From: an uncultured Acidobacteriota bacterium
Lineage (GTDB): Bacteria; Acidobacteriota; Vicinamibacteria; Vicinamibacterales; Fen-181
Assembly: GCA_963844875.1 (NCBI GenBank)
Contig: CAWJPZ010000003.1
Span: forward strand, 645,200 to 709,199
DNA: 64,000 nt
Direction of reading: 5' to 3'
Part shown: positions 1 to 64,000 of the stretch, in pieces
Layout of the letters: each line of letters opens with the position of its first letter
Numbering within the stretch: the first letter of the stretch is position 1
Made by a program: the position numbers and the translations under genes
Notes under the pieces: generated by a model
The model's database searches: none
The model's input: only the letters and a program-made list of their open reading frames with translations
Told to the model about the DNA's origin: nothing

Positions 1-11
1 CGTTCCAGCTG

Positions 12-650
12 GTGCCGCAACTCGGCGGGCTGGCCCCCGCGGTTTCCGAGGAGGCCGCGGACACGATCCGCGATTGGCGGCAGGGCCTGCCCGAGCTGGG
101 CAACCAGGTGGTGACCCTCAGAGAACCGCGGCCGTCCGACGCGGCCACGCTCTTCGCGATGCTCTCGTCCGACGAGGTGCGGCGATACATGTCGCCGCCG
201 CCGTCGGACCTCGCCGGCTTCGAGCGCTTCATCGACTGGGCGCACGCCGAGCGTGCCGCGGGCCGCTACCTGTGTTACGCGGTGGTGCCCGCGGGCTACG
301 AGACTCCGGTCGGCCTTTTCCAGGTCCGCCAGCTCGACCCTGGTTTCACGATGGGCGAATGGGGAGCGGCGTTGGGTTCGGCGTTCTGGGGGTCCGGGCT
401 CTTCGAGGCATCTGCCACGCTGCTGATGGAATTCCTCTTCGAGGAACTTGGCGTGCATCGGCTCGAGGCGCGTGCCGCGGTGCAGAACGGCAGGGCGAAC
501 GGCGCTGCGCGGAAGATCGGGGCGGTCCCGGAGGGCGTGGCGCGGCAGGGGCTGAACTGCCGCGGTCAGTATCACGACCAGTTGATGTGGTCGATCCTCG
601 CCGAGGACTGGCGCCAGGCGAAGGTCGAACAGCGGCCCATCGTGCACTGA
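12..650 (+). CDS. GNAT-family N-acetyltransferase (RimJ/RimL-like); may extend 5' beyond the window
   Basis: 212-aa ORF. 'VTLREPRPSDAATLFAML' and 'HRLEARAAVQNGRANGAARKIGAVPEGV' fit the RimJ/RimL-type GNAT core. The frame stays open to base 3, so the start is uncertain. Confidence 0.7.
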   Translation: MPQLGGLAPAVSEEAADTIRDWRQGLPELGNQVVTLREPRPSDAATLFAMLSSDEVRRYMSPPPSDLAGFERFIDWAHAERAAGRYLCYAVVPAGYETPVGLFQVRQLDPGFTMGEWGAALGSAFWGSGLFEASATLLMEFLFEELGVHRLEARAAVQNGRANGAARKIGAVPEGVARQGLNCRGQYHDQLMWSILAEDWRQAKVEQRPIVH

Positions 651-723
651 GGCAGCAGCGGCCTGGCGGCCGTGACAGGAGGAACCAGGACGTCGCGAGG
701 GTCCACGCGAGTACACTATCGCC

Positions 724-1773
724 GTGGACGTCGCGCTCTTCGATTTTCATCTTCCCACAGAACAGATCGCCCAGCGGCCCGCGCCCGACCGCGAGTCGTC
801 GCGCCTGCTCGTCCTCGACCGCGCCTCCGGCAGGGTCGCGGCGCACACGACCGTCCGCGAACTTCCCCATTTCTTGGCGCAGGGCGACCTGCTCGTCGTC
901 AACGACACGAAAGTGTTCCCGGCCCGGCTGCTCGGGCGTCGCGACCCCAGCGGCGGAGCGGTGGAATGCCTGCTGGTGCGGCGGCTCGAAGGCGATCACT
1001 GGGAAGCGCTGATGCACCCGGGCCAGAAGCTGCATCCCGGCGCGCGCGTCGTGTTCGAAGGCGCGGGACACCGGCTGCACGCCGAAGTGCTGCAGCAGCA
1101 CTTTCACGGGCGCCGGACGGTCCGCCTCTCGAGCGAGAACGGGTCCGACGTCGACCGGGTGGTCGACGCGATCGGCCACGTCCCGCTGCCTCCGTACATC
1201 CACCGGCCGGACGATGACGCGGACCGCCAGCGGTACCAGACGGTGTTCGCGCGGGAGCGGGGATTGATTGCCGCCCCGACGGCCGGACTCCACCTGACGC
1301 CCGGCCTGCTGGCCCGCCTCTCGGCAGCCGGCGTATCGAGAGCTGCCGTCACGCTGCACGTCGGCTATGGCACGTTCAAACCGGTGAGGGCAGAACAGGT
1401 CGAGGACCACCGCGTCGACCCCGAGCCGTACGAGATCTCGCCTGCCGCGTCGAACGCCATCAATGCGGCGCTCGATCAGCATCGTCGGGTCGTCACGGTC
1501 GGGACGACGACGACGAGAGCGGTGGAGACGGCCGCCGTGAACGGCGGCGGGCGCGTCGCGCCCGGTGCGGCCGTCAGCGAACTGTTCATCTACCCGGGGT
1601 TTTGCTTCCAGGCGCTTGGCGGCCTCCTCACGAACTTTCACCTCCCCAAGTCGTCGCTGCTGATGCTGGTCTGCGCGTTCGCCGGCCGGGAGGCGGTCCT
1701 GGAGGCCTATCGCGAAGCGGTGTCGCGCGGCTACCGGTTCTACAGCTACGGTGACGCGATGTTGATCCTGTGA
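724..1773 (+). CDS. queA: S-adenosylmethionine:tRNA ribosyltransferase-isomerase
   Basis: 349-aa ORF with a GTG start. N-terminus 'VDVALFDFHLPTEQIAQRP', 'LLVVNDTKVFPARL', 'PLPPYI' and C-terminal 'YRFYSYGDAMLI' are characteristic of QueA. Confidence 0.95.
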   Translation: MDVALFDFHLPTEQIAQRPAPDRESSRLLVLDRASGRVAAHTTVRELPHFLAQGDLLVVNDTKVFPARLLGRRDPSGGAVECLLVRRLEGDHWEALMHPGQKLHPGARVVFEGAGHRLHAEVLQQHFHGRRTVRLSSENGSDVDRVVDAIGHVPLPPYIHRPDDDADRQRYQTVFARERGLIAAPTAGLHLTPGLLARLSAAGVSRAAVTLHVGYGTFKPVRAEQVEDHRVDPEPYEISPAASNAINAALDQHRRVVTVGTTTTRAVETAAVNGGGRVAPGAAVSELFIYPGFCFQALGGLLTNFHLPKSSLLMLVCAFAGREAVLEAYREAVSRGYRFYSYGDAMLIL

Positions 1774-2751
1774 CCAACAGGATCCAGAATGCGCTGATGC
1801 CATTCCCCTACGAAGAATTCGACCTGGCCGGGATTCGCACCTACCCGCTCAAGAGCCGCGCGAGCAAGGCGCGGGCGGAGGATTTCGCGAAGCCGTACCG
1901 CCCCGGGAGTGGCGTGACCGGGCTGGTCGAGTCGCTGCCGTCGATCCTCGCCGCGGCCGATTTCCGCGCGGTGGTGGCGGCGATGCTCGCGGCCCGCGAA
2001 TCGGGCGGCGGCATCGTCTGGGGCATCGGCGCTCACGTGGTCAAGACGGGGCTGTCGCCGGTGCTGATCGACCTCATGGAGCGGGGGTTCGTCTCGGCGC
2101 TCGCGACCAACGGCGCAGGCGTCATCCACGACTTCGAGATCGCGCTGTCGGGGGGCACCTCGGAGGACGTCGAGGCAGCGCTCGGCGCCGGTCAGTTCGG
2201 CATGGCGGAGGAAACCGGCCGGTTGCTGAACGGCGCCATAAACGAGGGCGTGGCGGGCGGGCTGGGGATCGGGCAGTCGGTCGGACGCTATTTGTGCCAG
2301 CACCACCCGCAGTACCGAGCGCGCGTCGATCGTGGCGTCCGCCTTCCGGCTCGGGATCCCGGTGACCGTGCACGTGGCGGTGGGCACGGACATCATCCAC
2401 ATGCACCCGGCGGCCTCCGGCGCGGCGCTCGGGGAAGGCAGCCTGCGCGACTTCCGCTACTTCGCCGCCAACGTTGCCAGGCTCGACCACGGCGTCTACC
2501 TGAACTGCGGGTCGGCTGTCGTCCTGCCGGAAGTGTTCCTGAAAGCGGTGGCGTTGGCCCGCAACCGCGGGTGCAGCCTGCAGGGCCTGACGACGGTGAC
2601 GTTCGATTTCGCGAAGCTCTACCGGCCGCAGGTCAACGTCGTGAGCCGCCCGACGGCCGGAATCGGCCACGGGTATTACCTCGTCGGGCATCACGAGCTG
2701 CTGCTGCCGCTTCTGGCTGCCGCCATTGTTGAGGGTAGCGGGCGGCCCTGA
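1770..2751 (+). CDS. Conserved hypothetical protein (possibly deoxyhypusine-synthase-like fold), with the reading frame broken once near 2316
   Basis: The N-terminal part is in the 1770 ORF frame (to about QHHPQY). The C-terminal part is in the 2332..2751 frame ('ASAFRLGIPVTVHVAVGTDIIHMHP...'). The two halves read as one protein if one base next to GTAC 2312-2315 is removed. The GTG start overlaps the queA stop (GTGA). The family assignment is from memory and weak. Confidence 0.5.
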
Positions 2752-2757
2752 TATAAT
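2729..2757 (+). promoter_or_regulatory. Candidate sigma70-type promoter for the tRNA (and possibly tilS-ftsH): TTGAGG-17 nt-TATAAT
   Basis: TTGAGG at 2729-2734, a 17-nt spacer, and a perfect TATAAT at 2752-2757, 10 nt upstream of tRNA base 1. It lies in the 3' end and stop of the preceding CDS. Confidence 0.4.
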
Positions 2758-2767
2758 CGGTGTTTAC

Positions 2768-2844
2768 GGCGGTGTAGCTCAGCTGGTTAGAGCACGCGGC
2801 TCATATCCGCGGAGTCCGGGGTTCAAGTCCCTGCACCGCCACCA
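2768..2844 (+). tRNA. tRNA with anticodon CAT (elongator Met, or Ile2 read after lysidine modification); CCA encoded
   Basis: 77-nt cloverleaf folded by hand. Acceptor GGCGGUG/CACCGCC, D arm GCUC..GAGC, anticodon stem CGCGG/CCGCG with loop CUCAUAU, T arm CGGGG-UUCAAGU-CCCUG, discriminator A plus CCA. The G1-C72 pair excludes an initiator. Confidence 0.9.
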
Positions 2845-2889
2845 GATTCACCTCGCCGGGTCACGTCCTGCACTCACGGTCGATGCTGT

Positions 2890-4357
2890 TTGCGGGATAT
2901 GGCCCTCGAGCGCTCGCTCTCGATGCCAGTCCTCTCCGAGCGAGTCTGCCGGACGATTGAGCGATATCGCCTGCTTCCTCCCGGCGCCCGCGTCCTCGTG
3001 GCGACGTCGGGGGGAGCCGATTCGACCGCGCTCGCCTGCCTGCTCTCCGACCTCGCCGAAAGGCTCGAGATTCGAGCTGGCAGGGCTGGCGCACTTCAAC
3101 CACAGCATCAGGGGCCGCGCTTCCGAAGAGGACGAGCACTTCTGCCGTAACCTGGCGGAGCGGCTCGATGTCGGGTTCGTCGCGGAGCGCGGCGACGTTC
3201 CGGCGGCCGCGAGGAAGCTGAAGGCGTCGATCGAGGACGCCGCGCGCCAGATGCGATACGCGTTTCTCGACCGGGCGAGGCGGCAATCGTCGGCAACGCA
3301 CGTGGCGCTCGGTCACACGCGCGACGACCAGGCCGAGACCCTTCTGCTGAACCTGCTGCGCGGGGCCGGCACGCGGGGGCTCGGCGGCATGCCTCGGTCC
3401 CGGGAGGCGTTCGTGCGTCCGCTGCTCGACTGCTCACATGAAGAGCTGGTCGAGTGGCTGCGGGAGCGCGGGACGGCCTACCGGGAGGACGAATCGAACC
3501 GCGACCGCCGCTACAGCCGCAATCGGCTGCGCCACGACGTGATGCCGGCGTTGGAGCGAGCGTTTCCGGGAGCGGCCGCGGCACTGGCCCGGGCGGCCGG
3601 CCTGGCGCGGTCGGATGCCGACTACCTGGAACGGCTTGCTGAAGGGGCACTGGATGGCGCGTCCCGTCTGGATTCGGACGGGGGGCTGGTGATCGATGCC
3701 CCGGCGCTCGCGGGCATGCCTTTGGCCCTCGCGCGGGGTGCGGTTCGGCTGGCGGTGCAGAGGGTCGCCGGCGACGGGTTCGTGACGGCGGAACAGACAG
3801 AACGGCTGGTCGACCTGGTTGCGAACGCGACAGGCGGGCGTTTGATGCTGCCTGGGCTGCAGGCGGATCTTGCGGGGGGCCAGCTGCTGCTGAGGCCCCG
3901 CCGGGGGAGGTCGGCGGCGGCGTCCGGCGACGATTTGCCAACCTCGTCCGGAAACTCTTTTCGCGCAACGTTGTCTATTCCAGGAGAGGTGTTGCTCGGC
4001 GACGGGCGGGTCGTTTCGTCGGAGCTTCGCCTCGAGCCGATCGGCCGGGCCGCGATCGCGCGGCTGTCAGGTCCGACGACAGCCGTCCTGGACGCAAGCG
4101 GGTGTTCGAGCCTGTCGGTTCGGTATTGGCGGTCGGGTGATTGGTTCAGGCCGCTTGGCCTGCGGGGCCGGAAGAAGCTTCAAGACTTCTTCGTGGACAG
4201 GAAGGTTCCGCGCGACGCGCGCGCCGGCGTGCCGCTGGTCGTCGACGGGGACGATCGCATCGTCTGGGTTGCCGGACACGCGGTTTCCGAGGATTTCCGC
4301 GTGAGCGACGTTACGCGCGCCGTGGTAATCTTGAAGCTGAGGGGAGAAAGAGTTTGA
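2890..4357 (+). CDS. tilS: tRNA(Ile)-lysidine synthase, with the reading frame broken once around 3055-3075
   Basis: The PP-loop '[18 protein letters not shown]' is in the 2890..3150 frame. The remainder ('[15 protein letters not shown]...', C-terminal '[15 protein letters not shown]...IVWVAGH') is in the 2726..4357 frame. The start is uncertain (ATG at 2890, 2899 or 2923). Confidence 0.85.
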
Positions 4358-6276
4358 ACTCCACGCTCAAGAGTCTGCTGTTCTGGATGGTGCTGGTCCT
4401 CGTCGTCCTCCTGATCTGGAATTTCTCGACGAATTTCCAGCAGCGCGACAGCGTGGTCAGCTTCAGCGAGTTCATCGAAAAGGTCAACGGCGGCCAGGTC
4501 GCCTCGGTGACGATCACCGGGAGCGAGGTGACCGGCCTCTACAAGGCAGATAACCAGGCGTTCCGGACGTTTGCCCCGGCCCAGTACGAAGGACTGGCGA
4601 ACAAGCTCATCGAGAAGGGGGTGCAGGTCACGGCCAAGGAGCCGAGCGTCAGCCCCTGGTCCTCGATCTTCTACTCGTGGGCGCCGATCCTCCTGATGAT
4701 CGGGTTCTGGATCTTCCTGATGCGGCAGATGCAGAGCGGGGGCAACAAGGCGCTCTCGTTCGGCAAGAGCAAGGCGAAGCTCTCCTCGAGCGCGCAGAAG
4801 AAGGTGACGTTCAAGGACGTCGCGGGCGTGGATGAAGCGAAGGAGGAGCTGCAGGAAATCATCGAGTTCCTCAAGGAGCCGCAGAAGTTCCAGAAGCTCG
4901 GCGGCCGCATTCCCAAGGGGGTGCTGCTCATGGGCTCGCCGGGAACGGGCAAGACCCTGCTGGCCCGCGCGGTGGCGGGTGAAGCCAACGTGCCCTTCTT
5001 CTCGATCAGCGGTTCGGACTTCGTCGAGATGTTCGTCGGCGTCGGGGCGTCGCGCGTGCGCGACCTGTTCGAGCAGGGCAAGAAGAACGCTCCCTGCATC
5101 ATCTTCATCGACGAGATCGACGCGGTTGGACGGCACCGGGGCGCCGGTCTGGGCGGCGGTCACGACGAGCGCGAGCAGACGCTGAACCAGCTGCTGGTCG
5201 AGATGGACGGCTTCGAGTCGAACGAGGGCGTCATCCTGGTGGCGGCGACCAACCGTCCCGACGTGCTGGACCCGGCGCTGCTTCGCCCCGGCCGCTTCGA
5301 CCGTCGGATCGTGGTGAACCGTCCCGACGTCAAGGGCCGCGAGGGGATTCTCGGGGTGCACACCCGCAAGATCCCGCTCTCGGACGACGTGAACGTGAGC
5401 GTGCTGGCGCGCGGCACGGCGGGATTCTCGGGGGCGGACCTGGCGAACCTGGTGAACGAGGCGGCGCTCTACGCGGCGCGCTTCAACCAGAAAGTCGTGC
5501 GGATGCTCGACTTCGAGTTCGCCAAGGACAAGGTGCTGATGGGCACCGAGCGCAAGTCGATGATCATCAGCGACTCCGAGAAGCGGGTCACGGCGGTGCA
5601 CGAGGCGGGGCACGCCCTGCTGACCGTGCTGCTGCCGGGGGCCGACCCGATTCACAAGGTGACGATCATCCCCCGCGGGATGGCCCTCGGCCTCACGCAG
5701 CAGCTGCCCGTGGACGAGAAGCACAACCTCTCGCGGGCGTACCTGGAAGACCAGATTGCGATCCTGCTCGGCGGCCGCATCGCCGAGGAAATCACGACGG
5801 GCAACGTGACGACCGGGGCGGGGAACGACCTCGAGCGCGTCACCGACCTCGCTCGCCGCATGGTGTGCGAGTGGGGCATGAGCCAGTCGATGGGGCCGCT
5901 GACCTTCGGCAAGAAGGAAGAGCAGATCTTCCTCGGCCGCGAGATCGCCCAGCACCAGGACTACAGCGAGGACACGGCGATCAAGATCGACCAGGAGGTC
6001 AAGGGCATCGTCACGAAGCAGTACGAGCGCGCCCTGGCGGTGCTGACGGAACACCGCGACGAACTGGTGCGAATCGCCGACTCGCTGCTCGTCCAGGAGG
6101 TCCTCGACGGAGACCAGGTCCGGCGGCTGGCGGCGGGCGGGGCGCTCGAGGAGACCGGCACGGCGGCCGCGCAGGCCGCGCCGGCTTCGGACGACGAGGC
6201 CCGGGCGCGGCAGCGCGAGCGCTCGGCGGTCGTTTCGCCGCTGCAGCCAATCCAGAAGCCGGTGCACCAGGAATAG
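4354..6276 (+). CDS. ftsH: ATP-dependent zinc metalloprotease FtsH
   Basis: TTG start at 4354 after GGGGAGAAAGAG, overlapping the tilS stop. It has a TM segment, Walker A 'GSPGTGKT', SRH '[20 protein letters not shown]' and the zinc site 'HEAGHAL'. Confidence 0.95.
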
Positions 6277-6283
6277 CCGGGAA

Positions 6284-6312
6284 GCGGACGGCCGCCGGAG
6301 CCCGCCGTCCGC
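6284..6312 (+). terminator. GC-rich hairpin just after the ftsH stop (9-bp stem, 11-nt loop, no U-tract)
   Basis: GCGGACGGC (6284-6292) pairs perfectly with GCCGTCCGC (6304-6312). The terminator role is inferred from position only. Confidence 0.35.
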
Positions 6313-6318
6313 CGCTGC

Positions 6319-6402
6319 CAATGACGAATGAAGAATGAAGAATGTAGAAATGAAGACGGCTCAGGGGAGCGCTCTGCATTCGACATTCTGCATTCCGCAT
6401 TG
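6319..6402. repeat. AT-rich heptad-repeat imperfect palindrome: (GAATGNN)x5 facing (TCNNCAT)x4
   Basis: Left arm, 6319-6354: caatgac gaatgaa gaatgaa gaatgta gaaatgaa. Right arm, 6373-6400: tctgcat tcgacat tctgcat tccgcat. The right arm is the reverse complement of the same heptad register. Confidence 0.75.
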
Positions 6403-7269
6403 ACTCAACGTCCTTCCTTCTCCGTGCCCCTCGCGGGCGGGCGGCGCCTGAACCTGGGCGACCGCACGCTCGTGATGGCGATCGTCAACGTCACTCCCGA
6501 TTCGTTCGCCGAAACCCGGCCGTCCACCGACCCGCAACGCGCGCTCGACCTCGCGCAGGAGGCCGAGGCCCAGGGTGCCGACATCCTGGATCTCGGCGCG
6601 GAATCCACGCGCCCGGGTGCGCCTCCGGTGGACGAGGCGGAAGAACTGCGGCGCCTGCTGCCCGCCCTTCGCGCCGTCACCGCGCGCACCGGCCTGCCGG
6701 TCTCGATCGACACCACGAAGGCCGGGGTGGCAGAGCAGGCGCTGGACGCCGGCGCGGCGATGGTGAACGATATCTCCGGCCTAAGGTATGATCCGGGCCT
6801 CGGGCAGGTCGTCGCGCGTTGGGGCGCGGCGCTGGTCCTGATGCACACGAGGGGAACGCCGCGCGGGATGTACGATCTCGCCGAGTACGCCGACGTGGCC
6901 GGCGAGGTTCGGCGGGAGCTGGCGGAATCGCTGGCAGCCGCTGCGCGTGCCGGCGTCCCACCCGAGGCGACGATCGTCGACCCCGGCCTCGGGTTCGGCA
7001 AGCGGGCGGAGCACAGCTACGAAGCGCTCGCCCGGCTGCACGACCTCTCGGCGCTCGGCCGCCCGATCCTGGTGGGCAGTTCCCGGAAGTCGTTTCTCAA
7101 ACGGGCCATGGGAGACGTGCCGCCCGCCGGGCGTGACTGGGGTACGGCCGCCACGGTGACGGCGGCGATCCTCGCGGGAGCGCACATCGTGCGCGTGCAT
7201 GCCGTCGGGCCCATGGTGCAGGTGGCACGCGTGGCCGACGAAATCGTCCGGTGGCGGGGTGGGCAGTGA
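6400..7269 (+). CDS. folP: Dihydropteroate synthase
   Basis: 'VMAIVNVTPDSFAE', 'GADILDLGAESTRPGA', 'SIDTTKA', 'VNDISG' and 'GFGK' match DHPS. The ORF track starts at 6328, but codons 6328-6399 lie in the heptad repeat. TTG 6400 or GTG 6424 are more plausible starts. Confidence 0.9.
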   Translation: MTQRPSFSVPLAGGRRLNLGDRTLVMAIVNVTPDSFAETRPSTDPQRALDLAQEAEAQGADILDLGAESTRPGAPPVDEAEELRRLLPALRAVTARTGLPVSIDTTKAGVAEQALDAGAAMVNDISGLRYDPGLGQVVARWGAALVLMHTRGTPRGMYDLAEYADVAGEVRRELAESLAAAARAGVPPEATIVDPGLGFGKRAEHSYEALARLHDLSALGRPILVGSSRKSFLKRAMGDVPPAGRDWGTAATVTAAILAGAHIVRVHAVGPMVQVARVADEIVRWRGGQ

Positions 7270-8081
7270 CGATCACCCAAAGCATCCTCTCCGTGCTGCG
7301 CCACTTCGGCTGGTGGGACGTCCTCGACGTCCTCATCGTGGCGGTCGCGATCTACGAGATCCTCAAGTTGATCCGTGGAACGCGCGCCGTGCAGATGGGC
7401 GTCGGCGCCGCCCTGCTGGTCCTGCTGTTCTACCTCTCTCGCTGGGGGCACCTCGAGACCGTCAACTGGCTGATCCGGAACATGGTCGGCTACCTGGTGT
7501 TCGGGCTGATCGTGCTCTTCCAGGCCGACATCCGCCGGGCGCTCGCGCATTTCGGCCGGACGCCGTTCGGCGCCTACTTCGCCCGGACCCAGCGCGCCGA
7601 CGAGACGATCGAGGAAATCGTGGTGGCGACCGGCATGCTCGCGTCGCAGCGCGTCGGCGGGATAGTGGCCATCGAGCGGACCATCGGCCTTCGCAACTAC
7701 ATCGAGGGGGGGATCCCGCTGGATGCCACCGTCACCTACGACCTGCTGGTGACGATCTTCCGTCCCGGGACGCCGCTCCACGACGGCGCGGTGATCATCC
7801 AGGGGGACCGGATCGCGGCCGCCGCGTGCTTCCTGCCGCTCACGGTGAACCCGCGGGTGAGCAAGGACTACGGCACGCGCCACCGCGCGGCGATCGGATT
7901 GACCGAGGAGACCGACGCCGTCACCGTGATCGTGTCCGAGGAAACCGGGCGCATCTCCCTGGCGCTCGACGGCGGGATCGAAAGCGACCTCACGTCCGAT
8001 GCGCTGCGGTTGCGGCTCCAGGAGCTGCTGACCGGGAAGCGCCGCGAGAAGCGGGAACTCGCCCGCCCGGTGTACGACTGA
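7266..8081 (+). CDS. cdaA: Diadenylate cyclase CdaA (DisA_N domain, membrane-anchored)
   Basis: Three N-terminal TM segments, then 'GTPLHDGAVIIQGDRIAAAACFLPL' and 'GTRHRAAIGLTEETDAVTVIVSEETG' (DGA and RHR motifs). GTG 7266 overlaps the folP stop (GTGA); GTG 7251 is an alternative start. Confidence 0.9.
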   Translation: MTITQSILSVLRHFGWWDVLDVLIVAVAIYEILKLIRGTRAVQMGVGAALLVLLFYLSRWGHLETVNWLIRNMVGYLVFGLIVLFQADIRRALAHFGRTPFGAYFARTQRADETIEEIVVATGMLASQRVGGIVAIERTIGLRNYIEGGIPLDATVTYDLLVTIFRPGTPLHDGAVIIQGDRIAAAACFLPLTVNPRVSKDYGTRHRAAIGLTEETDAVTVIVSEETGRISLALDGGIESDLTSDALRLRLQELLTGKRREKRELARPVYD

Positions 8082-8992
8082 TGGCCTACCATCCATTCCG
8101 CCACCTCGGGCTCAAATTCCTCTCGGTGACGGTTGCGTTCGGCCTGTGGTTCACCCTCGCCGGCGAGGAGACGGTCGAACGGACTCTCAACGTGGCCCTC
8201 GAGATGCAGAACCGGCCCGAGCGGCTGGAACTGGTCGAGAACCTGCCGCAGACCGTCCTGGTGCGCGTGCGAGGGCGGTCGGGCCTGCTCGCCCAGATGG
8301 CGCCGGGCGAAGTCACCGCGTTGATTGACCTCTCGAACGCGAAGGTCGGCCGCAGGTACTTTCCCCTGACGCGTGAGGACGTGCGGGCCCCGTTCGGGGT
8401 GGAGGTGGTGGAAGTCAGGCCGGGGAACATCCCGCTGAGGTTTGAACTGTCCTTGACGCGCTCCGTTCCCGTTGTCGCGAGTGTCGAGGGAGAGCCGGCG
8501 GCCGGCTACCTCGCCGGGAAGCCGACCGTCGAACCGGGCACGGTCGAGGTGTCGGGGCCCGCCAGCGCGGTCGATTGGCTGAAGGAAGTGTCGACGGAGC
8601 CCGTCTCCCTGGACGGGGCCCGGTCGGACGTGGTCGAACGGGTGACGGTCGGCACGCCAGACCCCAGCGTCAGGCTCGACACCGGCGTGACGGCGACGGT
8701 CAGGGTGCCCGTCGCCCCGCTGCCGGTCGAGCGCATGCTCGCCCAGGTTCCCGTCCACCTCCGCGAGACCGGCAAGGCGTTCTCGGCGCAGGCGCTTCCC
8801 TCGGCCGTGGCGGTCACGATCCGCGGCGCCGCCGAAGTCGTCGGGGCGCTCACACCCGACGCGGTCGCGGCCCACGTGGACCTTGCCGGCCTCGGACCGG
8901 GCCGGTACAATCTTTCAGTCCATGTGGACAAGGAACAGCCGTTCGCGGTCGTCCGCATCGACCCGTCCTCCGTCACTGTCAGGATCAAGTAG
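8081..8992 (+). CDS. cdaR: YbbR-domain protein, CdaA regulator
   Basis: ATG 8081 overlaps the cdaA stop. It has an N-terminal TM segment followed by repeated YbbR-like beta modules. It occupies the conserved position between cdaA and glmM. Confidence 0.8.
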   Translation: MAYHPFRHLGLKFLSVTVAFGLWFTLAGEETVERTLNVALEMQNRPERLELVENLPQTVLVRVRGRSGLLAQMAPGEVTALIDLSNAKVGRRYFPLTREDVRAPFGVEVVEVRPGNIPLRFELSLTRSVPVVASVEGEPAAGYLAGKPTVEPGTVEVSGPASAVDWLKEVSTEPVSLDGARSDVVERVTVGTPDPSVRLDTGVTATVRVPVAPLPVERMLAQVPVHLRETGKAFSAQALPSAVAVTIRGAAEVVGALTPDAVAAHVDLAGLGPGRYNLSVHVDKEQPFAVVRIDPSSVTVRIK

Positions 8993-9004
8993 CGTTCGCC
9001 ATCC

Positions 9005-10345
9005 ATGCCACAACGACTGTTCGGAACCGACGGCGTGCGAGGGCGCGCCGGGACCCATCCCCTCGATCTGCCGACGGTGCGCCGGCTCGGCGCCGCGCTC
9101 GTCCGGGCGCTGCCGCGGGCGGCCTCGCAGCATCACCTGCTGATCGGGCGCGATACCCGGGAGTCGGGTGAATGGATCGCGCGGGAACTGGCGCACGGCG
9201 CGCGCAGCGAAGGGGCCGTCGTCTCCAGCGCGGGCGTCATCAGCACGCCCGCCGTCGCGTACCTGACGCGGGAAGGCCACTACGACGCGGGTGTCGTCAT
9301 CTCGGCGTCGCACAACCCGTTCGAGGACAACGGCATCAAGGTGTTCTCGGGAGTCGGCGAGAAATTCACCGAACGGCTCGAGGCGGAGATTGAGGCGGTC
9401 GTCGCCGATCCCTCGTGGAGCGTTCCGGACGGCGAAGCATCGCCGATTGGGGACGAGGACCTGCTGGCGCGGTACCTGGCCCACGCTGCCTCGGCGCTGC
9501 CGGGTGCGGCCGCGCTCAGCGGGTCGCGCGTCGCGGTCGATTGTGCGAACGGCGCCACGTCCCGTCTCGCGCCACGGTTCCTGCGCGAACTGGGATTCGA
9601 GGTCGTCGAGACCGGGTGCTCGCCGGACGGTCGCAACATCAACCTGGAGTGCGGGTCCACGCACCCCCAGCCGCTCGCGCGCATCGTGGTGGAAAAGGGC
9701 TGCCGCCTCGGGATCGCGTTCGACGGCGACGGCGACAGGGCGATCTTCGTGGACCATCGCGGGCGCATCATCGACGGCGACGCGATCATGCTGCTGTGCG
9801 CGCGGTACCTGCAATCCGCCGGGCGGCTGAAGAACGACGCGATCGTCGCCACGGTGATGAGCAACATCGGCCTCGAGATCGCGCTGCGCGAGAGCGGCAT
9901 CGCCCTGGTGCGCTGCCCGGTTGGCGACAAGTACGTGATGGAGGAGATGATCGCGCGGGGCCTGTCGCTGGGGGGCGAGCAGTCGGGCCACGTCATCTTC
10001 TCGGAGTTCCTGTTCACCGGGGACGGCCTGGTGACCGCCTTGAACGTCCTCCAGGTCATGGAGGGCACGGGGCGCGACCTGGCCGATCTTGCCGCTCAGC
10101 TGACCGCCTATCCGCAGATCCTGCTCAACGTCCGCGTCCGCACGAGGACCGACCTCGCCGACCTGCCTGACGTGACCGCTGTCATCCGGGACGTCGAGCG
10201 GCGGCTCGGGGACACCGGCCGGCTGCTCGTCCGTTACTCGGGCACCGAGCCGCTGCTGCGGATCATGCTCGAGGGGCAGGACCAGGACCAGATTCGGGCG
10301 TGGGCCGAGGAAATTGCCGGCGCGGTGCGGGCACGGCTCGCGTGA
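9005..10345 (+). CDS. glmM: Phosphoglucosamine mutase
   Basis: '[12 protein letters not shown]', active-site '[15 protein letters not shown]', 'AFDGDGDR' and 'GGEQSGH'. Confidence 0.95.
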
Positions 10346-10386
10346 GCCGCGGACCGGGTGCCGGGCCTGAAGACGAGGAGCCGACC

Positions 10387-11097
10387 ATGCGACTGGGCGT
10401 CAACATCGATCACATCGCCACGATCCGCGAAGCGCGCAAGGCGCGAGAGCCCGAGCCCGTGGCTGCTGCCATCCTCGCCGAACTGGCGGGTGCGCACGGG
10501 ATCACGGTCCACCTGCGCGGCGACCGGCGTCACATCAAGGAACGCGACGTCGAACTGCTCAGGCAGGTCGTCTCCACGAAGTTGAACATCGAGATGGCGG
10601 CGACTGCCGAGATGGCGGCGATCGCGTCCCGCATCGGACCCGACCAGGTGACCCTCGTTCCCGAGCAACCGCACGAGTTGACCACACAGGGCGGCCTGGA
10701 CGTCGTCGCCAACCGCGCGTCGGTCCGCGAGGCGGTGTCGGCCCTGCGCCAGGCAGGCATCACCGTCAGCATCTTCATCGATCCGGAGCCAGCCCAGGTG
10801 ACGGCATCGAGGGAGGTGGGCGCCGACGCGATCGAGATCAACACCGGCGGTTACTCGGATGCGAAGCCGGCCGACCGCCGCGCGCGCCTGGAGGCCGTCC
10901 GCCAGGCAGCCAAGACCGCAGCCGGGCAGGGCCTCGAGGTGCTGGCGGGGCACGGCCTGACCTACGTGAACGTCCACCCTGTCGTCGCCATCCGCGAGAT
11001 CGCCGAGCTGAACATCGGGCACAGCATCGTGGCGCGTGCCGCGCTGGTCGGTCTCGAACGCGCGGTGCGCGAGATGATCGCGCTGCTGGAGCCGTAG
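10387..11097 (+). CDS. pdxJ: Pyridoxine 5'-phosphate synthase
   Basis: '[17 protein letters not shown]', '[12 protein letters not shown]', 'VTLVPE' and '[12 protein letters not shown]'. The ATG at 10387 follows GAGGAG. Confidence 0.95.
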
Positions 11098-11807
11098 TGT
11101 TCTCCCGGGTTTCGTCGATTTCCACGCTCGTCCTTCTGCTCTGCGCGGCCGGCGCCGGCGCGGCGACCAGCGACGTGCAGTTCAGGACGGACGACGGGGT
11201 GACGATTGCGGGGACGCTGTATCTGCCCGGGCGGCCCGGCCCCGGGATCCTCCTCCTCCACGCGTTGAGCCGGAGTCGCGAGGATTGGAGCGGCGTCGCC
11301 TCTCGGCTGTCGGACGCCGGCTTCGTCGTCCTGGCGATCGACCTGCGGGGGCACGGAACGTCCGGCCCCCTGCCGGCGGGTGCGGACCTTCAGCAGTTGT
11401 CGGGGATGAATGCCGATGTCCGCGCGGCGCGGGCGTTTCTGGCGTCGCGGCGGGAGGTGTTGCCGAACCGGATTGGAATCGCGGGCGCGTCGATCGGCGC
11501 AAACCTCGCCATCCTCGCCGCGGCGAACGATGCCAGCGTGCGGTCGCTCGTGCTGCTTTCGCCCGGGATCGATTACCGCGGACTGCGGCCGGAGGCGGCG
11601 CTCAAGAAATACGGCGAGCGGCCGGCGCTGCTCGTGGCCAGCCAGGAGGACAATTACGCCGCGAACTCCGCCAAACAGCTGGCGAGGAGCGGTGGAGTGA
11701 GGGACCTTCGCATCCTCAACGGTGCCGGGCATGGCACGAACATGCTCGTGCACCAGCCCGATCTCGCCGGCGCGCTGGTGGACTGGTTCCGCCGCACGCT
11801 GCTATGA
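11097..11807 (+). CDS. Secreted alpha/beta-fold hydrolase
   Basis: It has a signal peptide, 'ILLLHALSRSREDW', 'AIDLRGHG', nucleophile elbow 'GASIGA' and C-terminal 'GAGHG'. Confidence 0.7.
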   Translation: MFSRVSSISTLVLLLCAAGAGAATSDVQFRTDDGVTIAGTLYLPGRPGPGILLLHALSRSREDWSGVASRLSDAGFVVLAIDLRGHGTSGPLPAGADLQQLSGMNADVRAARAFLASRREVLPNRIGIAGASIGANLAILAAANDASVRSLVLLSPGIDYRGLRPEAALKKYGERPALLVASQEDNYAANSAKQLARSGGVRDLRILNGAGHGTNMLVHQPDLAGALVDWFRRTLL

Positions 11808-11836
11808 TCGATCCACATCCCCACTTTGGAAGTGCC

Positions 11837-12472
11837 ATGAAACCCGAATCGATTGTCTTTGCCGTTGCCGGCGCGTTCTTTGGGCTCATTGTCGGCTGGG
11901 TGCTCGGCAGCCAGCAGGTCGCGCCCGCACATCTCGCTGCGCCGCCCGCCGCGCAGGCCGCCGCTGCCGCGCCCGCCCCGGCGGCCGCGCCGCAGGCGCA
12001 GGCGCCGCGGGCGCTCGACGAGAACCAGGTGCGAACGCTGGCCGACGCGGCGCAGAAGAATCCCTCGGACGCGAAGGTCCGCGTCGAGCTCGGCAACCTC
12101 TACTTCGACGCCGAGCGGTACTCCGACGCGGTGACCTGGTACGAGGCGGCGCTGAAGATCAATCCGAAGGACCCGGACGTCAGCACCGATCTCGGCGTGA
12201 GTTTCCACTACCTCAACCAGCCGGATCGGGCGCTGGCCCAGTTCCAGGAGTCCCTCAAGGCGGACCCGAAGCACGCGAAGACGATGCTCAACCAGGGGAT
12301 CGTGCTCGCCTACGGCAAGCAGGACCTTGCCGGCGCGGCTGCGGCGTGGGAGAAGTTGATCCAGGTGGCGCCGACTTCCCCCGAGGCGGACATCGCGAGG
12401 CGCGCCCTCCAGGGACTGAAGTCCGCGCACCCCGAGGCTGGCGGCAAGGCCCCGGGCACCCCGGGAGATTAG
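11837..12472 (+). CDS. Membrane-anchored TPR-repeat protein
   Basis: An N-terminal TM segment, an Ala/Pro linker, then TPR-like repeats ('LGNLYFDAERYSDAVTWYEAALKINP...'). The ATG at 11837 lies inside a longer out-of-context ORF. Confidence 0.65.
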   Translation: MKPESIVFAVAGAFFGLIVGWVLGSQQVAPAHLAAPPAAQAAAAAPAPAAAPQAQAPRALDENQVRTLADAAQKNPSDAKVRVELGNLYFDAERYSDAVTWYEAALKINPKDPDVSTDLGVSFHYLNQPDRALAQFQESLKADPKHAKTMLNQGIVLAYGKQDLAGAAAAWEKLIQVAPTSPEADIARRALQGLKSAHPEAGGKAPGTPGD

Positions 12473-12493
12473 GCCGCCCGAGGGGCAACGTCG

Positions 12494-12766
12494 ATGGGCA
12501 TCCTGCTCCGGATCGTTCTGCTGTTCCTGCTGGTGATGCTCGTCCTGCGGGCATTCTGGCGGCTCGTCGCAGGGGTGATTGACGGCGCCGCGCTGCCGGG
12601 CGCCAGGAATCCCGGCCCGCCCGAGCGCGGGGTGCAGATGGTCCGCGACCCGGTCTGCGGGACGTTCCTTCTTCCCGCGAACGCGGTCAGCCTCACCGGG
12701 CGCCGCGGAGACGTGCACTACTTCTGCTCGGACCGGTGCCGCGACGCGTACAGGGCGCGGGCGTGA
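12494..12766 (+). CDS. Small membrane protein with a C-terminal YHS/TRASH-type Cys motif
   Basis: An N-terminal TM segment and 'DPVCGTF...HYFCSDRCRDAY' (C-x2-C...C-x3-C), typical of YHS/TRASH metal-binding modules. Confidence 0.55.
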   Translation: MGILLRIVLLFLLVMLVLRAFWRLVAGVIDGAALPGARNPGPPERGVQMVRDPVCGTFLLPANAVSLTGRRGDVHYFCSDRCRDAYRARA

Positions 12767-13728
12767 AGCCGCCGGTCCTCCTGACCCGCCGCATTCCGTC
12801 TCTCGTTCTTGGCCGCCTCGAAGAGGCGTGCGAGGTGGACCTCTACGCCGGCGATGAGGCGATTCCCAGGGACGAGTTGTTGAGCCGAATCCGGGGCAAG
12901 CACGCCCTCCTGTGCCTGCTGACCGACCGCGTCGACCGGGAGGTGATCGCCGCCGCCGACGACCTTCGGATCGTGGCGAACATCGCGGTGGGCTATGACA
13001 ACGTGGACGTGGCGGCCGCGCGGGAACGGGGCATCCCGGTCACCAACACCCCGGACGTCCTCACGGAGGCAACCGCCGAACTGACGTGGGCGCTCATCCT
13101 GGCGGCGACGAGGCGCATTGCGGAAGGCGAGCGGCTTCTGCGCCGCGGCGGCTGGAAAGGCTGGGCGCTGGACTTCATGCTCGGGATGGAACTCCGCGGG
13201 AAACAGCTCGGCATCGTGGGACTCGGCCGGATCGGCGCGGCAGTGGCTGCCCGTGCGCCGGCCTTCGGGATGACGGTCGCGTGCTGCACGCTCGGAAGCG
13301 ATCCGCGCCCGGGCAGCCCACGCCCGATTCCCGGCGTCCGGTTCCTGTCGCTGGACCGTCTCCTGTCCTCGTCCGACGTGGTCTCGCTGCACGTGCCGCT
13401 GACCGCTTCCACCAGGCATCTGATTGACCGCGCCGCCTTGATGCGCATGAAGCGCTCGGCCTACCTCGTGAACACGGCCCGAGGGCCGGTCGTCGACGAA
13501 GCGGCGCTCGCCTGGGCGCTCGAGCAGCGGCTGATTGCCGGGGCGGCACTCGACGTATACGAGCAGGAACCGAACGTTGCCCCGTCGCTCCTCGAGCTCG
13601 AGAACGTCGTCCTGGCTCCGCACCTTGGGAGCGCGACGGGCGAGACGCGCACGGCGATGGCGTCGCTCGCAGTGGACAACGTCCTCGCGGTGCTGCAGGG
13701 GCGTCCCCCGCTCACGCCGGTTGGGTAA
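12763..13728 (+). CDS. D-isomer-specific 2-hydroxyacid dehydrogenase (glyoxylate/hydroxypyruvate reductase-like)
   Basis: 'GIVGLGRIGAAVA', 'LHVPLT..T.HLI', 'LVNTARGPVVDE', 'AALDVYEQEP' and 'APHLGSAT'. The GTG start overlaps the upstream stop (GTGA). Confidence 0.85.
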   Translation: MKPPVLLTRRIPSLVLGRLEEACEVDLYAGDEAIPRDELLSRIRGKHALLCLLTDRVDREVIAAADDLRIVANIAVGYDNVDVAAARERGIPVTNTPDVLTEATAELTWALILAATRRIAEGERLLRRGGWKGWALDFMLGMELRGKQLGIVGLGRIGAAVAARAPAFGMTVACCTLGSDPRPGSPRPIPGVRFLSLDRLLSSSDVVSLHVPLTASTRHLIDRAALMRMKRSAYLVNTARGPVVDEAALAWALEQRLIAGAALDVYEQEPNVAPSLLELENVVLAPHLGSATGETRTAMASLAVDNVLAVLQGRPPLTPVG

Positions 13729-13730
13729 TC

Positions 13731-14426
13731 ATGCGGAAATCGACCCTCCCGATTCCACAGGTCATGCGGGCGCTCGGCCGCGCCATCAATGACCACGAAC
13801 TGCCGGCGATCGAGAAGATTGCGAAGTCACGCCAGCGGCATGCGTTTCACGTCCTGATCGGCACGCTGCTGTCGGCGAGAACGCAGGATGCGACAACGGC
13901 CGCCGCGTCGGAGCGCCTGTTCCGGGCCGCGCCGACGCCGTCCAGGATGGCGTCGCTCACCACCCGACAGATCGAGCGGCTGGTCTACCCGGTCAGCTTC
14001 TACCGGAACAAGGCGCAGCACGTGAAGGCAACGTGCGCCTTGCTGCTGGAGCGCTTTGGCGGGAAGGTCCCGGGGACGATGGAAGAATTGCTGACGCTGC
14101 CCGGTGTCGGCCGGAAGACCGCCAACCTGGTGCTCATCCTGGCGTTCGCGAGCCGAGACAATATCTGCGTGGACACCCACGTCCACCGGATTTCCAATCG
14201 TCTCGGCTGGGTCGTCACGCGGACGCCCGAGCAGACCGAACAGGCGCTCTACCGGGTCGCCGACCGAAGGTGGTGGGCCGACATCAACCTTTACCTGGTT
14301 ACCTGGGGGCAAAACGTTTGTCGGCCTGTTCGGCCGCGCTGCCCGGCCTGCGTGATTAGCCGGTGGTGTCCTCGGGTCGGCGTGCAGCAACCGCCCCGCA
14401 GGACGGGCACTCAATCAGCCGGATGA
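13731..14426 (+). CDS. nth: Endonuclease III family DNA glycosylase
   Basis: HhH-GPD 'LLTLPGVGRKTANLVL', 'VDTHVHRISNRLG' and a C-terminal 4-Cys cluster 'C..RPVRPRCPAC....C'. Confidence 0.85.
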   Translation: MRKSTLPIPQVMRALGRAINDHELPAIEKIAKSRQRHAFHVLIGTLLSARTQDATTAAASERLFRAAPTPSRMASLTTRQIERLVYPVSFYRNKAQHVKATCALLLERFGGKVPGTMEELLTLPGVGRKTANLVLILAFASRDNICVDTHVHRISNRLGWVVTRTPEQTEQALYRVADRRWWADINLYLVTWGQNVCRPVRPRCPACVISRWCPRVGVQQPPRRTGTQSAG

Positions 14427-15694
14427 CGCGGCGGCCGGCTGGCCAGAGCGTCGCGAACCACGCGGGTGATCCGCCGCATCTGCGGGTCGTTCAGCGAGGC
14501 GTGGACGGGGACCTGGATCGCCTCGGCGGCCCGGTCCGCGCCGGGACACTCCACCCTCTCGGCTGCGAACAGCTCCAGGCGTGGGCAGACGTCGGCCTCG
14601 TGCAGCTGGACGTCCACGCCCCGGCGGATGCAGCGCCGAACGAGCGCGGCGCAGCGGGCGACCGGCAGGCGGTATTGATAGTAGACGTGGGTGCGCTCGG
14701 GCGGCTCGGCCGGCAACTGCGCACCTGGAACGTCCGCCAGCGCCACGTTCACCGCGTGCGCATGGGACCGCGTCGCCGCCGTCCAGCCGTCCAGCAGATC
14801 CAGCCCCGCCAGGCCCAGGGCTGCCTGCACGTTGCTGAAACGCTCCAGGTACGACTCGGGTAGCGGATCGAGGCGGCGGACCTTTTCCCAGGAGAACGGG
14901 TCCGGCCGGCCGCCCAGGAAGCTCGCGGCCCACTGGAGCGGGAAGCCGGTCAGCGCGAACAGGCGCGGTCGGGTGAAGGCTCCCTGCAGTCGTCCAGCGA
15001 ACAGCCTGTTCGCCGTCCGCCTCTCGTGCGGCCAGTGCAGTCGCTCCACCTGCTCGCGGAGCCGCGCCGCCACCTCGCTGTCCCGAACGACCGCCATTCC
15101 GCCCCCGCCGCAGTTCAGCGGCTTCCAGCTGTGGAAACTGAAAAACGCACCATCCCCGAGCGACCCGACCGGGCGGCCCCGATACGTGGCGCCGAGCGCC
15201 TGGGCGCAGTCCTCGATTACTGCCAGGCCGTGCCGGCCCGCGATGTCCAGGATGGCCTCCATGTCGCAGGGAAGGCCGAACATGTGGGTTGGGACCACCG
15301 CCCGTGACTTGTCGGTGATCGCCCGCTCCAGGGAGGCGGGGTCGAGGCAGCCGGTCGCAGGGTCGACGTCGGCGAACCGCACCCTCAGGCGCGCGACCCG
15401 GGCCATCTCCGGGACCACCCAGGACGACAGGGCGGGCAGGATGACCTCCGAGCCCGGTGGCAGCTGCAGCGCCTTCAGGATGAAGTAGAAGGCCATCCGG
15501 CCGAAGGATGTGGCTGTGGCGTGATGGCCGGCGATTCGGGCAGCGAACGCTGCCTGGAACGCGGCGATTTGGGGACCCTGGATGAACTGCCCGCGCTCGC
15601 GGCACGCCGCGACGATCTGGGGGGTCGTCGGATGAACGCGCATTCCGTAGCGGGAGATTGCCGTCAGCATCGCGGTCGGCGAATGGTATCCCAC
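14411..15694 (-). CDS. DegT/DnrJ/EryC1/StrS-family PLP-dependent aminotransferase
   Basis: 'GPQIAAFQAAFA', 'IEDCAQALGATYRGRPVGSLGDGAFFSFHSWKPLN' (PLP lysine context). The start is uncertain (15694, 15670 or 15643). Confidence 0.8.
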   Translation of the reverse strand: MGYHSPTAMLTAISRYGMRVHPTTPQIVAACRERGQFIQGPQIAAFQAAFAARIAGHHATATSFGRMAFYFILKALQLPPGSEVILPALSSWVVPEMARVARLRVRFADVDPATGCLDPASLERAITDKSRAVVPTHMFGLPCDMEAILDIAGRHGLAVIEDCAQALGATYRGRPVGSLGDGAFFSFHSWKPLNCGGGGMAVVRDSEVAARLREQVERLHWPHERRTANRLFAGRLQGAFTRPRLFALTGFPLQWAASFLGGRPDPFSWEKVRRLDPLPESYLERFSNVQAALGLAGLDLLDGWTAATRSHAHAVNVALADVPGAQLPAEPPERTHVYYQYRLPVARCAALVRRCIRRGVDVQLHEADVCPRLELFAAERVECPGADRAAEAIQVPVHASLNDPQMRRITRVVRDALASRPPRHPAD

Positions 15695-15729
15695 CGTTCA
15701 TCCGCCCGCAAACCCCAGTCTCGAAGTCT

Positions 15730-16680
15730 TTAGAGCAGGTCGCCGAGCGGCCGCGGGACGATGTCGCGGAGTTCGGGATAGGTGTCGAGCATGGCCGGCC
15801 GGTACTCCCCGGTGACCGGCTGGCCGAGCTGGTGCTTCAACACCGTCGCATTCACCACCGACTTGGCCGCGAAGTGGTTGTTGAGATACAGGTACGCTTT
15901 TCGGACCTCCGGATCGACCGTCCGAGCGACGGCGGCGAACGGCCGCAACTCCTCCGGCGAGTAGAGGTAGTTGTACCGTTCCTCCGGCGCCTCGGGCGAC
16001 CACCACTGCGCCGCGTTCCGGCCGTGCAGCCGAAGGTAGTAGAAACGATCGGTGTTCGGCACGAGGTCCTGGCGGATCGACATGCGAAACTTCGGTTCGT
16101 CGATCTGCACCCACGCGGCGCTCGCGGAATCGAGCAGCTCCCGCGTCGCCGCGTGAGCGTCGCTCCAGGAGCGGTGCCGCAGTTCAACGGCGAGAGGGTA
16201 GTCGTGGAACGTGCGCAGGAGGCCAGCGAGGTAGTCGGTGCCGGCGGTGTCGGCATGGAAACCCGCCGGGAACTGCACCAGCACCGCACCCAGCTTGCCA
16301 CCCGCAACGATTGGCTCGAGTCCGGTGCGGAATTCGTCCACGTCGAATTGGGTCGGCTGCGGAAGCGCGCGCGGTCCGGAAGACGCGTCGACCGGCTGGG
16401 TCCCCCGTCCCACGGTCATCGGATGTGTGAACTTCTGGTGGAGCTTCACCGAGAACTCGAAGCCGCGCGGCGTCTGCTTCACCCACCGCGCCGTGGTTGA
16501 GGCGACCGGCGGGCGATAGAACGTCACGTTCACTTCGACGGTGTCGAAGTGCTCCGCGTAGTACGCCAGCTCTTCGCCGGCACGAAACCCTCCTGTCCCC
16601 CGGGGAGGATAGAAGATGCCGTTCCACGTTCCGCGGCCTGCGGGGTAGCTCCAGCCGGAGGTGCCGACGCGGACGTTCAC
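15730..16680 (-). CDS. DUF72 (UPF0759/YecE-like) protein
   Basis: 'VRVGTSGWSYPAGRGTWNGIFYP', 'YAEHFDTVEVNVTFYR', 'GAVLVQFP' and 'AVELRHRSW' match the DUF72 layout. The GTG start overlaps the queE stop (GTGA). Confidence 0.8.
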   Translation of the reverse strand: MNVRVGTSGWSYPAGRGTWNGIFYPPRGTGGFRAGEELAYYAEHFDTVEVNVTFYRPPVASTTARWVKQTPRGFEFSVKLHQKFTHPMTVGRGTQPVDASSGPRALPQPTQFDVDEFRTGLEPIVAGGKLGAVLVQFPAGFHADTAGTDYLAGLLRTFHDYPLAVELRHRSWSDAHAATRELLDSASAAWVQIDEPKFRMSIRQDLVPNTDRFYYLRLHGRNAAQWWSPEAPEERYNYLYSPEELRPFAAVARTVDPEVRKAYLYLNNHFAAKSVVNATVLKHQLGQPVTGEYRPAMLDTYPELRDIVPRPLGDLL

Positions 16681-17318
16681 ACGCCTCTCCTGTCCGGGCT
16701 CCAGATGTATTTGTGCACCTGCAGCTGCACGCGAACGGGAAGCCGATCGGCGAGGACCCAGGCCGACAAGTCGGCAGGGGCCAGGCGGCCGTGGACCGGG
16801 GAGAACAGGACGCTCGACACCCGCCCGACCAGGCCGTGGCGCTCCACCACGTCCTTCGCAAACGCGTAGTCGGCACGATCCGCCAGGACGAATTTCAGCT
16901 CGTCGCTGGGGCGCAGCTCCTGGAGATTCTCCCAGTGGATCCTGGCCGACTCGCCGCTTCCCGGGCACTTGATGTCGACGATTCGCACCGCGCCGGACGG
17001 GACGCGGCCGATCGGAAGGTGGCCGCCCGTTTCGACCAGCACCTGGAAGCCTTCGTCGAGGAGACGTTCCATCAGGGGGTAGGCATCCGGTTGCAGGAGC
17101 GGCTCGCCGCCGGTCACTTCCACGAGACGGCAGCCGTAGGATTTCACCTCCTCGACCACCTCGTCGACCTCGCGCTTGCGTCCCTCGTGGAACGCGTAAG
17201 GAGTGTCGCACCACGAGCAACGGAGGTCGCACGCCGTCAGGCGCACGAAGACGCACGGCAGCCCGGCATAGCTCGACTCGCCCTGGATCGAATGGAAGAC
17301 CTCGTTCACCGTCAGCAT
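16677..17318 (-). CDS. queE: 7-carboxy-7-deazaguanine synthase (radical SAM)
   Basis: '[39 protein letters not shown]' (CxxxCxxC) and '[11 protein letters not shown]'. The ATG at 17318 lies inside a longer shadow ORF. Confidence 0.9.
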
Positions 17319-17399
17319 TCTTCCGTATTGTAGTGCAGGCCACGCGGCCGCCGGGCGCGTGCGATGGCATAATGCTCGGGAGCCGGACAGGAGGTGAGC

Positions 17400-17741
17400 G
17401 TGGCCAGGCCCGTGTTCTACTGCAAGCCGACTTGAACGACCTGCCGCAACGCCAGGAGTTACCTGGACGAGATGGGGGTCGAGGTCGAGTTCAAGGACAT
17501 CGTGAAGGAACCGCCGCCGCGCGCGTTCCTGGAGCAGCAAGTGGACGCCCGGCGTTTCCTCGACTTCGTCAGCAAGCGGAGCCCCGTGTGGAAGGAACGC
17601 CCGCTGCCGGCCTCGAAGAAGGAAGCGATCGACCTCATGCTCGAGCAGCCAAACCTCATCCGGAGGCCGATCCTGATCAAGGGTTCGCGCGTGCTCTTCG
17701 GATTCGACAAGGACGAGTACAAGGCGGTGGCTGGGAAGTGA
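17400..17741 (+). CDS. ArsC/Spx/YffB-family thioredoxin-fold protein with an in-frame TGA (17433-17435) at the first Cys of CxxC; candidate selenoprotein
   Basis: AGGAGG at 17389-17394, then GTG 17400. The frame reads [26 protein letters not shown] and runs into the 17472..17741 ORF ('[29 protein letters not shown]'). There is a hairpin 17 nt after the TGA. Confidence 0.6.
17450..17469 (+). promoter_or_regulatory. SECIS-like hairpin downstream of the in-frame UGA
   Basis: CCAGG (17452-17456), loop AGUUA, CCUGG (17462-17466). The stem extends by G51-C68 and C50-G69 with A67 bulged. The loop G lies 23 nt from the UGA. Confidence 0.35.
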
Positions 17742-18427
17742 TGTCAGCCGTGTCACGCGCGATCGTCCTGCTCAGCGGCGGGCTCGACTCGGCGACGGCG
17801 GCCGCAATGGCGACGGCCGAAGGATTCGAGTTGTACGCCCTGACGGTGGCCTACGGCCAACGGCACCAGTGCGAGATCCACGCGGCCCGGGCAGTGGCGC
17901 GCGCCCTCGGCGTGGTGCGGCACGTGGAGCTGCAGGTCGACCTGTCCGCGTTCGGCGGCTCGGCGCTGACGGCCGCCATCGACGTCCCCAAGGACCGGGA
18001 CCTGGATGCGGGCGACATCCCCTCGACGTACGTGCCTGCTCGCAACACGGTGTTCCTGTCGCTGGCCCTGGCCTGGGCGGAAACCCTCGACGCCCGGGAC
18101 ATCTTCATCGGCGTCAACGCGCTCGACTACTCGGGCTACCCGGACTGCCGGCCGGAGTTCATCCAGGCGTTCGAAGCGCTGGCGGGGGTGGCCACCAAGG
18201 CCGGCGTGGAAGGGGCCCGGGTGAAGGTCCACGCCCCGTTGATCAGGATGACGAAGGCAGAGATCATCCGGCGCGGGCTCGAGCTGGGCGTGGACTACGG
18301 GCTCACTCACAGCTGCTACGACCCGGATTCGGCCGGCCGCCCTTGCGGCCGGTGCGACAGCTGCCTGCTTCGGGCCAAGGGGTTTGCGGAAGCGGGCGTC
18401 GTCGACCCCGTGCAATCCACACGATAA
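17741..18427 (+). CDS. queC: 7-cyano-7-deazaguanine synthase
   Basis: '[15 protein letters not shown]', 'TYVPARN', '[12 protein letters not shown]' and C-terminal 'CGRCDSC'. The ATG overlaps the upstream TGA (TGATG). Confidence 0.95.
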
Positions 18428-18434
18428 GTTGCCT

Positions 18435-19620
18435 ATGCACTCCCGTCTCTATTACGAAGAGCCTCCGGCGCACGGAATTCGACGCCGTGGTCACCGGCGG
18501 CTCGACACTCGACGGCCGCCCTGCCGTCACGCTCGACACGAGCGCCTTCTACCCGACTTCGGGTGGCCAGCCGAACGACCTGGGTGTGCTCGGCGAGGCT
18601 CGCGTGCTCGACGTGATCGAGTCGGACGCAGGCGAGGTGTGGCACGTCCTCGACCGCGAGATGGCGCCCGGCACGCCCGTGCACGGCGTCGTGGACTGGG
18701 TGCGGCGCTTCGACCACATGCAGCAGCACACCGGGCAGCACATCCTGTCGGGGGCGTTCGACCGGCTCCATCGCGCGCGCACCGTCGGGTTTCATCTCGG
18801 CGCCGTCGTCTCGACGGTCGACCTGGCCATCGAGCTGTCATCGACGGACATCGCCGCGGCCGAGGCCGAATCCAACCGGATCGTCTGGGAAGATCGCGCG
18901 GTGGGAATCCGGTTCGTGACCGAATCCGAGGCGGCGGCGCTGCCCCTCCGGAAGGAGCCCGCGCGCGGGGGCACGCTCCGGGTGATAGAGGTTGAGGGCT
19001 ACGACCTCTCGGCCTGCGGCGGAACCCACGTCGCACGGACCGGAGCGGTCGGGCTCATCGCCGTCCTGTCAGCCGAGAAGTTGCGGGGCGGCACCCGGAT
19101 CGAGTTCGTGTGCGGCGGCCGGGCGCTGCGATCCTTCCGGATGTTTCGCGATGCCGTCGCCGGCTGCATTCGTCACGTCTCCGTCGCGCCCGAGGAATTG
19201 CCTGCCGCGGTCGAACGGCTGCAGGCCGACGGGAAGGACCAGCGAAAGGCGGTCAAGGACCTGCAGGAACGCCTCGCGGGCTTCGAGGCGGCGGCGCTCG
19301 CCGCCGCGGCCGAACAGGTGAGCGGGGGTCGCCTCCTCGTTCAGGCGATCGACGGCCGCGACCAGGCGGGGCTGAAGGCGATTGCAGCGGCGATCTGCAG
19401 TGCGCCCGGCTTCCGCGTGGCGTTGTTCTCGACCGCGCACCCGCACCTGGCGGTCGTCGCCCGTTCGAAGGACGTTGACGTGGATTGCTCGGCAGCGCTG
19501 AAGAAGCTCGTCGCGGAGTTTGGCGGCCGCGGGGGCGGCAGGCCGGAACTCGCCCAGGGCGGAGGCCTGACCGGCGACCTCGCGCGGATTCTCGCCGCAG
19601 CGGGGCAGGCCTTGCGCTGA
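18435..19620 (+). CDS. alaX: Alanyl-tRNA editing protein AlaX-L (tRNA_SAD plus DHHA1-like C-terminus), with the frame broken once within 18453-18475
   Basis: 'MHSRLYYEE' is in the ATG 18435 frame. The rest ('TEFDAVV...', 'HMQQHTGQHIL', 'CGGTHV', 'GGRGGGRPELAQGGG') is in the 17869..19620 frame. Confidence 0.8.
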
Positions 19621-19631
19621 GCGCGGTTCGT

Positions 19632-21218
19632 CTATTTCCGGGTGAAGTTGGCCAGACGTTCGAGCGCCAGGTCCGTCGCGCCGTCGATCACCGACTGCGG
19701 CTGCGAGAAGTTGTTGGCCAGGATGGAGAAGACGAGCGGCTCGCCATCGACCGAGGTGATATAGCCGGACAGCGCGCGCGCGTTGGTGATCGACCCGGTC
19801 TTCGCCCGCACGTTGCCCGCCGCCCTCGTTCCGACGAAGCGGCGCGAGATCGTCCCGTCCTGCCCGCCGATCGGCAGCGTGGCGACGAAGTTGTCGTGGT
19901 GCTTCGGATCCCGGTAAAGCTGCCGCAGGATCTTCACCAGCATCTCCGCGCAGAGATAGTTGTAGCGCGACAAGCCGGAGCCGTCCGCCAGGATGTAGGC
20001 ATCGGGCGCGACCCCCCAGTTGTCGAGCACCTCTCGCACGACCTTCTGGCCCGCCCGGGCGGTGCCGCCGTCCTTCGCGCCGAGCGTTCTCAGCAGCGTC
20101 TCCGCGTACTGGTTCTGGCTCACCTTCATCAGCACCCGCGCGAATTCGGACAGCGGGGCGGACCGATGGGAGAGCAGCACGCGGACCGGTGCGATCGGCG
20201 CAACCGGGTAGACGTCCTCGAATTCTCCCGCCTCCCCCTTCACCGTGATCCCCTTCGCGATCAGCGTCGCGCGCAGCATCCGCGCGAAATACAGTGCCGG
20301 GCGATCGACCGAGGCAGTTCGCACCAGTTCCTTCGCGCCAGCCGGCACGGTCCCGCTGATGACCAGGCGGTTGGAGCCGCGCAGCCGCGAGACCTCGATG
20401 TCCGGCTCTCCCTCCGCGACCGTCGTCACCTGCTTGTCGGCGATCAGTCCGCTCTCGATCGGCCGCACTTCGACGAACGCTGCCGTTCCGGGGGAGGCGG
20501 CAGGCCGGATCACGACGTCGGCGGTGCTCTCGTTGTATTGCAGCGCCGAGACGCCGGCGGCATAGGAGGCGGCCAGGTAGTCCCAGGCCCAGCCGGCGCC
20601 GAGCGGTTCGCGGTCGAACGCGCGCGCGTCGGCGACGATCCGGCCGTTGATCGACCTGATGCCGTCGGCGAGCAGCCGATCCGCCCACTGTTCAAACACG
20701 CGGGTGGCGGACCCGCCCCGGCTGCCGATGGTCGGATCCCCGCTGCCAACGACGACCAGATCGCCATCGAGGGCGCCGTCGATCACCGGCGCCGGGCTGA
20801 CGAGCCGTGTCTCGTAGGTGAAATCCCACCCGAGACGCTCCGCGGCCGCCGCCAGCGTGACGATCTTCATGTTCGACGCCGGCATCAGCAGCTTCGTCGC
20901 ATTGCGGCTGAAGAGCGTCTCGCCCGTCTGGAGCGACTGCACCACGACGGCCCACTGCATCCGGTCGAAGGCCGGCGCGTCGAAGATCCGCCCGAGTTCC
21001 CGGGCGAGGCCGGTGCCCCCGGGCTCAGCCTGTATCGGGCGGGATGCAGCCGCGGTGGCGGGTGGCGTCGCCGCCGGAACCGGCGGCGCCGTCTGCGGCC
21101 GCGATTCGCGCGACGCGCAGGCAGGTCCGGCCAGGAGCAGGACGAGAGAAAGCAGTGCCGCGCCGGCGGTCCGGCCGCACGTCCGCACGGCCGGGCCGGC
21201 GTGTCTGAGATGGCGCAT
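19632..21218 (-). CDS. dacB: D-alanyl-D-alanine carboxypeptidase/endopeptidase, PBP4 (S13) family
   Basis: It has a signal peptide, 'LMPASNMKIVT' (SxxK), 'DGSGLSR' and 'KTGS'. Confidence 0.85.
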   Translation of the reverse strand: MRHLRHAGPAVRTCGRTAGAALLSLVLLLAGPACASRESRPQTAPPVPAATPPATAAASRPIQAEPGGTGLARELGRIFDAPAFDRMQWAVVVQSLQTGETLFSRNATKLLMPASNMKIVTLAAAAERLGWDFTYETRLVSPAPVIDGALDGDLVVVGSGDPTIGSRGGSATRVFEQWADRLLADGIRSINGRIVADARAFDREPLGAGWAWDYLAASYAAGVSALQYNESTADVVIRPAASPGTAAFVEVRPIESGLIADKQVTTVAEGEPDIEVSRLRGSNRLVISGTVPAGAKELVRTASVDRPALYFARMLRATLIAKGITVKGEAGEFEDVYPVAPIAPVRVLLSHRSAPLSEFARVLMKVSQNQYAETLLRTLGAKDGGTARAGQKVVREVLDNWGVAPDAYILADGSGLSRYNYLCAEMLVKILRQLYRDPKHHDNFVATLPIGGQDGTISRRFVGTRAAGNVRAKTGSITNARALSGYITSVDGEPLVFSILANNFSQPQSVIDGATDLALERLANFTRK

Positions 21219-21226
21219 GTAGCCTG

Positions 21227-22615
21227 CTACTTCTTGGGGGCGGGCGCCGGCGGTGCGGGGGCCGCCCCGCCGCCGGCGATCGCATCGAACGCCTTCAGCG
21301 CGTCTTCGAACTCGTTGGTGTCGACCTTCGCGGCACCCGGCTGGCCTGCCATCGCCGCGAAGATGTCGGGGCCCTCGCGGCCGAACGAGACCTTCTCCTC
21401 CTTGCGCCCCTCGTCGAACTTGACGGTCACCGTCATCACCGGGTTCTGGAGCCCGGTCTTCGTCTTGCCGCCGCCCTCCACGTAGGACTGCGCCCGCTGG
21501 TTCGAGAGCTTCGTGAGGAAGGTGTCCATTGCCGCGCCGTCGATGTCCTTCGCCGCCGGCTTCGTCTGCCGCCACTTCTCGGCCGTGTCGGTGCCGCTGC
21601 CTTTGACCTTCTCGAACGCCAGCGTCACCCCGTCGCGCGCGATCTCGACGGTGTTCGCATTGAAGGCGCGGAAGGCGAAGATGTCCTTCCGGCGCATCTG
21701 GTCGGCGGGCTTCTTCAAGTCATCGAGGAGAGACGACTCGACGGTGAAGACCATGGGTCTCGACGCGTCCTTGGCGTAGATCGTCCCGGCGTCCGCCTTC
21801 GCGCCCAGCAGCAGCGTCGCCCGCGAACTGCCCGTGCTGACGACGACCGTCGTGTCCGGCTTGGCGAGACCGTAGGGCTTGAGGTCGGTGGCGTCCTGCG
21901 CGGTGATGGCCTTCATCTGCGCCGTCTGGATCCGGCCGACGAGGCCTTCCACGGTCCCGTAGTCAGCGGGCGCCGTGATGGGCGCCTTGATCGTCCACTC
22001 CCCGGACTCGCGTGCGAGCGCCAGGGCACCGGCACCCGACGTGATGTCGAGGCGGTCCACCTTGTCTCGATCGAAAGCCAGTATGGTCTTCTGGCGGAGG
22101 TCGAACGTGCTGCGGTTGAAGGTGGCCTCGTACGAACCGGGGATGACGAAGACTTTCTTCTCGTTCGGGCGCTTCGCGTACAGGTTGTCGAGCGTCGGCG
22201 TCTTGTCGCCAATCAGCAGTTCCCGCGACTGCTTTCCGTCCGCGGTCTTGAAGGCAACCGCGATGCGAGGCTGCGACAGGCCGAACTGTCCGAGATCCCG
22301 CGGATTCTCGTCGACCGTGCGGGTGGCATCGACGGTGGCGAGGCTGGTCACGATGCCCGATACCTCCGCCTCGTCGGCGGCTGTGCTCAACGGCTCGGTG
22401 ATCTGCCAGGCGCCGTTCACCTTCCTCAGGGTGGTCCTGTCGCCGCCCGCGGACGTCACCGTGACCTCGGAGATGTCGTCCGACTTGACCGTGAAGACCT
22501 TGGGCGCCGCGTCTGCCGCCGGCCCTTCGGGCTTCTTCGACTCGACGAAGTAGATGTAGGCGCCGAGCCCCGCGGCGACGACGACCAGCACGAGCAGCGA
22601 TTTCAGTCCCCTCAT
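21227..22615 (-). CDS. DUF4340-domain protein (partner of the GldG-type ABC auxiliary protein)
   Basis: An N-terminal TM segment and repeated beta-rich modules. It sits in the typical position directly downstream of the gldG-like gene. Confidence 0.75.
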   Translation of the reverse strand: MRGLKSLLVLVVVAAGLGAYIYFVESKKPEGPAADAAPKVFTVKSDDISEVTVTSAGGDRTTLRKVNGAWQITEPLSTAADEAEVSGIVTSLATVDATRTVDENPRDLGQFGLSQPRIAVAFKTADGKQSRELLIGDKTPTLDNLYAKRPNEKKVFVIPGSYEATFNRSTFDLRQKTILAFDRDKVDRLDITSGAGALALARESGEWTIKAPITAPADYGTVEGLVGRIQTAQMKAITAQDATDLKPYGLAKPDTTVVVSTGSSRATLLLGAKADAGTIYAKDASRPMVFTVESSLLDDLKKPADQMRRKDIFAFRAFNANTVEIARDGVTLAFEKVKGSGTDTAEKWRQTKPAAKDIDGAAMDTFLTKLSNQRAQSYVEGGGKTKTGLQNPVMTVTVKFDEGRKEEKVSFGREGPDIFAAMAGQPGAAKVDTNEFEDALKAFDAIAGGGAAPAPPAPAPKK

Positions 22616-24199
22616 CTACCGCCTCCGCCACCACGCGTAGACGCCGCTGCCGAAGACGACCGCCGGGAGGACGAGCAGCGCCAGGATCAGCACGCGCAGC
22701 TGCTGGCTCTCCGTCATCGTCAACCGCTGGTCCTCGGGATCCTTCGGCCGGATGGCAATCAGGTTCTCCTGCTGTGCCAGCCAGCTCACCGCGTTCACGA
22801 AGAGATCGCGGTTGCCGCTGATTCCCAGGGCGAGGTTCGAGGCGAAGTCCGAATCGCCGAAGACGACGAACCGGGACTCCGTTTTCGGCCCGTCGTCCGC
22901 CGGCTTTCCAGGAGGCGGAGCCGAGGCGACCGGGGCCGAGACCGCGGCGCCAATCGCGATCGGGCCGCGCTTGTCGCCCTTGGCCTCGTCGTAGGCGACC
23001 TTCCCGCCGGCCATCACCGCGGAGATGTCCTTCTCGGACCAGCTCCGCGCGCTGGTTTCCACGAACACCTGCGCGATCCGGTTGTTCACGCCGGACGTCA
23101 CGGGAGCGACCGACCGCGCCAGCGGGAACGCCGTCATCAGGTCCAGGCCCTGGACAATCGGGTGTGACGGGTAACTGACGGCCACCGGCACGGTGGCATC
23201 CGTGCCGAGCAGCCGGCCGACACCGCTCGCGTCCACGACGATGTCGTTCCCGACGTCAATCCCCCAGTCGTGCGCCAGCGCAAGGAGGTTGGTGAGCGGC
23301 GCCGCGTCCGCCTTCTCCTGCGGATCGATCAGCAGCATCACTTTCCCGCCCCTGTCGAGGTACAGCTTGAGCGCCTGGATCTCGCCGGCGAGGAAGTCGG
23401 CCTTCGGTCCGGCGATTACCACCGCAGCCGCTTCGGCCGGCACTTCGGGCTGCTGGGCCAGCGGCAGTTTCTCGACCTTGTAGTTGTCGCGGGCCAGCTG
23501 CGCGGCGATCCCGCTGTAGCCGCCACGCTCGGAGCTCCCGGTGTCCTTCTCGCCGTGACCCTGCGTGAAGTAGACGGCGCGCTCCTTGCCCGTCACCACC
23601 TTGATGATGCCGTTGGTCAAATCCTGTTCGGAGTTGCCCGTCACCCGCTCGATCCGGTCCTTGTACTGGATGGCCACCGTGCCGTAGGACTGGATCTGCA
23701 GCTGGCTCGCAAGCGTGGGCTTCTTCTCGGGATCGACGTACTCCGCCGTCACCTTCTTGGACACGTACTCGTATTCGGTGAGGCGATCGCGGAAGCCCGG
23801 GATCTCGTTCTCCCTCGCGAAGGCCGTCATCTTCAGCGGGGCATCGAGCCCCTTGAGCACCTTCACGGTCTGCGGCGACAGCGTGAACTGGCCGCCGGCC
23901 GTCAGGTCCCAGCGCTTGTGCTCCCGAGACGAGATGTAGTTGATGCCGGCGAGGATGGCGAGCACCAGCAGGATGCTGGCCGCCGAGATGCTGCCCAGCC
24001 GCGCCGAGCGCCCGGCAAACAGGTGGACGATGTCCCTCCACTGCCCGAGGACGTAGACCAGGATGCAGACCAGTCCGCCCCAGGCGAGCCAGCGCGAATA
24101 CGGCAGTTCCGGCTTGAGCGCCAACGCCGCGAGCGCGGCGAGCACCAGCGCCACGCCAAGCCAGGCCACGATGTCAAAGGCACGTTTCAGCATCGCCAT
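22616..24199 (-). CDS. GldG-like ABC-transporter auxiliary protein (ABC_transp_aux)
   Basis: N- and C-terminal TM segments flank a large periplasmic domain ('YFTQGHGE', 'VVIAGPK.DF'). The ATG overlaps the permease stop (TAATG). Confidence 0.8.
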   Translation of the reverse strand: MAMLKRAFDIVAWLGVALVLAALAALALKPELPYSRWLAWGGLVCILVYVLGQWRDIVHLFAGRSARLGSISAASILLVLAILAGINYISSREHKRWDLTAGGQFTLSPQTVKVLKGLDAPLKMTAFARENEIPGFRDRLTEYEYVSKKVTAEYVDPEKKPTLASQLQIQSYGTVAIQYKDRIERVTGNSEQDLTNGIIKVVTGKERAVYFTQGHGEKDTGSSERGGYSGIAAQLARDNYKVEKLPLAQQPEVPAEAAAVVIAGPKADFLAGEIQALKLYLDRGGKVMLLIDPQEKADAAPLTNLLALAHDWGIDVGNDIVVDASGVGRLLGTDATVPVAVSYPSHPIVQGLDLMTAFPLARSVAPVTSGVNNRIAQVFVETSARSWSEKDISAVMAGGKVAYDEAKGDKRGPIAIGAAVSAPVASAPPPGKPADDGPKTESRFVVFGDSDFASNLALGISGNRDLFVNAVSWLAQQENLIAIRPKDPEDQRLTMTESQQLRVLILALLVLPAVVFGSGVYAWWRRR

Positions 24200-24963
24200 T
24201 ACCCCCGCCACCGCTCGCTGTCCACCGCCTTCGATGTCAGGAACAAGGCGAAGGTGGTCACGCTCAGGTAGTAGATCACGTGCTGGGTATCCACGACACC
24301 TCGGATGAAATCCTCCAGGTGCGAGCTGAGACTGATGTAGCCGAGGACGGCGGCCCCCGTCTGGCCGAAGATGCTGCTCAGCCACTCGATGAGCCAGAGC
24401 AGGAGGACCACGGCGACCGTGAACATGCCCGCGACGATCTGGTTCTTCGTGAGGCTCGAGAAGAAGAGCCCAATCGACACGATGCAGCCGCCGAGCAGCA
24501 GCAGGCCCAGGTAGCCGGTCACGACCGGCTTCCACTCCGGGTTGCCGTACACGAACAGCAGGCCGATGTGGATGACGGTGATGCCGATCATCGCGACGAA
24601 GAGCGACATCGCGCCGAGGAACTTGCCGATGAGGATCTGGAAGTCCGTGATCGGCGACGTCATCAGCAGTTCAACCGTTCCGAGCCGCTTCTCTTCGGCG
24701 TACATCCTCATGGTGATCAACGGCACGACGAACACGAGGACGATCGACGAGTTGCGCAGCGCGTACCCGATGAGCATGAGATTCATGTTCATCGGACCGC
24801 CGCCCATCTGCGGTCCTGCCATGCTCTGGCGGGCGAAGTAGTACAGGCCGACCGCGTAGAACAGGCCGAACACGAGGGCGTACATCCCGATCACGACGTA
24901 GCCGATCGGCGACGCGAAGTAGCCCCGCCACTCCTTCCGGACGATCGCGAGGATGTTCGTCAT
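24199..24963 (-). CDS. ABC-2 family transporter permease (GldF-like)
   Basis: 254-aa protein with six TM segments, starting 'MTNILAIVRKEWRGYFASPIGYV' and containing 'EEKRLGTVELLMTSP'. Confidence 0.85.
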   Translation of the reverse strand: MTNILAIVRKEWRGYFASPIGYVVIGMYALVFGLFYAVGLYYFARQSMAGPQMGGGPMNMNLMLIGYALRNSSIVLVFVVPLITMRMYAEEKRLGTVELLMTSPITDFQILIGKFLGAMSLFVAMIGITVIHIGLLFVYGNPEWKPVVTGYLGLLLLGGCIVSIGLFFSSLTKNQIVAGMFTVAVVLLLWLIEWLSSIFGQTGAAVLGYISLSSHLEDFIRGVVDTQHVIYYLSVTTFALFLTSKAVDSERWRG

Positions 24964-25916
24964 TGGATTGTCGCCTCCCCGGACTGCTCCTCCGTCGTGA
25001 GTTGCAGGAAGATGTCCTCCAGGCTCATCCTGACCGGCCGCAGTTCGAGGAGCCCCCAGCCGCCGTTCACGACCGTCCGCGCGATGTCGATGCGCAGGTC
25101 GCGGCCCGGCTCGCTCTCTACTTCGAAGCCCACCAGGCCCTCCTTGCGGTCGACTTCGCTCACGCGGGCGATCCCGGCGAGCCGCTCGAGCGCGGCCGCC
25201 GCCGCCGCCCCATCGCCATCCACCTGGACGTACATCGTCTGCGCGCCGTCGAGGCGGCGCGTCAGGTTGTCGGGTGTGTCCACCGCCACCACGCGCCCGC
25301 GGTTGATGATCACCACGCGCTGGCAGGTCTGGGCCACCTCCGGGAGGATGTGGGTGCTGAGGACGATGGTGTGATCGCCGGCGAGCTGCTTGATGAGTTG
25401 CCGCGTCTCGATGATCTGCTTGGGATCGAGGCCGGCTGTCGGCTCGTCGAGGATCAGGACGTCGGGGTTGTGGAGAAGCGCCTGCGCGAGGCCGACGCGC
25501 TGGCGGTAGCCCTTCGAGAGCTTCCCGCAGTGGCGGTCCGCCATGTCGGTGACGCGCGTCTTCTCCATCGACACGTCGACCCGCGCCTTTCGCTCCCCGG
25601 AAGGAACGCCCTTGATCTGCGCGACGAAGCCGAGGTACTCGCGCACCGTCATCTCGGGGTAGAGCGGCGGCGTCTCCGGCAGGTAGCCCGTCCGGCGCTT
25701 CGCCTCGAGCGGCTGCTCGAACACGTCGAAGCCGGCGACCACGGCTCGGCCGGAACTGGCCGGGACGTACCCGGTCAATACGCGCATGGTGGTTGTCTTG
25801 CCGGCGCCGTTCGGGCCGAGGAAGCCGAGGATTTCCCCCCGCTCGACGCGGAAGGTCACGTCGTCCACGGCGGTCACCCGGCCGTAGCGTTTCGTCAGGT
25901 GTTGGACCTCGATCAC
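24960..25916 (-). CDS. ABC transporter ATP-binding protein (GldA-like)
   Basis: Walker A 'GPNGAGKTT', signature 'LSKGYRQR' and Walker B 'LILDEPT'. Confidence 0.9.
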   Translation of the reverse strand: MIEVQHLTKRYGRVTAVDDVTFRVERGEILGFLGPNGAGKTTTMRVLTGYVPASSGRAVVAGFDVFEQPLEAKRRTGYLPETPPLYPEMTVREYLGFVAQIKGVPSGERKARVDVSMEKTRVTDMADRHCGKLSKGYRQRVGLAQALLHNPDVLILDEPTAGLDPKQIIETRQLIKQLAGDHTIVLSTHILPEVAQTCQRVVIINRGRVVAVDTPDNLTRRLDGAQTMYVQVDGDGAAAAAALERLAGIARVSEVDRKEGLVGFEVESEPGRDLRIDIARTVVNGGWGLLELRPVRMSLEDIFLQLTTEEQSGEATIQ

Positions 25917-26036
25917 TCTGGTATCCGTTGAAGCGAACCCAGCCGTTCATGGTAGTCGATGCCCGAGAAAAGCGGCAAGACCGGAGGGAATCATACATCT
26001 TGACGTCCATCGCCGCGTCCTGGCCTGAGCCGGAGA

Positions 26037-26177
26037 CCGGAAACGGGGCCTGACCCCGTTTCCGGGCAAGGTTGGCCCGCGAAAACGGGGCCTGACCCCG
26101 TTTCTTGGCGGGTCTGGAAGCGGAAACGCGGCTTTCCCGGCCAGGTCTCGTTGCGGAAACGGGGCCTGACCCCGTTT
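26037..26177. repeat. Three REP-like copies of the palindromic hairpin AAACGGGG-CCTGA-CCCCGTTT, plus one degenerate copy
   Basis: Copy 1, 26037-26065, has a 12-bp perfect stem (CCGGAAACGGGG/CCCCGTTTCCGG). Copy 2 is at 26083-26103 and copy 3 at 26157-26177. A degenerate GGAAACGCGGCTTTCC lies at about 26122-26137. Confidence 0.85.
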
Positions 26178-26199
26178 TGGGATGGTATGATATGAACAT

Positions 26200-26613
26200 A
26201 TGAGCAGTCTTTCATACGATCTGCCAACCCCGACCGAAGATGCGTGTGACGTCTTCGTCGCGGACCCTGAGCGGGTCGCCCGAGTGCGGGCGGCGCTCAT
26301 CGGCCCGCGGCAGATCGAACGGCTCGCCGAAACCTTCCGCGCGCTCGGCGACCCGACCCGGGTGAGGATCCTCGACGCCCTGTCCCACGACGAATTGTGC
26401 GTGTGCGACGTGGCCACCCTGATCGGGACCAGCGAATCGGCCGTCTCGCACCAACTCCGCCTGCTGCGCAACCTCCGGCTGGTCCGGGCCCGCCGCGAGG
26501 GACGCATGATGTTCTACTCGCTGGACGACCAGCACATCGTCATGCTGTTTCAGCAGGGCCTCCGCCACGTGAAAGAGGCGGAAGCGGGCCGGGAAGGGGC
26601 GGGCGGGCGATGA
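26200..26613 (+). CDS. ArsR/SmtB-family metalloregulatory repressor
   Basis: 'LAETFRALGDPTRVRILDAL..ELCVCDVA...SAVSHQLRLLR' (winged HTH with a CVC alpha3 site). Confidence 0.9.
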   Translation: MSSLSYDLPTPTEDACDVFVADPERVARVRAALIGPRQIERLAETFRALGDPTRVRILDALSHDELCVCDVATLIGTSESAVSHQLRLLRNLRLVRARREGRMMFYSLDDQHIVMLFQQGLRHVKEAEAGREGAGGR

Positions 26614-28757
26614 GCACGCGACAAGAAGCCCCGGCCTGCGCGGTGTGCGAGCTGCACACCGAGTCGGTGTATCGCATCGAGGGCATGGACTGCCACGAGG
26701 AAGTGCAGCTGCTCGAGCGCCGTCTCGGGCACCTTCCAGGTCTCGAGCGGTTCTCGGCGGACATTCTCAACCAGCGCCTGCGCGTGACCCACGACGCCGC
26801 CCGTCTGTCGGCCGCCGCGGTGGCGGAGGCCGTGAACGGCACCGGCATGCGGGCATGGCTGGAGCGCGAACACCCCCTGCCGCTCAGTTCTCAATCGTCG
26901 TCGAACCGGGTCCGTCTCCTGTTCCTGTCGGGTGCCGGCCTGGCGGCAGGCGAAGCGTTCCACTGGTTCGGCGCGCCCTCGCCGCTCGTCGTCACGCTCT
27001 TCCTGGTCTCGATCGTCGCCGGCGGCGTGCACACCGCGCGCCGAAGCTGGACCGCGCTGCGCGCCCGCTCGCTCGACATCAACGCATTGATGCTGGTCGC
27101 CGTCGTCGGCGCTGCCGCCATCGGCGAATGGTCGGAGGCGGCGGCCGTCATCTTCCTCTTCGCGCTCGCACAGTGGCTCGAAACCCGGAGCATGGACCGG
27201 GTCCGCCACGCGATCCGGACGCTCATGGACCTGACCCCCGCCGACGCCCTCGTCGTCAGGGACGGCGTCGAACTGCGCGTGCCGCTCGACGACCTCGCCG
27301 TGGGCGACACCATCGTGGTGAAGCCGGGCGAGCGGATTCCCATCGATGGCCGGGTCGCGGTGGGGGAGAGCGACGTGAACCAGGCGCCCATCACGGGCGA
27401 ATCGCTGCCGGTGGAGAAGAACCCGGGCGACGAGGTCTTCGCCGGAACGATCAACGGCCACGGCGCGCTCGAAGTCCGCGTGACGAAGCTCCGCCGCGAC
27501 ACCACGATGGCGCGGATCATCAACCTGGTGGAGGTGGCCCAGGCCCAGCGGGCGCCGTCGCAGAGCTTCGTCGAGCGCTTCGCCCGGGTTTACACCCCGG
27601 CGGTGATCGGGATCGCGGTCCTCGTCGCCGCCGTGCCGCCCCTGTTCCTCGGACAGCCGTTCTTCGACTGGCTCTACCGCGCCCTGGTGCTGCTGGTCAT
27701 CTCCTGTCCCTGTGCGCTGGTGATCTCGACCCCGGTGTCGATCGTGTCCGCGCTGGCCGGCGCCGCGCGGCGCGGGATCCTGATCAAGGGAGGCATCCAC
27801 CTGGAGCGAGCCGCTACGATCAACGTCGTCGCCTTCGACAAGACCGGCACGCTCACCCACGGCCGCCCCGAAGTGGTGGACGTCATCCCGCTGAACGGTG
27901 TCGGTGCGTCCGAGGTCCTTCGGCTCGCTGCCGGCCTCGAATCGCGCTCCGAGCACCCCCTGGCGCAGGCGGTCATCAGGCGGGCGCAGCGCGAAGGGAC
28001 CATGCCGGCGGCCGGCGAAGGATTCCGCGCCCTGCCGGGGCTCGGCGCGGAGGCCACGGTGGACGGCCAACCGGTCCTCGTCGGCAACCACCGGTTGTTC
28101 GAGGAGCGCTCGCTGTGCTCGGCGGCGGCCGAGGACCACCTGGCCGCACTGGGGCGCGCCGGACGCACCGCCGTGATGGTCGCGAGCGGCGGCCGAACGG
28201 TGGGGATCATCGGGGTGGCGGATTCCACACGCGAGTCGGGCGCCGGGGCGGTCTCGGCACTCAGGACGGGTGGCGTGTCTCGCGTGGTCATGCTCACCGG
28301 TGACAACCGGCGGACCGCCGACACGATCGGCGCCTCCCTGGGGCTGGACGAGTGGCGCGCCGAACTGCTTCCCGCCGACAAGCTGTCGGCCGTGGGCGAC
28401 CTGCAGCGCCGGCATGGACCCGTGGCGATGGTGGGCGACGGCGTGAACGACGCGCCCGCGCTCGCGGCCGCGAGTCTCGGCATCGCGATGGGCGCGGCAG
28501 GCACGGACGCGGCGCTCGAGACTGCCGACGTCGCGCTGATGTCCGACGACCTCATGGGTGTCCCGGACTTCCTCCGCCTCGGGCGCGACACCGTCCGGAA
28601 CATTCGAACGAACATTGCCGTCGCGCTCGGGTTGAAGGCGCTGTTCCTCGGCCTGGCAATCGCCGGCCTCGCGACGCTGTGGATGGCTGTCGTGGCCGAC
28701 ATGGGCGCATCGCTGCTGGTGATCGCGAACGGCCTGAGGCTGCTCAAGGCGAAGTAG
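26610..28757 (+). CDS. Heavy-metal-translocating P1B-type ATPase (Cd/Zn/Co-type)
   Basis: N-terminal HMA-like domain 'IEGMDCHEEV', 'CPCALVISTP', 'DKTGTLT' and 'GDGVNDAPAL'. The ATG overlaps the arsR stop (ATGA). Confidence 0.95.
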   Translation: MSTRQEAPACAVCELHTESVYRIEGMDCHEEVQLLERRLGHLPGLERFSADILNQRLRVTHDAARLSAAAVAEAVNGTGMRAWLEREHPLPLSSQSSSNRVRLLFLSGAGLAAGEAFHWFGAPSPLVVTLFLVSIVAGGVHTARRSWTALRARSLDINALMLVAVVGAAAIGEWSEAAAVIFLFALAQWLETRSMDRVRHAIRTLMDLTPADALVVRDGVELRVPLDDLAVGDTIVVKPGERIPIDGRVAVGESDVNQAPITGESLPVEKNPGDEVFAGTINGHGALEVRVTKLRRDTTMARIINLVEVAQAQRAPSQSFVERFARVYTPAVIGIAVLVAAVPPLFLGQPFFDWLYRALVLLVISCPCALVISTPVSIVSALAGAARRGILIKGGIHLERAATINVVAFDKTGTLTHGRPEVVDVIPLNGVGASEVLRLAAGLESRSEHPLAQAVIRRAQREGTMPAAGEGFRALPGLGAEATVDGQPVLVGNHRLFEERSLCSAAAEDHLAALGRAGRTAVMVASGGRTVGIIGVADSTRESGAGAVSALRTGGVSRVVMLTGDNRRTADTIGASLGLDEWRAELLPADKLSAVGDLQRRHGPVAMVGDGVNDAPALAAASLGIAMGAAGTDAALETADVALMSDDLMGVPDFLRLGRDTVRNIRTNIAVALGLKALFLGLAIAGLATLWMAVVADMGASLLVIANGLRLLKAK

Positions 28758-28777
28758 CCGCGGAAAGGCGCCGCGGC
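28757..28777. terminator. Hairpin between the convergent ATPase and CNNM genes
   Basis: GCCGCGG (28757-28763) pairs with CCGCGGC (28771-28777) around a 7-nt loop, and the 5' arm starts in the last base of the ATPase stop codon (28755-28757). It is the only structure in the 25-nt convergent gap. Confidence 0.35.
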
Positions 28778-28782
28778 CCGTC

Positions 28783-30094
28783 TCACTTCCTGGTCAGGTA
28801 GACCCTCGCCACCCGCAGCCCGTCGAGGGCTTCGACGCGGAGCATCCGGCCCTCGACCTCCACGCGGTCGCCGAGCCGTGCGCGACGGCCCAGTTGACCC
28901 AGGACGAAGCCTCCGAGCGTGGTGTACACGTCCTCGTCGATGTGCAGGCCGAACTGTTCGTTGACGTCGGTCGTCAGCGCCAGCCCGTCGACGAGGGCGG
29001 ACCCGTCAGGCAGGACCGAGATGCGGGTGCGCCCGGCGTTGAACTCGCTTCCCACCTCCCCGACGATTCGCTCCATCAGCCCCTCGAACGTCACCAGGCC
29101 GGCGGTGCCGCCGGTACTCGTCGATCACCACGGCGTGGTGCGTCCCATGCCGCTTCATTTCCTCCAGGACATCGTCGGCCTTCAGCGTCTCGGGGACCGT
29201 CATTGCCTCGCGCAGGTAGTCGGTGACGTGAAAGCTCTCCGCGGGCTGCTTCAGCGCGGGAAACACGTCCTCCACGTGAAGGAACCCGAGGACGTCGTCG
29301 ACACCCTTTCCGAAGACCGGCAGCCACGGGTGCGGCTGCCGCGCCACCTGGTCGATCAATTCCGGCAACGTGGAGCCCGCCCGGATGCCGTTCATCTCGG
29401 TGCGCGGCACCATCACCTGCCCGGCGGTGAGGTCGCCAAAGCCGAAGACACGGTGAATCATCTGCTCTTCGTCTTCCTCGAGCACGCCGGCTTCCTGGCT
29501 CGCGGTGACGAGCATCTTCAGCTCTTCCTCGGAGTGCACCATCGAATGACCGCTCGGCGGCCGCAGGCCGAGCAGTCGGACCAGCCGCGTTCCCAGGCCG
29601 TTCAGCAGCGCGATGAACGGCCAGAAGGCTCGCATGAACAGCCGGGTCGGCGCCGTCACGAGGAGCGCCGTCTTTTCGGCGTGCTGCAACGCGATCGTCT
29701 TCGGCGCGAGTTCGCCGCAGACCACGTGCAGCGACGTGATGAACGCGAACGAGACCCCGAAGGCAATCGAGTGGGCACCCGTCCTGCCCCACTCGACCGG
29801 CAGGTACGCGAGCAGCGGCTGGATGGTGCTCGCGACGGCCGGTTCTCCCAGCCACCCGAGGCCCAGGCTGGTCATGGTGATCCCGACCTGCGTGGCGGCG
29901 ATGAACCGGTCGGGCGAGGTGATCGCTTCCCTCACGCCGACCGCCCGCCGGACGCCTTCGGCAATCAGTTGATCGATCCGGGTCTTGCGGACCGTGACGA
30001 TCGCGAACTCCGCGGCGACGAAGAAGCCGTTGGCGAGGACGAGCGCGAAGACGGCCGCCATCCGCCAGGCGATATCCATCGGCACCTGATCCAT
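28783..30094 (-). CDS. CNNM/CorC/TlyC-family protein (DUF21, CBS pair, CorC_HlyC), with the frame broken once at about 29113
   Basis: The sequence reads '...HHAVVIDEY' and then shifts frame. Removing one G/C next to GTAC 29114-29117 restores the canonical 'DEYGGTAGLVTFEGLMERIVGEV'. The C-terminal part is the 28783..29094 ORF. Confidence 0.9.
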
Positions 30095-30157
30095 GCGAAA
30101 ACTGTAGCAGGGTCGGGACGAAAGGACGAAGGAAAGGAACGGCGGGAGCCGAAGCGG

Positions 30158-30875
30158 CTATCCCTTGGCGGTGAAGAAGTGACCGTCCACGAACTCGTCG
30201 ATCGATTCCTGGTCCAGCGGTTCGATCCGCTCGAACTGCATGCCCATACCGATCCGCCGGTCGCTCCACGTCACCCTGGCGTCGGCCTCGACTTCGCGCT
30301 TTGCGCCAGGCAACCGGAAGCGCAGCCGCGTTGCCGACCCGACTTCCAGGGGGCTCATCGTCCGGATGCTCACCCCGCCTTTTCCCAGGTTCAAGGTGAG
30401 CACCGCCGTAATCGTGTCGCCAAAGCGGTACGCGACGGGTATGCTCAGTCCCGACCCGCGGGCTGGACCGGCGATTGAAGTTGTCCGGGAAGAGATGTGG
30501 CGCGAGCGAGGGCAGGATGTGCTGCACCGCGCTATACTCATTGATATAGCCCGCCACGCCGAGGGCCGCGAGTTCCCGGACTTCCTCGGCGCTCGTGATG
30601 GTGCCGCTGAAGACGAGGATCGGAAGTCGCCCGCCATCGAGCTTGCGGATGGCGCGAACCAGGTCCACGCCCGAAGCGAACGGAAGGCGCAGGTCGAGGA
30701 CGAGCAGGTCGAACTCGTCGAGGTCTGCCCGGACCCGGCCCAGCAGTTCGGCAGCGCTCTTGGCGGTGACCGCCCGGTGGCCGGCTTCCTGCAGGGCGGC
30801 TTGGAACCGCTCGCGGACGAAGGCGGCGTCGTCGGCAATGAGGACGGTCTTGATCGCGGCAACGCCTGTGGTCAT
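30158..30875 (-). CDS. Response-regulator receiver domain fused to a PilZ domain, with the frame broken once at about 30450
   Basis: REC: 'VLIADDAAFVRE', 'DLLVLDLRLP'. PilZ: 'NRRSSPRV' in one frame, and 'GLSIPVAYRF...LNLGKGGVSI' in the 30158..30862 frame. Confidence 0.8.
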
Positions 30876-31068
30876 CGATCCGTTGTATCGGAAGAGACAG
30901 CGCGGGACGTTAGACCGGATGAGCTGCCGGCGGCGAATTGCAGGAATCGTTTGGATCTGGCTATAATCCCGACCCACTCTCGGCAAGACCTTCACACGAG
31001 CGCATCTGGCGTGTCGCGTCCCCTTGCCGGACCGAGTTGCGGGCAAACCACCTCCAGGAGGGTGTGGC

Positions 31069-31296
31069 ATGGCCACGTGCCCCGAGTGCGAAGCCGATAT
31101 CGAGGTCGACGAGTACGACGTCGACAAGGGTGACCTGATTAGCTGTCCCGAGTGCGGCAGCCATCTCGAGGTGACGAGCGTCACCCCCGTCGAACTCGAC
31201 GTGGCGCCCGAAGACGACGAGGACGAAGACGACCTCGAGGACGACGACGACGATGAAGACGCCGACGAGGACGAGGAAGAGGATTGGGACGAGTGA
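31069..31296 (+). CDS. lysW: LysW-like zinc-ribbon amino-group carrier protein with an extended acidic tail
   Basis: 'MATCPECEADIEV....GDLISCPECGSHLEV......L..APE' then about 25 Asp/Glu residues ending in 'EDWDE' (canonical LysW ends in EDWGE). AGGAGG at 31056-31061 lies 7 nt upstream of the ATG. Confidence 0.65.
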   Translation: MATCPECEADIEVDEYDVDKGDLISCPECGSHLEVTSVTPVELDVAPEDDEDEDDLEDDDDDEDADEDEEEDWDE

Positions 31297-32156
31297 ATGA
31301 ACCTGCCCCCATGGGCACGATGACAGGCGGGGCCGACGCGCTGGACCTCAAGGAACAGCGCCTCCGGGGCATCCTGCGGGAGTACGGCTCCGCCGTGGTG
31401 GCTTTCAGCGGGGGCGTCGACAGCGCGTACCTGGCCGCGGTCGCAACGGCGGAATTGGGCGAGCGCGCGCTGTCGGTGACCGCCGACAGCCCGAGCTATC
31501 CGTCCAGGCACCGCGCCCTCGCCGTCCGCATCGCCCGCGACTTCTCGCTGCGGCACGAGTTCCTGGTGACCGCCGAGATGGAGCGGCCGGAGTACACGGC
31601 GAACCCGTCGAATCGCTGCTACTACTGCAAGCAGGAACTCTTCGGCCGCCTGACCGCGCTGGCCCGCGAGCGCGGCTTCGCGGCCGTCGTCGACGGCAAC
31701 AACGCCGACGACCGGGGCGACTACCGTCCGGGGCGGGAGGCGGCTCGCGAGCACGGCGTGCGAAGCCCGCTCGACGAGGCGGGCCTCACGAAGGCCGAAA
31801 TCCGCCAGCTCTCGCGGCGCCTGGGTCTCCCGACCTGGGACGAGCCAGCATCCGCGTGCCTGTCGTCGAGGATTCCGTACGGCAGCGAGGTCACGGTGGA
31901 GAAGCTGCGCATGATCGAGCAGGCCGAAGACGTCCTGCACTCGCTCGGCTTCCGGCACTGCCGCGTGCGGCATCACGGGGACGTGGCGAGACTCGAGGTG
32001 GCGGCCGAGGAGATGCCCCGCGTTCTGGAGGGCACCGTCCGCGACGCCCTCGTCCGCGATCTCAAGTCGATCGGCTACCGCTACATCAGCCTCGATCTGC
32101 AGGGCTACCGCACCGGCAGCCTCAACGAGGTCCTTCCGCTCAAGGCGGTGTCCTAG
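31293..32156 (+). CDS. larE: LarE-like PP-loop ATP pyrophosphatase (TIGR00268 family)
   Basis: PP-loop 'VVAFSGGVDSAYLA', 'NRCYYCKQELF' and 'ASACLSSRIPYG'. GTG 31293 overlaps the lysW stop (GTGA). ATG 31311 and ATG 31320 are alternative starts. Confidence 0.75.
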   Translation: MNEPAPMGTMTGGADALDLKEQRLRGILREYGSAVVAFSGGVDSAYLAAVATAELGERALSVTADSPSYPSRHRALAVRIARDFSLRHEFLVTAEMERPEYTANPSNRCYYCKQELFGRLTALARERGFAAVVDGNNADDRGDYRPGREAAREHGVRSPLDEAGLTKAEIRQLSRRLGLPTWDEPASACLSSRIPYGSEVTVEKLRMIEQAEDVLHSLGFRHCRVRHHGDVARLEVAAEEMPRVLEGTVRDALVRDLKSIGYRYISLDLQGYRTGSLNEVLPLKAVS

Positions 32157-32168
32157 ACCCGCCGGCGG

Positions 32169-32915
32169 CTAGACGGCCTTGCGCGCCGCGCACAGCAGCG
32201 AACTTCCAAACGGCAGGTCCATCACGCGGACGACGCGCGCCTCGACGGCGAGGAGCGCGTCGAGCGCCGCGTTGAAGGGGGCCGGCGGCACGGAGATTTC
32301 GCGGCCGGTTTCCTCGGGCGTGTCCATCCCGGCCGCGCGCTGCAGGAGGCGGGCGGTCAGCACCATCGGGAACAGGGCGGCGTTGGTGTAGGTCATCTTC
32401 GCCGGGGTCATGCCCGCTGCTTCGAGTTCCTCCCGCAGCATCCGCTTGTCGTAGCGCCGCAGTTCCTCGGCGAGCACCGAATGGCCGCCCCGGAGGATCT
32501 CCAGCGCCGCCACGTTGACCACGAGCGTTCCCCCGGGCTTGAGGACGCGCGCCATCTCCCGGACCGCCTTCCGCGCGTCGGCCCCGGTCAGGGCGTAGAG
32601 CACGTCGAACGACGTCACGAGGTCGAACGTCGCTTCGGGAAAGGGCATGGCGATGACGCTCGCGCGCGCCAGCCGCGTGAGACCCGATGCCCGCGCGTGC
32701 GCCAGCCCGACGCGATTGAGGTCGAAGCCAAATCCATCTTCGAGCCCTGCCAGCGTGCGGAGGTTGCACCCCGTGCCGCACCCGGCGTCCAGCACCCGCG
32801 CTGACGGGCGTCCGGCAAGCGCCTCGGCGATGAGGGGCTGCACGAACCGCCGGAGTCCGCGAAACCAGAAGTGGGTGATCTCGGCCTGAAATGTCGCTTC
32901 GAGGAGTCGATCCAC
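32169..32915 (-). CDS. Class I SAM-dependent methyltransferase
   Basis: Motif I 'VLDAGCGTGCN', an acidic loop 'FDLN' and 'FDLVTSFDVLYAL'. Confidence 0.8.
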   Translation of the reverse strand: MDRLLEATFQAEITHFWFRGLRRFVQPLIAEALAGRPSARVLDAGCGTGCNLRTLAGLEDGFGFDLNRVGLAHARASGLTRLARASVIAMPFPEATFDLVTSFDVLYALTGADARKAVREMARVLKPGGTLVVNVAALEILRGGHSVLAEELRRYDKRMLREELEAAGMTPAKMTYTNAALFPMVLTARLLQRAAGMDTPEETGREISVPPAPFNAALDALLAVEARVVRVMDLPFGSSLLCAARKAV

Positions 32916-32986
32916 CGGCCGATTCTACAGGAGGCCCGGCCGTGCGCGCACGGGGCACGTTGCCGCTTCCGATGAGCCTGCTGTGT

Positions 32987-33015
32987 TTGACACCCCGTAC
33001 TCAAACCGATAAGCT
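32987..33015 (+). promoter_or_regulatory. Candidate promoter for pal: TTGACA-17 nt-TAAGCT
   Basis: TTGACA at 32987-32992, a 17-nt spacer and TAAGCT at 33010-33015. It shares the string TTGACACCCCG with the nuoA promoter. Confidence 0.4.
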
Positions 33016-33119
33016 GAAATTCTCTGCCGCCTGAACTCGGCTACCGGCCAGCCGTTCTTTTCGCCCAGGCTCTCCCACCAACTTGGCCGCGCTCGAGGTC
33101 GGCTGCTCGAGGAGACATC

Positions 33120-33692
33120 ATGACTCGCCTCGCCCGGTTCGTTGTCGTTGCCACAGCTATCGCTTCCATCGGGCTTGCCGGTTGCGGCAAGAAGGAAGCT
33201 CCCAAGACGGCTCCGCCGCCGCCGCCGCCCGCGGCGACTCCCGCGCCCCCGCCGCCCCCGCCGCCGCCGCCGCCACCACCCAAGCCGGCGCCGCCGGCGC
33301 AGCTGACAGAGGATCAGCTGTTCGCTCAGAAGTCCCTGGAGCAGCTGAACGCCGAGAAACCGCTCGTCGACGTCTTCTTCGACTACGACAAGGCGGAAGT
33401 GAAGGACGAGGGCCGGGGGGCCCTGCAGAAGAATGCCGAATGGCTGAAGCGCTGGTCGAGCGTCAAGGTCACCGTGGAAGGCCACTGTGACTCGCGAGGC
33501 ACACCCGAGTACAACCTGGCGCTCGGCGAGCGGCGTGCGAACACCGTCAAGAGCTACCTCGCCAGCCTCGGTGTGCCTGCCGACCGGATCGTGGTGGTGA
33601 GCAAGGGCAAGGAGCAGCCGTTCTGCTCGGAGGAGAACGAGAGCTGCTGGTCACAGAACCGGCGCGGCCACTTCATCATCACGGCGAAGTAG
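33120..33692 (+). CDS. pal: Peptidoglycan-associated lipoprotein (OmpA-family C-terminal domain)
   Basis: Lipobox 'LAGC', a Pro-rich linker containing 12 consecutive Pro, and an OmpA-like domain 'VTVEGHCDSRGTPEYNLALGERRANTV'. Confidence 0.9.
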   Translation: MTRLARFVVVATAIASIGLAGCGKKEAPKTAPPPPPPAATPAPPPPPPPPPPPPKPAPPAQLTEDQLFAQKSLEQLNAEKPLVDVFFDYDKAEVKDEGRGALQKNAEWLKRWSSVKVTVEGHCDSRGTPEYNLALGERRANTVKSYLASLGVPADRIVVVSKGKEQPFCSEENESCWSQNRRGHFIITAK

Positions 33693-33696
33693 CCCG

Positions 33697-34416
33697 TCAG
33701 CCGCTGAACCCGCAGCTGGCCGCGATCGCGGCCGCTGCGGCTCGTGGGTCGGGCGCAGCCAGGATGGGGCGCCCGACGACGAGATAGCTCGCACCCGCGG
33801 CGAGCGCCTCTGGCGCGGACAATGTGCGCGCCTGGTCGTCCTGCCGCCCGCCCGCCGGCGCGGCTCCCCGGATGCCGGGCGTCACGATCACGAACTCCCG
33901 CCCCCGTGCCTCCCGAAGCCTCCGCGTTTCCTGCGGGGACGCGACGACGCCGTCCAGGCCCGCGGCTGCGGCGAGGGCCGCAAGGGCGTCGACGTGGTCC
34001 GCCACCGGGACCTTGACGCCGACGCGCGCGAGGGCGGCCTCGTCCAGGCTCGTCAGGACCGTCACGGCGATGACGACCGGCCGCGCCACGTTGTCCTTCG
34101 CGCTCGTTTCCGCGGCCGCGTCGCGGGCCGCCCGCATCATGTCGAGCCCGCCGGAGGCGTGCACGTTGATCATCCAGGCGCCGAGCCGCGTCGCCGCCGA
34201 CACGGCCCCCGCCACGGTGTTCGGGATGTCGTGGAACTTGAGGTCCAGGAACACCCGGTGGCCCGCGTCCGTCAACCGGCGCACGATGGACGGCCCTTCG
34301 GACGTGAACAACCGGCTTCCGACCTTGACGCCGCCAACGACCCCGGCGAGGTCGCGGGCCAGTTCCACGGCGCGATCCGCGGAATCGACGTCGAGCGCCA
34401 CGAGCAGTTCCCTCAC
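33697..34416 (-). CDS. pyrF: Orotidine 5'-phosphate decarboxylase
   Basis: 'LLVALDV', 'GVKVG', '[14 protein letters not shown]' and 'VVGRPI'. The GTG overlaps the pyrD stop (GTGA). Confidence 0.9.
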
Positions 34417-35345
34417 GCGCGCTTCTCCCCGGGAAGCTCCAGCGTTCCCGTCAGATCCGACACCCGCTCGATCCCGTGCCGCTGCAGGTAGTCTCGCAGG
34501 CCGGCTTCCAGCTTGCCCCAGATGAATGGATCGACGAAGTTGGCCGTCCCGACCTGCACGGCGGTCGCTCCGGCGATCAGGAACTCCAGCACGTCGGCCG
34601 CCGACGCGATCCCGCCCATCCCGATCACCGGGATCCTGACGAGCCGCGCGCACTCGTAGACCATGCGCACCGCGATGGGACGGATGGCCGGGCCGCTCAG
34701 GCCCCCCATCACGTTGCTCAGCCGCGGCCGGCGCGTTTCCACGTCGATCGCCATCGCGAGGAACGTGTTGACCAGCGAGACGGCGTCCGCGCCTGCGTCC
34801 TCGGCCGCCTTCGCGAAGGAGGCCACGTCGGTCACGTTCGGCGTCAGCTTGGGAATCAACGGAAGCGTCGTGGCGCGTCTCACCGCCGAGACGACCTGGC
34901 GAGTGTTCCCCAGGTGGCAGCCGAACGAGATGCCGCCCTCCTTGATGTTGGGGCACGAGATGTTCAGCTCGAGTGCCGCCACACCGTCCACGTCCGACAG
35001 CACGCGGGCCACCTCGACGTATTCGTCGATGGTGGTGCCGCAGATGTTCACGATCACCGTCGCGCCGCGCTCGCGCAGCTCCGGCATCTTCTCCCGCACG
35101 AACCTGTGGACCCCGATCCCCTGCAGGCCGATCGCGTTCAGCATCCCGGCCGGTGTCTCGACGATGCGGGGCGGCGGGTGGCCCTGGCGCTCGTTGAGGA
35201 ACAGGCCCTTCACGACCACGGCGCCGAGGCTGGAGAGTTCGACCGTGCTGGCGTACTCCGTTCCGTAGCCGAAGCAGCCGCTGGCGGACATGATCGGGCT
35301 CTTCAGCCGAAGGGCGCCGATGCGGACGGAAAGGTCGGTGCTCAT
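34413..35345 (-). CDS. pyrD: Dihydroorotate dehydrogenase, class 1B catalytic subunit
   Basis: '[15 protein letters not shown]', 'LELNISCPN', 'KLTPNV', '[12 protein letters not shown]' and 'IGMGGI'. Confidence 0.95.
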
Positions 35346-36162
35346 CTCGCTTCGTCCCACACGATGTCGGCGGCCCTGAAGACCGGGCCCTCGATGCAGG
35401 AGCGGGCGTAACGCGCGCCGCCGTCGGCCGTCCGCACCCGGACCACACAGCTGTAGCACCCGCCCATCCCGCAGCCCATCTGGCGTTCCGTCGCAATCTC
35501 GCAGTCGCACCCGTAGCGTTCCGCCAGCCCGGCGACCGCCCGGAGCATCGGTTCGGGGCCGCAGGCGCGGAGGACGACGGGGAGTGCCGGCGAACGCGCC
35601 GAGAGCGCCGCCGCCAGCGGCACGGTGACGCGGCCGCGCTCGCCGCGCGACCCGTCCTCGGTGGCCAGCACGACCGGCGTCCCGCGCCGCCCGAATGGTT
35701 CGACGCAGAACAACTCGGACGCCTTTCGCGCGCCGTAGAACAACGTGCCCGGGATACCCGCCGCGGAAAGGTCCTCGCTGAGCGTCTCGAACGGCGCCAG
35801 GCCGGTGCCGCCGGCGACCATCCACACCTCGGCGCCCGCGGGCGGGGGTGAGAACGGGCGGCCGAGCGGGCCGAGGCAGGCCAGCCTCGTGCCCGGCGCG
35901 GCGTTGTACAGGAGCGAACTCCCGACGCCCACCCGCTTGTTGAAGATCGAGAAGCCGATGACCGCGCCGTCCTGCGCGCGCACCCGTTCGAAGACCAGTA
36001 CGGACGGCGCAACAGCGGCGTGTCGCCGGGCGACGTGCGGATCATCACGAACTGCCCCGGCTGGATGGCGGCGGCCAGGTCTGGGGCGCGGAAGGCGATC
36101 ACGCAGTAGTCGTCGGACAGGCGGGTCGAGGAAAGGACTTCAGCGTCCACATCCACTGGCAT
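35342..36162 (-). CDS. pyrK: Dihydroorotate dehydrogenase electron-transfer subunit, with the frame broken once at about 35996
   Basis: The N-terminal part is in the 33697..36222 frame ('QPGQFVMIR...LLRRPY'). Adding one base restores 'RRPYSVFERV...'. The C-terminal part is in the 35342..35983 frame and carries the 2Fe-2S motif 'CGMGGCYSC....C'. Confidence 0.85.
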
Positions 36163-36208
36163 CGCGTGAAGTATAGCCCGAAGACCGGTCCCCGGCCGCC
36201 TTTCGGCT

Positions 36209-38011
36209 ATGATGCTCGGCATGCGCTACCTGCGGATGTTCAGCAACGCCGTGGCCGCCGCCGCCGTGGGTGCGGTCTACCTGAGCGTGCTGTTCCTGCA
36301 GCTGAATCCGGGTGTCCCGCTCTACCCGGTGAACCTGGTGGCGCTGGCGTTGACGCTCGCGTTCTCCTACGGCATCCACCTGGTGGTCCTGTTCTACTCG
36401 GCGATCGTCCTGCGGGAGCTCGTCGCCGGTGAACCGCTGTCGCCCGGGTGGATCAGCCTGCGTCTGTTGTCGTGGCTGCTCGCGGCCTCCGCGGGGCTCG
36501 TCGCGACCCTCATGTGGTTCAACCTGGTGTCGTACGGGCGGATGTTGAGCCTCGACACCTCCCGCCGCATGGCGGCTGGCGCCGCGACCCTCACCGCGTG
36601 CGCGTTCACCTTCCTGGCCGTGGCGCTCGCCCACTACTCGTTCGGCCGCCGGCGAGGAAGGGTCGGGGCGAGCTTCGTCAGCCTGGCGTTGGCAGTGTCC
36701 CTGGTTCTTCCGATAGTCGCCCGGGGACCGGGTCAGCTGCTTCCCCTCGTCTCGCGTCCGCTCGACGTCGACGCGAGCCTCGCGCACACGGCGACGCCGG
36801 GCCGCGTGGTGATGATCGCGCTCGACGGGGGGGCGCTCGACTTCCTGTCCACGGCCGCGCTCGAAGGCCGGCTGCCCAACTTCGGGAAGATCCTCGACGG
36901 CGGGGCGGCCATGCACCTTGCGACGATTCGGCCGACGCAGCCGGACCCGGTCTGGACGACCGTGGCGACCGGGAAACTGCCGCCGAGGACCGGCGTCCGG
37001 TCGGCGGCGCGCTACACGGTCCCCGCGCTCTCGGAGCCGCTCGAACTGCTGCCCGACAGCTGCTTCGCCCACGGGCTGGTGCACTTCGGGTTCATTTCCG
37101 CGCGGCCCCACACGTCGAACTCGGTCCGTGCGCGCACCCTCTGGAGCATCCTCGGCTCGGCGGGGCTGACGTCGGGGATCGTGAACTGGCCGCTCACCCA
37201 GCCGGCTTTGCCCGTTCGCGGATACCTCGTCAGCGACCAGTTCTACCGCCCCGGCGCGGCGCTGCTCGAACCGGAGGAGTTCGCCCGGGAGCCCGAGGGC
37301 CGCATTGGCGCGACGACCGTGTCGATCCAGCCGCCAGAGTGGTTCGATGAAGCGCGGGCGGCGGGCGACGTCGCCTCGTCGGCACCGGAGACGCTTGGCG
37401 GCTTCGCCCCGAACGATGCCAGGAGGACCGTGCTCCAGGCAGACCCCTACGTGACCGACCGGATGTACGAACAGGTCGCGCGGGCGCTCCAGGAGAAGAC
37501 GGGACCCGTGTTTGCGGCCGTGCGCTACAGGGAGCTCGACGACGCCGGGCACCGGTTCCTGCGCTACGCGATGCCGCGCGATTTCGGCGACGTCACGTCC
37601 TCGGAACGCCGGCAGTACGGGTCGGTGCTGGAGACCGCCTACGCCAGGGTCGACGCTGTCATCGGCCGCGCCCTCGCGACCCTCGGTCCGGACGACCTCC
37701 TCCTCGTCGTCTCGGGCTTCGGCATGGAGCCGTTGACCGTGGGCAAGCGGATGCTCGAGCGGTACATCGGCAACCCCGGCCTTTCGGGCACTCACGAGGA
37801 CGCCCCGGACGGCTTCCTGCTGGCCTACGGATCGGCGGTGGCGCCAGGCCGGAAGGACCGCGCCTCGGTCGTCGACGTGGTTCCGACCGTGCTGTATTTC
37901 CTGGGGCTGCCCGTCGCCCACGACATGGACGGCTACGCGAGGACCGACATCTTCCGCAGGGAATTCAGCGACCCCCGCCCGATCGCGTTCATCGAAACGT
38001 ACGAGCGCTGA
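36209..38011 (+). CDS. Membrane-anchored alkaline-phosphatase-superfamily protein (type I phosphodiesterase/nucleotide pyrophosphatase-like)
   Basis: About five N-terminal TM segments, then '[13 protein letters not shown]', '[12 protein letters not shown]' and 'SGFGME'. ATG 36221 is an alternative start. Confidence 0.65.
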
Positions 38012-38110
38012 GGCGCTCGTACGTCGGCACTGACGCTCAGGAGTCGGCACTCACGCCGCGTGGTCGGTTGTGACGCTGAGGCGTCGGTGTGACGGTCAGT
38101 GGTCGGAACT
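38004..38110. repeat. Tandem array of about 20-nt repeats (4-5 units), consensus roughly TCGGYRYTGACGCTSAGGNG
   Basis: Units begin at 38024, 38044, 38064, 38084 and 38103 (period 20, 20, 20, 19), with a partial unit at 38004-38023. Confidence 0.75.
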
Positions 38111-38137
38111 CGACCCCTCATCGTCAGGTCTCGGCCG

Positions 38138-38146
38138 TGGTATACT
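38138..38146 (+). promoter_or_regulatory. Candidate extended -10 promoter element (TGgTATACT) for the pyrR operon
   Basis: TGG plus TATACT at 38138-38146, 140 nt upstream of the pyrR ATG. There is no good -35 element. Confidence 0.35.
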
Positions 38147-38174
38147 GCCGCAGTTCTTTAAGCCGGCCCCGTGA

Positions 38175-39824
<1,650 letters not shown>

Positions 39825-39841
<17 letters not shown>

Positions 39842-41162
39842 GGGCGGGCATCTGGTGGATCCCCTGCAGGGGATCGATGGCGTCAGGGACGTGTTGCTCG
39901 ACGGCGATCTGGTGGCGGCCGTCGGGGAGAACCTGCAGGCGGAGCCGGGCGTCGAGGTCATCGAGGTTCCGGCCGGATGCATCCTCTGTCCCGGTTTCGT
40001 GGACATGCACGTGCACCTGCGAGAGCCGGGGCAGGAGCACAAGGAAACCGTCGCGACCGGCACCGCGGCCGCCGCGGCAGGAGGATTCACGGCCGTCGCC
40101 TGCATGCCGAACACCAGCCCGGTGAACGACACGGCCTCGGTGACGCGCCTGATTGCCGACAGGGCGTCGGCTCAGGGCGTCGTCCGCGTGTACCCGATCG
40201 GCACCGTCTCCAAGGGGATGAAAGGGGAGAGCCTCTCTGAGATGGCCGACCTCCGCGGCGCGGGATGCGTGGCGTTCTCCGACGACGGGAAGCCGGTCAT
40301 GTCCGCCTTGCTGATGCGGCGCGCGCTGGAGTACGCCGGCATGCTCGGGATGCCGGTCATCGACCACTGCGAAGAGCCGACCCTGAAAGGCGAGGGCGTC
40401 GCGCACGAGGGGTTCGTCGCCTCTCAGCTCGGGCTCAGGGGCATCCCGGCCGCCGCGGAAACGATCATGGTCGACCGCAACATCGCGCTGGCCGACATGA
40501 CGGGCAGCCCCGTGCACATCGCGCACCTGAGCACCAGGCAGGCGCTGCAGAGCGTGTGGTCCGCGAAGTCGCGGGGCGTCAATGTCACGTGCGAAGTGAC
40601 GCCCCATCACTTCACGCTGACCGACCAGCGGCTCACCGGGCCGATCCCCTACGACACGAACCTGAAGATGAACCCGCCCCTGCGCGAGCAGGCCGACCTG
40701 GACGCGATGCTGCAGGGGCTCAGATCGGGCACCGTGGACGTGATCGCGACCGACCACGCGCCCCACCAGGCCGACGAGAAGCACGTCGAATTCGATCGGG
40801 CGCCCTTTGGCATCATCGGCCTGGAAACGGCGGTGCCGCTGACGCTCGACCGCCTCGTCCACGAGGGCGTGATCACGCTGCGCAGAATGGTGCAGCTGCT
40901 CTCGGTGAACCCGTGCCGGATCCTGAGCGTGCCGGGTGGGACGCTGCGTCCCGGCAAGCCGGCGGACATCACCGTCATCGCGCCCGCGGTGACGACGACG
41001 GTGAACGTGGCCGCATCGCGTTCGCTGTCGCGGAATTCTCCGTTCGACGGCTGGGCGCTGCGCGGGGCGGTGGCGGCGACAATCGTCGGCGGGCGGACGG
41101 TCTACGTGAACGAGGCGGTGGAAGGCGCGGGGGTGTTCGGGGGCGTCCTCGCGGGCGCATGA
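39825..41162 (+). CDS. pyrC: Dihydroorotase
   Basis: '[14 protein letters not shown]', 'VACMPNT', 'VHIAHLST' and 'IATDHAPH'. The ATG follows AGGTGGAG. Confidence 0.9.
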
Positions 41163-42110
41163 GCGGTTCGGCACAGCCCGCCCGAAACGGCCGGGCAGGC
41201 GCGGACCCCCTCGCCGCGGGCCCGGATGCGTGCGCCTCGCTGAAGGAAGCGCTCGACCGGCTCTATTCGGAGTACAGACCGGGCGGCGGCGGTCGCGGAC
41301 CCCATCGAGATCGTCCGCCGCTATCCGGATCCCCGGGACCGCGAGGTGGTGGGATTCTGCGCGGCGGGCCTTGCCTTCGGCCGCGTGGCCAGCGTGCTGC
41401 AGTCGGTGGAACGCCTGCTCGCCGTCCTCGGCCCGTCCCCGGCCGAGTTCGTCGCGCGGTTCGAACCCTCCCGTCACGCCAAAGGGTTCGCGCCCCTCGG
41501 CCACAGGTGGATTCGCGGGGACAATCTCGTCGAACTGCTGATGGTCCTGCGGCGGATGATGGACGAGGCCGGTTCCATCCAGGCGTTCTTCCTGCGCGGG
41601 GACGACCCGCGGGCGGAGGACGTCGGTGCCGCGATCGAATCGTTTTCGGCGCGAGCCCTCGCCCTTCTTGATCCCCGCCGCCCCGCGCGCCCCACGGGCG
41701 TCTCGTACTTCTTCCCGCGTCCCGCGAGCGGCAGCGCGTGCAAGCGGATGAACCTGTACCTGCGATGGATGGTGCGGGCCGACTCGATCGACCTCGGCGT
41801 GTGGTCCGGAGTCGCGGCCGCCCGTCTGATCGTCCCGCTCGACGTCCACGTGATCCGGCTGGGGCAGTGCCTTCGCCTGACCCGGCATCGCAGCCCCGGC
41901 TGGAGGATGGCTGCCGAGATCACCGCCTCCCTGCGCAGGTTCAATCCCGCCGACCCGGTGAAGTACGACTTCGCGCTGTGCCACGTCGGCATGCACGACC
42001 GGTGCGGCTTCAACCGGCCGTCTGCCGACTCCCGCTGCCCGCTCCGCGGGTGGTGCCGGCCACGGCCGCGTAGACGGCCAGCGTCTGGTCCACCATCCGG
42101 CCGACGCTGA
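41159..42110 (+). CDS. TIGR02757 (DUF2400) family protein, with the frame broken once within 41276-41295
   Basis: The N-terminal 'LKEALDRLYSEY' is in the 40265..41671 frame. The continuation, 'DRAAAVADPIEIVRRYPDPRDREVVGFCAAGLAFGRV...', is in the 41346..42110 frame. The 3' end overlaps the next gene by 100 nt, so the stop is suspect. Confidence 0.7.
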
Positions 42111-43140
42111 ATCGTTCCTGCACGCGGGCGAACCCCGCCCGGGCCGCCCGCTCGCGTCCCGCGCCGTCCTTCAGCATCTGCAGGATCGCCTCGGCGAGAG
42201 CGCGGCCGTCGCGCGGCGGGGCCAGCAGCCCGGTCTCCCCGTGCACGACGACTTCCGGGATCCCGCCGGTCTGCGTCGCGACGATCGGCCTCGCCGCGGC
42301 CATGGCGTCCAGCAGCGACGTGCCGAGCCCCTCGGTCACCGAGCTCATCACGAAGAGGTCGAGCCCCTTGAGCACCGCGAGGACATCGGCGCGGAAGCCC
42401 GCCAGCACCACGTGCTGCGACAGGTGCAGGTGCTTGATCTGCTGCTCCAGCGACGTGCGCAGTTCGCCTTCGCCCAGGATCAGGAACCGCGTTTCCGGCA
42501 GTTCGCGCACCACGATCGCCGCCGCGTCCAGCAGGAACTTGTGACCCTTGTGCGGCACAAGGGCGGCGATGTTGCCAACGACCAGCGAGTGCGGGGGAAA
42601 CCAGTACTCCTCGCGCACGTTCAGCGGCTCGACGGCCAGAACCCGGTCGATGTCCACGCCCTCGTGGACCGTGACCACGCGGTCCGCCGGGATGCCGTCT
42701 TCGAGGAGCATCGCGCGAATCGCGTTCGAGGCGCAGACGAACCGGTCGACCTGCCGATACTTCCAGCGCGAGAACGAATTGCCCTTGAGGTGAAAGTCGA
42801 CCCGGCGCGCCGCGACGAGCGCCGGCCGCGGCGACGGCGAGGCGATCGACAGCGCCGTTGCGGCCACGGCCACGCCGTGCGGGTCGTGGGCGTGCACGAC
42901 CTCCGGATGGAGTTCCCGGATGATGCGCGACAGGCGCCAGGCCGCCGGCAGGTCCACCTCGTTCCGGGGGGCCAGCGGGATCGTCTCGATGTCGGCGGGG
43001 AGACGCTTCCGCAACTCGCCGTCCGGGTGCACGACGGCCACGACGCGGTGACCGCGTGCGCGAAGGCCGCGCGCGGTCAGCAGGACCTGGCTCTGGCCCC
43101 CGCGCCAGCTCCGTGCGGTATCGATCTGGAGAGAAAACAC
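42010..43140 (-). CDS. Glycosyltransferase family 4 (GT-B, RfaG-like)
   Basis: 'WRGGQSQVL', 'VVHAHDPH' and the C-terminal 'E.EGLGTSLLDAMA...P.VAT..GGIPEVV' motif. Confidence 0.85.
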   Translation of the reverse strand: MFSLQIDTARSWRGGQSQVLLTARGLRARGHRVVAVVHPDGELRKRLPADIETIPLAPRNEVDLPAAWRLSRIIRELHPEVVHAHDPHGVAVAATALSIASPSPRPALVAARRVDFHLKGNSFSRWKYRQVDRFVCASNAIRAMLLEDGIPADRVVTVHEGVDIDRVLAVEPLNVREEYWFPPHSLVVGNIAALVPHKGHKFLLDAAAIVVRELPETRFLILGEGELRTSLEQQIKHLHLSQHVVLAGFRADVLAVLKGLDLFVMSSVTEGLGTSLLDAMAAARPIVATQTGGIPEVVVHGETGLLAPPRDGRALAEAILQMLKDGAGRERAARAGFARVQERFSVGRMVDQTLAVYAAVAGTTRGAGSGSRQTAG

Positions 43141-43197
43141 TGCTCGCCGTCCTCTAGGAACCCGCCGTCAACGCGCACTGCACACTGTCCGCGCCTT

Positions 43198-43218
43198 TCT
43201 GCATCTTGCATCCTGCAT
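43198..43218. repeat. Three tandem heptads, tctgcat cttgcat cctgcat (same motif as 6373-6400)
   Basis: This is a direct reading of the sequence. It lies in the 85-nt gap between the GT2 stop and the GT4 start. Confidence 0.55.
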
Positions 43219-43225
43219 TCAGGCC

Positions 43226-43975
43226 TCACTTCTTCAGCGGCCTGCTCTCCCAGAGCTTGGCGAACTTCAGGAACACGTAGTAGCTGTTCAACACCGAGAC
43301 CACGAGTCCCACCGGCCCGTCCCGCCACCCGGCGCGCACGACGTAATTGCGAAGGAACGCCCCGGCGGGGCGCGCGACCAACCCCGCCACGCCCACACGG
43401 ACGCCGCGCTCGCGCATCTGTTGCGCCGCGAGCGTGGTGTAACGGTCGATCGTCTGCAGGTGGTGCGCGATGTCTCGGTAGGGGAGGTGCTGGAGGTCGC
43501 CGCGCAGCCGGGCCACCCCGCCGCTCACCTCGACTCCTTCGTGAACCAGGCCGGACCATCGCGAGACCCGGCGGTCGTACAGCCGGAGCTGGTAGTCGGG
43601 ATACCAGTCGGTGGACCGGATCCACCGCCCAAGGTAGAAGGACACCCGCGGGATGCGGTAGCCCCGCGCCGCCGGCTCCCCGCGGAGCAACTGCCGGATC
43701 TCGGCGGCGAGTCCCGGCGTCACCCGTTCGTCCGCGTCGAGCGAGAGCACCCAGTCGTTGGACGCCTCGCCCGCCGCGAAGTTCTTCTGCGCGGAATACC
43801 CCGGCCAGTCCCGCACCACCACGCGGTCCGTGTGCCGCCGGGCAATCTCGACGGTGTCGTCGGTGCTGTGCGAATCGACGACGAGGATCTCGTCCGCCCA
43901 GGACACCGAGTCGAGGGCGGGCCCGAGGTTCGCCGACTCGTTCCGCGTAATCACCGTGACCGTCAGCTTCGGCAC
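43226..43975 (-). CDS. Glycosyltransferase family 2 (LPS-core-type)
   Basis: 'VTVITRNESANL', 'ILVVDSHSTDDT' and 'VLSLDADE'. Confidence 0.85.
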   Translation of the reverse strand: MPKLTVTVITRNESANLGPALDSVSWADEILVVDSHSTDDTVEIARRHTDRVVVRDWPGYSAQKNFAAGEASNDWVLSLDADERVTPGLAAEIRQLLRGEPAARGYRIPRVSFYLGRWIRSTDWYPDYQLRLYDRRVSRWSGLVHEGVEVSGGVARLRGDLQHLPYRDIAHHLQTIDRYTTLAAQQMRERGVRVGVAGLVARPAGAFLRNYVVRAGWRDGPVGLVVSVLNSYYVFLKFAKLWESRPLKK

Positions 43976-44021
43976 ACGGGGAGTATAGCCCGGCCTCCCG
44001 CTTCCGGCCGAGAGCCGGGGC

Positions 44022-45671
44022 CTACCGGGTCACATTCGCCAGCACGGACGCCGTCGCCAGGCCGATCCCGCCGCCATTGAGCGGGGCTTCCTGCACGGTC
44101 TCGAAGTCGACGACCGAGCGGTTGTAGTCGAGGATCGCCAGCAGTTCCGCGTTCCGCGCCGACGCGAGGTCGCGTTGGGCCTGGATGACCTGGAAATTGG
44201 TCGACATGCCGGCCTGGAACTTCTTCTGCTCGGCCTCCAGCCTGCGTTCGGCCAGCGCGCGCGAGGCGCGGGTCGCTTCCACCCGCTTGCGGTTCGTGTT
44301 CAGCGTCCGCGCCACCTCCCGCACCTGCGCGGTCACCAGCTGCTCGAGGCTGCGCAACTGGAGTTCCGACTGGCTGTAGGACACCCTGGCGCGCGCGAGG
44401 GCCGCCTCCGCGGAACTCTTGCCGAGCGGGTAGCCGACGGTCACCGCGACGGACCAGTTGTGGAAGTCGTTGCTCACCATCCGCGACAGCACCTCGCTAT
44501 AGGGGATCTCGACGACGGATAGCGGGACCGGAGGGAAGGTGTCGGAGAACTGGTACAACGTGCCGCCCTGCCCGGTGAGGCCGTAGCCCGCCTGCACGCT
44601 GAGGTCGGGCAGCGTCTGGTTCTTGAAGTAGCGAATATTGATGTTGCTCGCCTCGAGGCTCTTCTTCATGTTCGTGATGTCGGTGCGCCGCTCCAGCGCC
44701 GTCTGGACGGCCGCATCGACGTTCACGTCCTGGGCCTGGAACACCGGCGGGTCGGTCAGCTCCAGCCGCGTATTCCAGACATCCGAGACCTTCGGGTCGA
44801 AAATCAGCTGCCGCAGGTTGTCTTCGGCCCGGGTGATCTGGGCTTCGGCGAGGATGACGGCCTCCTCGTTTCGCGCGACCTCCGCCTCGGCCTCGATGAT
44901 GTCGATCGGCGCCATCGTCCCGATGCCGACGCGCGACTTGTTGTTGCGCAGCGACTCGCGGGCGATGTCGAGCGATTGCTGCTGGACCTTGAGGTTCCCG
45001 AGCGAGTAGGCGAGATCCCAGTAGGCGCTCTTGACGGCGCGGACGGTGACGAGCACCGTCTGCTTCAGCTGCACGTCGGTCATCTCGCGGTTCTTCTTGC
45101 TGATCAGCAGCTGCTGGCGGGTGCTGTCGATCTTGAAGTTGCGGAGCAGCGGCTGGGTGTAGCGCCCGGTGACGTTGGCGCTGATCGCGGGGTTGGGGCT
45201 GTCGAAGAGGCTGTTGCTCTCGGCCTTCAGGTTGCTCCACTGCACGTTGTAGTTCGCGCCCCACGGGAGGTTCTGCTCGGCCTGCACCGAGAAGCTGAAC
45301 CGGTCGTTGACCAGCTTGTCGGAAGCGCCGGAGAAGAAGCTGCTGATCGGGTTCGTCGCGCTCTGCGTGACGAGCGTGGAGCTGAGGTCGGGCGTCCAGA
45401 AGGTCTTCACCTGCTGCGTCACCAGGTCCTGGAGCTGCGGGTCGAGCCTCTGGACCTGCAAGGTCAGGTTCTGCTCGAGGGCCAGCCTTACCGCCTCTTC
45501 GAGCGACAGCTGCCGCACCTTCGCGTCGGGCGCCGCCTGCGCGGTCGAAAGCGCCTGGCCTTGGCGAATCTCCAGGGAGTGTCCGGACTGTCCGAAACCG
45601 GACGCGGGAACGAGGACAACGGTGAGGACGAGGCCGAGCGCGCAGCGTCGAACGCAGTGATTCATGGACAT
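44022..45671 (-). CDS. TolC-family outer-membrane efflux protein
   Basis: It has a signal peptide, 'LSLEEAVRLALEQNLTLQ' and two OEP repeats ('AYWDL...', 'ARNAELLAILDYNRSVVDFE'). Confidence 0.85.
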   Translation of the reverse strand: MSMNHCVRRCALGLVLTVVLVPASGFGQSGHSLEIRQGQALSTAQAAPDAKVRQLSLEEAVRLALEQNLTLQVQRLDPQLQDLVTQQVKTFWTPDLSSTLVTQSATNPISSFFSGASDKLVNDRFSFSVQAEQNLPWGANYNVQWSNLKAESNSLFDSPNPAISANVTGRYTQPLLRNFKIDSTRQQLLISKKNREMTDVQLKQTVLVTVRAVKSAYWDLAYSLGNLKVQQQSLDIARESLRNNKSRVGIGTMAPIDIIEAEAEVARNEEAVILAEAQITRAEDNLRQLIFDPKVSDVWNTRLELTDPPVFQAQDVNVDAAVQTALERRTDITNMKKSLEASNINIRYFKNQTLPDLSVQAGYGLTGQGGTLYQFSDTFPPVPLSVVEIPYSEVLSRMVSNDFHNWSVAVTVGYPLGKSSAEAALARARVSYSQSELQLRSLEQLVTAQVREVARTLNTNRKRVEATRASRALAERRLEAEQKKFQAGMSTNFQVIQAQRDLASARNAELLAILDYNRSVVDFETVQEAPLNGGGIGLATASVLANVTR

Positions 45672-45818
45672 GGCTCCAGTCGGCGGTCCTAGTAATAGAC
45701 GATCCCGGGGCCGCGGGGGTTCAGGAACGGTCGATTCTACCCTGCGCTTGACATCGGGCGGCCTCCCAACCAACGATCCAAGATCCCGGTCCACTTCGAG
45801 ATTCCGGGGGAGCGCACC

Positions 45819-46409
45819 ATGAACCGTGACGAACTGCTCGACCTGTTCCGCCGGTCTTCGGCCCTGCTCGAAGGCCACTTCCGCCTTTCGTCGGGCCTTC
45901 ACAGCCCCGGCTACCTGCAGTGCGCGCTGGTCTTGCAGCACCCGCAGCACGCCGCGGCCCTCGGCGCGGCGCTCGCCGAGCGCGTCCGAGACCTGCGGCC
46001 GACCACCGTGCTCTCGCCCGCTCTCGGTGGGTTGATCATCGGTCACGAGGTCGCGCGGGCGCTCGGGGCGAGAGCCATCTTCGCCGAGCGCGAAGAGGGG
46101 GCCCTGAAGCTCCGTCGGGGCTTCACCATCGCCGACGCGGAGCGCGTCGTCGTCGTCGAAGACGTGGTGACGACAGGCGGCTCGACGCGCGAGACGATGC
46201 AGGTCGCGACGGCGGCGGGGGCGCAGGTGGTGGCCGCGGCCGCCGTGGTCAACCGGAGCGGCGGCAAGGCGTCGCTGGACGTGCCGCTCCACGCGCTGCT
46301 CGACCTCCTGCTGCCCACCTACGATCCGAACGCGTGCCCGCTGTGCGCGGAGGGTGTGCCGATCGTGAAGCCCGGCTCGCGCCAGGTGGCGGTCGCGCAC
46401 GACCGGTGA
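45819..46409 (+). CDS. pyrE: Orotate phosphoribosyltransferase
   Basis: 'GHFRLSSGLHSPGYLQ' and PRPP loop 'VVVVEDVVTTGGST'. Confidence 0.9.
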   Translation: MNRDELLDLFRRSSALLEGHFRLSSGLHSPGYLQCALVLQHPQHAAALGAALAERVRDLRPTTVLSPALGGLIIGHEVARALGARAIFAEREEGALKLRRGFTIADAERVVVVEDVVTTGGSTRETMQVATAAGAQVVAAAAVVNRSGGKASLDVPLHALLDLLLPTYDPNACPLCAEGVPIVKPGSRQVAVAHDR

Positions 46410-46455
46410 CGCGGCGCACCACGGGTCAATGCGGCAGAATGCGCGTTCCACCCGC

Positions 46456-47250
46456 ATGCGGACGCTGAAGATCGTCCTGGCGTACGACGGGGCGGCCTTC
46501 GTCGGGTGGCAGCGCCAGCTGGCAGGGGCCTCCATCCAGGGCCACCTGGAAGAGGCGCTGGCGACGATCGAAGGACGGCCGGTGGCGGTCGTCGGCGCGG
46601 GACGCACGGACGCCGGGGTGCACGCGCTCGGCCAGGTCGCCAGCTGCACGCTGGTCCACCCGATCTCCACCGGCACGCTGGCCCGCGCCCTCAACGCGAT
46701 GCTGCCCGACGGCGTGCGCGTCCTCGGGGTGGACGAGGCCGCCGAGGGATTCCACGCGCGCTATTCCGCGCGGCTCAAGACCTACCGGTACCTGATCCTG
46801 AACGAGGGCGTCGCCAGCCCGTTTGTGCGGCGCTACGTCTGGCAAATCGGCGCGCCGCTGGATCTCGCCGCCATGTCCGACGCGGCCGGCCTGCTGGCGG
46901 GGGAACACGACTTCTCGGCGCTGCAGGGCGCGGGGAGCGCCGCCAAGACCACGACGAGAACCGTGACGGCGGCCCGGTGGATCGAATCGTCCACGTCGGA
47001 CACCTTCGGCAGCGCGTTCGCACCCGCGCATCCCGCCGCAAGCGGCCGCATCCTGGCGTTCGAAATCACCGGGAGCGGGTTCCTCCGCCACATGGTCCGG
47101 AACGCCGTCGGGACGCTCGTCGAAATCGGCCTCGGCAGGCAGGAGCCCAGGTGGATCGAGTCGGTCCTCGCCTCGGGCAGCCGCGACGAGGCCGGACCGA
47201 CCGCGCCGGCGTGCGGCCTGTTCCTGGTGTCGGTCGGCTACGACCCGTAG
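46456..47250 (+). CDS. truA: tRNA pseudouridine(38-40) synthase
   Basis: 'LKIVLAYDGAAFVGWQRQ', catalytic 'GAGRTDAGVHA' and 'GSGFLRHMVRN'. Confidence 0.9.
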   Translation: MRTLKIVLAYDGAAFVGWQRQLAGASIQGHLEEALATIEGRPVAVVGAGRTDAGVHALGQVASCTLVHPISTGTLARALNAMLPDGVRVLGVDEAAEGFHARYSARLKTYRYLILNEGVASPFVRRYVWQIGAPLDLAAMSDAAGLLAGEHDFSALQGAGSAAKTTTRTVTAARWIESSTSDTFGSAFAPAHPAASGRILAFEITGSGFLRHMVRNAVGTLVEIGLGRQEPRWIESVLASGSRDEAGPTAPACGLFLVSVGYDP

Positions 47251-47329
47251 CCGGAGGCCGGGGCGGTCCCGTCCTTGCCCCGCCCGGTGGGTGCCTGTAA
47301 GATCAAAGCTCGCCTCTGCAGGCAAGTGT

Positions 47330-48121
47330 ATGTCTCTCGAACAGATCCTCGCGCGGGTGCCGCCCGGTTCTCCCGAAGACGGGTTGGCGCGGCAGATCGA
47401 TTTCAGCCGGCTCCCGGCGCACGTGGCCATCATCATGGACGGCAACGGACGCTGGGCCGCGAAGCGCCACCTTCCGCGCGTCGAAGGGCACCGCGCCGGG
47501 ATCGATGCCGTCCGCGACTCGGTGGAGACGTCGGCCCGGCTCGGGGTCGGCGTGCTCACGCTCTACGCCTTCTCCGTGGAGAACTGGAAGCGGCCGCGCA
47601 CGGAAGTCTGGACGCTGATGACGCTCCTGAAGCGCTACCTGCGCCTCGAGCTCAGCACCCTGCTCGACAATGACATCCGGTTCAAGGTCATCGGCAGGCC
47701 GGACGAGCTTGCGCCCGACGTCCGTGAGGAACTGGGCCTGGCCATGGAGCGGACCGCCGGCAATCACGGCATGCAGTTCAACATCGCGTTGAATTACGGC
47801 GGGCGCGCCGAGATCGTGGATGCCGCGCGGCGTCTGATCGAAAGCGGGGTGGCGGCGTCCGAGGTGGACGAGCGGCGGCTGGCCGACTGCCTTTACACGG
47901 CCGGGCAGCCCGACCCGGACCTCCTGATCCGCACCAGCGGCGAGATGCGGGTGAGCAACTTCCTGCTCTGGCAGATCGCGTACGCGGAAATCTGGGTGAC
48001 CGACACGTTGTGGCCAGACTTCCGGTGCCGTCACCTGCTCGAGGCGATCGTGGACTACCAGAAGCGCGATCGCCGTTACGGCGGCATCAAACCGCCCCGC
48101 CTGGCCATCGGCGCCAAGTAA
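47330..48121 (+). CDS. uppS: Di-trans,poly-cis-undecaprenyl-diphosphate synthase
   Basis: 'HVAIIMDGNGRWA', 'LTLYAFSVENWKRP', 'DLLIRTSGEMRVSNFLLWQIAYAE' and 'RRYGG'. Confidence 0.95.
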   Translation: MSLEQILARVPPGSPEDGLARQIDFSRLPAHVAIIMDGNGRWAAKRHLPRVEGHRAGIDAVRDSVETSARLGVGVLTLYAFSVENWKRPRTEVWTLMTLLKRYLRLELSTLLDNDIRFKVIGRPDELAPDVREELGLAMERTAGNHGMQFNIALNYGGRAEIVDAARRLIESGVAASEVDERRLADCLYTAGQPDPDLLIRTSGEMRVSNFLLWQIAYAEIWVTDTLWPDFRCRHLLEAIVDYQKRDRRYGGIKPPRLAIGAK

Positions 48122-48129
48122 GCGACGAC

Positions 48130-48912
48130 ATGGTTCGAATTCTCAGCGGCCTGGTTCTCATCCCCATCTTCTTCAGCTGCATCTGGTTCCTGCCGCCGCT
48201 GGCGCTGCTGGCGGTGGCGGAAGTGGTGCTCGTCCTCGCCTTCGTCGAATACGCCAGGCTCGCGGCGGCGCTCGGGGCGCAAATCCCCCGCGCCGCCTCG
48301 CTCGCGGCTGCGATGGCGGTCTGCGCGGCGCTGCCCCTCGACATTCCCCTGGAACTGCCGCTCGCGGCGGCGCTGGTCGGCCTTGGCGCCCTCGTCGTCG
48401 GCGCGCGCGTGCCCTCGCCCGGCGTGCTGAGCGACGTCGCCGCCGCGGCGTTTCCCGCTCTGTACCTGGGGTTGCCGCTGGGGAGCCTCGTCGCGCTGCA
48501 CGCGGCGGCAGGGCGTGAACGGGTACTGCTGCTCCTCCTCACCATCGTCGTCAGCGACACCGCGCAGTACTTCACCGGGCGGGCGTTCGGCCGTCACAAG
48601 CTGTCGCCCGTCATCAGCCCGAAGAAGACGCTGGAAGGGGCGGTCGGCGGCTTCGTCATCGCGCCGGCGGTGCTGCTGCTCGCAGGGCATTGGTGGCTGC
48701 CGGGCCGGTCCGCCGGCTGGATCCTCCTGGTCGGCATGGCAATCGTCGGCCTGGGCATTGCCGGCGACCTGTTCGAGTCGCTGCTGAAACGCAGTGCCGG
48801 CGTGAAGGACAGTTCGGCCTTGATTCCCGGCCACGGCGGGGTGCTCGACCGGATCGACGCGATGTTGTTCGCCGCGCCGGTCTTTTACGTCCTATTGAAG
48901 TATGGGGGCTAG
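48130..48912 (+). CDS. cdsA: Phosphatidate cytidylyltransferase
   Basis: A multi-TM protein with 'SDTAQYFTGRAFGRHKL.P.ISPKKT.EG' and 'KRSAGVKDSSALIPGHGGVLDR'. Confidence 0.9.
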   Translation: MVRILSGLVLIPIFFSCIWFLPPLALLAVAEVVLVLAFVEYARLAAALGAQIPRAASLAAAMAVCAALPLDIPLELPLAAALVGLGALVVGARVPSPGVLSDVAAAAFPALYLGLPLGSLVALHAAAGRERVLLLLLTIVVSDTAQYFTGRAFGRHKLSPVISPKKTLEGAVGGFVIAPAVLLLAGHWWLPGRSAGWILLVGMAIVGLGIAGDLFESLLKRSAGVKDSSALIPGHGGVLDRIDAMLFAAPVFYVLLKYGG

Positions 48913-49010
48913 GCGGTCGTGACGAACGCAGCCAACGCGGAATGCCGCATGTCAGGCAGAGAATGGCGGCCCGCCTCCGCCGTCCCCCGTCGCTCGGCAG
49001 GGGGCGGCCG

Positions 49011-50180
49011 GTGAGGCGACTCGCGATCCTCGGTTCGACCGGCTCGATTGGGAAGAGTGCCCTGTCGGTGGTGGATGCCCACCCGGACCGCCTCCAGGTG
49101 GTCGCGATGGCGGCCGGCGGGAACGTGGCGCTGTTCGCCGAACAGGTGCGGGCCTACCGGCCGCGGGTCGTGGCGATGGGTTCGGCCCACGCCGTGGACC
49201 GCCTGCGCCGCGCCGGGGACCTGTCCGGGGCCGACGTCGCGGGCCACGGCTCGGACGGGCTGGTTGCGGTGGCAACCCACCCGGACGTGGACATCGTGTT
49301 ATGCGCGTCGTCGGGCACGGCGGCGCTCGAAGCGGTGCTGGCCGGGATCGAGGCGGGCAAGACAATCGCGCTGGCGAACAAGGAAGTGCTGGTCATGGCG
49401 GGAGCCCTGATGACCGACGCCGCGCAGCGGCGAGGGGTCTCGATCCTGCCGGTGGACAGCGAGCACAACGCGATTCACCAGTGCCTGCGCGACCGTCCGC
49501 CGCACGAAGTCAGCCGGCTGATTCTCACCGCCTCGGGCGGGCCGTTCCGGGGCCACTCGCCGAAACAGCTCCAGGCGGTGGGGCCGACCGACGCCTTGAA
49601 GCACCCGACGTGGCGCATGGGCCGGAAGATTACGATCGACTCGGCCACGTTGATGAACAAGGGGCTGGAGGTGATCGAGGCTCGGTGGCTGTTCGGCGTG
49701 CCCGCCGACCGGATCGACGTCGTGGTGCACCCGCAGTCGGTCGTGCACTCGATGGTGGAGATGGTGGACGGATCGATCCTTGCGCAGTTGGGCATCACGG
49801 ACATGCGCCTGCCGATCCAGTACGCATTCTCCTACCCCGAGCGTTGGTCGTCGCCGCTTCCGCGGCTCGACCTCGCACGGTGCGGCCGGCTCGACTTCCA
49901 CCTGCCGGATCACGAGAAGTTCCCCGGCCTTCGCCTCGCGTATCGCGCGCTGGAGTCGGGTGGCGGGCTGCCCGTGGTGCTGAATGCCGCCAACGAGGTG
50001 GCGGTGGAGTCGTTCCTGGCCGGTCACCTGGGCTTCACGGATATCGCGGTGCTCATCGAGCGGACGATGGACGCGCACGTCCCCGCCCCGGTCGAGTCGC
50101 TCGCCGCGGTCCGGCGGCTGGACGGCTGGGCGCGAGCGTATTCCCAGGAACTCTCGCGCGGGCTAGAATCAAAGATCTGA
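49011..50180 (+). CDS. dxr: 1-deoxy-D-xylulose 5-phosphate reductoisomerase
   Basis: 'RRLAILGSTGSIG', 'LANKE', 'PVDSEHNAI', 'LTASGGPF' and 'HPQSVVHSMVE'. GTG 49011 gives the canonical N-terminus; ATG 48963 is an alternative. Confidence 0.95.
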   Translation: MRRLAILGSTGSIGKSALSVVDAHPDRLQVVAMAAGGNVALFAEQVRAYRPRVVAMGSAHAVDRLRRAGDLSGADVAGHGSDGLVAVATHPDVDIVLCASSGTAALEAVLAGIEAGKTIALANKEVLVMAGALMTDAAQRRGVSILPVDSEHNAIHQCLRDRPPHEVSRLILTASGGPFRGHSPKQLQAVGPTDALKHPTWRMGRKITIDSATLMNKGLEVIEARWLFGVPADRIDVVVHPQSVVHSMVEMVDGSILAQLGITDMRLPIQYAFSYPERWSSPLPRLDLARCGRLDFHLPDHEKFPGLRLAYRALESGGGLPVVLNAANEVAVESFLAGHLGFTDIAVLIERTMDAHVPAPVESLAAVRRLDGWARAYSQELSRGLESKI

Positions 50181-50190
50181 GGGTTTTCAC

Positions 50191-51510
50191 TTGCTGCTGA
50201 CGACTGCCGCGTTCATCTTCGTGCTCGGCGTGCTGATCTTCGTCCACGAGCTGGGCCACTTCATCATGGCCCGGCGGATCGGCGTGCGAGTGATCACGTT
50301 TTCCCTGGGTTTTGGCCCGAAGGTCATCGGGTTCACGCGCGGCGACACCGAATACCGCATCAGCGCGGTGCCGCTCGGCGGCTACGTGAAGATGGCCGGC
50401 GAGACGCCAGACGACCCGCGCACGGGCAGGCCGGACGAGTTCCTCTCGAAGACGAAATGGGAGCGCTTCCAGGTGCTCATCATGGGTCCCGTGATGAACA
50501 TCGTCCTGGCGGTCGTGCTGATGTGGGTGGTGTTCATGCAGGCCGCCCGGGTCCCGGCGTTCCTCGACCGCGCGCCTGTCGTCGGCGCGGTCGCGGCCGG
50601 GTCGCCGGCAGAGCGCGGCGGCGTCAAGCCTGGTGACCGCATCGTCAAGGTGGCCGGCCGCCAGGTCGGCACGTGGGAGCAGCTGTCCATGGCGATCGGC
50701 GCCAAGGCCAAGCGCGAGGTGGCGCTCGAGGTCGTGCGCGGGGACCAGACGCTGAGGTTGAACGTCACGCCCGACGCGCAGACGAAGTACGAAATCGGAG
50801 ACATCGGGGTGTTTCCCGACGTCCACCCGTCGATCGGCCAGGTGGTGCCCGGTGATCCCGCCGAGAAGGGCGGCCTCAAGGTGGGCGACGCGGTCATCAG
50901 CTTCAACGGCCAGACGATCACCTACAGCGGCCAGCTGACAGAGCTGATTGCCAAGTTCCCGAACCAGAAGGTGACATTCGGCGTTCGGCGCGGCGACGTG
51001 CGCCAGGACGTGGAGGTCGTGCCGCAGCTGCGTGGCAAGAAAGGCTACGTGGGCGTCAGCCTCATGGACGAGGCGAAGACGGTGCACCTCGGCCCGGTAG
51101 CGGCGGCCAAGATGAGCATCCAGCGGAATTACGAGTTCAGCGGGATGATCTTCCAGACGCTGGTGGGCCTGCTCACGCGCGAGACGTCTCCCAAGCAGTT
51201 GATGGGGCCGGTGGCCATCGCCCAGCTCTCCGGCGAGTCGGCGCAACTCGGTTGGATCGCTCTCTTCACGCTCATGGCGTCGATCAGCCTCAACCTCGGC
51301 ATCCTGAACCTCCTGCCGATCCCGGTGCTCGACGGCGGCCACATCTTCATCATGGCGCTCGAGGGGCTCGCGCGGCGCGATTTCAGCGCCAAGGTGAAGG
51401 AGAGCATGCTGCTGGCGGGCTTCGCGGTGCTGATGGTCCTGATGGTGACGGTGATCTACAACGACCTCACCAGGGTGGTCTGGATCGAGCGGTTGATGTT
51501 CTGGAGGTAG
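50191..51510 (+). CDS. rseP: RIP (site-2) zinc metalloprotease RseP
   Basis: 'HELGHF', two PDZ segments, and 'NLLPIPVLDGGH'. The start codon is TTG. Confidence 0.9.
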   Translation: MLLTTAAFIFVLGVLIFVHELGHFIMARRIGVRVITFSLGFGPKVIGFTRGDTEYRISAVPLGGYVKMAGETPDDPRTGRPDEFLSKTKWERFQVLIMGPVMNIVLAVVLMWVVFMQAARVPAFLDRAPVVGAVAAGSPAERGGVKPGDRIVKVAGRQVGTWEQLSMAIGAKAKREVALEVVRGDQTLRLNVTPDAQTKYEIGDIGVFPDVHPSIGQVVPGDPAEKGGLKVGDAVISFNGQTITYSGQLTELIAKFPNQKVTFGVRRGDVRQDVEVVPQLRGKKGYVGVSLMDEAKTVHLGPVAAAKMSIQRNYEFSGMIFQTLVGLLTRETSPKQLMGPVAIAQLSGESAQLGWIALFTLMASISLNLGILNLLPIPVLDGGHIFIMALEGLARRDFSAKVKESMLLAGFAVLMVLMVTVIYNDLTRVVWIERLMFWR

Positions 51511-51518
51511 CCAGCTCT

Positions 51519-51608
51519 CCTAGTGGCTAGTGGCTAGTGACTTGGCGGCCAGTGGCTGGTCCGTCACCCGTGATGTGCTAACCACCGACCACTAGCCACT
51601 GATCACTG
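51519..51608. repeat. Imperfect palindromic intergenic element, copy A (heptad-built arms CTAGTGG/CCACTAG)
   Basis: AGTGGCTAGTGG (51522-51533) pairs perfectly with CCACTAGCCACT (51589-51600). The core GGCCAGTGGCTGGTCCGTCACCCGTG and the 3' block GACCACTAGCCACTGATCACT are shared with copy B. The 3' arm overlaps the ispG stop. Confidence 0.8.
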
Positions 51609-52823
51609 CTTGCGCGGGTACTTCGTCTCCACGTAATCGTCTACCAGCTTCCTGAACGCTTCCGCGAGTTCGTCGTGGGTCCCCTTCAGCGTCGTGAAAT
51701 GCTGTCCGTCGATGAAGACCGGGCAGTGGGGAGCCTCGCCGGTCCCGGGCAGGCTGATGCCGATGTTCGCGGCCTTCGACTCGCCGGGGCCATTCACGAC
51801 GCACCCCATCACCGCGAGCGTCATCGTTTCCACCCCCGTGCGCTGCGCCTTCCACGCCGGCATCTGCTCGCGCACGTAGCCCTGGATCCGTTCCGCCAGT
51901 TCCTGGAACGTGGTGCTGGTGGTGCGCCCGCAGCCGGGGCACGCGGTGACGCTCGGTGCGAAGGCGCGCAGCCCGAGCGCCTGCAGCAGTTCGCAGGCCG
52001 CGTACACTTCTTCACGACGGTCGCCGCCGGGCCTCGGGGTCAGCGAGACGCGAATCGTGTCGCCGATCCCCTCGTTGAGGAGGACCGCCATCGCGGAGGC
52101 CGACCACACCAGCCCCTTGATTCCCATTCCCGCCTCGGTCAGGCCGAGGTGGAGGGGTTGCCGGGTCCTGGTCGCGAGTTCCCGGTAGACGGCGATCAGG
52201 TGGGCCGGCCTCGACACCTTGCAGGAGATGATGATCTGATCCTCTCGCAGACCCGATTCGAGCGCCAGTTCGGTCGACTCGACGGCCGAGAGGACCATGC
52301 ACTGGTTGATGATTTCCTCGGAGCTCAGTCCCAGGTTCCCGTCGGTGTTCTCCTGCATCCGGCGCATCACCAGTTCCTGGTTCAGCGACCCGCCGTTGAC
52401 ACCGATGCGCACGGGCTTGCCGTGGTCCATCGCCACACGGCAGATTGTCGCGAACTGCTCGTCGCGCCTGCGGCCGGAGCCGACGTTGCCGGGGTTGATG
52501 CGGTACTTGTCCAGCGCGCGAGCACAGTCGGGGTGGCGCGTCAGCAGGATGTGGCCGTTGTAGTGAAAATCGCCGATCAGTGGGGCTTCGCACCCGGCAT
52601 CCAGGAGCCGGCGCTTGATCTCCGGTACCGCTGCTGCCGCTTCCGGCAGGTTGACCGTCACCCGGAGCATCTCGGACCCGGCGCGCGCGAGCTCGAGGCA
52701 CTGCTTGGCCGTCGAAGCGACGTCGGCCGTGTCGGTGTTGCACATCGACTGGACGACCACCGGCGCGCCGCCGCCCACCTGGACCTGGCCCACCCGAACC
52801 CCAACCGTATCGTGCCGCTTCAT
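51603..52823 (-). CDS. ispG: 4-hydroxy-3-methylbut-2-en-1-yl diphosphate synthase
   Basis: '[17 protein letters not shown]', 'RINPGN', 'CPGCGRT' and 'GCVVNGPGE'. Confidence 0.95.
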
Positions 52824-52912
52824 GCTTCGATGATAGCTCAGTGGTCGCAGTCTTGCAGGCTCTGCCCTGAGTGGGCCGGAGCGCCCGCACGGGGAAGACG
52901 AGGGAGGACATC

Positions 52913-53884
52913 ATGCGACACCACAACCATGGACTTCTGCGCATCCTGGCCGTTCTGCTGAGCCTGTCGGCCGTGGCCGCGATAGAAGCGTCCGCGCAGA
53001 CGACCCGGCGACCGACTACCCAAAGTGTGCAGTCGGCCAGCGCAACGCAGGCCGATATCGATCGGCTTCAGAACTCCGTCAACGAGGCCGAGCGTGCGGT
53101 CGCACGGCTGCGGGACCGTGATGCGAACCTCGCCAGCCGGCTCCAGGACCGCCTGGACGACGCCCGCGACGAGGTGACCTATTTGAGGGTCAAGCTCCGC
53201 AAGGAAGGCCGCGTCTCGAGCGGTGAGGTTGCGGATGCCCGCGACCAGATCGAACAGGTGCGGGCACAGGCGGTTGGCGACATCCCGGATGCCTACAGCC
53301 AGCCGCGCGGCACCGTCGGAACCCGGAGCAATCGTGACGACGCCGCGTATCCGAGAGAGACGGTCCAGCAGGGCCGGAGTGCGCGGGCCAACGAGATCCC
53401 GGTTGGAACCGAGATGGATGTCCGGCTGCAGACCGTGTTGAGCTCGGACACCGCGCAGGTGGAGGACCCGTTCGAGGCCACGACTCTCGTGGATCTGATG
53501 AGCGGGGACAAGGTACTGGTGCCGGCCGGCTCGACGGTTCGCGGCATCGTCTCGGCGGTGGACAAGGCCGGCCGGATCGAACGGAAGGGACGGCTGACGT
53601 TGCGATTCGACCGGATGAGCGTCGACCGCACCAGCTACCCGATCAAGGCGAGCGTGACCGAGGCCCTGGAGAGCGGCGGCTACCGCGGTGACGCGGTGAA
53701 GATCGGCGCGGGCGCGGGTGTCGGGGCGATCATCGGGGGCATCCTCGGCGGTGCGAAGGGCGCGCTCGCCGGGATCCTCATCGGCGGCGGCGGGGTCGTG
53801 GCGGCAACGGAAGGCCAGGACGTCAACCTGCCGTCCGGGACCGTGCTGCGGATCAGGTTCGACGAGCCGCTGGTGGTCAGGTAG
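52913..53884 (+). CDS. Hypothetical secreted protein (coiled-coil N-terminal part, beta-rich middle, C-terminal glycine-zipper)
   Basis: It has a signal peptide after ATG 52913 and 'GAGAGVGAIIGGILGGAKGALAGILIGGGG'. I recognise no family. Confidence 0.5.
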   Translation: MRHHNHGLLRILAVLLSLSAVAAIEASAQTTRRPTTQSVQSASATQADIDRLQNSVNEAERAVARLRDRDANLASRLQDRLDDARDEVTYLRVKLRKEGRVSSGEVADARDQIEQVRAQAVGDIPDAYSQPRGTVGTRSNRDDAAYPRETVQQGRSARANEIPVGTEMDVRLQTVLSSDTAQVEDPFEATTLVDLMSGDKVLVPAGSTVRGIVSAVDKAGRIERKGRLTLRFDRMSVDRTSYPIKASVTEALESGGYRGDAVKIGAGAGVGAIIGGILGGAKGALAGILIGGGGVVAATEGQDVNLPSGTVLRIRFDEPLVVR

Positions 53885-53965
53885 AGAAGTGGTCAGTGGC
53901 TGGGGGTGGCCAGTCCGTCACCCGTGGCGGCCCAATTCACTGACCACTAGCCACTAATCACTAGG
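53885..53965. repeat. Imperfect palindromic intergenic element, copy B
   Basis: AGTGGTCAGTG (53888-53898) pairs with CACTGACCACT (53938-53948). GGCCAGTCCGTCACCCGTG matches copy A except for a 7-nt indel. GACCACTAGCCACTAATCACT matches copy A at 20 of 21 positions. Confidence 0.8.
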
Positions 53966-53974
53966 CACTACTCT

Positions 53975-55276
53975 CTAGGCTACGGAAGCCGCCTCCTTCA
54001 TGGCCGCCCTGGCAGCGCGAATCGTCTTCTTCACGTCCGCCTCCGTGTGGGCGGCGGAAAGGAACCAGGCCTCGAACTGAGACGGCGGCGGATAGATGCC
54101 GCGCGCGAGCATACCCCGGAAGAACGCGGCGTACTGCATGCTGTTCGACTGCAGCGCGGAGTGGTAGTCCCGCACCGGCGCGTTGGTGAAGAACGGGGTC
54201 AACAACGAGCCGTGCCCGTTGATTTGCACGGCAACCCCCGCCTCGCGTGCCGCCTCAGCCAACCCTTGGGCCAGCATGCCGCCAAGCCTCGCGAGGCGCT
54301 TGTACAACGGCTTCGACAGGCCGGACAGCGACCAGAGCCCGGCGGCCATCGCGAGAGGGTTCCCGGACAGCGTGCCGGCCTGGTAGACCGGTCCGGCGGG
54401 CGACACGTACTCCATGAGGTCGGCACGCCCCCCGTAAGCGCCGACAGGCAGGCCGCCGCCGATGATCTTCCCGAGGCAGGTGAGGTCAGGCTTCACCCTG
54501 TAAATCTGCTGCGCGCCGCCGGCCGACGCCCGGAAGCCCGAGATCACTTCGTCGAAGATCAGCAGCATCCCGTTGCGGTCACAGATGTCGCGCAGGCCGG
54601 CGAGGAACCCGTCGCCCGGCAGCACCATCCCCATGTTCCCGGCGATCGGTTCAACCACCAGCGCGGCGATCTGGTTGCGGTTCGTCTCGCACAACCGCTC
54701 CACCGACGCCAGGTCGTTGTAGGTCGCGAGCAGCGTGTGCTGCACGGCCTTGCGGGGAACGCCCGGGCTGGTCGGCGCGCCGAGCGTCGTCGCGCCCGAC
54801 CCCGCTTTCACGAGGAACGGGTCGGCGTGCCCGTGGTAGCACCCCTCGAACTTGATGATGCGGTCGCGCCCGGTCGCCGCGCGAGCGAGCCTGACGGCGC
54901 TCATCGCCGCCTCCGTCCCGGAGTTCACGAACCGGATGCGCTCGATGGACGGCATCAGCGAACGGACCTTCTCGCCGAGCCTCACCTCGGCCTCCGTCGG
55001 AGCCCCGTAACTCGTTCCGAGCCGGGCGGCGTCACCGAGGACCTTGAGGAGGCCGCGCGGGGCGTGGCCGTGAATCAGCGGCCCCCACGACATCACGTAG
55101 TCCACGTAGGTGTTGCCGTCCACGTCCTCGATCCGGGCGCCCTTCGCGGACCTGATGAAGAGCGGGTCGCTGCCGACGGCCTTGAATGCCCGGACAGGGC
55201 TGTCGACGCCACCGGGGAGGATCTTCTGCGCGCGGGCGAACAGCTTGGCCGATGCCTGGGTGCGGAGTGTCTTCAT
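53975..55276 (-). CDS. hemL: Glutamate-1-semialdehyde 2,1-aminomutase
   Basis: 'PGGVDSPVRAF', 'YVMSWGPLIHGH', 'DEVISGFR' and 'LGKIIGGGLPVGAYGG'. Confidence 0.95.
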   Translation of the reverse strand: MKTLRTQASAKLFARAQKILPGGVDSPVRAFKAVGSDPLFIRSAKGARIEDVDGNTYVDYVMSWGPLIHGHAPRGLLKVLGDAARLGTSYGAPTEAEVRLGEKVRSLMPSIERIRFVNSGTEAAMSAVRLARAATGRDRIIKFEGCYHGHADPFLVKAGSGATTLGAPTSPGVPRKAVQHTLLATYNDLASVERLCETNRNQIAALVVEPIAGNMGMVLPGDGFLAGLRDICDRNGMLLIFDEVISGFRASAGGAQQIYRVKPDLTCLGKIIGGGLPVGAYGGRADLMEYVSPAGPVYQAGTLSGNPLAMAAGLWSLSGLSKPLYKRLARLGGMLAQGLAEAAREAGVAVQINGHGSLLTPFFTNAPVRDYHSALQSNSMQYAAFFRGMLARGIYPPPSQFEAWFLSAAHTEADVKKTIRAARAAMKEAASVA

Positions 55277-55279
55277 GGT

Positions 55280-56272
55280 CTACCGGAGCGCACGCGCGGC
55301 TTCCCGCGCAAAGTAGGTGATGATGATGTCGGCGCCGGCGCGGCGGATGCCGGTCAGCATCTCCAGCATCGCACGGGGACCGTCGATCCATCCTTGCTGA
55401 GCGGCAGCCTGCAGCATCGAATATTCGCCGCTGACGTTGTAGGCAGCCGTCGGGTAGCCGAACTCGGCCTTCACCCGGGCGATGACGTCGAGGTAGGGCA
55501 GCGCCGGCTTCACCATCACGATGTCGGCGCCTTCCTCGATGTCCTCCGCGACTTCCCGCAGGGCCTCCTCCGAGTTCGCCGGATCCATCTGGTGGGTCCG
55601 GCGGTCGCCGAACTTCGGGGCCGAGTCGGCGGCGTCCCGGAACGGCCCGTAGAACGCCGAGCAGTACTTCGCCGCGTAGGACATGATGGCGACGTCCTGG
55701 AACCCGCTCGCGTCCAACGCGCCGCGGATCGCGCCGATGCGGCCATCCAGCATGTCCGAGGGGGCGACGATGTCCGCCCCGGCCTCGGCGTGAGAGAGCG
55801 CGGTCTTCACGAGGAGCGCCACGCTTTCGTCGTTCGCGATCACCCCGTCCACGATCAGGCCGCAGTGGCCGTGCGAGGTGTACTCGCAGAGGCAGACGTC
55901 CGTTATCGCGAGGATCGAAGGGTCGGCGGCCTTGATCGCCCGCACGGCGGCCTGGACCGGGGCCTGGTCGTCGTACGCCGCCGAGCCGGTCTCGTCCTTG
56001 TACGCCGGCAGGCCGAACAGGAGAACGCCAGGGATGCCTTCGGCTTTTGCGGCGACCGCTTCCTTCACCGCTTCGTCCACCGACAGGTTGAAGACGCCCG
56101 GCATCGAGGCGACCTCCCGGCGGACGCCGGTTCCCTCGCAGACGAACAGCGGGTAGATGAACATGTCCGGCGAGAGCCGGGTTTCGCGCACCATCGACCG
56201 GATGCCCGGCGACCGCCGGAGGCGGCGTCCGCGGCGCACCAGGTCGAGTCGGGAACCAACATCGGCAGGCAT
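55280..56272 (-). CDS. hemB: Porphobilinogen synthase (delta-aminolevulinate dehydratase)
   Basis: 'RRLRRSPGIRSMVRE', 'IYPLFV', 'DVCLCEYTSHGHCG', 'MVKPALPYLD' and 'YNVSGEY'. Confidence 0.95.
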   Translation of the reverse strand: MPADVGSRLDLVRRGRRLRRSPGIRSMVRETRLSPDMFIYPLFVCEGTGVRREVASMPGVFNLSVDEAVKEAVAAKAEGIPGVLLFGLPAYKDETGSAAYDDQAPVQAAVRAIKAADPSILAITDVCLCEYTSHGHCGLIVDGVIANDESVALLVKTALSHAEAGADIVAPSDMLDGRIGAIRGALDASGFQDVAIMSYAAKYCSAFYGPFRDAADSAPKFGDRRTHQMDPANSEEALREVAEDIEEGADIVMVKPALPYLDVIARVKAEFGYPTAAYNVSGEYSMLQAAAQQGWIDGPRAMLEMLTGIRRAGADIIITYFAREAARALR

Positions 56273-56324
56273 GGGAGAACCTCTCTTACAGGATATCGAG
56301 TTGGGAGGCGGACTCGGGAGTCCG

Positions 56325-57858
56325 TCAGGCCCTTTCGAAGTGCTCCACGATCGCGCGAACGAGCGCCGGGATCGTGTATTCGGCCGGCATGATCGTCGTC
56401 TTGATCCCGCACTGCAGCGCCGCCTCGGCGGTCACCGGCCCAATCGAGGCGATCGCGACGGGCTGCAGCAGGTCGGCGACCGGCTCGGTGCCGTAGAGCC
56501 GGACGAAATTCCGGACGGTGGAAGCGCTGGTGAACGTCATCGCGTCCACCTTGCGGTCGAGCAGCATCCGGTAGATGTCCGGCTCGTTGTCGCGGTCCGG
56601 CTCCACCGCCACGGTGCGGTAGGCGGTGACCTCGTTCACCAGCCCGCCCGACTTTCGCAGTTCGTCCGCGAGCATCTCTCGCGCGATGTCCGCGCGCGGC
56701 AGCAGGAACGATTGCCCGCTCAAGTCGCCCGTGGCCCGGAGTGCCTCGAGGACCGCCTCGGCGCGGTACTCCGAGGGCATCAGGTCCACCTTCAGGCCAT
56801 GCCGGGCCAGGCGCTCCGCGGTGCCCGGGCCGATGGCGCACAACCTCACCCCGGCGAGCGCGCGGGTGTCCGCGGGCCCGGCGTGCAGGCGCTGGAAGAA
56901 GTAGTCCACGCCGTTCACGCTGGTGAAGATCACCCAGTTGGTACTGACCGACCGCCGCACACGCCTCGTCGAGCGGGCCGAAATCCTCGGGCGGCACGAT
57001 GCGGACGGTGGGGGCCTCCACGACGGTCGCGCCAAGCTGCTCGAGCGCCTCCACCAGTTCCGCGGCCTGTTCCCGGGGCCGCGTCACGACGATCCGTTTC
57101 CCGAAGAGCGGGCGGGCGTCGAACCAGCGCAGGTGCGACCGCAGGCCAGTCACGCGCCCGACGACGAGCATCGCGGGGTTCTTGAACTTGGGTTCGCGGG
57201 CCATCTCGGCCAGTTCGCCGATCGTCGCCTCGACGGTCTCTTGCTCGGGCAGCGTCCCGCTGAAGATCAGGGCGGCGCCCTCCTGCTCCGACCAGCCGTG
57301 CGACAACATCGCGTCCAGCATCCCCGGCAGCTGTTTCGGGCCCGAGTAGCAGACGACGGTGCCACCCAGCTTGCAGAGGCTCGCCCAGTCCACGTGGGCC
57401 TTCTTGCCGTGCTCCGCCTCGTGGCCCCTGACGAAGGTCACCGTGTCGCCGCCGCCAGGGTAGGTGATGGGGATCCCCGCGTAGGCCGGCACCCCAATCG
57501 CCGCCGGGATCCCCGGCACGACCTCGAACTGCACGGCGTGCTCGTGCAGGAACAGCGCTTCCTCGCCGCCGCGGTCGAAGACGAACGGGTCGCCCCATTT
57601 CAACCGTGCGACGGTCTTTCCCTCGCGCGCCTTCTCGGCGAGCAGGTAGCAAATCGCTTCCTGCTCGAGAGGTTCGGGCGCGGCCGGGCCGACGTCAATC
57701 CGTTCCGCGTCCGGCCGGGCGCTGCGCAGCAGCCGCTGATGAACCAGGTGGTCGTAGATGACGACGTCGGCCTGGTTCAGGTACCGCATTCCCCGCACGC
57801 TGATCAGCCAGGGGTCGCCGGGGCCGGCCCCTATCAAGTAGACGATCGGCTTCTTCAT
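56325..57858 (-). CDS. cobA/hemD: Uroporphyrinogen-III C-methyltransferase/uroporphyrinogen-III synthase fusion, with the frame broken once at about 56940
   Basis: The SUMT part, 'VYLIGAGPGDPWLISVRG...VVIYDHL...GGDPFVFDRGGEE', is in the 56065..58056 frame up to 'AAVGQY'. The HemD part, 'NWVIFTSVNGVDYFF...', is in the 56325..57035 frame. The junction lies next to GTAC 56941-56944. Confidence 0.85.
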
Positions 57859-57919
57859 CGAACAATCCCGTCTGGCAAAATGCGGAAAGAGGCCACGCGC
57901 GTCGCTTTCGCCGGGGCCA

Positions 57920-58879
57920 TCAGTGCCCGCCGGCCTGGATGCGCCTGACGTCCTCCAGGATCGCGTCCGCGCCCCCGGCCACGAGCTGTTGCGCCACCCT
58001 GGTGCCCAGCGCCGCCGCTTCGAGGAGCGGCGCCCGGTCGCGGGCGCGCACGGCACGGTGCCCGTCCAACGAGACTACCACCGCTCGCAAGTCGAGGTCA
58101 TCGCCGTCCGGCACGGCCACGGCGCCGATCGGCGTCTGGCAACCGCCGCCGAGGGCGGCCACCAATGCCCGCTCGGCAGCGACCGCCCGAGCCGTCAGTG
58201 GGTGGTCAATCGCCGCGAGGGCCTGGCGGACCGCGTCGTCGCCGGCGCGGTACTCGATCGCAATCGCTCCCTGCCCCGGCGCCGGCACGCACGCGTCCAG
58301 CGGGACCGTGAAGGAAATGCGGTCCGTGAACCCGAGGCGCCGCATGCCGGCGGCCGCCAGCACCAGCGCGTCGTAGTTGCCTCCGTCGAGCTTTCGGAGG
58401 CGGGTGTCGAGGTTCCCCCGGATCGGGATGAACGCCGCACCCGGGAGCAGGCGCACCAGTTCGGCGATCCGCCGCACGCTGCTGGTGCCGATGCGGGCGT
58501 CGGGGCCGAGCGCGCGGAGCAGGTCCTCCAGCGTCGCCGGCGGCGCGGCACCCGCCGGCAGCGCGATCACGTCCCGGGGATCCTCGCGGGGCAGGACGGC
58601 GCCAATCGTCAGGCCGTCCGGGAGCACCGCGGGCATGTCCTTGCAGCTGTGGACCGCGAAGTCAACCTCGCCGCGGGTGAGCGCGTCCTCGATTTCCTTG
58701 ACGAAGAGGCGCTTCCCCCCCACCTCGGACAGCGGCGCCTCGGCCAGTTGGTCGCCGCTGGTCTTGATGACGACGATCTCGCACGGCGGGCCGCCCGCCC
58801 GCTCGACGAGCGCTGCCGCGGTTCGCGCCTGCCACAACGCCAGCTGGCTGCCACGGGTGCCTAGACGGAGTGCCTTCAC
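57920..58879 (-). CDS. hemC: Hydroxymethylbilane synthase (porphobilinogen deaminase)
   Basis: 'LRLGTRGSQLALWQA', 'GGKRLFVKEIE', 'VHSCKDMP', 'RGNLDTRL' and 'GGGCQTPIG'. The GTG overlaps the hemA stop (GTGA). Confidence 0.95.
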   Translation of the reverse strand: MKALRLGTRGSQLALWQARTAAALVERAGGPPCEIVVIKTSGDQLAEAPLSEVGGKRLFVKEIEDALTRGEVDFAVHSCKDMPAVLPDGLTIGAVLPREDPRDVIALPAGAAPPATLEDLLRALGPDARIGTSSVRRIAELVRLLPGAAFIPIRGNLDTRLRKLDGGNYDALVLAAAGMRRLGFTDRISFTVPLDACVPAPGQGAIAIEYRAGDDAVRQALAAIDHPLTARAVAAERALVAALGGGCQTPIGAVAVPDGDDLDLRAVVVSLDGHRAVRARDRAPLLEAAALGTRVAQQLVAGGADAILEDVRRIQAGGH

Positions 58880-60219
58880 GGTGTCACCGACTTCCCGGCA
58901 TCGCCGGCGCGACGCCCGGCTGGGAGACGACCCGGCTCGCCTCGGGCCGGTTCTTCGGCATCGAGCGCGAACAGCCGCGTCAGGGCGTCGGCGTACGCGC
59001 GCACTCGTTCCGGGTCGGGAGTGGACTTGAGTTGCTCGGTGGGGGTGATCAGCAGCTTCTCGATCATCAGCCGCGTGATCTCCTCGACGCGTGTCCTGGC
59101 TTCGGGCGGCAGGCCTGCGAGCTTCGGCTGCAGCCGGTCGAGCTCGCTGCGGCGAATCGCCTCGAACCGCTGCCGCAGCGCCACCACCGTCGGGATCACC
59201 CCGCGGGCGGTCAGCCAGGTTTCGAACCGCTTCACCTCGTCGGCGACAATCGCCTCGGCGCGCACCACCTCGGCCGCGCGGCGCGTCAGGTTCTCCTGCA
59301 CCACCGTCTGGAGGTCGTCGATGTTGTAGAGGAACACCGAGTCGAGGTCGCCGACAGCGGGTTCGACGTCGCGGGGCAAGGCGATGTCGATCAGGAACAG
59401 CGGCCGGTTTCGGCGGCCGCGCATCACCGACGCGACCTCCTGGCGCATGAGGATCGGCAGCGGCGCGCCCGTGGCGGTGATCACGATGTCCGCGTGCGAC
59501 AGGCTGTCGAGCAGATCCGTCCAGGGAACCGGCTGGCCGCCGATCGACTCGGCCAAAGAGGTGGCGTGCGCCAGCGTCCGGCTGGTGATGATCATCCGGC
59601 CGACGCCTTGCGCCTTCAGGTGCTGCGCGGTCAGCTTGCCCATCTCGCCGGCGCCGATGACCAGCACCGTCCGGCCGGCGAGGTCCCCGAAGATCTTCTT
59701 CGCCAGGGCGGTTGCCGCGAAGCTGACCGACACCGCCCCTTCGGACAGCCCCGTCTCCGTCCGCACCCGCTTGCCGACCGTGAACGACCAGGGGAAGACC
59801 TTGTTCAGGACCGGGCCGGCGGTTCCGCGCTCCGCCGCCGCGGAGAAGGCGTCCTTTACCTGGCCGAGGATCTGCGGTTCTCCGACGACCAGCGAGTCGA
59901 GGCCGCCGGCGACGCGGAACAGGTGGTGCGCCGCGGCCCCGTCCACCAGTTCGTAGAGGTGCGGGACGACCGCGTCCGCCTCGAGCCCGTGGTACTCCGC
60001 CAGGAATGCCAGGAGGTCGGAGCGCGCCGCGTCGACCTCGTCGCAGGCGACGTAGATTTCGGCCCGGTTGCACGTGGACAGGACGACCGCCTCGCCGGTG
60101 CTCGGCCTCGCCGAGAGTGCGGCGAGCGCCGTGTCGAGGCCGCGCGCCGCGAAGTCCAGGCGCTCCCGCACCTCGACGGGCGTCGTCCGGTGGCTGACTC
60201 CAAGAAGGAACAAGTGCAT
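58876..60219 (-). CDS. hemA: Glutamyl-tRNA reductase
   Basis: 'LLGVSHRTTPVEVRE', 'VVLSTCNRAEIY', 'HLFRVAGGLDSLVVGEPQILGQVK' and 'GAGEMG'. Confidence 0.95.
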   Translation of the reverse strand: MHLFLLGVSHRTTPVEVRERLDFAARGLDTALAALSARPSTGEAVVLSTCNRAEIYVACDEVDAARSDLLAFLAEYHGLEADAVVPHLYELVDGAAAHHLFRVAGGLDSLVVGEPQILGQVKDAFSAAAERGTAGPVLNKVFPWSFTVGKRVRTETGLSEGAVSVSFAATALAKKIFGDLAGRTVLVIGAGEMGKLTAQHLKAQGVGRMIITSRTLAHATSLAESIGGQPVPWTDLLDSLSHADIVITATGAPLPILMRQEVASVMRGRRNRPLFLIDIALPRDVEPAVGDLDSVFLYNIDDLQTVVQENLTRRAAEVVRAEAIVADEVKRFETWLTARGVIPTVVALRQRFEAIRRSELDRLQPKLAGLPPEARTRVEEITRLMIEKLLITPTEQLKSTPDPERVRAYADALTRLFALDAEEPARGEPGRLPAGRRAGDAGKSVTP

Positions 60220-60229
60220 TCGGCGACCT

Positions 60230-61065
60230 CTACCCCCCGAAGTTGTGGCTGCGGGTCAGGAAGTAGCCGATGGGCACGAAGTTGAACAGCACGATGGCAA
60301 ACCCAAGGGCCGACAGGTAGGCGGCGCGCTTCGCGCCCCAGCCGAGCCGGCGGGTGTAGAGCGCGAACGTGTAGACCGCCCAGCAGACGGCGGCGCCGAG
60401 AATCTTCGGGTCGGCCAGCGACATCGCCTGGACCCTGGGGTCGAAGACCGGGCCGCTCTTGGCCTCGGCCGCCCAGATGGTGCCCACGAGCACGCCGACG
60501 GTCAGGAAGATCCAGCCGACCGTCACGCTGCGCGCGTTCATGAGGTCGAGCGAGTCGAGCGAGGGCAGGCGCTTGTAGAAGAAGCCCAGGTGCTTCGCCT
60601 TGATTTCCTTGAACAACAGCACGTAAGTGATCCCGATGACGCACGCGAGCGCGAAGCTGGCGTAGGCAAAGAGCAGCGACGCCACGTGGACGCCGAACCA
60701 GAGGGCTTTCGAGGATCGGCACGCGGCGCTCCACCACCGGGTTCAACGCCCGGATGGTCTGCAGCGCGACGAGCAGCGGGACGATGAAGACGCCGAGCGC
60801 GCGCTCCTCGGTCGTCATCTCCATGTAGAGATACGCGAGGGCGAGCAGCCAGACGAACGTCGAGATCGCCTGCGTCGTGCCCGCAATCGGCACGTGTCCC
60901 GCCTCCATCGTCTGCATGCCGATGACGAAGGTGTGGGCGAGGGCGCCGGCCGCAAGGAAGGCGGTCGCGGCGCGGCCGACCCCCGCATTCCGCGTGGCGA
61001 AGTGAATGGCGTAGAGGACGCCGGCCACGGTACACGACGAGGGGAAACACATTGGCGTTCAACAT
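60230..61065 (-). CDS. Cytochrome c assembly family (CcsA/HemX-like) membrane protein, with the frame broken near 60698-60706 and possibly again at about 61029
   Basis: The C-terminal part is the 60230..60685 ORF ('WIFLTVGVLVGTIWA...'). The middle part is in the 59856..61052 frame. The ATG 61065 frame ('MLNANVFPLVVY') joins that frame if one base next to GTAC 61030-61033 is removed. It sits in the HemX position beside hemA. Confidence 0.65.
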
Positions 61066-61071
61066 ACGATC

Positions 61072-62097
61072 TCACCCGGGGGTTGCAGGCTGAGCGGGCA
61101 GGCACCAGCCGCGGCACCTTCGCTTCGGCCCGTAGTATCCCTGTTTGGTCCTCGCCGAGACGCCCTCGCGGTCGACGCGGACGGCGATCCGACGCCAGGC
61201 CCCGTCCCGCTTGGTGTTCTTCGAAACGTAGCCGAGCGAGTACTGGCTGGCGAGCTCGTCCGCGATCTGCGTGTAGACGCCTGCCAGGTCCTCGATGCGC
61301 GCGGGGAAGAACGACCCGCCCCCCGGTCTCCTGCGCGAGCTGCCGCAGGACGAAGTCGGCTTCCTTGAACCCCTTGGCCGCCATCTCGTCCTTCGTCCGG
61401 AGGCCGATCGAGTAAATCACGGTTTCCGACCGCTTGGCGAGGTCGAGCACCTCGTCGTAGGTGACCAGGCTCGACGTATCCTCGCCGTCGGACACCACGA
61501 CGATGGCCTGCCGCCGGATCTCCTGCTCGCTCGTCGCCCGGGTCTTCTTCAGTTCCTTCAGCGAGATGTAGATCGCGTTGTACAGCGACGTCGATCCGCC
61601 GGCAGTCGTCCGGCGAATCGCCTGTTCGAGCGCCTCGCGGTCGTTGGTGAAACCCTGGAGGACCTCACCTCGCGGTCGAAGTCAATCAGCTCGCCGAGGT
61701 CGTTTCCGCGCAGCCGTCGCGCGAAGCCAATCGCGGCTTCCTGCGCCGTCCCAATCCGGTCTTCCATGCTGGCGCTGGTGTCGAGCAGCAGCGACAGGGC
61801 GATTGGCAGGCTCGTCCGGCTGAAGAAGGTCACGTCCTGCTTCACGCCGTCCTCGAAGACGCCGAACCAATCGGGGGTGAGGTCGGTCACGTACCTCCCG
61901 GAGGAGTCGGTGACCGTCACGTTCAGCGACACGATGTCGACGCCCGCGCGGAAGGAGGGCAGCTGCTGGACAGGCGCCCCGCTCCTCGGGGGCGGCGCCT
62001 GCGCCCGCACCCCGGCCGTCGGCCCGGCCGCGAAGACGAACGCCGCCAGCATGAGCAGGCCGGCCGCCGCCGCCGTGCCCGCGCGTCCGCGTCCCAC
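61072..62097 (-). CDS. VWA-domain protein (TIGR03436 'VWFA-related acidobacterial' type), with two frame breaks (about 61664 and about 61312-61325)
   Basis: A signal peptide and 'FRAGVDIVSLNVTVTDSSGRYVTDLTPDWFGVFEDGVKQ...LLLDTSASM' (61558..62097 frame). Then 'VLQGFTNDREALEQAI...LYNAI' and 'VVVSDGEDTSS' (60815..61498 frame). Then 'RSFFPARIEDLAGVYTQIADELASQY' in a third frame, with the stop at 61072. Confidence 0.75.
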
Positions 62098-62104
62098 GGT
62101 TCCC

Positions 62105-63043
62105 TTACCTGCCGCCCTTGGCGGGCGTCGTCCTGGCGGGCGTGCCGCGCACCGTGAAGCCTGCCTGGCGGACGCTCACTTCGACCTTCTGCGGAGGGAT
62201 GATCCGTTCCGGACGGAAGTACGTCACCCGGTACTGCTTCGCCAGTTGGTCCGCCAGCTTCGCGAGCGCGCCGTCGAGCGCCATGCTGCTGAGCAGCGGG
62301 AAGCGGGCGCCGCCGCTCGCGCGCGTCGCGGCGTCGATGAACTGCTCCCGGTTCCGCTGACCCGGGTCGGCCAGGTTGGGCGGGCGGACGTCGAACGACA
62401 TCACGTCGAGCGTCGCGCCGCTGTCGACTACCTCCGGGATGAAGTCGCGGTAGTTCCGCTCGGTGAACTCGGCGCCGCCGGCGGTGATCACGAGGATCAA
62501 GCCGCGTTCGAACTCCCGCTTGCGGAGGGCCTTGCACGTGTCCTCGACCGCCTGGAGCATATACGAACCGCTGCCTTGCGCGGCGAACACGCGGTCGGTC
62601 CCCTTCAGCAGGGAGGGCACGTCGAGCGTGTAATCGGTCAGCGTCGTCGGCCGCTCGCCGAACCCCATGATCGCCATGGGGTTCTTGCCGCCGACGTTCT
62701 TGACGAACGTCGTCAGCCGCCCTGCGCATGTCGGCGATGTACTCGTTGGCCGCCTGGGAGGTGTCCACGAGCACCGCAATCGTCACCGGTTCGGTGGCCT
62801 TGTCCGCGCGCAGGACCTCCCGGGCCACGCCGTCCTCGCGGATGATGAAGTCGGCCGGCGCGAGGGGATCGACCGGGTTCCCTTCCTTGTCGAGCACCGT
62901 CACGAACATGGCCCGCTCCCGGGCTTCGAGGGTTGCGCCTGCGCCTGCCCCGGGCCGGCGGCAGCGGCCAGGCCGAGACAGGACGCGAGCACAAGGGTCG
63001 CGACGGCGAGGGCCGTCCAGCGACAGCGCGTGACGCTATGCAT
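62105..63043 (-). CDS. Second VWA-domain protein of the same family, with two frame breaks (about 62908-62918 and about 62715-62725)
   Basis: A signal peptide from ATG 63043 ('MHSVTRCRWTALAVATLVLASC...'). Then 'MFVTVLDKEGNPVDPLAPADFIIREDGVA...VLVDTSQA' (61923..62909 frame). Then 'LTTFVKNVGGKNPMAIMGFGERP...ILVITAGG...' (62105..62779 frame). Confidence 0.7.
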
Positions 63044-63188
63044 GGGGATTCTCCGGTGAAGTGGACACTGGCTCAGTTCAGTATAGGGCCCGGCTCCGAG
63101 CGAGCGTCAAGGCGGCAGCGGCCGAAAACTCTTTCATATTCAAACACTTGCGGCTTTGATTCGCCCCCCTTTCACGGCGGCAGGTTCC

Positions 63189-63217
63189 TTGACACCCCGG
63201 GGGCCGCGTGCTATAAA
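63189..63217 (+). promoter_or_regulatory. Near-consensus sigma70 promoter: TTGACA-17 nt-TATAAA
   Basis: TTGACA at 63189-63194, exactly 17 nt (63195-63211), then TATAAA at 63212-63217. It lies about 200 nt upstream of nuoA in an otherwise non-coding gap. Confidence 0.55.
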
Positions 63218-63416
63218 CTCCCGTTGTTCTTCGCTCGAACATTGCCGCCCGTCAGCGTCCGCCCGCGCGGATGCGCGGACGGCTCGGTGTGAGTGAGAGC
63301 CCCGCCCCTCGCCTCGGGGGCTGCAACCCGGTTACATCGCAGATTATCTAGGGCTGGCGCGGCGTTCCTCCGCTGGGGATGCCTCGGTCTTCAAGTCCCG
63401 TCGGCGGCACTGGACC

Positions 63417-63774
63417 ATGCTCGAAGCCTACATTCCGGTCGTGCTCTTCATCCTGGTGGCGATTGGCTTCGCCATCGTGGCGCTGTTGATGGCCTGGCTC
63501 GTCCGGCCCGAGCGCTACAACAAGGTCAAGCTCGAGCCCTACGAGTGCGGGATCGAGACCGCGCGGGGACGCCCGCGACCGCTACAGCATCCGCTACTAC
63601 ATCATCGCGATGCTGTTCGTGGTCTTCGACGTGGAAACGGTATTCATGTTCCCGTGGGCGGTCATCATGGGGCAGCTCAAGTTGTTCGGGCTGATCGAGA
63701 TGGCCGTGTTCATCCTCATCCTCGTCGTCGGCTACGCCTACGCCTGGAAGCAGGGCGCGCTCGAATGGGCGTGA
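63417..63774 (+). CDS. nuoA: NADH-quinone oxidoreductase subunit A, with the frame broken once at about 63560-63567
   Basis: 'MLEAYIPVVLFILVAIGFAIV...KLEPYECGIET' is followed, after a 1-nt shift, by 'GDARDRYSIRYYIIAMLFVVFDVETVFMFPWAV...GYAYAWKQGALEWA', with the stop at 63772-63774. Confidence 0.85.
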
Positions 63775-63828
63775 GGCCCCTGGCGAAAACCGGGCAGCGC
63801 GGCGGCCGCGTCACACGAAACGATTTCC

Positions 63829-64000
63829 ATGGCTGATATCGACAACACGGAACCTGCGGCCGGGACGCCTCCTGCCGCCGCGGCCCCTGCCGCACCGAAG
63901 CCCGCTGCCGCCAAGGCACCGGCTGCCGCGGCGCCGAAGGCTCCCCCGGCGCCTCCCGGGCCGCCGGACCCGCCGCCTCCAGCCGATGTGACGCTTCCCG
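63829..64000 (+). CDS. 5' part of an ORF with an Ala/Pro-rich N-terminus (possibly the next nuo subunit); runs off the window
   Basis: ATG 63829, then 'MADIDNTEPAAGTPPAAAAPAAPKPAAAKAP...', open to the end of the window. Only position supports a nuo assignment. Confidence 0.3.
   Translation, partial: MADIDNTEPAAGTPPAAAAPAAPKPAAAKAPAAAAPKAPPAPPGPPDPPPPADVTLP

Follow-up and report, generated by a model that had tools for sequence, protein, structure and literature searches.

The question raised by this locus is whether an in-frame TGA near the start of a small gene, lying between divergent queE and queC in an uncultured Acidobacteriota genome, is a stop, an artifact or a codon for selenocysteine (Sec). 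We analyzed a 64-kb stretch of DNA (hereafter the window) in which an earlier note, made from the letters alone, had proposed that a GTG-initiated frame reads through this TGA into an ArsC/Spx/YffB-like protein. Our results make it very probable that positions 17400-17741 of the forward strand constitute a genuine Sec-encoding gene, and they illustrate how a Sec codon makes gene finders cut off the active site of a real small redox protein. The comparative analysis draws on 80 species-representative genomes (Vicinamibacterales/Acidobacteriota), which together with the window provide 78 genes carrying the TGA.

Gene structure and conservation of the TGA codon

Translation from GTG 17400 gives a frame that stays open past the TGA at 17433-17435 and continues into the downstream open reading frame (ORF), as originally read, with the next stop at the TGA of 17739-17741. 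The full coding sequence (17400-17741, forward strand) specifies 113 residues. Its twelfth codon, the TGA, occupies the first position of a U-T-T-C redox motif (U12), an assignment that is based on conservation and on alignment with Cys-containing proteins, and the second, resolving Cys of this UxxC motif (C15) is encoded by TGC at 17442-17444, a codon that is TGC or TGT in all 78 Sec-form genes. The eleven codons ahead of the TGA (17400-17432) are absent from the public gene call. They are preceded by a Shine-Dalgarno sequence, AGGAGG, that can be read directly at 17389-17394, 5 nt ahead of the GTG, where the earlier note had placed it. The note had also recognized the C-terminal half of the product as typical of the ArsC/Spx/YffB family; the product of read-through aligns along practically all of the Pfam ArsC profile (PF03960, positions 1-78 of 79; E 1.1e-15), scoring 58.1 bits against a gathering cutoff of 24.

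The TGA is a stable feature of this gene. In tblastn searches, matches begin at residue 1 of the read-through protein in 80 genomes, and the codon at the Sec position is TGA in 77/80 related species genomes and TGC in the other three. The 7.04-Mb chromosome OY969603.1 (L031) and CAVUJA010000001.1 (L001) are among the more complete sequences that carry the TGA. It sits within a conserved K-P-T-[C/U]-T-T-C-R-N-A motif, in which the upstream K-P-T is near invariant, and all full-length homologues among the database matches listed have Cys in the TGA column, within K-P-[ST]-C-T-T-C-R-N-A, in agreement with the proposal that the TGA stands for the first Cys of a CxxC pair. A sequencing or assembly error or a recent pseudogene, with a plain Cys protein or none behind it, might be suspected from the indel-type disruptions found elsewhere in the assembly (as in a ccsA-like gene near 60742-60760) and from the existence of Cys-form orthologues, but retention of the same TGA in 77/80 species-representative assemblies, independent of one another and produced by different technologies, in a frame intact on both sides and followed by a conserved hairpin, excludes it for all practical purposes, and with it the TGC-to-TGA miscall that had initially been judged only less likely.

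The sequence ahead of the TGA is under purifying selection as coding sequence. Over the nine codons that precede it, entropy by codon position is 0.41/0.44/1.04, so that variation falls mainly on third positions; the corresponding values for the codons that follow it are 0.21/0.20/1.09. The start codon also largely keeps its place, lying exactly eleven codons ahead of the TGA in 74 of the 78 genes. These observations bear on the public annotation, which, like the ORF track, begins at the ATG of 17472-17474 and reports an 89-residue protein. Were that ORF the real product, the upstream segment would be an untranslated leader or encode a short leader peptide that stops at the TGA, with the hairpin as a regulatory element. 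Public gene callers do output this form (P0001 and its relatives), and an upstream ORF of 11 codons with a hairpin behind it superficially resembles an attenuator. Against this, an ATG occurs at that codon in just one of 78 genes, gene callers choose different starts across relatives, and the upstream codons align residue by residue with the N-termini of Cys forms and have a coding-type substitution pattern. The 89-residue product would moreover be missing the initial strand of the fold and the helix that bears the active site, aligning only with positions 40-78 of the ArsC profile, the C-terminal half of the model. We regard this reading as highly improbable. ATG 17472 is not the true start, as previously suspected, and orthologous genes do not begin at its equivalent.

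The effect of the TGA on annotation is consistent across the protein matches listed. The closest homologues, with 75-89% identity, have each been called in truncated form, at 79-89 residues, and P0001 and every TGA-form relative fall in this range with the active site deleted, their predicted starts lying at varying in-frame codons; the Cys forms are full length. Exact look-ups of two products of the window, P0001 and QueC, gave no recorded match.

Initiation signals differ among relatives. A Shine-Dalgarno sequence is present in 11 of the 78 Sec-form genes, and a TAnnnT box ending 4-9 nt ahead of the start codon is found in 65; the position of this box suggests that the genes carrying it may be expressed from leaderless mRNAs. 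A scan of 17150-17850 for promoters and terminators in the window returned no candidate under the criteria used; CATAAT at 17368-17373 is a candidate by eye only.

The hairpin downstream of the TGA and the decoding of UGA

The TGA is followed, after about 16-17 nt, by a small hairpin (CCAGG-AGUUA-CCUGG, 17452-17466) with stem arms at 17452-17456 and 17462-17466 and a loop at 17457-17461, whose G (17458) lies 23 nt beyond the last letter of the TGA. These coordinates agree with those first given. The 5-bp core stem is paired in 385/385 cells across relatives, the same helix is recovered independently by RNAalifold, and its closing pair co-varies (A-U in 65, G-C in 11, G-U in one). The loop G is invariant and is followed by U. 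A further extension by two pairs with a bulged A at 17467 (17450-17469), which the earlier note had included, does form in the minimum free energy (MFE) fold of the window, but the additional pairs form in only 55/77 and 34/77 relatives, and the extension is not the conserved part of the structure.

This element, which also encodes the residues A-R-S-Y-L, is constrained as RNA. Third-position entropy within the hairpin is 0.26, compared to 1.04-1.27 in the flanking coding sequence, and codon choice is essentially fixed: GCC in 78/78 genes, AGR for Arg in 78/78, AGT in 73/78 and CTG in 78/78. The other Arg/Lys codon is mostly CGN. Among five distinct Cys forms, the hairpin has been lost in four (L021, L039, L081 and L083) and is still present in one (L016).

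The published model of the bacterial SECIS (bSECIS) describes an apical loop of 3-9 nt, an upper stem of 4-16 bp, a UGA-to-loop distance of 16-37 nt and a G as the first or second loop nucleotide, with G or U usually next (PMC13188914). The hairpin conforms to this geometry, with a 5-nt loop, a 5-bp stem, G in second position followed by U and a UGA-to-loop distance of 21 nt, which bears out the initial likening to a bacterial SECIS. Its predicted stability varies with the length of flanking sequence included. A 24-nt fold has an MFE of -9.3 kcal/mol in the window and a mean of -7.3 in relatives (range -13.6 to -5.8), many of which, at -5.8 kcal/mol, lie above the consensus threshold of MFE <= -7.5 kcal/mol; a 60-nt fold in the window has a z-score of only -1.8. 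Rfam, with its SECIS models, yields no family that matches the locus at E values up to 10, no preQ1 riboswitch was found, and searches at gathering thresholds returned no relevant match.

Taken as a SECIS, the hairpin at 17452-17466 would lead to the reading of UGA codon 12 as Sec in a protein initiated at GTG 17400, by bringing SelB with Sec-tRNA(Sec) to the ribosome, as happens with other selenoprotein genes of bacteria. The UGA might instead be read through without Sec, either by a near-cognate tRNA inserting Trp, Cys or Arg or through a lineage-specific reassignment of the codon. The small size of the hairpin and the lack of a match to Rfam SECIS models would be compatible with such an event, as would the genomic survey: selA, selB, selD and tRNA-Sec were found neither in the 64-kb window nor in 944 kb of related loci, where ARAGORN (run on the window and 80 loci) detected a single tRNA-Met and no tRNA-Sec, motif searches for SelD and SelA in six-frame translations of the 944 kb gave no real matches, and annotation of the window by eye and with Pfam revealed no sel genes. 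UGA is, however, an ordinary stop elsewhere in this genome, including the gene's own terminator at 17739-17741 and that of queE. The UGA falls on the catalytic Cys of a redox motif, where only Cys alternates with it, the signature of a Sec/Cys pair; the hairpin combines a G-U loop with bSECIS spacing; and Sec decoding is on record for the phylum Acidobacteria. With this evidence, readthrough by other means appears very unlikely, and Sec remains the preferred reading of the codon.

Within the window, 17433-17435 is the only in-frame TGA retained as a Sec candidate. The TGA at 19618 was rejected as the stop of alaX, that at 61061 as an upstream stop before the frameshifted ccsA-like gene, and that at 29127 was unconvincing. 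In related loci, all in-frame TGA candidates proved to be ordinary stops between same-frame neighbors. A literature search on Vicinamibacter and selenocysteine returned no relevant match.

Vicinamibacterales are common soil bacteria. The presence of the TGA in 77/80 species representatives indicates that Sec is normally used at this position in this branch of the order, and bears on estimates of the soil selenoproteome and of selenium demand. The 78 Sec forms, together with several Cys forms in which the hairpin has decayed and one in which it is intact, also constitute a natural set for the study of tiny bacterial SECIS elements and of Sec/Cys switching. The locus does not open a new mechanism.

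Protein family, function and genomic context

The fold of the protein was analyzed through the AlphaFold model (pLDDT 92) of a Cys orthologue with 71% identity, for which Foldseek gave TM-scores of 0.84 to 1RW1 (YffB), 0.81 to 3GKX, 0.74-0.77 to Spx and 0.72 to 1I9D. The U12-T-T-C15 motif would lie where the first helix begins, and U12 and C15 could form a selenenylsulfide in the course of a catalytic cycle. On the evidence of fold and motif, a selenol/thiol-disulfide oxidoreductase is the function that we favor, with moderate confidence; arsenate reduction and regulation of the Spx type are probably not its roles.

A Sec-containing, glutaredoxin-coupled arsenate reductase (ArsC proper) is suggested by the names of relatives, which sources list as 'arsenate reductase', by the Pfam family itself and by the existence of ArsC selenoproteins with a UxxS motif. 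The motif here is UxxC, not CxxS; the TIGR00014 arsC model scores 39.8 bits against a cutoff of 106.05; and E. coli ArsC is a weak sequence match (E 5e-3). The window protein has what we take to be the equivalents of ArsC Arg60 and Arg94, but the loop that presumably carries Arg107 in the reference sequence is absent. No ars genes are adjacent to the gene in the window or in the loci of relatives. These results leave arsenate reduction an improbable function.

The alternative that fares best is a Sec-containing redox-sensing regulator of the Spx/MgsR type, acting by binding the C-terminal domain of the RNA polymerase alpha subunit and not as an enzyme. TIGR01617 (Spx/MgsR) is the best NCBIfam model, at a borderline 75.7 bits against a cutoff of 75.05; Spx/MgsR proteins provide the best PDB sequence match and are among the best Foldseek matches; and the CxxC-R-K/N-A motif is Spx-like. 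Models specific to Spx fall far short, however (48 bits against a cutoff of 123 for NF002459 and 32 against 159 for NF009210), and the structural match to YffB is better than that to Spx. The position that we take to be Gly52 of Spx, a contact with RNA polymerase, aligns with Arg, and the window protein ends about 18 residues before what is presumably the C-terminal degradation tail of Spx. Selenocysteine is, in addition, typical of catalytic and not of regulatory cysteines. Spx proteins are not known to be selenoproteins. We thus consider a regulatory role unlikely, if less so than arsenate reduction, and retain the oxidoreductase as the preferred function.

In the window, the gene is separated by an 81-nt intergenic region (17319-17399) from a divergent queE (16677-17318, reverse strand), a radical SAM gene that is followed, with a GTGA overlap, by a DUF72 gene (15730-16680, reverse strand), and it overlaps queC (17741-18427, forward strand), directly downstream, by TGATG at 17739-17743. 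The overlap and the divergent queE had both been described correctly for the window, but the placement between queE and queC is not a trait of the family. In the sequences compared, the window shares it only with its closest relative (L001/L085), and it is a local, lineage-specific inversion. Across relatives, a divergent queE, in which the Pfam Radical_SAM domain is found, lies within 1.5 kb upstream in 70/80 loci, most often at 50-250 nt from the Sec codon, and DUF72 is directly downstream of the ArsC-like gene in 74/80, overlapping it by 4-8 nt in L081 and L083. The apparent arrangement across the order is hence a divergent queE followed by the ArsC-like gene and DUF72 as a putative operon.

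In most Vicinamibacterales, the ArsC-like gene and DUF72 run divergently from queE-queC. This arrangement admits a more speculative interpretation, in which the Sec-containing ArsC-like protein and DUF72 could supply or recycle reducing equivalents as a selenium-dependent redox module for 7-deazaguanine (preQ0/queuosine) metabolism, or in which the protein would be the first Sec-based Spx-like redox-sensing regulator. We deem it doubtful that either holds. The synteny is shallow, being confined to one order, and the whole block is conserved, including the unrelated alaX, PBP4 and nth genes. A literature search on DUF72 found only unrelated papers on DUF72x families.

Comparison with known systems

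Among the structural matches, YffB of Pseudomonas aeruginosa (PA3664; PDB 1RW1) is the closest in fold and, at about 114 residues, similar in length. The YffB-type model NF008107 nevertheless scores the window protein at 43.4 bits, well under its cutoff of 121, and YffB presumably has a single Cys and no CxxC. Spx/MgsR (TIGR01617; PDB 1Z3E, 3L78) shares the fold, an N-terminal CxxC with R-[KN]-A after it, and conserved R-S and R-R-P motifs, but the window protein reaches only the cutoff of this subfamily and remains well under that of the Spx-specific models.

With respect to the recoding element, the hairpin resembles the consensus used by bSECISearch in its small loop with GU, its stem of at least 4 bp, its 21-nt spacing and its location within the coding sequence just past the UGA. 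It differs in its size, which with a core of 5 bp is toward the lower limit of the range, and in having an energy at or above -7.5 kcal/mol in many relatives; it differs also from the SECIS families of Rfam, none of which it matches.

The earlier note had remarked that ArsC-like selenoproteins are not a new class, and the literature agrees. Proteins of the NF041106 (ArsC_rel_Se_1) type have been catalogued as 'Arsenate reductase-like protein, UxxC' in reviews of prokaryotic selenoproteomes from 2022 and 2026 (PMC9312934, PMC13188914), and catalogued ArsC-like UxxC selenoproteins include MDE3003982.1 and MAM02162.1. Like the window protein, those of the NF041106 type combine the ArsC fold with a UxxC close to the N-terminus, in which Sec and Cys alternate at the first Cys. 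At 24.4 bits, far below the NF041106 cutoff of 85, the window protein is not captured by this model, and it therefore belongs to a different clade of the superfamily. 'Arsenate reductase 2 (cd03032, UxxC)' and 'ArsC-like' selenoproteins were likewise reported from the GOS survey and from a 2006 survey of bacterial selenoproteomes (PMC2398784, PMC1794560). These are Spx-like ArsC domains with UxxC, found through Sec/Cys homology and bacterial SECIS elements, and the difference noted is one of source, which is marine metagenomes and Deltaproteobacteria as opposed to soil Vicinamibacterales. As judged from sequence comparison, the gene described here thus appears to be of an ArsC-like UxxC kind that is already catalogued, within a clade of soil Acidobacteria that lies outside NF041106.

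A conserved UGA codon within a single gene

The stretch at window positions 17400-17741 (+) is one gene, very probably a genuine selenoprotein gene; the earlier note, which read its in-frame TGA as selenocysteine (Sec), was right in substance. Read directly in the window, a Shine-Dalgarno sequence (AGGAGG, 17389-17394) lies five bases before GTG 17400, from which the frame runs through [11 protein letters not shown], the TGA (17433-17435) and [12 protein letters not shown] and stays open, without a further stop, up to the TGA at 17739-17741, which overlaps the ATG of queC as TGATG. The divergent queE (16677-17318, minus strand) is separated from this ArsC-like gene by 81 nt. Re-reading of the sequence bore out the earlier description of the Shine-Dalgarno sequence, GTG start, in-frame TGA, TGATG overlap and hairpin position.

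A search of 5.8 billion proteins yielded, among the matches listed, two populations of homologues, one of about 110 aa at 62-74% identity and one of closer relatives (75-89% identical), all called at 79-89 aa. In the full-length homologues listed, K-P-[ST]-C-T-T-C-R-N-A is always present, its first Cys standing in the TGA column. A scan limited to a single genome for each species found the gene at 80 loci, in Vicinamibacterales or other Acidobacteriota MAGs without exception, and the tblastn matches there begin at residue 1. The codon aligned with the window's TGA is TGA in 77 of these genomes and TGC in three, which excludes a miscall or a pseudogene and gives, with the window, 78 TGA genes. 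The column holding the TGA is that of the catalytic Cys, and residue 12 of the UxxC motif is a Sec/Cys pair. In a neighbour-joining tree built from 128 sequences, Sec and Cys forms are intermixed and the root is Sec; at least 14 switches are implied, a picture that is indicative only, given a short protein and low resolution; such interleaving has been described for other Sec/Cys families (2006 survey, PMC1794560).

An ATG or GTG start lies exactly 11 codons 5′ of the TGA in 74/78 TGA genes. The relatives' gene calls differ among themselves in their in-frame start, and an ATG equivalent to 17472, the start that the earlier note had argued against, occurs in only 1/78, so that orthologues do not begin there. 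Upstream of the TGA, entropy by codon position is 0.41/0.44/1.04, with variation mainly at third positions and an almost invariant K-P-T before the TGA; such selection on the upstream codons argues that the UGA is translated through.

Two further features of the 5′ end may be recorded. Within the 20 nt upstream (loci L001-L080), the start codon follows a TAnnnT (-10-like) box, at 4-9 nt from its end, in 65/78 Sec-form genes, suggesting leaderless mRNAs, and a GGAGG-type Shine-Dalgarno is present in 11/78, the window's clade among them. This clade also has an extra Cys at residue 8 (17421-17423), four residues before Sec (F-Y-C-K-P-T-U), which could be a third redox-active residue; the position is Cys in 8/74 genes, most of the rest having Trp or Thr.

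A SECIS-like hairpin downstream of the UGA

The hairpin CCAGG-AGUUA-CCUGG occupies 17452-17466 (+) in the window. When the 78 TGA genes are aligned without gaps, its 5-bp stem is paired in 385/385 cells, with four pairs invariant and a closing pair that varies (A-U 65, G-C 11, G-U 1) and is never broken; RNAalifold recovered the same helix independently. The codons that form it are frozen (GCC 78/78, AGA or AGG 78/78, AGT 73/78, CTG 78/78), in contrast to the other Arg/Lys position, which uses mostly CGN, and third-position entropy is 0.26 in the five hairpin codons against 1.04-1.27 in flanking coding sequence. The Ser encoded by AGT is absent from 15/15 Cys-form proteins (E, G, D, A, T, V or R instead), and therefore the constraint acts on the RNA. 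This comparative evidence shows a hairpin constrained at the RNA level, with SECIS geometry.

The bacterial SECIS model (PMC13188914) specifies a loop of 3-9 nt, a stem of 4-16 bp, a UGA-loop spacing of 16-37 nt, a G as one of the first two loop nucleotides, with G or U usually next, and an MFE at or below -7.5 kcal/mol. The window hairpin has a loop of 5 nt, a stem of 5 bp, a spacing of 21 nt, a G in the second loop position followed by U, and an MFE of -9.3 kcal/mol in a 24-nt fold, an energy that varies with the length of flank folded; for many relatives the energy criterion is borderline (24-nt fold, mean -7.3, range -13.6 to -5.8 kcal/mol). The two additional pairs with a bulged A proposed earlier do form in the window fold, but in only 55/77 and 34/77 relatives. 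No Rfam model matched the hairpin region.

Among five distinct Cys-form genes the hairpin is lost in four (L021, L039, L081, L083), where the sequence is AAG GCN TTC CTG. In the fifth, L016 (around 6034-6070, TGC), it is intact, which suggests a recent Sec-to-Cys change.

Gene neighbourhood

The usual order in Vicinamibacterales is PBP4(+), alaX(-), queC(-), queE(-), then the divergent ArsC-like gene(+) and DUF72(+), with PPIase and nth next in line in the two Cys-form loci that were given Pfam annotation. The divergent neighbour is queE in 70/80 loci, and DUF72 lies directly downstream in 74/80; in L081 and L083 it shares 4-8 nt with the end of the ArsC-like gene, an overlap from which the two look like an operon. 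The window and L001/L085, its nearest relative, have the order DUF72(-), queE(-), ArsC-like(+), queC(+), alaX(+), PBP4(-), an inversion of just the queE/ArsC-like pair. This swaps the downstream partners: DUF72 now comes after queE, and queC-alaX after the ArsC-like gene. At each of the two new junctions start and stop codons overlap tightly (GTGA, ~16677-16680; TGATG, 17739-17743). A position between queE and queC, confined to these inverted loci, is not a family trait; several other lineages (L004, L019, L048, L077) show other rearrangements or a gene moved elsewhere. Since synteny takes in the whole block, unrelated genes included, and is confined to a single order, having queuosine genes as neighbours is weak evidence of a functional link.

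In the long-read MAG of L085 (1764-2022; = L001) queC is called at only 179 aa, after a gap of ~250 nt from the ArsC-like stop, suggesting a frameshift or mis-called start. Within the window, queA (676-1773, +; ending ...FYSYGDAMLIL, recognised by eye from its translation) lies 16 kb from queE and queC, and three queuosine-pathway genes therefore occur in two places. A ccsA-like cytochrome c assembly gene (60230-61060, -) is apparently split by a frameshift near 60742-60760, in line with the earlier note's statement that the window's other disruptions are indels; TGA 61061, considered as a Sec codon, is an ordinary upstream stop. At 26191-28757 (+) two genes recognised by eye from their translations, the first for an ArsR-family regulator and the second for a heavy-metal P-type ATPase, overlap where the second begins; the pair is unrelated to the ArsC-like gene, and there is no ars operon within the 64-kb window.

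Protein family, function and known selenoproteins

With Cys substituted for the TGA, the read-through product matches the Pfam ArsC profile whole (positions 1-78 of 79, E 1.1e-15); the 89-aa ORF from ATG 17472 covers only its C-terminal half. The best NCBIfam model, TIGR01617 (Spx/MgsR, 'arsC_related'), is borderline (75.7 bits, cutoff 75.05), and the product falls far short of NF002459 (Spx; 48 bits, cutoff 123), NF008107 (YffB-type reductase; 43, 121), TIGR00014 (ArsC proper; 40, 106) and NF041106 (catalogued ArsC-family selenoprotein; 24, 85). Searched by sequence, the PDB gave Spx, YffB and 'putative ArsC' entries at E ~1e-10 to 1e-11, with true ArsC at 5e-3. For a Cys orthologue 71% identical to the product, the AlphaFold model is confident (pLDDT 92); it has the ArsC/Spx/YffB fold and superposes best on YffB 1RW1 (TM 0.84), then on 3GKX (0.81), Spx (0.74-0.77) and E. 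coli ArsC (0.72). The TGA aligns with what we take to be ArsC Cys12 and Spx Cys10, and the second Cys with Spx Cys13; the residues presumed to be ArsC Arg107 and Spx Gly52, and the presumed Spx C-terminal tail, have no equivalent. By these profile, PDB, fold and alignment comparisons, the protein is a CxxC-type member of the superfamily, orthologous to none of those characterised.

A generic thiol/selenol oxidoreductase function is probable, and we infer neither a Spx-type nor an arsenate reductase role. A Spx-like regulator, to which the borderline TIGR01617 score and the shared cysteines would lend themselves, is unlikely with Gly52 and the tail apparently lacking; reduction of arsenate, with the distant ArsC matches and apparently no Arg107, is very improbable. 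Reassignment of UGA is argued against by its use as an ordinary stop in this genome, including in the ArsC-like gene itself and in queE. Selenocysteine would be inserted at UGA codon 12 in a SelB-dependent manner, and the oxidoreductase would cycle via a selenenylsulfide. The 64-kb window contains no selA, selB or selD and, as its only tRNA, one for Met, and the related loci likewise contain no Sec machinery; the phylum decodes Sec, since selenoproteins were recorded in Acidobacteria by the 2006 survey (PMC1794560).

We found no paper linking Vicinamibacteria with selenoproteins, and among the clade's public gene calls and source names listed, none extends over the Sec codon or labels the product a selenoprotein. 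The finding is a solid, well-supported annotation correction, and the set of TGA and Cys-form genes provides useful data for small bacterial SECIS elements. As the earlier note recognised, the class itself is established in the computational literature: an 'ArsC-like' selenoprotein in Desulfotalea and Desulfuromonas (2006 survey, PMC1794560), 'Arsenate reductase 1, UxxS' and 'Arsenate reductase 2, cd03032, UxxC' in the GOS metagenomes (PMC2398784), and an 'Arsenate reductase-like protein, UxxC' in reviews of 2022 and 2026, now tied to NF041106 (PMC9312934, PMC13188914). The window's clade differs from this last entry in failing the NF041106 model and is unmarked in gene calls, but, ArsC-like selenoproteins being already catalogued, the gene is not a new kind of system.
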